Source: Eledone cirrhosa
Lineage: Eukaryota
Assembly: GCA_964016885.1 (NCBI GenBank)
Contig: OZ024740.1
Coordinates: 64,604,001 to 64,668,000 of the forward strand
Direction of reading: 5' to 3'
DNA: 64,000 nt
A model generated the notes under the pieces. It was not told the DNA's origin. It did not search any database and saw nothing but the letters and a program-made list of their open reading frames with translations. Below, one piece after another: positions 1-64,000 of the stretch. Made by a program: the position numbers and the translations under genes. Every line of letters begins with the position of its first letter. Within the stretch, counting starts at the first letter, position 1.

Positions 1-14
1 ACACATGCGCGCCC

Positions 15-77
<63 letters not shown>

Positions 78-699
78 TGCACACAAAACTTACTATCTCA
101 CTGTCAGACATTCTAAAACAAATATGCAACATATTTATTATAATAAATAGAAGAGCTTTAACTATAATCAAATCGACTGCTAAAAGTGATTCGACAGAAT
201 ATTTGTTTGCTCCCAGTATGTGCTTATTTAACTCATATTGTTGATTTATATGACTGTCGGAGCTTTATGAAAACAACAATGAAGTTTGTCTGTCAACTAC
301 TACAACCAGTAAAGCACAATGTTTAGTTTTGTCAAATATTTCAAAAATGCTAAGGAAACAATTTGATGCTTCTGGGAGTCAATACATCACTTATAAGCTG
401 CAAATATATTTCGTTATTAATTGAAAACTTTAATATTCTCTCTTACACTATTCGGAAGAGAACACTTCATTCGTCTCCGGGTTTGGCATCAATTATATAT
501 GATATTAGACACAAAAAAATCTAAAAAAAAAATCATGTTAAATTAAAAATAATTTATAAATAATTAAAATATACACAGACATGTATATAATGTGAAATGA
601 CACTGGAAGGCCCATATATATACGTGTGTGTATATATAAATGTGTGTGTATGTACACCACCAGCTCTCTCTCTCTCTCTTCCATTCTCCTTCTCTGTCT

Positions 700-960
700 C
701 CTCACTCTCACTCAATGTCTCTCTTTCAATCTACTCTCTTACAAACCCTATCTCTTTCTTTCTATCTTTATCTCTCTCCGTTTATGAAGGTACCCGGAAA
801 AACTCCATATCTCAGGATCCCCTGCTCCGATTTACGCGAAACTTGTTTTATTCCATTTGTATTCCCATTTCAGGGTCAACATCCTTTCAAAGTATCTTTC
901 CATTATGCACCGTTTTGGCTGTATTACATTACAGACGAGCAAGCAAGAAATCACAGAGTT
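700..960 (+). repeat. Dispersed repeat; inverted copy at ~45795-46060
   Basis: Shared GAAGGTAYCCGGAAAAA..CTCCGATTTRCGCGAAAC..CCCATTTCAGGGTCAAC. Confidence 0.85.
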
Positions 961-1099
961 TTAGTAGTATATAGATACCAGCAAAGGATTTTGAAGGGTT
1001 AAGCATTCTGATCAACTAGGCATGTACGAAACAATAATGAGTCTGTAGAATTGCCGTTGTGGAGCAATATGGTTGGAATTTGTGTTATTTAGATATAAA

Positions 1100-1610
1100 T
1101 ACTGCCAACGCTGATATTACATGTCAGGAACAAATGTCAGAATGTGAACATTGTGTAGAAAGCAAATCTAATTTCAATAAAGAGGGATAGCAAAATTTAT
1201 GAAATAAAATGTCTGCTATATATGCAACTATGTACAAGATATTTAATTTACTGCTTCCCATCTGTACTTCGTATCTTCTGAATCTAACCTTTAGTGTTCT
1301 TTATCATGTTGTCACTAAACAGAGAAATCGTTAAAAAAACCACTGAAATCTTCGATCCTTCTTTATGAGTATCGAACCAAATGTTGACAAGTTAGTTGCT
1401 CAGCATCAAGCGCAAATGACTCACTACAATAAATATAAATTCAACTTATCTCCTTGATTTATGGAGTGCATAGTGGGTAATTACAATTAATTTTATTGTT
1501 TTAAGTTTGGTATGTAACATGATTCATTCATATAAATGGGTGGTTTGTACATTTTACCTTCATGAATGTTACGAAGGGGTTGCTAATATTAAAACACTGG
1601 CGAACACGAG
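1100..1610 (+). mobile_element. hAT (Buster-like) transposase C-terminal remnant
   Basis: Broken frames give LLLPICTSYL / FSVLYHVVTKQRNR / SIEPNVDKLVAQHQAQMTH, resembling the hAT dimerisation domain. Region 150-480 may be more of the same element. Confidence 0.6.
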
Positions 1611-2108
1611 TGTACACATACATATAGCTCTACATATTCACACTTTCAGACCTTCCTACATACTGAAATATACCCTAATATGCATATATATCTATGTGAA
1701 CATACGTATTTAATATTAGTACAAACATACATATTAGTACAAACATACATATATTTGTCAAATTATAAGGTTTATGCTTTGCACTCAGGAATAGCAGTCC
1801 CGATGGAAAAAAGATTAAAAGAAACGTAAATATTCAGGATATTATACTTAATTCAAAGGCCATTTAAACTTCAGAGTAGAAAATGGCAATAGAGAAATCT
1901 ATGATTAATAGAATTAAAATATTTTAAGAAAATAACTTAGGTTATGAAGAAACGAAATCGTTGAGATTTGTTGTCCTAAACCCTTTGACTTGCCTATTAA
2001 AAAAGGTAGATATTTCCTTCACTCCTTGTCAACCAAGTAATGTCCATTATTAAGACGCGGAATAGCGAGAAGGTTGGGAATGGCATCATTTCCATAAGCA
2101 CAATATAC

Positions 2109-2260
<152 letters not shown>

Positions 2261-2779
2261 TGGGTCGTCAATTATGAAATTTGTAGTGAGGCATACGGCA
2301 TATTGTTTTTTTCTACAAATTTCATGCTTGACGATCCAATATATATATATTTAAGACAGCAAACTATAGAAATAAAAATAATCGAAGAAATATCTTAATG
2401 AAATGCTATGATATAGCAATAAAATAACTAATAAATGAACTGATGGCAATGAAATATAAAGGATATGGAAATAAATTAGGTAATATGTCGGATAACATGA
2501 GATAGTAACAATGGAATCGATAAAAATATTAAAATAACGGAACCCACCAACGTTAGACAAGATAAATGTTATCACTGAATTTAAAGATATCGGAGCCATA
2601 TTCTGCACGACATTAATAAATAATTTGTATAATATACAATTCAGCATTCTCGGGACAAAAAAAAAAAAAAAAAAATGTGAGCGGTAACTTGCAATGATGC
2701 GACTGTCAAATATCTGAAAATCTCAGATGCTATTTTCTAAATTTAACTAAACGAAGATGGAATGGCTCTTGCATCGCAT

Positions 2780-2920
2780 CTCCCTAACTATCCTCTGGGG
2801 AAACGCCTTCTCCATTCTGTCCTCCGGGGCTGTGGGGAGGCCAGCACGTGGAACCCCATTTGCTCACCATACAAAGAGATGGGGTTGACAGTGAGAGTTC
2901 GACTCTTCCACGTTTGAACC
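2780..2920 (+). repeat. GC-rich dispersed repeat; inverted copy at ~30520-30665
   Basis: Shared AAACGCCTTCTCCATTCTGTCCWCCGGGGCTGTGGGGAGGCCAGCAC. Confidence 0.85.
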
Positions 2921-5900
2921 ATATCCTTGTGGTTGTGCTAAATACGTATAAATAGATAACTGAAAACTGGAATGATTTTGAGCCCCATCAAAATTGGTTG
3001 ATGTTTGCTAAACGAAGTGTGGTGGATAATACCCCGACTATTAGTGTCAGGAAATGAAGCCCATCTGAATACCGACCTTGAATATGATATAAGATGAATG
3101 CTAAAGTATCAACATTCCTTCGATGATACATCGATTGGAGTGACGAACAAGTTACATTTCCAAATAGACTACATACGATTCATTACACTATAATAGATCC
3201 TCATGTTGTTGATGTTTTTGTAATTTTCTTTCAGATTGCTTTTCGAAAGCAATGTTAATTCAATAATCATGTATGTATAGTTGTACAGTTTGAATTATGA
3301 ATTATGTTATTTTCTAGAAATATGAGGACATTCAAAATCTCTTCATACGACTCGTATATTAATAAAAATCATAACACAATAATTCGTTTTCACCCTAAGT
3401 TAGACACTTGTTTGTTACTATTAAATTTCTGAAGAATGAATCAATGTAATTTGATCTTTCACTCATTCAACAGTTTATGGGATAACTAAAATCTATTCCT
3501 GTTAAGAATATATAGCAAAATAAAGTCAATGATTACATTTGACCAATAACAACGTTTTATTCTTTTATTGTATGCTTAGCTATTCTTTCGCACTTATCGT
3601 GACCATATAAACTTTCAAATCTAGCTTGGTATTGTTTGACACAAACTTTTGTTTTCATAATCATGAACTCGATGTCGGGTTAGAGATGAAAATGTGAATA
3701 TCTGCAAGACAATTGGTTTATTTCTACAGTCTAGACCTTACGTGTCAGTCTTTCGCAATTGGTAACGTTAAACATTATATCTACTTCGATAGCCGTTAAT
3801 AAAAACAGCCATAAAGTATAGAAATCTTTTCCATGAATAGAGAGATGATATTTATAGAAGAACTTTAAATCTGACACCTGTATATAAATGTAAATTACAC
3901 AGATCAATAAGAAACAAATCTCTGAAAGCAATAATCTTCTGTTGCCTGCAAAGTTGAGACCGGGCTTCTAGCTTTTTAAGCTACCCACCTACGTTAGAAT
4001 GATCAGATATAACAAATAACGATTTCTATTAGGAGACATACATGATGACATAGCTATTTCTATTTTCTTTAACTACGAATATTTAAGATACACAGATGTT
4101 TGTACTGGCAATCAAGATATACTTCGTACATCTTATAAGGTAAATTTTAAACGTCAAAGCGTTGTATCTTAGGTATAAAGGTGGATCACACATAGCATAA
4201 AAGGATTGCTGCATTTTCACATTCACAAGGCTTGCTTTTGTGTAGAAACCTCTGTCATTTTATATAGTGCATCAATGAAAAGGGAACTAATTGATGAGTC
4301 CGGTGTAATGGAATTGACGTAGATCCAACCGGGACTGGAGAGTGTGATGATTAAAGACTAAAATATTTGGAAAATTTTAAACCAGTTTAAACATAAAACA
4401 TTGCCTCATCTCTGAATCTATGATTACTACTGAAAAATAGAATTCAATTTGGAATCGATAAGAATTATCTATTAAAAATCGATTGTCAGAGAAGTTTGTT
4501 GAATAATTATGTCATATGTCAAGGTAATTTACATTTTAACAAATTATTTCAAAGAAATTATCATTGGAAACGCTGTGATACGTTAATAGAGTTGGATGAG
4601 AATCAATTATAGCATATACTTTATAGGGCATATATATTTACGTGTGTATACTAGTTCTAACGGAAGAAATTTCCATTTAATTTAGTGAATATCCAATGAA
4701 TAGATATGTCTAATGAGCGAACTTATTAGAAGAACATAACATTTTAACGAATATAACATTAAAGATGTATATTTTGATATCCACAAAGTTACAGATATGG
4801 TTTTTTTAAATGCAATTATTCTGCAATTAAAATGGCGATAACAAACAGAAGATTTTAATCAGTTTATAAGTTTATAAGTGTTAAAATATTAAAAAATATG
4901 GATATTGAAACAAAACGCACACATGCTATTTATATCGTGAAAACCTGACAACTCCAATGAAAAGTTTATATAAAAACTTCACTATTAAAAGAAAACGATA
5001 AAATTATAAATAATTAAATGCAAATATTGTGATTTTACTTTCCTTGAAAATTAACTATCATCGAAAGCGATAATACAGGAATGGACGTGTTTTTCAATAA
5101 AGTTAGTTAGATACAGGTTAATAATTTCCAGTGTTTAGAACTAATACACCCTCATACCACTAAATCAAAGATTCTAAACTGGTGAAGCAATTGTTGGAAT
5201 TGCAATTCCATCATCTAACAATTTGAACAAAATATACAATTTCTAGCGCTCCTTGGCAAAATTTCGGTTTCCTTATACTTGATGCTTTCCGAAAGATATA
5301 CCCACCTGAACTTACCATTTCATCCGGCTTAATATAAATCAGTATATAGGTCAAGAAACAGATATATGAGGTAATTATATAGAGTGTAAATGAATCTCAC
5401 GGCTTACCGATTAAACGGTTCTGATTGAATTGCACAACATATATGAGAAATAGATACATCTGTACATCATATTTCATCATATTTCTAAATCTACGTTACT
5501 TAGAGGCATTGCAAATTGCTAGCCCCTATACCAATCTATACTGTATAAGTTCGCCAATGGATGTTTCGGCTAGCAATAATTTCTCAATAAATTTCTTAGT
5601 GATTTGTCGTAAATATTCTGAAAGTCTCGAAGATTATAGATCCTGTGGTGTGAATAACGACTACATCGATGCTACAAACAATAATTTCTAAACATGATGA
5701 ATAACAATTTTATATTTAATCATTATTTAATTAACAATCATCCCATATATTGATTAACTGTAGCCACGTATAACCTTTGTAAGGATATTTAATTTAATTA
5801 TTAGATTTTAATTTCTTGAGATGCTATGTTTTCTAGAGAATATAACATGCTGAGCAACATTCTCATGTTCTCAGTTTATAATTGATGTGTCAATGTTTTT

Positions 5901-6776
5901 AAGGATTATCATTATTTTATTAAGCCAACATCAATAGATATTCATCAGAGAGTTGTATGTAATAGCACGTAACGTAATAGCACTCACCCGTTGTCATTTT
6001 GTCATAGATCACGTATAATGGCGTTTTGGTTAGGTATTTTTATCAGTCACACACATTTTAACGCTTTGTCGTTTTTTAACTCTAGATCATTCTTGATTGG
6101 AGATACCTACGATAAAATTATCTCAGCCGTGAACATTCCACATCTTTCTCATGTGAAGGGAATCCATGATGACTGTATCTAGCGTCACCCCTTCTCAAGG
6201 TTGTAGAATATTATATGAGACAGATTTGGCCGCTATGTTTAGGAAATACGGTCACGATACATATGCTCTCTTCTTGAATCGTAGTTTCGCTTTCATGGCA
6301 ATATAAGTATGAGAGAAAATATCTACTTTAATACGTAGTAAACAACCCCGTAATCTTAACAACCACATATAAGCTGTTACTCTCTTTCCCGTGACTGATG
6401 CAGCACCGAATAAAATGTTCAGCACGTTGACATTAGATACACAATCATTCGATTACAGTATAGAGATTCCTATACTGTATCGAATCAATCTCCTTGCTGT
6501 CATAATCATTTATGTGTCGATGGAGTATTGGTGGAACATAAGAATACAAACAGCAAGCAAAATTATAGACGAGCAACCGGATATTTCTTTCGGTGACATC
6601 ATATTAAATGCACACCACAATATAATTATATACTCTGGTGTAGAAGTTAAATGCTCATCACGCACTTCTTTCATCAGGGAATACCGTAGAAAAACATTTA
6701 TGGATCCTTTGTGAGGAGTATGATAATTCAATAATCACAACACACATACAGCGTCATATTCATTATTACTGAAGCG

Positions 6777-6956
6777 GGATTGGCAGTATCAGTAGAGCGT
6801 CAGACACCATGCTTTGCGGCATGGAGTTACGTCCCTTTACATTCTGAGTTCAAATCCCGCCGAGGTTAACTTTGCCTTTCATACTTATGGGGTCGATAAA
6901 ATAAAGTACCAGTAATGCACTGGTTAAGGGCTGGCCTTGTGCCAAACGTAGAAACA
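6777..6956 (+). mobile_element. tRNA-derived SINE (Meta/Sauria-like central domain) with 15-bp TSD
   Basis: A-box TGGCAGTATCAGT, B-box GAGTTCAAATC, and GCCTTTCAT..GGGGTCGATAAAATAAAGTACCAG. TSD ATTATTACTGAAGCG at 6762-6776 and 6957-6971. Confidence 0.85.
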
Positions 6957-7177
6957 ATTATTACTGAAGCGTCAAGATATCTACCAATGAATGAGCCCGA
7001 CTGAAATATACTTTACACAAAAGCGCAGATCCTTAATTTATAGAGCACAGATTGTCATGATATCCTAGTCAAAATTGGAAAAAATGTATTGTAGCGAATA
7101 ACATGCCGAATAGAATGAAACCTTTACCATCACACTTTTAACTTCATCCCTTACCCTCTACAGATGAATCTCTATCT

Positions 7178-7269
<92 letters not shown>

Positions 7270-7863
7270 GGGGGGGGGGTGTAAAAGTGGAAGGAAGACG
7301 CAGTAGATGAAGACCATGGAAAACATGGGTGGAGGTGGTGAGAGCTGACCTCAGATCGCTGGAGTTCAGGGAAAAGCGGACGTAAAAGGCTGATGCTCTG
7401 ATGATGAGATGTGTTGTCGTGTGTGTGTGCAGGCACACACACGCCAAGCAACGCTTCTATGTCTATAGACGATTAAATCTCAGGTTTTCAGCCAATTCTT
7501 TATTGATGAAAAGAACAAACAAGTATTCTAACTGTAATAATTTAATCTATACACCATATAAGGAAAATTACTTTACGCATATATCCCCATATTTCATATA
7601 TTTTTATATGAGACTTGTAACTTCAATAACCAATAATTTGCTCACTACATGTACATACATAATACTTGTTATCTGTCAATTTGTTCTAGTGAAACACTCA
7701 AAATGGCTATTGATATGATATTCATTGTTAGGCAATTGATTGCATGTAATTGATTTTTGTATTGAAATATTTATCTATATTTTTAGTGGTGCTCTTTGAA
7801 TGATCAAGACAATGATTTCTGGTTTAATATTTTCAAATAGTTCTATCTACTCATTAATCTTTA

Positions 7864-8279
<416 letters not shown>

Positions 8280-8281
8280 TG

Positions 8282-8398
8282 AAGGCGTGTGGCTGAGTGG
8301 TTAGAGAATTGGATTCGCAATCGTAAGGTTGTGAGTTCGATTCCTGGACCAGGCGATGCGTTATGTCCTTGAGCAAGACACTTTATTTCACGTTGCTC
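8282..8398 (+). mobile_element. Second tRNA-derived SINE, 3'-truncated
   Basis: A-box TGGCTGAGTGG, B-box GAGTTCGATTCC, then GTCCTTGAGCAAGACACTTTA. Confidence 0.75.
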
Positions 8399-8629
8399 CT
8401 TCTACCTGGAGTTGCGACCGATAGATAGTATTAGCAATTGGAAAGACCAACGGAAACATTGTTCCCTCAGTCCGATTTGACGAAAGTCGATCGTTCCTTA
8501 TATATATTTATGGGAAAATGTTCAAGACTCCGACGGCAGAGCTCAGGCTATTTCGACTATATATATATATTTATGTCGAATCTGACTATCTAGCTGTCTA
8601 TCAATCAATGTATCTATCTATCTATCTTT

Positions 8630-9033
<404 letters not shown>

Positions 9034-9471
9034 CTATTTCATAGCCAAACGTAGTTTTTGCGAATATAGATTAAATAAAAACAGCCTGATACTTACATTA
9101 TTTTTAAAAGTGTACTCCTATGCTTCATATAGGTACCGACGTACACACTCACACACTCATATACACACAGACATTCACGCACACGCACATATACGCATAT
9201 CTGTCTAATCTATGTATTTATATGCACAACTACCAATATATTTATATATATATATATATATATTTATATCTATCTCTCTATATATATATATATATTTATA
9301 TCTATATATATATATATGCTTTTGGCTTTCATTCTCACTGTCTGTGTATCTATCCTTCTCTGTTCAACTACATACACACACACATATATATATATAATTA
9401 TATATCTGAGTAAATATCTATGTAAATTATATAAATATGCACATAGATATATATATACACTTATATACAAC

Positions 9472-9532
<61 letters not shown>

Positions 9533-9543
9533 CTCTCTCTCTG

Positions 9544-9581
<38 letters not shown>

Positions 9582-9845
9582 GTTTGTGTATGTATATATG
9601 TCTATAACTATTGCACTGTGTGAAATCTACTAGCTATTGAGCATCGATTCGAATAGTTTAACGGCCAATATGCAGATCAATAAAGAGGCGTAGGCTTGAA
9701 GCGCAAATTTGAGAAGCGTATGACAAAGAATATATATACATATATGTATATATATGTATATATATATACACATATATATATATATATCCGAACAGTTCGA
9801 ATCTAGCTGTCGAGGCTGTCGGGGCCCTGAGTCTTTTCATATATA

Positions 9846-11066
9846 TACCACGATGGATCTTACTGGATCAACAAGAAATCTCAGACCCCATTTGACGTTA
9901 GCATGGGAGCGAGTGACTCGGCTGAAATTAGCGACCTTGTGGGCTTGTACATCCTACATCAACTGAATAACCTCTTTACTGGCCTAACCGGAGGTTTATA
10001 CCGAGACGACGGCCTCTTCACCCTGCAGAGAGTTAACCCCAGAACTACCGATGGGTTTCGGAAAAACTTAAGCTCTTTCTTCTCTAGTCTAGGATTTAGT
10101 ATAACTATCGAATCTAATTTGACTAGGACCAACTTCTTAGATGTCACTTTCGACCTAGATACTTCCCTCTATTACCCGTACCACAAACCTAACGAGTCCC
10201 TTAGATATATTAACGTTAATTTAAACCATCCCCAAAACATCACTGATAACCTAGTAAAAAGCGTCTCTATTAGAATATCTGGCCTCTCCGCCAACAAAGA
10301 TATTTTTAACGCATCTGCCTCCTACTACAATGACGCCCTCGCCCGCAGCGGATTTAAAGAAAAGATTACATACCTAGAAACCACCGCAAGATTGCAGAGG
10401 AGGAATAGACATAGGCAGATTAGCTGGTACAACCCTCCCTTCAATAGAGAGGTCTCTACACCGATAGCTAGGATTTTCTTCACTTTGCTGAAATTACGCT
10501 TCCCCATACAACATAGGTACCACACCATCTTTAATAAGAACACAATAAGACTCTCCTACTCCACCACACCTAACCTAGCTAGGAATATAGCCAACCACAA
10601 TTCTAAAATATTAAATAAGCTAACCACCTCCGAACCCAATCCCCGGACTGGGGCGCTGTGTAATTGCTTAAATAAGGAAGCATGCCCACTTGAAAACAAA
10701 TGCCTCACAAATGATATCGTATACAAATGCGATGTCATCTCAGGCACCGATGATTGCAAAACAACTTACATCGGCATGACCTCCAACAATTTTAAGACCC
10801 GTTGGTAAGCCCATACCCACTCCTTCAGAAGACCGGACGAATCAAACCAGACAACACTCGCCTCCTATGTTTGGGACCTCAAAAGGAACTCAACCCCCTT
10901 CACGCTTAAATGGAAAATACTCCAGAAAGCGCGCTCTTACAACGGAGGGCACAAGGGCTGCGACCTTTGTATCTCAGAGAGCTACGAAATTTTATTCGCC
11001 AAGGGCCCGCTACTGAACAAACTCTCTGAACACTGCCCGAACTGCATGCACTTTAAAACACTTTAA
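9846..11066 (+). pseudogene. Penelope-like element 1 (Naiad-like): 5'-truncated RT + GIY-YIG endonuclease, one in-frame stop
   Basis: PFDVSMGASDSAEISDLVGLY, GLYRDDGL, NFLDVTFDL, CNCLNKEACPLENKC linker, IVY...YIGMT..FKTRW. After the TAA at 10806-10808 the frame continues (TTLASYVWDLK..CDLCISE..CMHFKTL*) to 11066. Confidence 0.92.
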
Positions 11067-11269
11067 GCCAGTGTTAAAGCCCGATGGCTAAAAACGACCT
11101 CCCCCTATTGGCCCTTATACCTCCTTCCCATCCAACCCCCACCCCTCCTCAACCTGAAATACGGCCACTATGGTTATGTGAGTACCTCTTACCTATCTGC
11201 ATTTTCTGCCTGTAGAGCTGTTTTTATGTGCCTGTGTATATGTGTATATTTATTGAGTACTTATTTATA

Positions 11270-11355
11270 TGTTAGTGTATATATTTGTGTGTATGTAGGT
11301 ATATGTATGTGTATGTATATGTATGTGTATGTATGTGTATGTGTGCGCATATGTA

Positions 11356-11404
<49 letters not shown>

Positions 11405-11423
11405 GTATATGTGTATGTATGTG

Positions 11424-11466
<43 letters not shown>

Positions 11467-11599
11467 ATGTATGTGTGTATGTGTATATGTATATATGTGT
11501 GTATGCAGGTATGTTTGTGTACATGTGTGTATATATGTGTGTATGTGTATGTGTATATATATGTATGTATATATATGAGTGTGTATATATAAGTGTATT

Positions 11600-11678
<79 letters not shown>

Positions 11679-11689
11679 GTGTGTCTGTA

Positions 11690-11747
<58 letters not shown>

Positions 11748-11931
11748 AGTGTATGTGTGTATGTATGTGTGCGTATGTACACATACTTGTGTGTGTGTGT
11801 ATGTGTGTATATGTATGTATATATGTATGTATATATGTCTATGTATGTGTATGTATATATATATATATATATATATGTGTGTATGTATATGTATATGTAT
11901 ATGTATGTGTATGTGTATGTATAAGTATATA

Positions 11932-11976
<45 letters not shown>

Positions 11977-12007
11977 GTATATGTGTATATATGTATATAT
12001 ATGTATA

Positions 12008-12050
<43 letters not shown>

Positions 12051-12069
12051 GTGTGTGTGTATGTATGTG

Positions 12070-12136
<67 letters not shown>
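11270..12136. repeat. Compound (TA)n/(TG)n microsatellite
   Basis: Direct reading. Confidence 0.97.
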
Positions 12137-12137
<1 letters not shown>

Positions 12138-13793
12138 AATGAGAGGTAGAGAAATTGTTTTAGCGAGAAGCTAATAGTATTCTATAACATATATGCGACT
12201 ATAACGTCAAGATGGGAAAAGTAGTTAACGTAAGATTTAGGAAAAATAATTCAAACTCATCTCAAAAGAGAATCAGGATACAAATTCATCCACAGAATTT
12301 AGTGAAATCCAAGGAAAAATCAATAGACCTTTAGCTCATAATAAAATAAAGTTTAAAACACTTATCCTTCAATTTGGAATAACATCAAATGCTCTGTATA
12401 GTCTTAAAAGACTATTTCATGAAAACTTTTAGTGGAGATGGTCACGGTTGGATTTCAATCGTCAGCAGAGCTCAACAGAAACCAGGGCTCTCACAGTATT
12501 ATAATCCGAAAAAGGGAATTCTAAAACTGGCTAGTTCGCCATCATGTGTTATTATGAAAAAGCACATTAGAAAAAACGGGGCTAGTGACGTCAGGATGAA
12601 AGTGAATGTTTATTTACAAGAAATAGCAGTCAAATACATTCTGAAAAAAACTCTACAAAAGGAGTTCAGCAAATAGCAATAATTATCACAGTTTTTATTA
12701 AAAAAAAAAAAAAAATTTTTTTAAACCGGGATTAGTCACAGATAGTTTAAGCACTCTAGGAAAAGAATCCGAGTATAAGTATAAATGAGAGGCATAGAGA
12801 TTGTTTTAGCGAGAAGCTAACAGTATTATATAACATATATGCGACTATAACGTCAAGATGGGAAAAGTAGTTAACGTAAGATTTAGGAAAAATAATTCAA
12901 ACTCATCTCAAAAGAGAATCAGGATACAAATTCACAGAATTTAGTGAAATCCAGGGAAAAATCAATAGACCTTTAACTCATAATAAAATAAAGTTTAAAA
13001 CACTTATCCTTCAATTTGGAATAACATCATATGCTCTGTATAGTCTTAAAAGACTATTTCATGAAAACTTTCAGTGGAGATGGTCACGGTTGGATTTCAA
13101 TCGTCAGCAGAGCTCAACAGAAAGCAGGGCTCTCACAGTATTATAATCCGAAAAAGGGGATTCTAAAACTGGCTAGTTCGCCATCATGTGTTATTATGAA
13201 AAAGCACATGAGGAAAAACGGGGCTAGTGACGTCAGGATGAAAGTGAATGTTTATTTACAAGAAATAGCAGTTAAATACATTCTGAAAAAAACTCTACAA
13301 AAGGAGTTCAGCAAATAGCAATAATTATCACAGTTTTTATTAAAAAAAAAAAAAATTTTTTTTAAACCGGGATTAGTCACAGATAGTTTAAGCACTCTAG
13401 GAAAAGAATCCGAGTATAAGTATAAATGAGAGGTATAGAGATTGTTTTAGCGAGAAGCTAATAGTATTCTATAACATATATGTGACTATAACGTCAAGAT
13501 GGGAAAAGTAGCTAACGTAAGATTTAGGAAAAATAATTCAAACTCATCTCAAAAGAGAATCAGGATACAAATTCACAGAATTTAGTGAAATCCAGGGAAA
13601 AATCAATAGACCTTTAACTCATAATAAAATAAAGTTTAAAACACTTATCCTTCAATTTGGAATAACATCAAATGCTCTGTATAGTCTTAAAAGACTATTT
13701 CATGAAAACTTTCAGAGGAGATGGTCACGGTTGGATTTCAATCGTCAGCAGAGCTCAACAGAAACCAGGGCTCTCACAGTATTATAATCCGAA
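12137..13793 (-). repeat. Tandem array H1: ~2.6 x ~641-bp units, one HHR per unit
   Basis: Units start at ~12137, 12783 and 13423. Flanked by (TA)n on the left and (TG)n/(TA)n on the right. Confidence 0.95.
12391..12471 (-). ncRNA. Type I hammerhead ribozyme H1 (also 13033-13113, 13674-13754)
   Basis: Minus strand: GCTCTG-CTGACGA-TTGAAA..TTTCAT-GAAA-TAGTC-ttttaa-GACTA-TA-CAGAGC. All three stems pair. Confidence 0.88.
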
Positions 13794-13830
13794 ATGTATG
13801 TGTGTGTGTGTATATACATGTGTGTGTGTG

Positions 13831-13879
<49 letters not shown>

Positions 13880-13881
<2 letters not shown>

Positions 13882-15048
13882 GAAAAAAGTTTGTCCTTCA
13901 TCAGTGATCTTCCAACCATCATAGGCATTTCATCGCTTTAAAGACCATATACCTCCGGTTGGTGCGAGCAACGGCTAAAAAAAGTCGTTGGGACACGAGG
14001 GTAAACACACGTAAAAGTCGTTGGGACGCGAGGGTAAACAAACAAAATGGTGAAGCAACAGAAAGTGAGGAAGAAGGAGACAAGTCCCAAATTTCTATGA
14101 ATTTAAATTCGGTGAAATCGTGAACGAGAGAATAAAGACCATCAAACCTGGTTGAAATGTGAGCATGAAGGAATTTCGCACAGGTCTAACGGGAGGAAGA
14201 AGGGGTCTGGTCTGCGAATTCGGTAAACATAAGTTCTGTGAAATCGTAGACGAGAGAGAGAAAAAATTCTGACCAGCTTGGCCGAGCGTTCGAGAGAAAA
14301 GAATTGCGCACTGGTCAAATGGGAAGAAAAAGGAGGAGGAGAGGTAGTGACAGAGAATGAGTGAGTGAAGGGTAAGGAAGAGGCTAACAGAGAAAGAGAG
14401 ACTGCTAGAAACGTTAAAGATACATAGAACGAAAAAGTCGGGTAGCAGCAGAGGAAAAAAATGTGTAAATATGATAATAAGGGCGCTGCGGAGTTGCAAA
14501 TGGGTTACATATGAAAAAAGTTTGTCCTTCATCAGTGATCTTCCAACCATCATAGGCATTTCATCGCTTTAAAGACCATATACCTCCGGTTGGTGCGAGC
14601 AACGGCTAAAAAAAGTCGTTGGGACACGTAAATATAGGGGACGCGAGGGTAAACAAACAAAATGGTGAAGCAACAGAAAGTGAGGAAGAAGGAGACAAGT
14701 CCCAAATTTCTATGAATTTAAATTCGGTGAAATCGTGAACGAGAGAATAAATACCATCAAACCTGGTTGAAATGTGAGCAAGGGAGGAATTTCGCACAGG
14801 TCTAACGGGAGGAGGAAGGGGTCTGGTCTGCGAATTCGGTAAACATAAGTTCTGTGAAATCGTAGACGAGAGAGAAAAAATTCCGACCAGCTTGGCCGAG
14901 TGTGCGAGAGAAAAAATTGCGCACAGATCAAACGGGAAGAAAGAGGAGGAGGAGAGGTAGTGACAGAGAATGAGTGAGTGAAGGGTGAGGAAGAGGCTAA
15001 CAGAGAGAGAGACTGCTAGAAAGGGTAAAGATACATAGAACGAAAAAG
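13880..15048 (-). repeat. Tandem duplication H2 (~631-bp unit, ~1.8 copies); relative at 46224-46772
   Basis: ATGAAAAAAGTTTGTCCTTCATCAG at 13880 and 14511; flanked by (TA)n. Confidence 0.9.
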
Positions 15049-15127
15049 ATATATATATATATATATATTTATGTGTATATATGTGTGTGTATGTGTATAT
15101 ATGTATATGTATGTATATATATGTGTA

Positions 15128-15158
<31 letters not shown>

Positions 15159-15183
15159 GTATATGTATGTGTATATATATGTG

Positions 15184-15224
<41 letters not shown>

Positions 15225-15245
15225 ATATATGTATTTATGTGTATT

Positions 15246-15321
<76 letters not shown>

Positions 15322-15357
15322 TGTGAATGTGTATATATATATATATATGTATACATA

Positions 15358-15416
<59 letters not shown>

Positions 15417-15655
15417 AGGTGTATGTCTGTGTGTGTGTATATGTGTATGTGTGTATATACATTTATATTTTATATTGTATGTGTATGTATATATATATAT
15501 ATATGTGTGTGTATATATATATATATATATTTATACATATATATGTGTGTGTATGTGTGTGTGTGTATATGTATATATATACATGTGTGTGTATATATGT
15601 ATCTATGTGTGTATGTGTGTATGTATGTGTATGTGTATATGTGTATATATGTATA

Positions 15656-15724
<69 letters not shown>

Positions 15725-15747
15725 ATATATGTATGTATATGTGTATG

Positions 15748-15792
<45 letters not shown>

Positions 15793-15810
15793 GTGTATGT
15801 GGGTGTATCT
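15048..15810. repeat. Compound (TA)n/(TG)n microsatellite
   Basis: Direct reading. Confidence 0.97.
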
Positions 15811-16268
15811 ATGGGTGCGCGCGAGTGTGTGAGTGAGTGTGTTTTGTGAATGTGTCTGTTGATTTTGGCATATAGTTGAATAGTTTAAGAGAAATTTGAG
15901 GACAATTGTAAGATCTGCACTCAATATTTTGAATTTGTCTACAGAATTCTAAACCTTTGTCACTTAGTAAAGAATTAGCTTTTAAAGAATCTCCCTTTTC
16001 TTTAAATCTATCTACCATGACTGACCCCCACTGATTTTATAGACACCTGTTAGCTCAAGAGAAACTTAATAAGGATTGGCATGCCATCCTGAACCTGTTT
16101 ATAGAATTCTTTCTGCCTTTGTTACTCTAAAAATAAAAATAAACTATAGCTTTGTAGAATTAGCTTTTAATGAATTCTATCAACCAATGACCTACACCCA
16201 TCCCACTCCCCCACCCTCTTTTACCACTTGCAGAGACCTATATATACGATACTTATTTTTTGATACCC

Positions 16269-16319
16269 AGATTCCTGATGATTTCTAATGAATGAAACAG
16301 TTCTAGTCCTGTAGAATCT
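16269..16319 (+). ncRNA. Type I hammerhead H3 (second copy on minus strand at 48926-48976)
   Basis: AGATTC-CTGATGA-TTTCtaatGAAT-GAAA-CAGttctagtcCTG-TA-GAATCT, inside a dispersed repeat (15810-16350 / 48895-49275). Confidence 0.88.
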
Positions 16320-16346
16320 CATCTATATTAAAACTTTTATACTCTG

Positions 16347-16387
<41 letters not shown>

Positions 16388-16390
<3 letters not shown>

Positions 16391-16480
16391 CACAGAGTGT
16401 GTGGTAAGATACCAGGTGGACCATAACGCACCAGAGTACTCAATACGTAGGGTAGTAGAGTGGGTAATAGGATCAGCTAG
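16388..16480 (+). repeat. Short TA-adjacent repeat; copy at 56103-56190
   Basis: TGTGGTAAG..ACCAGGTGGACCATAACGCACCA.AGTACTCAATAC.TAGGGTAGTAGAGTGGGTAATAGGA directly after (TA)n in both copies. Confidence 0.85.
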
Positions 16481-16499
16481 ATCCGAACTGGGTTAGCTC

Positions 16500-17040
16500 C
16501 GAAATAAGATTGCAATGTATGGCACCCTGCTTCCGAATGCCAAAAGAAGGATTGTACTTGGCTGGGCGTTGTTTTGAAAAGTGTTTTGCATCATTAGAAG
16601 TCCCACGTTAACAATCGAAACAAAGAGAACGTTTTGTAATGAATGTGTATGATGAAAGTTTAAAATGGGCACTCATCACCGGCATTGCAGAGACACTTCT
16701 AGTGGCCCAACGTAAAATAGATCGAATTATGCTCGGCATCACCTTACGTGACAGGAAGATCAACACCTGTATTCAACAGCAAACTGGAGTCAAGTACATA
16801 ATTGAGACTTTCAAGAATGGCAAACAGAGATGGGCTGGCCAAGTATCCCAATTGAGAGACAACAGGTAGACTATTAGAACGAGTAGACACGCAGGCAGGG
16901 CAGATAAATTAGAAGGTAGCTAAAGGCAAGATGGGGTGACGATCTAACCCGATACCTCGGCCGCACATGGTCAAGTATAGCCATACATAAGAAGGAGGAG
17001 ATGTCAGCAGGGAAAGGGTTCGTTCAACAGAGTGAAAAGG
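16500..17040 (+). mobile_element. Degenerate RTE-clade LINE 3' fragment
   Basis: LLVAQRKIDRIMLGITLRDRKINTCIQQQTGVKYIIE..RWAGQVSQLRDNR resembles the post-RT region of RTE elements. Confidence 0.75.
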
Positions 17041-17527
17041 TCCTGGAATTACATATGGAACATTTCAAACAATAGAACGAGATGTTTAATGTACACTTGT
17101 AAAATATAAATACGTGTTTTTTTTAAAGCAATGTCTGTTATTTCCTAAATATAATTCCACTTTCCATATTGATCGACATTTATAGACAGTATTCAAAGTA
17201 ACTAATAATGTCTGCCAAATAAATAATGGTTTCAAACCTATATTTAATTATCTACCAGCAACGTTCTTATTTATTTCACTTTCAGCTATAACTAAATAAA
17301 TTTCAATAACTTTTATTTTCAATTTGTCAGTTTTCTCATTTTTCGATAATTTAAAATAATGTCCCGTGGCCTTAAAAGTTGTCATTTGCGGTTTTATGGC
17401 TATGATCTACTATACACACAGAATACATTATACTAATGCATAAAAAGACTAAGGCATATGTAAAAGAATGAAGAAAGTAACAAAATAAAAAAACTAAAAG
17501 TACATATAATATGAAAGCAATCATACA

Positions 17528-17712
17528 ATTGTTTCTACTTTTGGCACAAGGCCAGCAATTACCCAGTGCATTACTGGTATTTTATTTTATCGACCCCGTA
17601 AGGATGTAAAGCAAAGTTAACCTCGGCGGGATTTGAACTCAGAATGGCAAGGGCCGTAACTCTGCATCAAAGAATGGCGTCCGACCCTCGACCGATACTG
17701 CCAATCCACCGC
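17528..17712 (-). mobile_element. Same tRNA-SINE family
   Basis: Reverse complement matches the 6777-6956 copy. Confidence 0.85.
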
Positions 17713-18110
17713 AAACATATAATGTTACATAGTAATGTAAAACGTGATAAATAATCAATAATATAACATAGAGCAATATAGTATACGTACAACTACATAT
17801 GTGGCACATTGTATGTGGATGCATTTTAATGTGTAAAGGTGTAAAGTGTGATTTACAATGTTATCAATTAAGTTTTATATATTATATACATTATGATATA
17901 TATATATATATATTTCCTTGGAGATACGAAATATCTATACATATTGTAAAAAGCTATGCTTGAAGCGAAATCCTATTTCTTTTTTATTATAAGTTGAGCC
18001 AACTTATGCAGCTTCATATGCAAATGAGATTAATCACCTCATTTACACAGACGAGAAAAGTATATTTTCTCGCCTGTCTTCTAGTCCAGTAGTCGCAAGC
18101 GGTGGGAGGG

Positions 18111-18154
18111 ACCGTCCTGACGAAGGCCAGTTAAGCCTGAAATGCATAGACGGT
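18111..18154 (+). ncRNA. Minimal type I hammerhead H4 (minus copy 19779-19822; deleted copy ~20077-20107)
   Basis: ACCGTC-CTGACGA-AGGCcagttaaGCCT-GAAA-TGCA-TA-GACGGT. Palindromic stem III. Lies in a ~329-bp repeat unit (17915-18310, 19625-20320). Confidence 0.9.
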
Positions 18155-18305
18155 TGTCCCCCTTGCTTCTGCTGGACATCACCAGAGGGCGTTAGCCCCC
18201 CCCCCCCGGTGGTTGCATAGCTACGGCTTCCTAAAACACTATCTCCTTGGAATTACGAAATGTTTATACATATTGTATACGCTATGCTTGAAGCGAAATC
18301 CTATT

Positions 18306-18348
<43 letters not shown>

Positions 18349-18384
18349 GATATATATACATTATGACATATATGTATATATATG

Positions 18385-18448
<64 letters not shown>

Positions 18449-18508
18449 GATATATATACATTATGACATATATGTATATATATGCTTATATATATATGTA
18501 TATATATG

Positions 18509-18544
<36 letters not shown>

Positions 18545-18576
18545 GATATATATATATACATATATACATTATGACA

Positions 18577-18611
<35 letters not shown>

Positions 18612-18613
<2 letters not shown>

Positions 18614-19607
18614 ACTGAACAAAAAAGTAAAACGAACACAGAGATATGCATGTATGCGTTCAAATCGTAATGGACCAGAAACGCTAAGGTGAAAAAAATA
18701 CTAACAAGACAATAGGGTTTGCTAGACTCAATTTAAGAATAAATCAAGAAAAATAAATACAAACCAGTATTGTGGTAACTACCATTCACCCGGACAGTTT
18801 TTGATGGAACCGTTTCGCAATATTATTTGCGAAGAGGTATATCAAATTCTTGGCTCATCAGCGGGTGAAGAATTAGTTTCCTGATCACTTCTAAATAAAA
18901 TAAAGAACTGGATAGTGTGTGTATATGTAGTGCACATGGTTTCCAAACTTAGCGCGTCGCGCAGACTCACGTCACTAAAAATAGAGGCCGGCTCTACACG
19001 ACAATTGAAATAGCTCTACGAATTAACGGAGCCGAATGTACTGTAATGAGACTATTTTGAGTTTCTAACTCAATACATGCTTTTGATATATTAGGCTCCG
19101 TTAATTCGTAGAGCTATTTCAATTGTCGTGTAGACTCGGCCTCTATCTTTAGTGACGTGAGTCTGCGCGACGCGCTAAGTTTGGAAACCATGTGCGTTAC
19201 ATATACACACACTATCCAGTTCTTTATTTTATTTAGAAGTGATCAGGAAACTAATTCTTCACCCGCTGATGAGCCAAGAATTTGATATACCCCTTCGCAA
19301 ATAATATTGCGAAACGGTTCCATCAAAAAACGTCCGGGTGAATGGTAGTTACCACAATACTGGTTTGTATTTATTTTTCTTGATTTATTCTTAAATTGAG
19401 TCTAACAAACCCTATTGATTTGTTAGTATTTTTTTTCACCTTAGAGTTACTGGTCCATTACAATTTGAACGCATACATGCATATATCTGTGATCATTTTA
19501 CTTTTTTGTTCAGTTATACTATATGGATCGGAAAAACCTTTTTCCTAGAGCTAATTTTACTGTAATGAGACTATTTTGAGTATCTAACTCAATACATGCT
19601 TTTGATA
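18612..19607. repeat. Fold-back element H5: ~420-bp inverted arms; plus copy is a 519-bp unit plus ~50-nt redundancy
   Basis: 18612-19034 is the reverse complement of 19094-19517. The central spacer (from 19039) recurs at 19558-19607. Confidence 0.9.
18785..18869 (-). ncRNA. Type I hammerhead H5 (plus copy 19258-19342; mutated relative 22672-22754, minus)
   Basis: TTCACCCG-CTGATGA-GC..GC-GAAA-CGGTTccatcaaaAACTG-TC-CGGGTGAA with a perfect 8-bp stem I. Confidence 0.88.
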
Positions 19608-20524
19608 TATATATATATATATATGAAATAAGATTGTGCTTCAAGCATAGCTTTATACAATATGTATAAAAATTTCGTATTTTTAAAGAAATACGGTTTT
19701 AGGAAGCCGTGGCTATGTAAACACTGGGGAGAGAGGGCTAACGCCCTCTGGTGATGTCCAGCAGAAGCAATGGGCACAACCGTCTATGCATTTCAGGTTT
19801 GACTGGCCTTCGTCAGGACGATTCTCCTCCCCGCTTGCGACTGCTGGACTTGAAAGCAGCCGAGAATATATAGTTTTCTCGTCTGGTCAAATGACGTAAT
19901 TAATCTCATTTGCATATGAAGCTGCATTAGTTGGCTCAACTTATAATAGAAAAGAATAAGATTTCGCTTCAAGCATAGCTTTATACAATATGTATAGAAA
20001 GTTCGTACTTCTAAAGAAATACGGCTTTAGGAAGCCGTTGCTATGTAAGCACCGGGGGCTAACGTCCTCTGGCAGTGTCCTGACGAAGGCCAGTCAAGCA
20101 TAGACGGTTGTCTCCCTAACTTTTGCTGGACACCACCAGAGGTCGTTAGCCCTCCGGTGATTACATAGCTACGGCTTCCTAAAACTGTATTTCTTTAGAA
20201 ATACGAAATTTCTATACGTATTGTATAAAGCTATGCTTGAAGCGAAATCTTATTTCTTTTCTATTATAAGTTGAGCCAACTTATGCAGCGTCATAAGAAA
20301 ATGAGATTAATCACCTTATTTGCGAAAGCCAGATGGTTTTTTATATAGTGTCAAATCTCTTTCGTTACACATTCTGAAATTTCTAATAAATTGAAGTGAA
20401 AACGGGAGGTGCGTGTGTTTTTATTGGCAGCATGACCCTCCCAAAGTATAACAATATCTGTTTCAACACATGTTTTCAGATAAGACATCTTGCAAAACAA
20501 ATTCAAAAACGAAGTACGCCCCCC

Positions 20525-20630
<106 letters not shown>

Positions 20631-22255
20631 ATACATAAGGGAAATTATCTAAATTGATAATCTGTATAAGGAATTAAATATCACCAACTTTTAACGATGA
20701 ATACACTATTTTAATACCTTTTGTAGAGAAATCATCAGAATTAATTACATATAACATAGTAAACGTCGTACGCCACCATCAGAGAAGCGATTGAAAATGT
20801 AAGCATAGTTTATCGTTAAAGTTATAGACAGTTAGAAATGGAGGAATTATTTTAACAGTAGTTATACCAGTAGTTAGTCTGACAGGTATCTTTAGCAATC
20901 ATGTTCTGATTGGAATATACTATATGATTGTAGTCACTGCATATACAATACTATTTATTCACTGAAGTTTCAGTCGAAGTTAATTTTACTAAACAGTATT
21001 ATAAGTAATAATATTATAAAACAATCTGGAATCCCGTATTGGCTAACATAATCTCCAGGTTATCAGAATTAATTTCAGGTTACGTATATGTACTAGTTTA
21101 TTTTCCTAGGTACATATAGCCCCAAATAACCCATATATGCACATGTAGCAGCACCATTATACACTAATATACACATATATACATATACATACATGCATAT
21201 CCCTATATATATATACACACGTCGACGATATTCCATATAAGTACGTAGATATACATATATACAAACATATACACACATACAGATACCACCATATATAACC
21301 CTCACGGACGCCCATATATATATATATAATCAATTCAAGTATGTGTTGGTTAATCACCGACACTTCAGTATGCAGGGTAGAACTCTCGACGAAGTGCGCA
21401 GGTGGGTCGGTTTACTCCGGAATATATTAAAAATCAAGAGGTGCAAGTCAACAGGTTAAATTTAAATTCGTTTATCCATATTTGCTGTTATATATATTTC
21501 AGTGATAAGTATTATGCAACAGCTATGACCTCATCAGGCAGCTATAACTTGGACAGAAAAAAAACAGAAAAGCATAATGGTGGAACAAAGTTTACCACTA
21601 TTATTTCGGTTCTAGAACACGAATAGTTAAGAAATCACAAGTACAATCCATTAATGGAACAGCAAAAACATGTAAAACATTCCAAAAATTCTGCATTGAA
21701 TAACTGCATATACATCTGTACAGATACTAAGCATATGCACGTGCACACATATAACTCAAAACATCCATAGCCACACATACATTAGCATCGATACCTGCAC
21801 GCACATGCAGACATGCATACATATCTCCCTAGATGATGTTATTTAAATACCAACGAGAGAGTCTTGTAACTATGTTAGAAACCGACTCTTTCTCTCCATT
21901 GGTAAAAATTAATAAAATTATAAAACCAGAAGAACATACATACATAACACATACATATACATACATAACACATACATATACATACATACATGAACATGTA
22001 TGCTGCACACTAAATTAAATTATATCTACACATCAATAGTGCAAAATTAAATATAGGAAATAAAAGGAATAACTAAATGTGATAAAAACGAATGGAGTTC
22101 TCTAATGAACATCTATTCATGTCGATCTAATAAGATTGTGATATTGACAACATAAAATTTTAAATATCAGTTGTAAACAATATTGGAATATAGCTTTCAC
22201 CTGAGCTTTTCTCAAGCCATTTCCTATTTTCGACAGATTTATATATATATATATA

Positions 22256-22316
<61 letters not shown>

Positions 22317-22396
22317 CACCCCACTCTCCAGAGCGTGAAATTAATAAACATTCGTTGTACTGCCTCTCTGTTTTGTTCCTGTTCAAATTTTTCCAT

Positions 22397-22424
<28 letters not shown>

Positions 22425-22428
<4 letters not shown>

Positions 22429-23016
22429 GTTAAAAACTCAGCGTAGTCTCTTACAATTAAATAGTTCTAAGAAAAAAGCTTTTCCGAGCCGTATAATATA
22501 ATTGAATAAACAAGAGAGATGAACACTAATATAAACATACATGTGTTCGAATCGTAAAGACTAGGTTTGCTAGGGTGAAAAAATACTAACTACAGCAATA
22601 TGGTTTGTTAGACTTAATTTTAAGTAGTAGATCAAGAAAAATAACAGACCTATATCGGGCAATTACCTGGTAACAACTAGGCAGTATTGGAAACTGTTCC
22701 GCAACATCTTATTAAGCGAAGTGAACACTGTTTCTCTGCTCATCAGTAGTTGTTGAAAAATTAGCGATCCTTCCACTTCTAAAAATATTAGAGGACTGAA
22801 TTGTGTACGATATGAATTAGTGCACGTGTTTTCGGAACCCAGCTTGTCTCGAAATCCTACGGCGCTAAAAATAACAGGTCTGTTATTTTTCTTGATTTAC
22901 TACTTAAAAGTAAGTCTGACAAACCTGTAGTTAGTATTTTTTCACCCTAGCAAACCTACTCCTTACGATTCGAACGCATGTATGTTTATATTAGTGTTCA
23001 TCTTTCTTGTTTATAC

Positions 23017-23020
<4 letters not shown>
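22425..23020. repeat. H5-related element with partial inverted duplication
   Basis: 22500-22650 recurs inverted at 22878-23020; homologous to 18612-19607. Confidence 0.8.
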
Positions 23021-23063
<43 letters not shown>

Positions 23064-23272
23064 AAACCTACACACATACACAAACACCACCTTCAGCCTT
23101 CCCCGCTTCCATCTCCCGCCTCTCTCTCCCAATTCCACCCGCCACCACACTGACACGCCTCACACCCTTCCACCACTTGTTCATTTTATTGTTTATTTTT
23201 ATGTTTATTTTTTATGTTTATTTTTACTTGTTCTCCTTCCCCCTTTTCTCTAAATGTCTTTCCACCCATCTC

Positions 23273-23299
23273 CTGAAGAAGGGATATGCCCGAAACGTC
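23273..23299 (+). ncRNA. Minimal hammerhead core H7 lacking stem I
   Basis: CTGAAGA-AGGGatatGCCC-GAAA-CG-TC with AATAAA ~30 nt downstream. The flanks do not pair. Confidence 0.5.
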
Positions 23300-23460
23300 C
23301 CCACCCCCACTCTCAAGAGCGTGAACCTAATAAACCTTTATTTGTCTTACTCTCTATTTTTGTTCCCGTTCAAATTTTCACTATATATATATGACCAAAA
23401 GTTAAACAAGACTGGAATTGAACCATCAGCACAGTTGAGGTATGTCATCCATCAATTTAT

Positions 23461-23528
23461 ATATTTTATCTGATGAGGACGTACTGAAAAAACAGCACAG
23501 TACCTCTGAAATATATATAATAAAATGT
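23461..23528 (+). ncRNA. Type I hammerhead H8
   Basis: ATATTTTAT-CTGATGA-GGAcGTACTG..CAGTACcTCT-GAAA-TATATA-TA-ATAAAATGT. Confidence 0.85.
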
Positions 23529-24276
23529 ATTTTGATATATTCTGGTACATATGGTTTGGCTATGTGTATACGGGAGTTTTGCGTCTGTGTGTGTATGCAG
23601 GTTCGTACGTATGTAGGGTGTGTGTATATGTGTACTTCATGCTTTGGTTGACTTACGTCTCCGAACATTCGTGTATTACATGTAGGTATGTATGTGCGCT
23701 TGTTATATACGCATTCATTTATTTATATACGTTTATATAATTATTTATTTATTTGTATACACGCATACACACACATATTTATATGTGCGTGATTTTGTAT
23801 ACCTATGGTAAGTGTTTTGCGTATGCTTGTGTATGTATTTATTTATTTCTATTACTTCTGTATTGTATTTATTTACTTTGTTCTTAACTCTGTAGCGGAG
23901 ATTCATTCGGTCTCCTAGTTAGAATTTTAGTCTACGACTTCTGCTATACCATTTACGTGGTTTTGTCTTTGCGTGCTATTGTTCTCCACGCTCCACATAT
24001 GACGTATTATTTTCGTTTTTTTCGTTCATTGCCAGAGAACGTCTCTATGAACCACCTAAGAGAACATTGGTCTACGACCTCTTTTATACCATTAACGTGG
24101 TTCTGTCTTTGCGCGTAATTGTTTTTCACCGCTCCTATTAATGACGTATTATATTCGTTTATTCCCGTTCTTTGTCAGCGAACGTTTCCACGAACCAAAG
24201 TATCGTCTTTCTGTCTTCCTCCGGTTGCAACGTTTTTTGAAATATCCACTTCTGCGTTTACAGATTGACTTTGTTT

Positions 24277-24327
24277 AGTTTCAGAAGATCCGGTTAAGGG
24301 TGAAAGCAGCGATTCTTTGCTTAAACT
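24277..24327 (+). ncRNA. Degenerate hammerhead H9 (CAGAAGA core)
   Basis: AGTTT-CAGAAGA-TCC..GGGT-GAAA-GCA..TGC-TT-AAACT, then AATAAA and (TA)n. An identical 3' half occurs at 52499-52541. Confidence 0.6.
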
Positions 24328-24351
24328 TTAATCTGTTATTTTAATAAAAAT

Positions 24352-24383
<32 letters not shown>

Positions 24384-24483
24384 TGAAATTTCCGTTGGAA
24401 ACAGAAAAGGTCATAGAAATGAAGAGTGCTCTATGTAAGTATCAGAGCAAAATTTAATGTATAAAAATCAGTACAATATAATT

Positions 24484-24555
24484 ACCTCATTACCAGAGGT
24501 TTCCCGAATGAGGCGAATACGAAATAAACGTCTTCATTCGTTCGTCAGACGAGGC
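24484..24555 (-). ncRNA. Type I hammerhead H10 (core-mutated copies at 34086-34150 minus and 34154-34226 plus)
   Basis: GCCTCGT-CTGACGA-aCGAATGA..TCATTCGg-GAAA-CCtctGG-TA-ATGAGGT. Confidence 0.85.
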
Positions 24556-25320
24556 AATATAAAACATGGGTAAATACTTAGAAAAAATCATCAAGAAAAT
24601 CAAAAAAAGATATAGACAAATGAAATAGAAATTGAAATATATAAAAATCTATCAAGAAATATAGTTAGGTGTGTGTATATGTATGTATATACGCTCACAG
24701 ATGTGCATATATATGTATATGCACACATGTATACGTATAGTGAAAAAGTGTGCGTAATTCTAAAATTTAGGGCAAATGTATCTGAATGTCTGTAATCTAC
24801 AGACAGAATAGTTACATCATAAATATATGAATATGAAGGCGCGCGCATAAAACGCGTGCACACTCGTACACTTAGATGCGGAAGTAAAAGAGGTAAGGAA
24901 GTGTAATAATTAAAGGAAAGTATCAATCTCGATATATTTATAAATGTAACAATAAATTAGAAAGAACAAATTTTAGAAAGAAAAAAATAAAGAAAAGAAG
25001 ACAAAAAAAGGGTACATACATACACAGACACGCATGTCTCACAAAAGAAACGCAAAATTATATATGCTTATATACACACGCGCACTTACACATCCATACG
25101 TTCGATACGTACATACACACACACACACACACACATACTTACACTCACGCATATGAACCTGTTTGCATGCACACGCATAAAACTGAGTAAGTAAAAAAAG
25201 GAAAGGGGGGGGGGAGAAGAAAAAAGGAACAAAACATAAAACCGAGATGTCAAAAACACGGATATAAAGACACATACACATACGCATAATATATACATAC
25301 ACACACACACACATACATAT

Positions 25321-25377
<57 letters not shown>

Positions 25378-25796
25378 CACGCACGCGCGCACACATACGT
25401 AGTCACTCATGTACATATATAACAGTATACACACATTAAGGCGTTCAGCCATATTGATACAGGGTGTAAAAAACTTGTGGATAAATAAGTACAAATATAA
25501 AATTGTAAGATTGGCTGCGCAAAAATAAAAAAATAAAAATAAAAATGAAAAATATATCTGGATTGAAAAACACAAAATACATGTGTAATCAGTTAGTGGA
25601 GGAAAAAGGGAAGTAAAAGAAGGGGAAGTAAAAAATGGAAAGTGAATCGGAGAATAAGGGGGGGGGGGGGTGAAGTAAAAATAAAAATAAAAATAAAAAT
25701 AAAAATAAAAATAAAAATAAAAATAAATGAAATTATTGACAAGGATAAAAATGAAAGTAAGTCAGAAAGGGTAATTAAAAAGAGAATAATAAGAGT

Positions 25797-27091
25797 TTAT
25801 GGAGGATAAGTATCTGAAAGTGTGTTAAGTTTAAATGAGCTGGAAAGCAGGTGTGATTTCATGTGTGGGCAACTGGTGAAAATTTCTGTCTTTGTGTTCA
25901 GGCAGGTCTTTGGTGATTTTAGATTTTGCAATATCCAATATTTTTCATTTATGCAGAGCGTGCATTTTCTTGTTCCTCTAGCATATTTTTAAGATTGGTT
26001 CAAAATTGACCAGTCTAATTTATATTGGATGCCTTGGTCTTTCAAATCCCAAATTCTGCTAGCCAGAGCTGTTGTAAATCTTTTTTCTGGATGTCAAAAG
26101 GATGCGACATGTGAGTAATAACGCGTTTTGAATTTGTCTTGCGTCATACCCACATATCGTTCACTGGTGGCTGGATGGTTGTTGCTGATGGTTGTCACTT
26201 TAGCCGCATATACAATGGCTTTGGTGTTGCATTTACCTTGTAATGGGCATTCACTTTTGATTCTACAGGAGCAAGTTTGATTTTCTCTAGCTGATAATTT
26301 GTTGAGGATATAGGACTTAATAGGGGAACCGCAGGAATAGCTAATTTTAACACAGTTTCTGTTAAAGATCTTATAGTATCTATGTGTTCTAGGGAAATGT
26401 TTATCTAGGAGATCAAGGAATTTTTTGCCTACATTAGTTTTAACTGCTAGAGAGTAGGGGGGTGTGAACCAGATTATTTTTCTTTTCCTATTTTTATGTT
26501 TAATAGAGTTAGTATAGTTAGGTATGTATTTAATCGGTTCGCTAAAACCGCTATTTAGGAGGGCTTTATTATAGTAGGGGGATGCCTTATTAAAAATAGC
26601 TTCTGAGGAAGAGAGGGTGGAGATCCTACGGCTAATATTAGGGATAAGGTTTTTAAAAACTATAGGTGGATGGCAAGATCCTTTATTTATATATTTTAAG
26701 TTTTCATTAGGTTTATGGTATGGTTTATAAGAAGCAGTAGGCACATCTAGGTTTATATCTAGGAAATCTACGTTGGAAAGGTTAGTGTCAATAGTAATTT
26801 TAAGATTAAAACTAGCGAAGGTTTTTATTAAGTCTTTCCTTAATCTATCTAAGTTATGACCTATGGTGGTATGGGAAAGTATTAGACCATCGTCGCGATA
26901 AAGCCCCAAAATATGGTTAGGAAATTTTTCTTTAAGTGTATGTAAGAGGAATAGGCCGACCAGATCACAAACATCGGCACTGTCATAAGAGCCCATTGAG
27001 ACATCGAATGGGTTCTCTGGGTTAGATATTTTTACCCAAGTGTCATTATCATTAAAATTAAAAAGTAGAGTGTTCCTAGCATGCAAGATGA
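25797..27091 (-). pseudogene. Penelope-like element 2 (Naiad-like): 5'-truncated RT + GIY-YIG, two in-frame stops
   Basis: PFDVSMGSYDSADVCDLVGLF, GLYRDDGL, CSCRIKSECPLQGKC, IVY...YVGMT..FKTRY. The frame continues past TGA (26094) and one TAA through CTLCINEK..SCPHM to the stop at 25797. Confidence 0.92.
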
Positions 27092-27093
27092 CA

Positions 27094-27194
<101 letters not shown>

Positions 27195-27346
27195 TTAATA
27201 TGTGTAGAAGTAAACGCAGTAAACCCGTATCTAAAATCTAGGGTAGATTACACCACAAATGTTATATATCATTCAACCTGAATCATATGGGAAGTTACAA
27301 GATTTCTTACAAGATTTCTCATACATACCATATCAATAACCATTTC

Positions 27347-27438
27347 ATCTCCCGGACAGACTAAAGATTTAATCTGTTTCGCCCTGAATGAATCGTGTTT
27401 GTAACAAGTAATCCGTAGGTATTTCGTCAGCGAGAGAT
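27347..27438 (-). ncRNA. Type I hammerhead H11
   Basis: ATCTCTCG-CTGACGA-..-GAAA-CAGATTAAAtcTTTAGTCTG-TC-CGGGAGAT. Stem II is weak. Confidence 0.78.
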
Positions 27439-27582
27439 AAGACTAAATGTTACATAACACCTATAACAATAAACTCACTAAAGTTTACACCTCGTGCGTT
27501 GAAAGTCATATGCGGTGCGAGTGGTTATGCTAGAAATAATAGCCTATTTACACTCATTTTTATAAGCTGAACAGATATATAT

Positions 27583-29171
27583 ATCACGATACATTAACGG
27601 AGCCATAGACGCTCGTCATTCCCTGTAAATAATGTGCTCAAAGGAGAGGAAATCCTGAGCTCTTTAAAATACAATATGTTGAAAAGGTAACACACTAGAG
27701 AGAGATACAGTTGGCTATCAATAAAACAGGGAAAAACCACCAGTGTATGAAATCTATAACCTATGAAAGGCAGAGTATAAACACGATAATTAAAAATATA
27801 AATGAAAGCGTAAATAAATACCTCTATAACTATATAACACACGTACAAATCCAAAGTGATCTGTTTGGCCAGTAAGGTGTTGACAGAAATGAAATAACCC
27901 CCGTTCATCAGCGTGTGTAAGGCTATACATTTCAGACAACACTAAGAGAATTTATAAAGCGACCGTCCAGCTACACGTGGGAGAGATAAGTCACAGCGTG
28001 TTTAAGGGTAGTGAACCAGTGGCCTCTGAGGGACGAGCTGCTAGAAGGGCAGCCCAAAACCACTCAGAGAAGTGTGCTCAACCAAACAGAGAGAGAGAGG
28101 AAAGACTGTTATAAGGAGCGAAATATCACGATACATTAACGGAGCCATAGACCCTCAACATTCCTTGTAAATAATGTGCTCAAAGCAGAAGAAATCCTGA
28201 GCTCTTTAAAATACAATATGTTGAAAAGGTAACACACTAGAAAGAGATACAGTGCGCTATCAATAAAACTGGGAAAAACCACCAGTGTATGGAATCTATA
28301 ACCTATGAAAGGCAAAGTATACACACGATAACTAAAAATATAAATTAAAGCGTAATTAAATACCTCTATAACTATATAACACACTTACAAATCCACATGC
28401 TGATGAACCGTGGTTATTTCATTTCTGTCAACAACTTACTGGCGAAACAGATCACTTTGGATTTGTACGTGTGATATATAGTTATAGAGATATTTATTTA
28501 CGCTTTAATTTATATTTTTAATTATCGTGTGTATACTCTGCCTTTCATAGGTTATAGATTCCATACACTGGTGGTTTTTTCCCAGTTTTATTGATAGCGC
28601 ACTGTATCTCACTCTAGTGTGTTACCTTTTCAACATATTGTATTTTAAAGAGCTCAGGATTTCCTCTCCTTTGCGCACATTATTTACAGGGAATGACGAG
28701 GGTCTATGGCTCCGTTAATGTATCGTGATATTTCGCTCCTTATAACAGTCTGTCCTCTCTCTCTGTTTGGTTGAGCACATTTCTCTGAGTGGTTTTGGGC
28801 TGTCCTTTCTAGTAGCTCGTCCCTCAGAGGCCACTGGTTCACTGCCCTTAAACACGGTGTGAGTTCTCTCTCCCACGTGTAGCTGGACGGTCGCTTTAAA
28901 AATTCTCTTAGTGTTGTCTGAAATAGCCTTACACACGCTGATGAACCGGGGTTATTTCATTTCTGGCAAAAACTTACTGGCGAAACAGATCACTTTGGAT
29001 TTGTACGTGTGTTATATAGTTATAGAGGTATTTATTTACGTTTTAATTTATATTTTTAATTATCGTATGTATACTCTGCCTTTCATAGGTTATAGATTCC
29101 ATACACTGGTGGTTTTTCCCTGTTTTATTGATAGCGCACTGTATCTCTCTCTAGTGTGTTACCTTTTCAAC

Positions 29172-29177
<6 letters not shown>
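27583..29177. repeat. Inverted tandem array H12 (~540-bp unit; ~1.5 copies minus, then ~1.5 copies plus)
   Basis: Period 542 bp (27594 vs 28136) and 538 bp (28400 vs 28938). Orientation flips at ~28394. Confidence 0.92.
28931..29012 (+). ncRNA. Type I hammerhead H12 (also 28394-28473 plus; 27837-27918 minus with GAAA>CAAA)
   Basis: ACACACG-CTGATGA-aCCGG..CTGGc-GAAA-CAGATCactttgGATTTG-TA-CGTGTGT. Confidence 0.87.
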
Positions 29178-29207
<30 letters not shown>

Positions 29208-29470
29208 GAAAATGGAAAACAAAATGCTGACAAATTTTTTCCAGCGAAAAATAATTTAATTAGGAATAAGTATAAATTAGTAATAAGTATTAGTTAGTAT
29301 TCAGTTTTAGTTTTAAGTTTTAACTAGTTTCTAGCTTATTAGCTGTCATCAGCACCGTATACCTATATATATATATATTCACACATATATATATACATAC
29401 ATATATACACACACACACACATATATATATATATACATACATATATACACATACACACACACACACCCAT

Positions 29471-29501
<31 letters not shown>

Positions 29502-31542
29502 CAATGTAGGAGGTGAGTTTTATTGTAGCACAATAGAGCAATGCAAATATCGGATACGTAGCACTCAACAGTTTATAGGACTGGAGTATAAATAATATAA
29601 AATCAAAAGATGGTTAAAAGAGTTCAATGTATTTTATTATGCGCATTTCAAAAACAAATATCATCATCGGATGATATTTGCGTTTGATTATTATACAGTA
29701 ATTGCAATTATGTTGTTGCTTTTGGTTTTAAATGAATCATTGAAGACCATTGACATGTTTACACGATAGTAGTTAATCAACTGAGATTAGAAGGTAGATT
29801 TTCTTTGTAAACCTCCCATGGACAAACACGCACATTTATAAACACGTAAAATTAAGATATCTACATATGTAAGAATTAGAATAGAAATAGAGCTGTGTCA
29901 AAGTGGAAGGGAATGAATAGTAAGCTAAAAGTTTGGTGGTAAGTGAGACAATTAAATGTCAAATAAAATGCTCATAGAGAAGAGTGAGGGAGAAAGAATC
30001 ATAATATAGAGAGATATAACATCATACAAAACTGACCGTGAAAGGAGTATGCTGTTAATGAAGTCTGTATTCATAAAGATATTTAGGAACGATAGGTGGA
30101 TTAGATACGGGCAGATAAAATATGTTCGTTTGTTACACACTCATCGACGTATAATTAGTGGTATAGAGGGTGATAGATGTTGGAATAGTAAATAGGATAG
30201 CAAATGGAGATATCACAGATGTACTGTGTTCGCGACTATCTATCCTTGTTTGCAATAGTGTGTCACCAGTCTTTGCTGTTCTTTGCTAGATCATTCGTAT
30301 TGTCAGTTTTCTTTGTGAAATAAAGATGTAAGTAATTGTAAAACAATTAAGAAAACTATGATTTATTTATATTAAATAATGCATTATCTGTCTTCATCCA
30401 GAACCAAACCAAGCTGACAAACTAGACTGATAGATGAGATTTCTCAGCAGTAGAAGCAATCTGCTTGAATATTTCAAATTAATGAACACAACCACAAGGA
30501 TATGGTCCGAATGTGGAAGAGGCGAACTCCCACTGTTATCGCTTCCATCTCTCTCGCCCTCCCCACCTCTCTGTATGGTGAGCAAGTCGGGCCCCAGGTG
30601 CTGGCCTCCCCACAGCCCCGGTGGACAGAATGGAGAAGGCGTTTCTTCGGAGGAAGATCTAATTATAAATATACAATCCCGGTGCTGAAGATATTGCCAG
30701 TATTCTAATAATCTTTTATCATCTACTGCAAATCGGGTGGACAGCATCAGTACCATCATTTACGCCTGAGAATGAAGCTTAAAAGATCTAGAAATGTAAA
30801 TAAGCCAATTGTTCCAACTTCAACATAAAACTATTGAAGAAATTTTACGTAAAATTAATTATATTCAGTCATATCTTTAATATAACATGCTTGAAAGAAA
30901 ATATGTTCCCTGTTTACACACGCAAACAATATATATATAAGTAATTATGCAATTAAATATTATTGCGTCACGTATATATTCAAAGCATATAGAAGGAGAT
31001 TGGCCACTGTTCACATTCCCAGGAAAATTATTCATTACACTTTATATTAAGCAAGGCATTAGATTGGATATGAATCGGTATATGCATATTTACATCTGTT
31101 ATATTCTCAGCTTGAAGGGTCCTTCGATTTCTGAAAAATTTCGGGTTTATACTTAAAGAGAAATGTAGAATATCATCGTACGATCAATATTTTCTATCAC
31201 TCTAAACACACAAAACCACACTCAAACACGCGTATTCAAAGAGAGGTATATTATATACAGGAGCTCGTTGCAATTGTATACCTACTAATATATCAATGTA
31301 CGTGTATTTGTATGAATATATCGATATATCGATATATGTGTGTATATGGAAATATTTATACAAATGCACATACGTGTATATAATTTGAAAAGTTGTAAGG
31401 TTATCTTATTTATTGTTAGGATCTATGTGGTTGAACGGTTTTCAAAAGATGCATCTTATAGTTTTCTTCATATTTTCGTGTATTATGTTTGTATTATGTA
31501 TTGGATTTCGTGTATTATTGGTATTATCATAAGCCAATCAAC

Positions 31543-31630
<88 letters not shown>

Positions 31631-31879
31631 CCTGTGTTCATGTTTACATACATACATACAAACAACGTGATTTTACAAACATATGTTTCTTCAAATAGGT
31701 CATTAGGCATGTGTGTGGACTAATTTACGACTGTGCATGGTAAATTGTATACACAATATCAAATGTCATGTGTAAGTAATATATACAATGGGATATAAAA
31801 ATCAATTCACGTAAAATGTGCGTGTGTGTATATATATATATATATATGTGTGTAATCTGAGTTTTTCGAATATCAATAA

Positions 31880-32066
31880 TTGTTTCTACTTTTCGCAAGG
31901 CCAGCAATTATACCAGTGTATTACTGGTACTTTATTTTATCGACCTCGTAAAGATGAAAGGCAAAGTTAACCTTGGCGCGATTTGAACTCAGATCACAAA
32001 GGGCCGTAACTCTTTGCTACAAAGCATGGCGTCCGATCCTCTACCGATACTGCCAATCCACCGCCT
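31880..32066 (-). mobile_element. Same tRNA-SINE family, ~16-bp TSD
   Basis: Reverse-complement match; TTTCGAATATYAATAA flanks both sides. Confidence 0.85.
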
Positions 32067-32232
32067 ATTTCGAATATTAATAACATTCGATTCGTTTGCA
32101 ATTATGCAAACAAGCCTCATTCTTAAAGCCATGTCAGTAGAATGAACCCTTCATTCTTGCTCTAGCGTTTGCATGTAAACAGAACTGCAGACACTAATGT
32201 TTCTGGGTATCACTCTTCATATATATATATAT

Positions 32233-32438
32233 TATAGATAACGAGGAATCAGTGATGCATTAGAACACAATTTATTAACATATTACATATGTTCTCCGAC
32301 GATCAGCTCAGGCAAGATCTATTACAGATCGAACCTGACCCTGCATTCGCAAGGTCCCCAGAGCTGAACGTCGGAGAAACATATGTAATATGTTAATAAT
32401 TTGTGTTTTAATGCATCACTGATTCCTCATTATCTATA
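32233..32438. repeat. Imperfect inverted repeat (~78-bp arms, ~50-bp spacer)
   Basis: TAGATAACGAGGAATCAGTGATGCATT..CAGCTC versus GAGCTG..AATGCATCACTGATTCCTCATTATCTA. Confidence 0.85.
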
Positions 32439-32534
32439 ATAATATACTCTGCTCTGCGTGAGCATCGAGTGTTCAAACAGCATCCCGCCTACAGACACAT
32501 TTATTGCATCCTTACAACAGCTATATATATATAT

Positions 32535-32649
<115 letters not shown>

Positions 32650-33067
32650 CATACATATGTATAATATATATATGAATATATATATATATATATATATACA
32701 TACATATGTATAATATATATATGAATATATATATATATCCAGTGACGGACTGGCCAGGTTGCCAGGTTGTCCAATGGAAAGTTGGCCCCAGGGGGCCCAC
32801 GATAGCATTGCAAGAGCCCATAGTAACATTTCAGGGCCCTCTGTAGTACTTTAGGAGTCGATGTTTTGCTTTCAAAATAGAGCTGAAATATAAGAGAGAG
32901 AAAACAATCTTTTAAAAATAAATAAGTATACCATACTGTAAATAGCTGGAATCATTAGTTGTACATTCTAATAAATCTAAAGTTTAGTGTATTATTCATG
33001 CATACAAACATACATATATAGACACAGACACACAAGCACACACACATATATATGTATATATATATAT

Positions 33068-33407
33068 ATAATATATAAGAACAAAAGATGGTTAAAAGAG
33101 TTCCATGTATTTTATTATGGGCATTTCAAAAACAAATATCATCATGCAATAATATTTGCGTTTTCATCAGATAAAACAGGAAGACATGATATGAAGGTTA
33201 AAAAACACTTGTGGATAGTGCAGTTTTAAATCAACATATGTTGATTTAAAACTGCACTATCCACAAGTGTTTTTTAACCTTCATATCATGCCTTCCTGTT
33301 TTATCTGATGAAAACGCAAATATTATTGCATGATGATATTTGTTTTTGAAATGCGCATAATAAAATACATGGAACTCTTTTAACCATCTTTTGTTCTTAT
33401 ATATTAT
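33068..33407. repeat. Near-perfect spacerless palindrome (~170-bp arms) centred on CATATG
   Basis: Axis at 33237/33238; each arm carries H13. Confidence 0.93.
33297..33367 (+). ncRNA. Type I hammerhead H13 (mirror copy 33108-33178 minus; truncated copy ~29628-29685)
   Basis: TGTTTTAT-CTGATGA-AAACGCAAATATTA..TGATATTTGTTTTT-GAAA-TGCGCA-TA-ATAAAATA. Confidence 0.88.
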
Positions 33408-33551
33408 GTATACTCCAGTCCTACAAACTGTAGAGTGCTTCTTATCCGATATCTGCATTGCTTTATTGTACTACAATAAAACTCACCTCCTATATATATA
33501 TATATATATATATATAGTTAAAAGAATAGAGGTGTAACACACAAGTTATTA

Positions 33552-33948
33552 TATATTGGTAAACGGAATAGAAAATGCTGACAAATTGTTCACAGTTGAA
33601 AAATGGTTTAATTAGGAATAAAAGAGTATTAGTAATTGTATGGGTTAGTATTCAGTTGTGGTTTTAAGTTTTTAAGTTTTTACCGGTTGCGCATTTCTAA
33701 ATGCTTTTCAAAAATAATTTTGAGATAGAGTGTCCGTGTTGTTTGCTCTGATCAGATCAGAGCAAACAACACGGACACTCTATCTCAAAATTATTTTTGA
33801 AAAGCATTTAGAAATGCGCAACCGGTAAAAACTTAAAAACTTAAAACCACAACTGAATACTAACCCATACAATTACTAATACTCTTTTTTTCCTAATTAA
33901 ACCATTTTTCAACTGTGAACAATTTGTCAGCATTTTCTATTCCGTTTA

Positions 33949-33956
<8 letters not shown>
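33552..33956. repeat. Near-perfect palindrome (~200-bp arms, 1-nt spacer)
   Basis: GCTCTGATC-A-GATCAGAGC with axis at 33754. The arm is related to 29205-29325. Confidence 0.93.
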
Positions 33957-33982
<26 letters not shown>

Positions 33983-34062
33983 TATTGAAGTTTCCGTTGA
34001 TAATTGAAAAAGTCATAGGAGTGAAGAGTGCTCTATGTAAGTACCAGAGCTAAATTTAATGT

Positions 34063-34245
34063 ATAATAAACAATACAATATAATTACCTCATTACCAGAG
34101 GTTTCCCGAATAAGATGAATACGAAAAACGTCCTCATTCGTTCATCTGACATTGCCTTGTCCGATGAACGAATGATGACGTCGGTTTTCGTATTCGTCTT
34201 AATCGGGAAACCTCTGGTAATGAGGTAATTATATTGTATTGTTTG

Positions 34246-34250
<5 letters not shown>
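34063..34250. repeat. Imperfect fold-back of the H10 family
   Basis: Arms meet at GACATTGCCTTGTC (~34148-34161). Region 33982-34150 is homologous to 24380-24550. Confidence 0.88.
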
Positions 34251-34323
<73 letters not shown>

Positions 34324-34332
<9 letters not shown>

Positions 34333-34756
34333 TAAAAAAATAATGAATAAAACAATGAAACAGTTCCTTATATTAAACAAAAAAAGTTCATTATTTAACG
34401 ATCGTTTCTAGGATATATATGTGTTAGAATTGGCATGCATATTCAACAGATCTATGTACAAAATTATACAAAATTATACAAACTATCAAAATTAAATATA
34501 CATACCAAACACATATATATGCCGTCTTCAGAAATAATTTTTTATTTCTGAAGACGGCATATATATGTGTTTGGTATGTATATTTAATTTTGATAGTTTG
34601 TATAATTTTGTATAATTTTGTACATAGATCTGTTGAATATGCATGCCAATTCTAACACATATATATCCTAGAAACGATCGTTAAATAATGAACTTTTTTT
34701 GTTTAATATAAGGAACTGTTTCATTGTTTTATTCATTATTTTTTTAAATATTTTAT
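34324..34756. repeat. Near-perfect palindrome (~210-bp arms, 4-nt spacer) carrying H14
   Basis: CTTCAGAAATAA-TTTT-TTATTTCTGAAG with axis at ~34539. Confidence 0.93.
34542..34688 (+). ncRNA. Type I hammerhead H14 with long stem II insertion (mirror copy 34391-34537 minus)
   Basis: TTATTT-CTGAAGA-cGGcATATATATGTGTT..AACACATATATATCCta-GAAA-CGATCG-TT-AAATAA. Confidence 0.78.
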
Positions 34757-35231
34757 CTTGACTCTGTATTCCGTTTATCTTTCACCGAAAGTGATTTTTC
34801 ATTGCATCTCTTCTTTCCATGATATCCGGATTACATTGAGTTCTTCATACGGATTGGACACTACCGTAAACTCTTGGTAGATTTATCTACATATATATAT
34901 ATATATATATTTATATACTTACACATGAACTACTGACCAAATAATAGTTGGTATCAATGAGTAAAATACATCTGTCAAATCAATTATTGGTGAAGGCGGT
35001 GTATATATAGATATATTTCTTTATTTACCATAAAGGCATAAAAAGAAGGGACAAATACAAAGGGGGAGTTTACATATAATCGAGTAAAAAGGGTGTAACA
35101 TGAAAATAATCGAAAATAACCTCAAAAAGGGAGGGGACGTGATGGGGGTTGCACACACCCCCGAAAAAGTGTGCAATCCTTTGCCCGGGGAGCACATGGA
35201 GAAGGTGCTCCCCTCTCCTTTACTTCTTTAC

Positions 35232-38200
35232 CTACAGGATGGTATACAGAGAAGGCCCATTTACACGAGCCATTCTCGCCACTATCACCCACCTTTCATA
35301 AAACTGCCTGTGGCCAAGCACCTCTCTCTCCATTCTTATCCTTCTTCCGAAGTGATATCGGAAGAAGTAGACCAGACTATGGCCAGAGAGGAAGTTGCCT
35401 GACCTCAGACCTTTCAATCGTGTCCACCAAACAACCTCTTTCAACATGGCTATTACGCACAGAAAAACCGCCTTTGCTTCCTTTGTGAAGAGGGGAGGCG
35501 GTTTGATTGTCATCACGGACTCGGCGGTCAATTTAATCGGCGCCACCCGCGACAGCAGTTGTTCGGCGTAGCCCCACAGATCAACCACGCCCGGACATTG
35601 CACCAATGCGTGCGCAACGGTTTCTTCGTGACGCACGCATCTAGGGCAAATCTTTTTTGAGGGATCCCTGCCCGGGCGCCCGTGTCTGTAGAGCCTCTCT
35701 CGAACGGGTAGAGCCCCCCGGTAGCACTGCCAGGCCAGTGACTTCTGGAAGTTGTCCATTGGTCCTGGGCCGAAAGTCCTATCGAACAGGCTGGCCAGTT
35801 CGTCTTCTTCCATGTCCAGCGACGCTCCAAGGGTGTCATCGCCCCTGCTAGCCACCAGCCCTCTATAGAATGATGAGGTGGATTCTCCACCGATGGCCTG
35901 GCCCGCTTGCCAGAGAGCCCTGAGCACCTGAGCACACTCAGTGTGCCAGTCTCCCAGTTTTCCGGATCTTTGCTTGACCCAGGACTGTAGCTCGGTGAGC
36001 GAGACGAGTCTCGGAAAGGCTCGTTTCACGAACGGAGCCCACACCGGTTGACCAGTGAGGAATACCTGTAAGTGCCGTAGCCTTAATGCGTGCCTACGAA
36101 TCATCAACCACGGCATCCCCAGCCCTTCTTTCGAAGGTTGTTGGCAGCAGATGGATCTTCTCACCATAGGAGGGCGCTTCTTCCAAAGAAATTGGAAGAG
36201 CATGCGTTCCATGGTGGTGAGTGTTTCCTTAGGGCAAGGCACGACAGTCAGGCGGTAGTAAGTGACGGACGCTATGTAAATGTTCGCCACCTCCGCCCGG
36301 CCTTTTAGGGACAGCTTACACTTGGTCCATTTCTGGGTTAGTGCAAACACCTTGTTCGTAACCTCGTTCCAGTTCTTTTCCACCTGGAGGTCCGGTCCAA
36401 ACCAGACCCCAAGCAACTTTACCGGGCCCTCCGTCCAGTGTCCGACGACACCGTCAGGAGGCATCGGTCTGCCTCTCCACGTTCCGAGTTGCAGCCCGAT
36501 GGATTTTTCCCGGTTCAGTTTCGCTCCTGACAACCTTTCGTACTCCTCCAGTAAGGTACCGATCGCCTCGATCTCCGAGTCGGTCGATACCATTACTGTT
36601 ACGTCATCGGCGTAGGCCGACACCGCTTTGCTCAATCCTGTTTCCAGGGGGATACCCTGCAACAACTCCAACTTCCTCAGTAAAGGCTCGAGAGTCAATA
36701 CGTACAGAAGGGAGGAGAGAGGGCACCCCTGTCGAATGGATCGTGTGATTTCGAACGGCTTCGAAAGGTAGCCGTTCACCTTGATCCTAGAACAGATGTG
36801 GTTGCTATGTAAGGCAGTGATCCAGCCTCTGAAAACAGGACCGAACCCAGCCGCCGCTAGCACCGCATCCAGGTAACCATGGTCGACCCTATCGAAGGCC
36901 TTAGACTGATCCAAGTTGATCAGGGCCCCACCAAAGCCGGGTTTGTTGCCAACCCTCTCTATGATGTATCGCATGAGGTGGAGGTTATCGTGAATGGACC
37001 TGGATGGGATAGCACATGTCTGCGCATCTCCCACCAGGCCACCCACGACAAGCGCCAACCTCTTTGCTAACACCTTGGCCAAAATCTTTAACTCTGTGTT
37101 TAGCAGGGTTATGGGCCGAAAATTATTTATACTATCTCCCTTGTTCTCGTCCTTCCTCACCAGCGTGACTACGCCCTTAGCTACTGAACAAGGAATTCTC
37201 CCGTTCTGCTGCCAATTGCAGTAGACCGCTTCGAGGAGTTCGGAGAAGAAGACCGGCATTGCTAAATAAAGTTCGTAAGGTATACCATTGAGACCTGGAG
37301 ATTTGCGTCTGCTGCATTGGCTCAACGCATCTCCGATCTCATCAGTCGAGATTGGTCCCTCGCAGGACTCTGCCTCTTCGCTCGAGAGACGCGGCAGGCC
37401 GTCGAGGTATGGACCGAAATCCACGCCCCCGCCCGGACCCCCGCCTCCCCCGAACAATCGGGCAAAGTGTCTTTGAAAGGCCTCGTACATCTGCTTAGGC
37501 TCCCGGATCACCCGTCCATCTTCGTCTTGCAACGACCGGATGGTGGATCGATTTCCACTCTTAGCTTCTGTCACGCGGGCCCAGCCAACGGCTTTGGCCC
37601 CCTCATTACCTAGAGCACGTATTTTACTTCGAATGACGCAGCCTTTGTGCTTTGCATCGAAAAACTGGTTCAAGGCCGTCCTCGATGCCAGCACTCTGGC
37701 CACATCTTCGCTCTTGATTGCCTCTTCTAATTTACCTGTTAATTCTTTCTCGTTTCTATTCCTATCGGCAGCTAACATCTTGCTATAACTTATTGATTCT
37801 GTTCTAATCTCTCTTTTGAGAGATGCCCACCATCGGTTGTTGACGATTGCACCCGTCAACCTCTCCTTAACTAATCTGCTAATCCGGTTTCTGTAAGTCT
37901 CTTTTGCCGGTAAAGACAAATTAAGTTTCCAGTAACCGGGGCCCTGTTTATGTGTTTTCTCGAGATTGACTACGCAGGTCACTAATTTGTGATCCGTGTA
38001 GCCAACCGTGCGCATTTCTGGACAGCTTAATATGTCCCTATACTTACTTCTAATTAAGAATCTATCTAAGTACGATCTAGATTGACCACTGTGGTTTCTC
38101 CAAGTCCAGGTAGGCACAGTTGGAAAATCTACTCGATATCTATCGACCAAGTTAAAACGGTCGAGTAACCCCTTGAGGCTGTTACACCCCCCTCTATTAG

Positions 38201-38669
38201 GACATGCTCCTGCATAGTCCCAACGTACATCTAGGATGTCATTCCAATCCCCCGCTAGAAGCAGGGAACGCGACGTTCCCAGAAAAGTCTCCAAACGCTG
38301 GAAGAAGTCGGGCCGTTCAGCTCCGAAAGGGGAGTAGACGGCGACCAGTCTCAAGGCCGTACTTTCACTACTGCCAACGTCTAGCACCAACAAACAACCC
38401 TCCGGGTCCGAGTGCACAACCTGTACGGCAAGACCCAGGTGTTTTTGCAGCAGTACGACAACCCCACCCCCACCTCCAGGTTGACAGAGAGATGCATGCA
38501 CCTCAAAGTCATCGAAGGTGGGGGCCAGCTGCCGCACGACGCTGATTCGAGTCTCACAGATAACCATTACATTTATACTACATGACCTGAGGTCATTTAG
38601 AAGCTTTGCTTGCTTCCAAGTTGAGCCCAGGCCACGTGCATTCAAACATCCTACTCTTAACACATCCAT
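35232..38669 (-). CDS. LINE ORF2: APE endonuclease + reverse transcriptase + C-terminal zinc finger, intact, 1145 aa
   Basis: APE motifs CLNARGL, ICETR, LAGDWN, SYLDRFL, TDHK. RT motifs KSPGLNG, FRPITLLN, DQSKAFDRV, QGCPLS, YADD. C-terminal CPRC..ETVAHALVQC. Confidence 0.96.
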   Translation of the reverse strand: MDVLRVGCLNARGLGSTWKQAKLLNDLRSCSINVMVICETRISVVRQLAPTFDDFEVHASLCQPGGGGGVVVLLQKHLGLAVQVVHSDPEGCLLVLDVGSSESTALRLVAVYSPFGAERPDFFQRLETFLGTSRSLLLAGDWNDILDVRWDYAGACPNRGGCNSLKGLLDRFNLVDRYRVDFPTVPTWTWRNHSGQSRSYLDRFLIRSKYRDILSCPEMRTVGYTDHKLVTCVVNLEKTHKQGPGYWKLNLSLPAKETYRNRISRLVKERLTGAIVNNRWWASLKREIRTESISYSKMLAADRNRNEKELTGKLEEAIKSEDVARVLASRTALNQFFDAKHKGCVIRSKIRALGNEGAKAVGWARVTEAKSGNRSTIRSLQDEDGRVIREPKQMYEAFQRHFARLFGGGGGPGGGVDFGPYLDGLPRLSSEEAESCEGPISTDEIGDALSQCSRRKSPGLNGIPYELYLAMPVFFSELLEAVYCNWQQNGRIPCSVAKGVVTLVRKDENKGDSINNFRPITLLNTELKILAKVLAKRLALVVGGLVGDAQTCAIPSRSIHDNLHLMRYIIERVGNKPGFGGALINLDQSKAFDRVDHGYLDAVLAAAGFGPVFRGWITALHSNHICSRIKVNGYLSKPFEITRSIRQGCPLSSLLYVLTLEPLLRKLELLQGIPLETGLSKAVSAYADDVTVMVSTDSEIEAIGTLLEEYERLSGAKLNREKSIGLQLGTWRGRPMPPDGVVGHWTEGPVKLLGVWFGPDLQVEKNWNEVTNKVFALTQKWTKCKLSLKGRAEVANIYIASVTYYRLTVVPCPKETLTTMERMLFQFLWKKRPPMVRRSICCQQPSKEGLGMPWLMIRRHALRLRHLQVFLTGQPVWAPFVKRAFPRLVSLTELQSWVKQRSGKLGDWHTECAQVLRALWQAGQAIGGESTSSFYRGLVASRGDDTLGASLDMEEDELASLFDRTFGPGPMDNFQKSLAWQCYRGALPVRERLYRHGRPGRDPSKKICPRCVRHEETVAHALVQCPGVVDLWGYAEQLLSRVAPIKLTAESVMTIKPPPLFTKEAKAVFLCVIAMLKEVVWWTRLKGLRSGNFLSGHSLVYFFRYHFGRRIRMEREVLGHRQFYERWVIVARMARVNGPSLYTIL

Positions 38670-53322: not shown

Positions 53323-56041
53323 CACCTTTCTAGTGGGTCCGGGTATGATTTTACATTCATTTAAATTATTGACGTATTGTTTTATTGATTTTTTTATCTG
53401 TTTGGCCCGAATCTTCCTTTATCGATTTTAAATCGTATGGTTGATTGTAGACTTGTTCTATATGTGACGGTATTTTAACGATAGTTATAGCTCTGATTCA
53501 TCTGAATTATTGAGCCCTCTGCCGCTCATATCGAATTTCGTTTATCGTGAACTCGTGCGCCGATTTTTCGATACTCGATCTTTCTAATATATTTAGCTCT
53601 GGACTTAGCTATCCACCAGTTAATTTTATTGCTCATTTTTTGTCGATTCTATTGAGTGATGAATAGCTTTTGTTTTATTTTAACATGTCTATTGAGCACT
53701 CTAATTCGATATGTGTATTTCCACACTCACTCGAATTGTTTTCGCGGATATAGGGGTCATCTCCCTTGTCTAATGCCATGTGCGTTTTTCACCGCTAGTT
53801 GACTCCTCTGCCGCCAGGAAAAAACTCGTTGACAACGTAAACTCCGTTCCACTTATTCTAGTAGGCTTCTATATTTATATGTGAGCTGATAGAGTACAGT
53901 CTAAGGATTTACAGAAACCCATGAAGCTAGATTTAACACCTTTCTAGTGGGTCCGGGTATGATTTTACATTCATTTAAATTATTGACGTATTGTTTTATT
54001 GATATTTTTTATCTGTTTGGCCCGAATCTTCCTTTATCGATTTTAAATCGTATGGTTGATTGTAGACTTGTTCTATATGTGACGGTATTTTAACGATAGT
54101 TATAGCTCTGATTCATCTGAATTATTGAGCCCTCTGCCGCTCATATCGAATTTCGTTTATCGTGAACTCGTGCGCCGATTTTTCGATACTCGATCTTTCT
54201 AATATATTTAGCTCTGGACTTAGCTATCCACCAGTTAATTTTATTGCTCATTTTTTGTCGATTCTATTGAGTGATGAATAGCTTTTGTTTTATTTTAACA
54301 TGTCTATTGAGCACTCTAATTCGATATGTGTATTTCCACATTCACTCGAATTGTTTTCGCGGATATAGGGGTCATCTCCCTTGTCTAATGCCATGTGCGT
54401 TTTTCACCGCTAGTTGACTCCTCTGCCGCCAGGAAAAAACTCGTTGACAACGTAAACTCCGTTCCACTTATTCTAGTAGGCTTCTATATTTATATGTGAG
54501 CTGATAGAGTACAGTCTAAGGATTTACAGAAACCCATGAAGCTAGATTTAACACCTTTCTAGTGGGTCCGGGTATGATTTTACATTCATTTAAATTATTG
54601 ACGTATTGTTTTATTGAAATTTTTTTATCTGTTTGGCCCGAATCTTCCTTTATCGATTTTAAATCGTATGGTTGATTGTAGACTTGTTCTATATGTGACG
54701 GTATTTTAACGATAGTTATAGCTCTGATTCATCTGAATTATTGAGCCCTCTGCCGCTCATATCGAATTTCGTTTATCGTGAACTCGTGCGCCGATTTTTC
54801 GATACTCGATCTTTCTAATATATTTAGCTCTGGACTTAGCTATCCACCAGTTAATTTTATTGCTCATTTTTTGTCGATTCTATTGAGTGATGAATAGCTT
54901 TTGTTTTATTTTAACATGTCTATTGAGCACTCTAATTCGATATGTGTATTTCCACATTCACTCGAATTGTTTTCGCGGATATAGGGGTCATCTCCCTTGT
55001 CTAATGCCATGTGCGTTTTTCACCGCTAGTTGACTCCTCTGCCGCCAGGAAAAAACTCGTTGACAACGTAAACTCCGTTCCACTTATTCTAGTAGGCTTC
55101 TATATTTATATGTGAGCTGATAGAGTACAGTCTAAGGATTTACAGAAACCCATGAAGCTAGATTTAACACCTTTCTAGTGGGTCCGGGTATGATTTTACA
55201 TTCATTTAAATTATTGACGTATTGTTTTATTGATATTTTTTATCTGTTTGGCCCGAATCTTCCTTTATCGATTTTAAATCGTATGGTTGATTGTAGACTT
55301 GTTCTATATGTGACGGTATTTTAACGATAGTTATAGCTCTGATTCATCTGAATTATTGAGCCCTCTGCCGCTCATATCGAATTTCGTTTATCGTGAACTC
55401 GTGCGCCGATTTTTCGATACTCGATCTTTCTAATATATTTAGCTCTGGACTTAGCTATCCACCAGTTAATTTTATTGCTCATTTTTTGTCGATTCTATTG
55501 AGTGATGAATAGCTTTTGTTTTATTTTAACATGTCTATTGAGCACTCTAATTCGATATGTGTATTTCCACATTCACTCGAATTGTTTTCGCGGATATAGG
55601 GGTCATCTCCCTTGTCTAATGCCATGTGCGTTTTTCACCGCTAGTTGACTCCTCTGCCGCCAGGAAAAAACTCGTTGACAACGTAAACTCCGTTCCACTT
55701 ATTCTAGTAGGCTTCTATATTTATATGTGAGCTGATAGAGTACAGTCTAAGGATTTACAGAAACCCATGAAGCTAGATTTAACACCTTTCTAGTGGGTCC
55801 GGGTATGATTTTACATTCATTTAAATTATTGACGTATTGTTTTATTGATATTTTTTATCTGTTTGGCCCGAATCTTCCTTTATCGATTTTAAATCGTATG
55901 GTTGATTGTAGACTTGTTCTATATGTGACGGTATTTTAACGATAGTTATAGCTCTGATTCATCTGAATTATTGAGCCCTCTGCCGCTCATATCGAATTTC
56001 GTTTATCGTGAACTCGTGCGCCGATTTTTCGATACTCGATC

Positions 56042-56052
<11 letters not shown>
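53321..56052 (+). repeat. Highly homogeneous tandem array H17 (~615-bp unit, ~4.4 copies) between two (TA)n tracts
   Basis: AACACCTTTCTAGTGGGTCC at 53321, 53935, 54550, 55166 and 55781. Confidence 0.97.
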
Positions 56053-56105
<53 letters not shown>

Positions 56106-56583
56106 CGAAGGAAATGTGGTAAGGAACCAGGTGGACCATAACGCACCAAAGTACTCAATACTTAGGGTAGTAGAGTGGGTAATAGGAACCATAACGCACC
56201 ACAATTAGTCAAGAATTAGCCGTCGAAACGGCTTGAGCTCAGCCGTCGGGGTCTTATTGGTTCCTATATATATATATATATGTACGCCAATACTCATCGT
56301 TTTCCATTTCTCCGAGGGTTCTTAACCCCACTATCAGGCTAAATAATTTCTTTAATTTCTTTAGTCAAAATACAGCGATAACTTATATTTCTAATATATA
56401 TATATATACAAATATAATTTCAGCGAGATCGTATTTCGGCGGGGGCCAAACACAAATAGAAACGCAATCTTCGAGATATGCAGCAACCGCTCAATGGACT
56501 AAAGGAAAACCAGAGCAATTAACAGACGTTATAAAGGCCAGATAAAATGAACACAGTGGTCGTGTAGCCATCAGCCACCGGAG

Positions 56584-56634
<51 letters not shown>

Positions 56635-56684
56635 GTGTGACAACTACCCAAAGTAGATTAAATCAGGGAATTTTATCATCTTAA

Positions 56685-56867
56685 GGGCGGTGAATTAGCA
56701 GTATTGGTAGAGGGTCAGACATGTTTTCCAGCGTAGTTACATCCCTTTACGATCTGAGTTCAAATCCCGCCGAGGTTAACTTTGCCTATCATCCTTACGA
56801 GATCGATAAAATAAAGTACCAGTAATGTATTGGGTATTTGCTGGCCTTGTGCCAAAAGTAGAAACAA
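56685..56867 (+). mobile_element. Same tRNA-SINE family, 12-bp TSD
   Basis: Direct match; TTATCATCTTAA at 56673-56684 and 56868-56879. Confidence 0.85.
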
Positions 56868-57020
56868 TTATCATCTTAACGTAACCATCAATTATTCCTC
56901 GCCAAAACGTGCACTGGCTGTATGTATAAAGTTTTACTGAGTGTTGCAGCACCTGCGTTCTAAATAACGACAGACGCATGGTATTTGTGTATGCATATTT
57001 GTATATTAAAGAGAGAGAGA

Positions 57021-57072
<52 letters not shown>

Positions 57073-57560
57073 GAGAGAGAGTGAATGACAGACAGAAAGC
57101 AAGAGAAAAATATCAATGGGATTCACCCATCATTTTGTGTGTGTTTGTTTGTGTTGTTTATGTCGTATTGTTAATCTATTACGTAATTCGAATTCAAATT
57201 GTAAATATACAGAGACGTATGTATGTAACTTTAAAAGTCAGAGTAGTTTGAAAGCAATTTGGTCCCTATTTCTTGTAGCTGGAGCAATAGCGTGGATTCT
57301 CCAATTTTAGCACACAATTCCATGTTGTTTGAATTGGCCTTTTTGGTCTCTGTAGCATATAGAAAGTTATTTTGTGATATTGGTGTTTTTATCCAATATA
57401 TTATTTCGCTTCATGTTTCTAAAACACGGCCATCATTTCGGAAACTGCTGATCAGGTAAAAAAACAAAACAAATATGATATTACTGAAACAAGAGATTAT
57501 AGATAAAGAGAGCAAGCAATACACACGCATGCAAACAAACATACACACACACATAAATAA

Positions 57561-57650
<90 letters not shown>

Positions 57651-58482
57651 CAAAGAGAGACAGAAGGGAAGGAGATAGGATAAAGTTAGAAGAGGAAGTA
57701 TGAATGTAGAGAGAAGCTAGAGTGGGGTCAAAATACATACAATGCCGCTTAATACATTCAAAGTTGTTTTTACGATCACTTTTGATTTGTAAATACTTGA
57801 AAATCGATATTTAGTTCGTGATAAGTCTGGGCTGTTTTAAGTGTTGGCATCTGTATTTTGTAAACTCTTTGGAATGAGTTTTAAAAAAATAGAAAAGATC
57901 ACTGGCAAAATATAGAGAATCCAATGCATAACAGCACAAACCAACAAACAATTCGTTTATCTTTGTTTTCAAAAATTCATTTGTGTTTTTCCACCACATT
58001 GATCGATGGATACTTGATATCGAATAAAAAACTATTTTTTTTTGTTATGTTCGTAAATAAACATTTAGAGTGTATAAACTTAAAGCATGTTGTTAAATAT
58101 AACAGTAAAAGTATTATATTACATACAATAAAGTGTTTCTTAAAGTCATACGCAGAGTTTCGTGTATATTTTCGGTATATATTTTTTCATTATTTACGAT
58201 CTGATTAGAATTCCATTCAATTGTAATCTACCGATAGTTATCAAGTGCAATTTTTCTAAATAGTTGAAGGAGACATAGTGTTGCGTGAAGGAAAAGAGAA
58301 TAAAATGTATTGTTATTAAAAGAAAAAAACATAAAACTACAAGAGTTACTGTGAAGAGGTTCCGAATATAGATTTGAAACAAAGAAATAAACTGAAACAT
58401 CTGTGGGAGATCAACTATAAGCTTGTGTAAAGATTTGGTATATGTAGGTAGTCATGTATCCGTGTATGTGTGTGTGGGAGAG

Positions 58483-58521
<39 letters not shown>

Positions 58522-58943
58522 AAGAGAAAGTGTGTGAGTGTGTGGGTTGCTGGATGAATTCTTTTGGGTTCGAAATTTAGTTTTGCGTGTGTTTGTGTGT
58601 GTGTGTGTATGTGTGTGTCTGTGTGTGTGTGTGTGTATGTGTGTGTATGTGTGTGTGTGTGTGTGTGTGTGTCTGTGTGTGTGCGTGTGTAGTTAAAGCC
58701 ACGTTGTGTGCGTCTGTAGTTAAAGCCACGTTCTTTAAACATGATCTGTTTGCACTGCGGTGATAAATTTGTATTTAATTGTATTTAATAACACCAAACA
58801 TGTAAGGGTGTTTACCATGTATCATATATTCCTCTAAGACACATATCATCTCCATACTTTAGTTACATGAAATGTCCCTCAAAATATTGTGCCAAGATGA
58901 AAATAGGAATAATTTTGCGTTAATAGGCATCCATTTACATAAG

Positions 58944-59362
58944 TACAGGGATGCTCAGCTTTTTGTAGATACGTCTTTTAAGATCTAACTTGTTCTGATT
59001 ATCATTTAATTTCAGATAATTAATGAAAGGCATCAAGCTAACCAAAGAATTGAAGTAGCCCGTTGTTGGACAACTAAGCACGAGACGTGGTCGAGAAGGA
59101 TGTCAATCAATGCTCCCATAAGCCTATCAAATCTCTGAAATACACTGTAACTAGCGCCATGTCCAAAATAGATACATATCATCTGATTCGTGTTATGTCA
59201 ACATTTCAGACTTCGTTAGAAGCAGTCATCGATGCTAACGGCAAATTCATCAACACCTGTCTCAAGATTATTCATGCCATTTTTGTCTGAAATAAAGCTC
59301 TTCTTTTATGCGTCTTTTAGTAAATTCGTACAGATGTTCTCAAAGAACTGAGCAATCCTGAA
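58944..59362 (+). mobile_element. Internally deleted Tc1/mariner remnant
   Basis: VVEKDVNQCSH..FQTSLEAVIDANGKFI resembles a mariner transposase C-terminus. Imperfect TIRs: TACAGGGATGCTCAG at 58944 and CTGAGCAATCCTG ending at 59360. Confidence 0.6.
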
Positions 59363-60322
59363 GTTTTGAATAGTAGACACTGGAAATTTTGTTGCACGGG
59401 CTGTAGATTTCAATGGCAATGAAGTAGGTTCTCGTTACCCATAACCGCTTCGTAATTTGTATGATGTATTCAATGATCCTCATTCTGATATCGAATATTT
59501 ATCAAGGGCCAAGATCTATCGAACGCTGCTATTGCAACATCAATGATTAAAAGTCCTAGATTTTTGTGCCAAATCGCAAAGGCTCTTTGGTGCCGCCACT
59601 ATCAACTGTCTCCGAATGGATTAATAGAAATGTTTGCACCAACAAAGATGCCAAAAATCTTAATATGTACGTCATGTCGTGACGACAAAATAATTAGCTG
59701 AGTGACTACTTATAAAATACTAAATTATATGTAAATTAGCGATAGTTTGGCCGTAGTTAAACATATAACTTCTCATTCGGAGGTCAAACTCACACCAAAG
59801 TGACTATAAGATGACCTATCATGCGTGATCAAGGAATTTCCTTTACATTAAGTAAATTCGTAAAAGGGAATCTTATCAACGAATAGATATAATTTTATCG
59901 ATCCAGAAGGGATGAAAGGAAAATCTGGACTTAACAGGAGTCCAGATTGCTTGAAGGAATAATACGAGGCACTCTATCTGATGTTCTAACACCTCTACCA
60001 ACTCACCGCATTTATAAGTTCATTACAGATAGTTATTTACTCACCCTTACATCTACAAACATCACACCGCCCCAATCCGAATTCAGCTCTGTTTTGTAAC
60101 GTGTTCAACTAGACACCAATTGAAACGTCACTGTCACCGGTAAAAAAACAGTTTTTTTTCATAAGAGGAGTTACCTGCCACTTATCTCAAACTTTCACAA
60201 TTTTAGGGAGAAAGGGACGAACTAAATTTCCCTCTACAATTCTTAACAGAGCCGGGTAAATTTGAGAAACAGCGAAAATGGATAGAAATAGAGAGAGAAA
60301 GAGTGTGTGTGAGAGAGAGAGA

Positions 60323-60396
<74 letters not shown>

Positions 60397-60497
60397 AGTG
60401 ATTGTGGTGTTTCACGAGTTTCTCTCATTTGGATTTGAGGGTCTTTCGATGTTAGCGTCAACTTACTATACACAATACAGCCCCGTTTGACAAATTA

Positions 60498-60617
<120 letters not shown>

Positions 60618-61312
60618 ATGTGTGGTGTGTGTGTATGTGTGCTAAGAATATAACATGAAAGACTCAAAGGTCTGGTGTTTCATGCCAAGACACATATGAA
60701 ACTAATTATTTTGAAGAACCATGTCTATTTATATGCAGTATACAACGGAAGCATCTAATCTATATTTAAAATGATGTTATCCACGCGTGATAAATTCGGA
60801 AACTTAATTAATTTGTTAAACTCAATGATAGAATTACTTTCATTCTGAGAACATTTCCTATTCCTACCGAGTAAATTTTTGATAACGTAACTTATTGGCA
60901 GTCATTCGCTGTACTACAGTGTAGCAGCTATTCAAAACATGTGTTTTTAAATTAACTACCATACATGGCTTTATTCACCAACAATTCTAATGCATCCGTA
61001 AAAGAAACACATCCACAGTAGCACATTGCGCTGTCTAATTGTTATATGTACAGTTTAGCCTAGGGTTATGTCAGCATATACTTATAGTCTACACTACCTG
61101 AAATTCTATATACGTGTATTGTTACATCGCACAATTAGAATTGAAACCTTTAAATGAAAGTATGTAAACATGTATGTCTCTATATACACGTGTAACTATA
61201 AATGTATGTATGCATGTTTGGTGTATGTATATATGTATATATGAATGTATCTATATATGTATGCATGTATGTATGTGTGTATGTATATAACTATATATAT
61301 ATACATCTGTAC

Positions 61313-61421
<109 letters not shown>

Positions 61422-62178
61422 CAGGCAGGCATTGTGGCTCATATAATTTTGTAATATGGTGTGTGTGTTCTTTTCGAACGTCTTAAAAGTATTTCGTATT
61501 GAATCTTTCAAATCCTATTTAAATTACTTCACACATCCTGCCTGTTACCCGTAGCTGTACTTCGAGTACAGTAACTTATTCAATGTCATTCTCCTTTAAT
61601 CACATTAAATATATCTAATCGCCTAATCGCCTCTGTATTCATACAACATCACCTTCCATAACGTAAAGTCATTCAACAGAAGAACAGGAAGAATGATTTA
61701 TACGATTCAACTTCATAAAATAACAAGACCTGAACATGTGAATATTTTGAAGAATATCGGAACGTGCATTAACATGGACTTTATAAAGTTGCAACTGCAA
61801 CGTTTTAACATTTTATTGATATTAAACAGCTATGAAAAGCGATATTAAGGGATGTGCGTATTATTATAAGTGTAAGTCGCAGCTTATCTGAGTATTAATA
61901 TGTTTGATGTATTGTACACGCTTATATGTAGACGTGCATGTTTGTCCATATATGTGTGCATACATATGCATGCGAGTGTTTATACATCAATACTTATAAT
62001 TTTATATGAGTGTATATATGCTGTTATATATGTGTGAGTGCTTGTACCCTGAAGTGGGTAGGAGAGAAAGCGACAGATAGATATATACACACGCAAAAAT
62101 GTGAGTACGGCTCTATGAATAAATTTATATTTGAACGTATATGTATATTTGTGTGTGTGTGGGGGATGGGGGGCGTGC

Positions 62179-62240
<62 letters not shown>

Positions 62241-63039
62241 AAACCTGTTAGAAGATATGTCATGATATACGTGCATGTTTGCAAGCTTCTATAAAAATGC
62301 TTGTGTTACTGTACAATAGTTTAAGCACCACACAATACTGAAATGCATTTCGTATTTTCATTGCACTTTTCATTTAAACTTTCTTTTACTGAATCTCATA
62401 TTAACTGTTAACAAACAAAATCGCTTTTGCCGCATCAAAACAGCTGCTCTCTGTCGCTCTAACACACACACACACTCTCTCTCTCTACATCTCTCTCTGT
62501 CTTTCTCTCTCTCTTTCTCTCTCGCTGTATGTAGTTTTGTAAGAATACGTAGACATATCCAGGATGTTGCCACGACTCACAGTAAAGCCACGAGGAGAAG
62601 ACAGACTCTGAAATGAAACATCTGTTATTGGGCATAACGATTTATAAGAAAAGAGTGACTAATACATAGTTACCGGCTTTCCTTTTTAATGTTGTGTGAA
62701 ATATGTTACCGCCTTAGCTAAGCTTAGTACTGCCACAACCACGGCTGGCCAAGCAGTAAGGGTCTGGTGGTACGTAAGTAAGCAACACTGTGGCTTAAAA
62801 CGCGAGGAAGAAGTTGTGTGCACTTACCAACTGTTTGGGGAATGAGTGTGAGATTTGTCTTGAGCAAAGGTGGCAGAATAACCGGAGGCAGCAGACAGCC
62901 AGACATACAGACAGATATTATAAGAGCGCGTTCTGGACGCACACGAAATTGTGGGAAGTGACGTAATGCATACATCCAGACATACATACAGATATTATAA
63001 GGGCGTGAGGTTATATGTATGTATCTATCTAAAAAGACA

Positions 63040-63248
63040 AAGACTAAGAATTATAGATAGAGATCGCTAAATCGCTAGATCGCTAAATCGCTAGATCGCT
63101 ATATTGCCTAATGCGGTCCCTCGGGCATTGAAACATAAGTATTACATGTGTAAAGTTTGAAAACAGTCGGTTAGGTGGTTCTCGAGTTTTAAGGATTCAA
63201 ACTCACACACATACACACAGACAGACAACCTCAGTTTTATATATATAG

Positions 63249-63250
<2 letters not shown>
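63040..63250 (+). mobile_element. Possible non-autonomous Helitron/Helentron-type element end
   Basis: AAGTTTGAAAACAGTCGGTTAGGTGGTTCTCGAG..(ACAG)n..TTTTATATATATAGAT resembles DINE-1/Lep1-type ends. This is pattern memory only. Confidence 0.4.
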
Positions 63251-63288
<38 letters not shown>

Positions 63289-64000
63289 TGTTTGCGTGTA
63301 AGCGTAAGTTTGCATGTGGGAGTGCTCTCTTGTGCTTGTGTGTGTGTGTGTATGTGCATGTCTCTGCGTGTGTATGTGCGTATCAGTGCGCGCGTGCGTA
63401 GCCAGAACGAAAGCACGTGAAAAGTAATGGAGAACGATGTTGAAACGAATTACAAATACTTTTTCAAATAAGAATCTAATAACATGGAAAATTTTAGAAA
63501 GTAAAGAATGTGTAACATTGAGATGAGAATCTATATTACTTTCATGTTCCAATATAAAGTGAAACGAATTTTTTATGTAATTTCAATTGAATCACATTTT
63601 ATTTCTGAAACAAAAAGGGAGGAAGAAGAAAATGAAACAACGAATAAAAAAAAACAACGAAAAAAAACATGAAATAAACGTGGAAATCAACATTATCATT
63701 CTACTGACTCGTGAAGTGTTACAGCAACACATTCAAAGAGTCTTGATAATGCTTGTATATGAAGGCAAACATTTGCAATATGATGACGATTTTACTTTCG
63801 AATTCCTTTAATTGCATTAGTTTCTGAGTTCATATGATCGAAATAAACTTTTAAATCATATACATACATACAAATACACATACATACATACATACATACA
63901 TACATACAAATACACATACACACACATACATACATACATACAAATACACATACACACACATACATACATACATACATACACATACACATACATAGAAAAA

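Follow-up and report, generated by a model that had tools for sequence, protein, structure and literature searches.

The short non-coding repeats of the window (the whole stretch of 64,000 nucleotides of Eledone cirrhosa DNA that we analysed) are best explained as a nest of non-LTR retrozymes or non-autonomous Penelope-like elements (PLEs), a known kind of element. They consist of non-coding head-to-tail units of 330–640 bases, most with a predicted self-cleaving hammerhead, that were likely inserted into TA microsatellites by a PLE, probably one of the Hydra clade, and copied from a continuous RNA template, for which a circle is likelier than an uncut tandem. Three insertions of one unit plus a short overlap, on which the initial annotation was based, are a selection and represent few among many copy lengths.

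Structure of the elements with an overlap

The three insertions and their relatives are located as follows:

18610..19040, minus strand: left (short) arm of H5, inverted, 0.83 unit
19029..19040: fold-back junction of H5, imperfect GAGC-AAT microhomology
19039..19607, plus strand: right (long) arm of H5, one 519-nt unit plus 47–53 nt, 3’ end in (TA)n
19039..19091, plus strand: 5’ copy of the H5 overlap, the element’s own 3’-terminal segment
19558..19610, plus strand: 3’ copy of the H5 overlap, entering (TA)n with 6 nt of microhomology
19258..19343, plus strand: predicted type I hammerhead of H5, predicted cut after 19334
22426..23019: diverged relative of H5 (70%), likewise an inversion, sharing both end phases with H5
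17913..18310, plus strand: H4, a 329-nt unit plus ~68 nt, (TA)n on both sides
19625..20088, minus strand: second copy of the H4 family, 1.41 units, predicted cut after 19785
20077..20322, plus strand: inverted arm of the second H4 copy, 0.75 unit, not in (TA)n
46224..46771: 46224 element, flanked by (TA)n runs; one 512-nt unit and a further 36 nt; related to 13881–15048

All three overlaps that had been claimed were confirmed. In H5 positions 19039–19091 recur at 19558–19610 with 52/53 identical bases and an offset of 519; the overlap measures 47–53 nt, since its final 6 bases are common to the TA flank. In H4 positions 17915–17982 recur at 18244–18310 (68 columns, 90% identity, offset ~329), and in the 46224 element 46217–46260 recurs at 46729–46772 (43/44 identical, offset 512; 36/36 when the TA bases are left aside). 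The accompanying statement that all of them sit in (TA)n holds on both sides for H4 and the 46224 element. For the plus copy of H5 it holds at the 3’ end only, as its start is a fold-back junction; (TA)n is present on both sides only of the composite 18610–19607.

H5 is a head-to-head inversion in which 18610–19040 is the reverse complement of the long arm (417/438 identical) and the outer end of the short arm lies 85 nt short of the long arm’s end (the tail offset). At the junction the left side tracks the reverse complement of 19077–19103 and the right side tracks the unit phase 19543–19569, the microhomology being between unit phase 19548–19555 and the reverse complement of 19090–19098. The length of the H5 overlap is fixed by this junction. 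The second H4 copy ends at its 3’ side within 3 nt of the end of H4, and its inverted arm ends 65 nt past the end phase of the other arm.

The description of the template as lacking an ORF also stands, as neither H5 nor H4 contains an ATG-started frame of more than 34 aa. The 46224 element has one 83-aa ATG-started frame, located on a low-complexity strand. We found no protein coding within the short units, not even as an ORF remnant.

Hammerhead motifs and passage of the predicted cut sites

A descriptor of the type I hammerhead gave 19 matches in the window, compared to a mean of 0.04 and a maximum of 1 in 50 local shuffles. The matches include H4, H5 and five other families. The same descriptor found no type I hammerhead in the 46224, 13881 and 53322 families; since these share the architecture of the others, a ribozyme-made circle is not needed for all families. 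In Rfam the whole window gave 0 matches at the gathering score, and thus no hammerhead. At E≤10 the region 12000–34900 gave no hammerhead among the 150 of 184 matches listed, which were of the microRNA type or of other types and reflect chance similarity to palindromes and microsatellites.

The predicted hammerhead of H5 combines a strong stem I with a weak base of stem II, and its minimum-energy fold keeps stem I and loses the three-way junction. In most other H5 copies, as seen in reads and contigs, position 19330 is a C, which lengthens helix III. The inverted copy has its predicted cut after 18793 on the minus strand. In H4 the predicted hammerhead has a palindromic helix III and a cut after 18148 on the plus strand. 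Longer insertions of further families were found at three locations:

12138..13794, minus strand: array of 2.6 units, 641-nt unit, three predicted hammerheads
27581..29175: inverted pair with arms of ~1.5 units, unit ~540 nt, predicted hammerheads; used in the template-homogeneity test
53322..56048: array of 4.4 units, 615-nt unit, units 99.7% identical, no hammerhead match

The array at 53322–56048 is very young and is the best candidate for an active family. A hammerhead array of 2.8 units (49560–51076, unit ~505 nt) contains a (TA)n tract of variable length within each unit, so that target-like sequence forms part of the unit.

Tandem units with at least two full predicted hammerheads are present at 12138–13794, 28394–29175 and 49560–50993. 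Canonical hammerheads with a long helix III (up to 7–8 bp) occur in every unit of several families, and in such families reverse transcription (RT) crossed 2–3 predicted cut sites. In all 9 arms examined the 5’ end is located 74–304 nt upstream of the nearest predicted cut. We therefore rejected a linear cut monomer as the sole template.

Circular or uncut tandem template

If the template had been a heterogeneous linear array, the two terminal copies of a segment within an inverted insertion should share variants against the two upstream copies. Four copies in the inverted pair at 27581–29175, compared over 179 columns, differed by 16 private changes, with no two-versus-two site and one three-state site that adjoins an indel. 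In the H4 family (64 columns) three sites group by insertion and one by position, and the 4.4-unit array showed differences at 1/266 and 2/614 columns. Private-only, star-like changes within insertions indicate that each insertion was made from a homogeneous template. Together with the passage of the predicted cut in 9/9 arms this requires a circle or a concatemer, and on this point the initial annotation, which had proposed such a template, was correct. The homogeneity is explained by a circle and equally by a transcript of a young homogeneous array, and the overlap alone does not discriminate between a circle and an uncut tandem transcript. Circular folds of the units exceeded shuffled sequences in stability (z -1.6 to -8.3, with 15 shuffles for each); we did not count this in favour of a circle, because only 38–62% of the bases pair and the hammerhead hairpins contribute. 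Within our preferred reading a circle is mildly favoured, an uncut linear concatemer is clearly less likely, and template jumps between cut monomers are improbable.

More broadly, we consider it rather unlikely that no circle took part at all and that ordinary target-primed RT, truncating on the 5’ side, copied uncut linear tandem RNA, with arrays growing by template jumps or unequal exchange. Such a course would agree with the anole PLE, which according to the available parts of PMC11167929 uses unprocessed RNA in vitro and has no RNA-seq reads ending at its cut. It would also agree with the hammerhead-less families, which build the same structures, and with the H4 site that groups by position, as expected from a heterogeneous linear template; young arrays with 99.7% homogeneity would give star-like changes from a linear transcript as well. 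However, the retention of canonical hammerheads in every unit of several families, which RT nevertheless passed, argues against this course, as do subfamily variants that are present in both repeats of an insertion and point to a unit-length bottleneck somewhere in the lineage.

Fixed 3’ ends and TA microhomology

The 3’ ends of the elements are fixed at two sites 40–89 nt apart (the Penelope “tail”), while the 5’ ends vary. A common end phase was found in the window for the copy pairs H4/19625, 33490/29509, 33981/24380 and 16347/48898. In the inverted pairs (n = 8) the arms are offset by 85, 76, 89, 86, 40, 85, 60 and 65 nt, and head-to-head inversions centre on short hairpins or microhomologies. 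Microhomology with TA at the ends averages 2.95 nt at 20 of 24 ends (4 have no internal homologue). By chance 0.89 nt (random phase) or 1.54 nt (best phase) would be expected, and 0 of 20,000 draws reached 2.95. Without 4 related ends the value is 3.19 nt at 16 ends.

We compared the region 19030–20090, outside of which the 46224 element is located, with reads and contigs at 80% likeness. X1 and X2 are two contig sets from one sample and X8 is one RAD raw-read run under the same species label; X7, a run from another organism, gave 2 short pieces only and was of no evidential use. All counts of loose ends and joints refer to the best-supported ones, beyond which lie a further 779 loose ends and 22 joints. 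Among these best-supported cases, 555 X8 reads link 19048 to unit-internal sequence, the usual upstream neighbour of the H5 overlap, and an exit at 19091 into (AT)n is seen in 356 X8 reads, 38 contigs of X1 and 34 contigs of X2; 178 further X8 reads exit at 19090 with a mixed consensus. The inward connection at 19048 and the exit at 19091 show that the H5 overlap is the family’s own fixed 3’ end. A contig joint 19556->19039 was rejected as a special joint, as it represents ordinary unit-internal continuity. As a point against the passage of the cut, loose ends before 19332, 3 nt from the predicted cut of H5, were found in 16 and 18 contigs (agreement 0.6); they could represent subfamily variation or 5’ ends located at the cut. 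For other copies of H4 the reads contain at least 5 opposite-strand joints, at differing places.

The unit junction of H5 is crossed in other copies by 32 and 24 contigs (X1, X2) and by X8 reads, whose depth is 164 at 19093 compared to 734 at 19081 (~22%). By contig depth the crossing is 4% in X1 and 4% in X2. These ratios are biased by RAD sites (129 molecules end at 19106), by the likeness cut-off and by collapsed contigs and are therefore indicative only. Copies of more than one unit account for only a minority of the reads at the 3’ end of H5.

Candidate driver

Two remnants in the window encode the type of protein that could insert such elements:

9831..11066, plus strand: Penelope-like RT/GIY-YIG remnant of the Hydra type, 5’-truncated, with an in-frame stop; candidate kind of driver
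~25800..27089, minus strand: second Penelope-like RT/GIY-YIG remnant of the Hydra type, 5’-truncated, with stops

An ORF with RT and GIY-YIG is absent from the short units and is found only in these separate remnants. One of the two has 136 homologues among proteins of 581–2000 aa, the best at 62%; full-length homologues measure ~650–710 aa and contain RW(K/R) and DKT. On inspection the CxCx5C linker is present in both remnants, as are the motifs CxxC and CxH, with no CCHH inside GIY-YIG. Available parts of Craig et al. (2021, PMC8557442) give the same linker and the CxxC/CxH motifs for the Hydra clade, whose members bear hammerheads and insert in (TA)n. By these motif criteria the two ORF remnants are Hydra-clade PLEs. 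Pfam gave no family for the two remnants and nothing above the cut-off for four homologues, and a metagenome scan with one remnant revealed no related locus. Comparing the remnant flanks with the small elements we found only two weak matches, both to one unit (E 8e-4 and 9e-3). As no convincing sequence is shared between the Hydra remnants and the small elements, we infer the role of the driver.

A second alternative is that the units derive from autonomous PLEs, as pieces of their 3’ ends (pLTRs) or as products of internal deletion, and are not self-propagating non-autonomous families. The terminal segment of H5 is far deeper in the reads than the sequence after it, and truncated PLEs leave fixed 3’ ends and inversions, as described in parts of PMC8557442. 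We nevertheless regard this origin as improbable: the end of a unit runs straight into the start of a unit in H5, H4 and the arrays, the H5 junction is crossed at other loci as well, and the units contain no ORF remnant and do not match the two PLE remnants.

Copy length

In the initial annotation the three monomer-plus-overlap copies had been explained by RT running just over once around a unit-length template, with the short overlap as a signature of its circular or concatemeric nature. We analysed the arms of known period in the window (n = 15). Their span is 0.11–4.43 units, only 3/15 fall between 1.0 and 1.25 units (binomial p = 0.11 under an exponential fit), and the fractional parts of arm length are uniform (KS p = 0.99). 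The copies of H4 and H5 in the window cover 1.1–1.4 units only. For the relative at 22426 (519) and the array at 49560 (505) the periods used in this count are assumed or approximate, and the count excludes ten shorter elements of undefined period (33071, 33517, 33981, 34327, 15786, 48898, 21338, 24380, 29207 and 29509). Lengths are thus broadly spread, and we could not maintain a short overlap as a signature of the template.

That RT usually makes one turn of a unit-length circle and ends shortly beyond its starting point, with a monomer plus short overlap as the typical product, is very doubtful. Three such copies do exist (H5, H4 and 46224), the repeats within an insertion are homogeneous, and the 36-nt overlap of the 46224 element has the length of the classic tail, its right end lying near the phase where the related 13881 element ends (the alignment is approximate). 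However, neither the proportion of arms just above one unit nor the uniform fractional parts point to a typical length. If every H5 copy were a monomer plus overlap, half of the molecules (50%) should cross the unit junction, while the read and contig values given above, both biased, are lower, and the start of the H5 copy is a fold-back junction.

We rejected the reading of the overlaps as target-site duplications, which the initial annotation had set against its own explanation, and it is extremely unlikely that they are local tandem duplications or assembly artefacts: a region rich in microsatellites and inversions troubles assemblers and none of the contigs listed spans the whole stretch, but raw reads tie the H5 overlap to unit-internal sequence upstream (555) and to (TA)n at other loci (356), the repeats differ by 2–12%, unlike assembly duplicates, and a like pattern is found in many unrelated families of the window.

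Other repeats in the window

Four different palindromic insertions (33071–33490, 33517–33952, 33981–34244 and 34327–34753) are stacked in one (TA)n tract, with near-perfect fold-back centres in most. Two copies of another hammerhead family, 15786–16347 on the plus strand and 48898–49291 on the minus strand, both end 34 nt past the predicted cut and differ internally by a deletion or insertion.

The distantly related 46224 and 13881 families have in common a GAAA, 23 nt and CTGATGA (46283–46320 and 13895–13930 / 14526–14561, all on the minus strand), with a TGAT/ATCA hairpin just ahead of this core. This order matches a type II hammerhead, although both helix II and helix III are poor. From its sequence the core may be a permuted or degenerate ribozyme.

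At 35232–38702 and 39048–40136, on the minus strand, we noticed a stop-free frame of 1156 aa that encodes APE endonuclease, RT and zf-RVT, and upstream of it a zinc-knuckle frame; together they form a young LINE, presumably L1/Tx1-like. In addition, a SINE-like dispersed repeat of ~185 nt is present in six copies that are 83–95% identical:

6777–6962, 17527–17712, 31875–32064, 41732–41917, 42473–42534, 56687–56871: copies of the SINE-like repeat

Proposed mechanism of insertion

Under our preferred reading, a PLE-inserted copy of a continuous head-to-tail RNA, the PLE endonuclease would nick (TA)n and the nick would prime RT at one of two internal sites on the RNA, with a few TA base pairs helping. 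RT would then cover a variable distance and either join the other end of the target or fold back and copy its own cDNA. In H5 a small inverted repeat would flank the RT start site; the copy probably ended at one unit plus ~50 nt because the cDNA does not contain both halves of this repeat any earlier.

More tentatively, and with somewhat less than even confidence, we propose that Hydra-clade Penelope proteins are parasitised by at least eight unrelated non-coding RNA circles of 330–640 nt, of which some lack a canonical hammerhead. Each insertion would be a single rolling-circle cDNA, primed through TA base-pairing at either of two fixed sites ~85 nt apart, and fold-back would often complete it. 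If this is true, the variants in inverted multi-unit insertions are a direct genomic record of the proposed circular Penelope-type intermediate.

Comparison with known systems

The proposal of a circular template dates from 2014. Circles of retrozymes were demonstrated in 2020 in coral, mussel and axolotl, with PLEs named as likely mobilisers in the parts of Cervera & de la Pena (2020, PMC7229834) available to us. A preprint, likewise available in part, argues that retrozymes derive from PLE pLTRs (Li, Clavereau & Pollet 2026, 10.64898/2026.07.22.740005). According to these sources non-LTR retrozymes resemble the elements described here in their non-coding low-GC tandem units, their type I hammerhead and their range from monomers to multimers, and mobilisation by a PLE RT on circular RNA has been proposed for them. 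They measure ~170–400 nt with a GC content below 45%, compared to 329 nt in H4, 519 nt in H5 and 512–641 nt in several others, with a unit GC of 0.32–0.45 across our families. Their circles have been demonstrated, whereas our elements are known from DNA sequence and include families without a hammerhead match. The ends, tail, inversions and TA microhomology that we mapped were not found in the available parts of the two sources. Among titles and the starts of abstracts we found no mapping of the ends of such elements, and for octopus hammerhead ribozymes together with Penelope only Craig et al. (2021).

PLE insertions are described in the available parts of PMC8557442 and Arkhipova et al. (2013, PMC3846280) as partial tandems and inversions with palindromic junctions and a 30–40 bp tail, which parts of Frangieh et al. 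(2024, PMC11167929) tie to two internal RT start sites. The elements of the window agree with this in having two nearby fixed 3’ sites, a tail on one arm only, head-to-head inversions with palindrome or microhomology junctions, and AT-rich or (TA)n targets. They differ by the absence of an ORF and by the arm offset, which is mostly 76–89 nt (5/8) instead of 30–40 nt. In the anole PLE, following the same parts of PMC11167929, hammerhead cleavage is dispensable in vitro, uncut RNA is used and RT starts at a site without target homology, whereas our elements show TA microhomology.

With the Hydra-clade PLEs in the available parts of Craig et al. (2021) the remnants share motifs and (TA)n targeting; we found no cis sequence in common with the small elements. 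The non-autonomous Chlamys PLEs of the same source, such as MRC1, likewise have pLTR-like overlaps and multicopy head-to-tail insertions. Their 3’ end is like that of an autonomous partner and they mostly lack hammerheads, whereas no partner was found here.

How PLEs build insertions that are tandem or inverted is the question behind these comparisons, together with whether RT really uses retrozyme circles as its template. No element of a new class is present in the window. It nevertheless offers an unusually dense test bed, as it combines numerous families without an ORF, young arrays of several units, fold-back junctions and, in each family, two fixed end sites. The test for two-versus-two sites, applied here to one insertion, could separate circular from linear templates genome-wide and without bench work. 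Compared to the known systems, the local additions are longer units, longer tails, TA microhomology and a scalable genomic test of the template.
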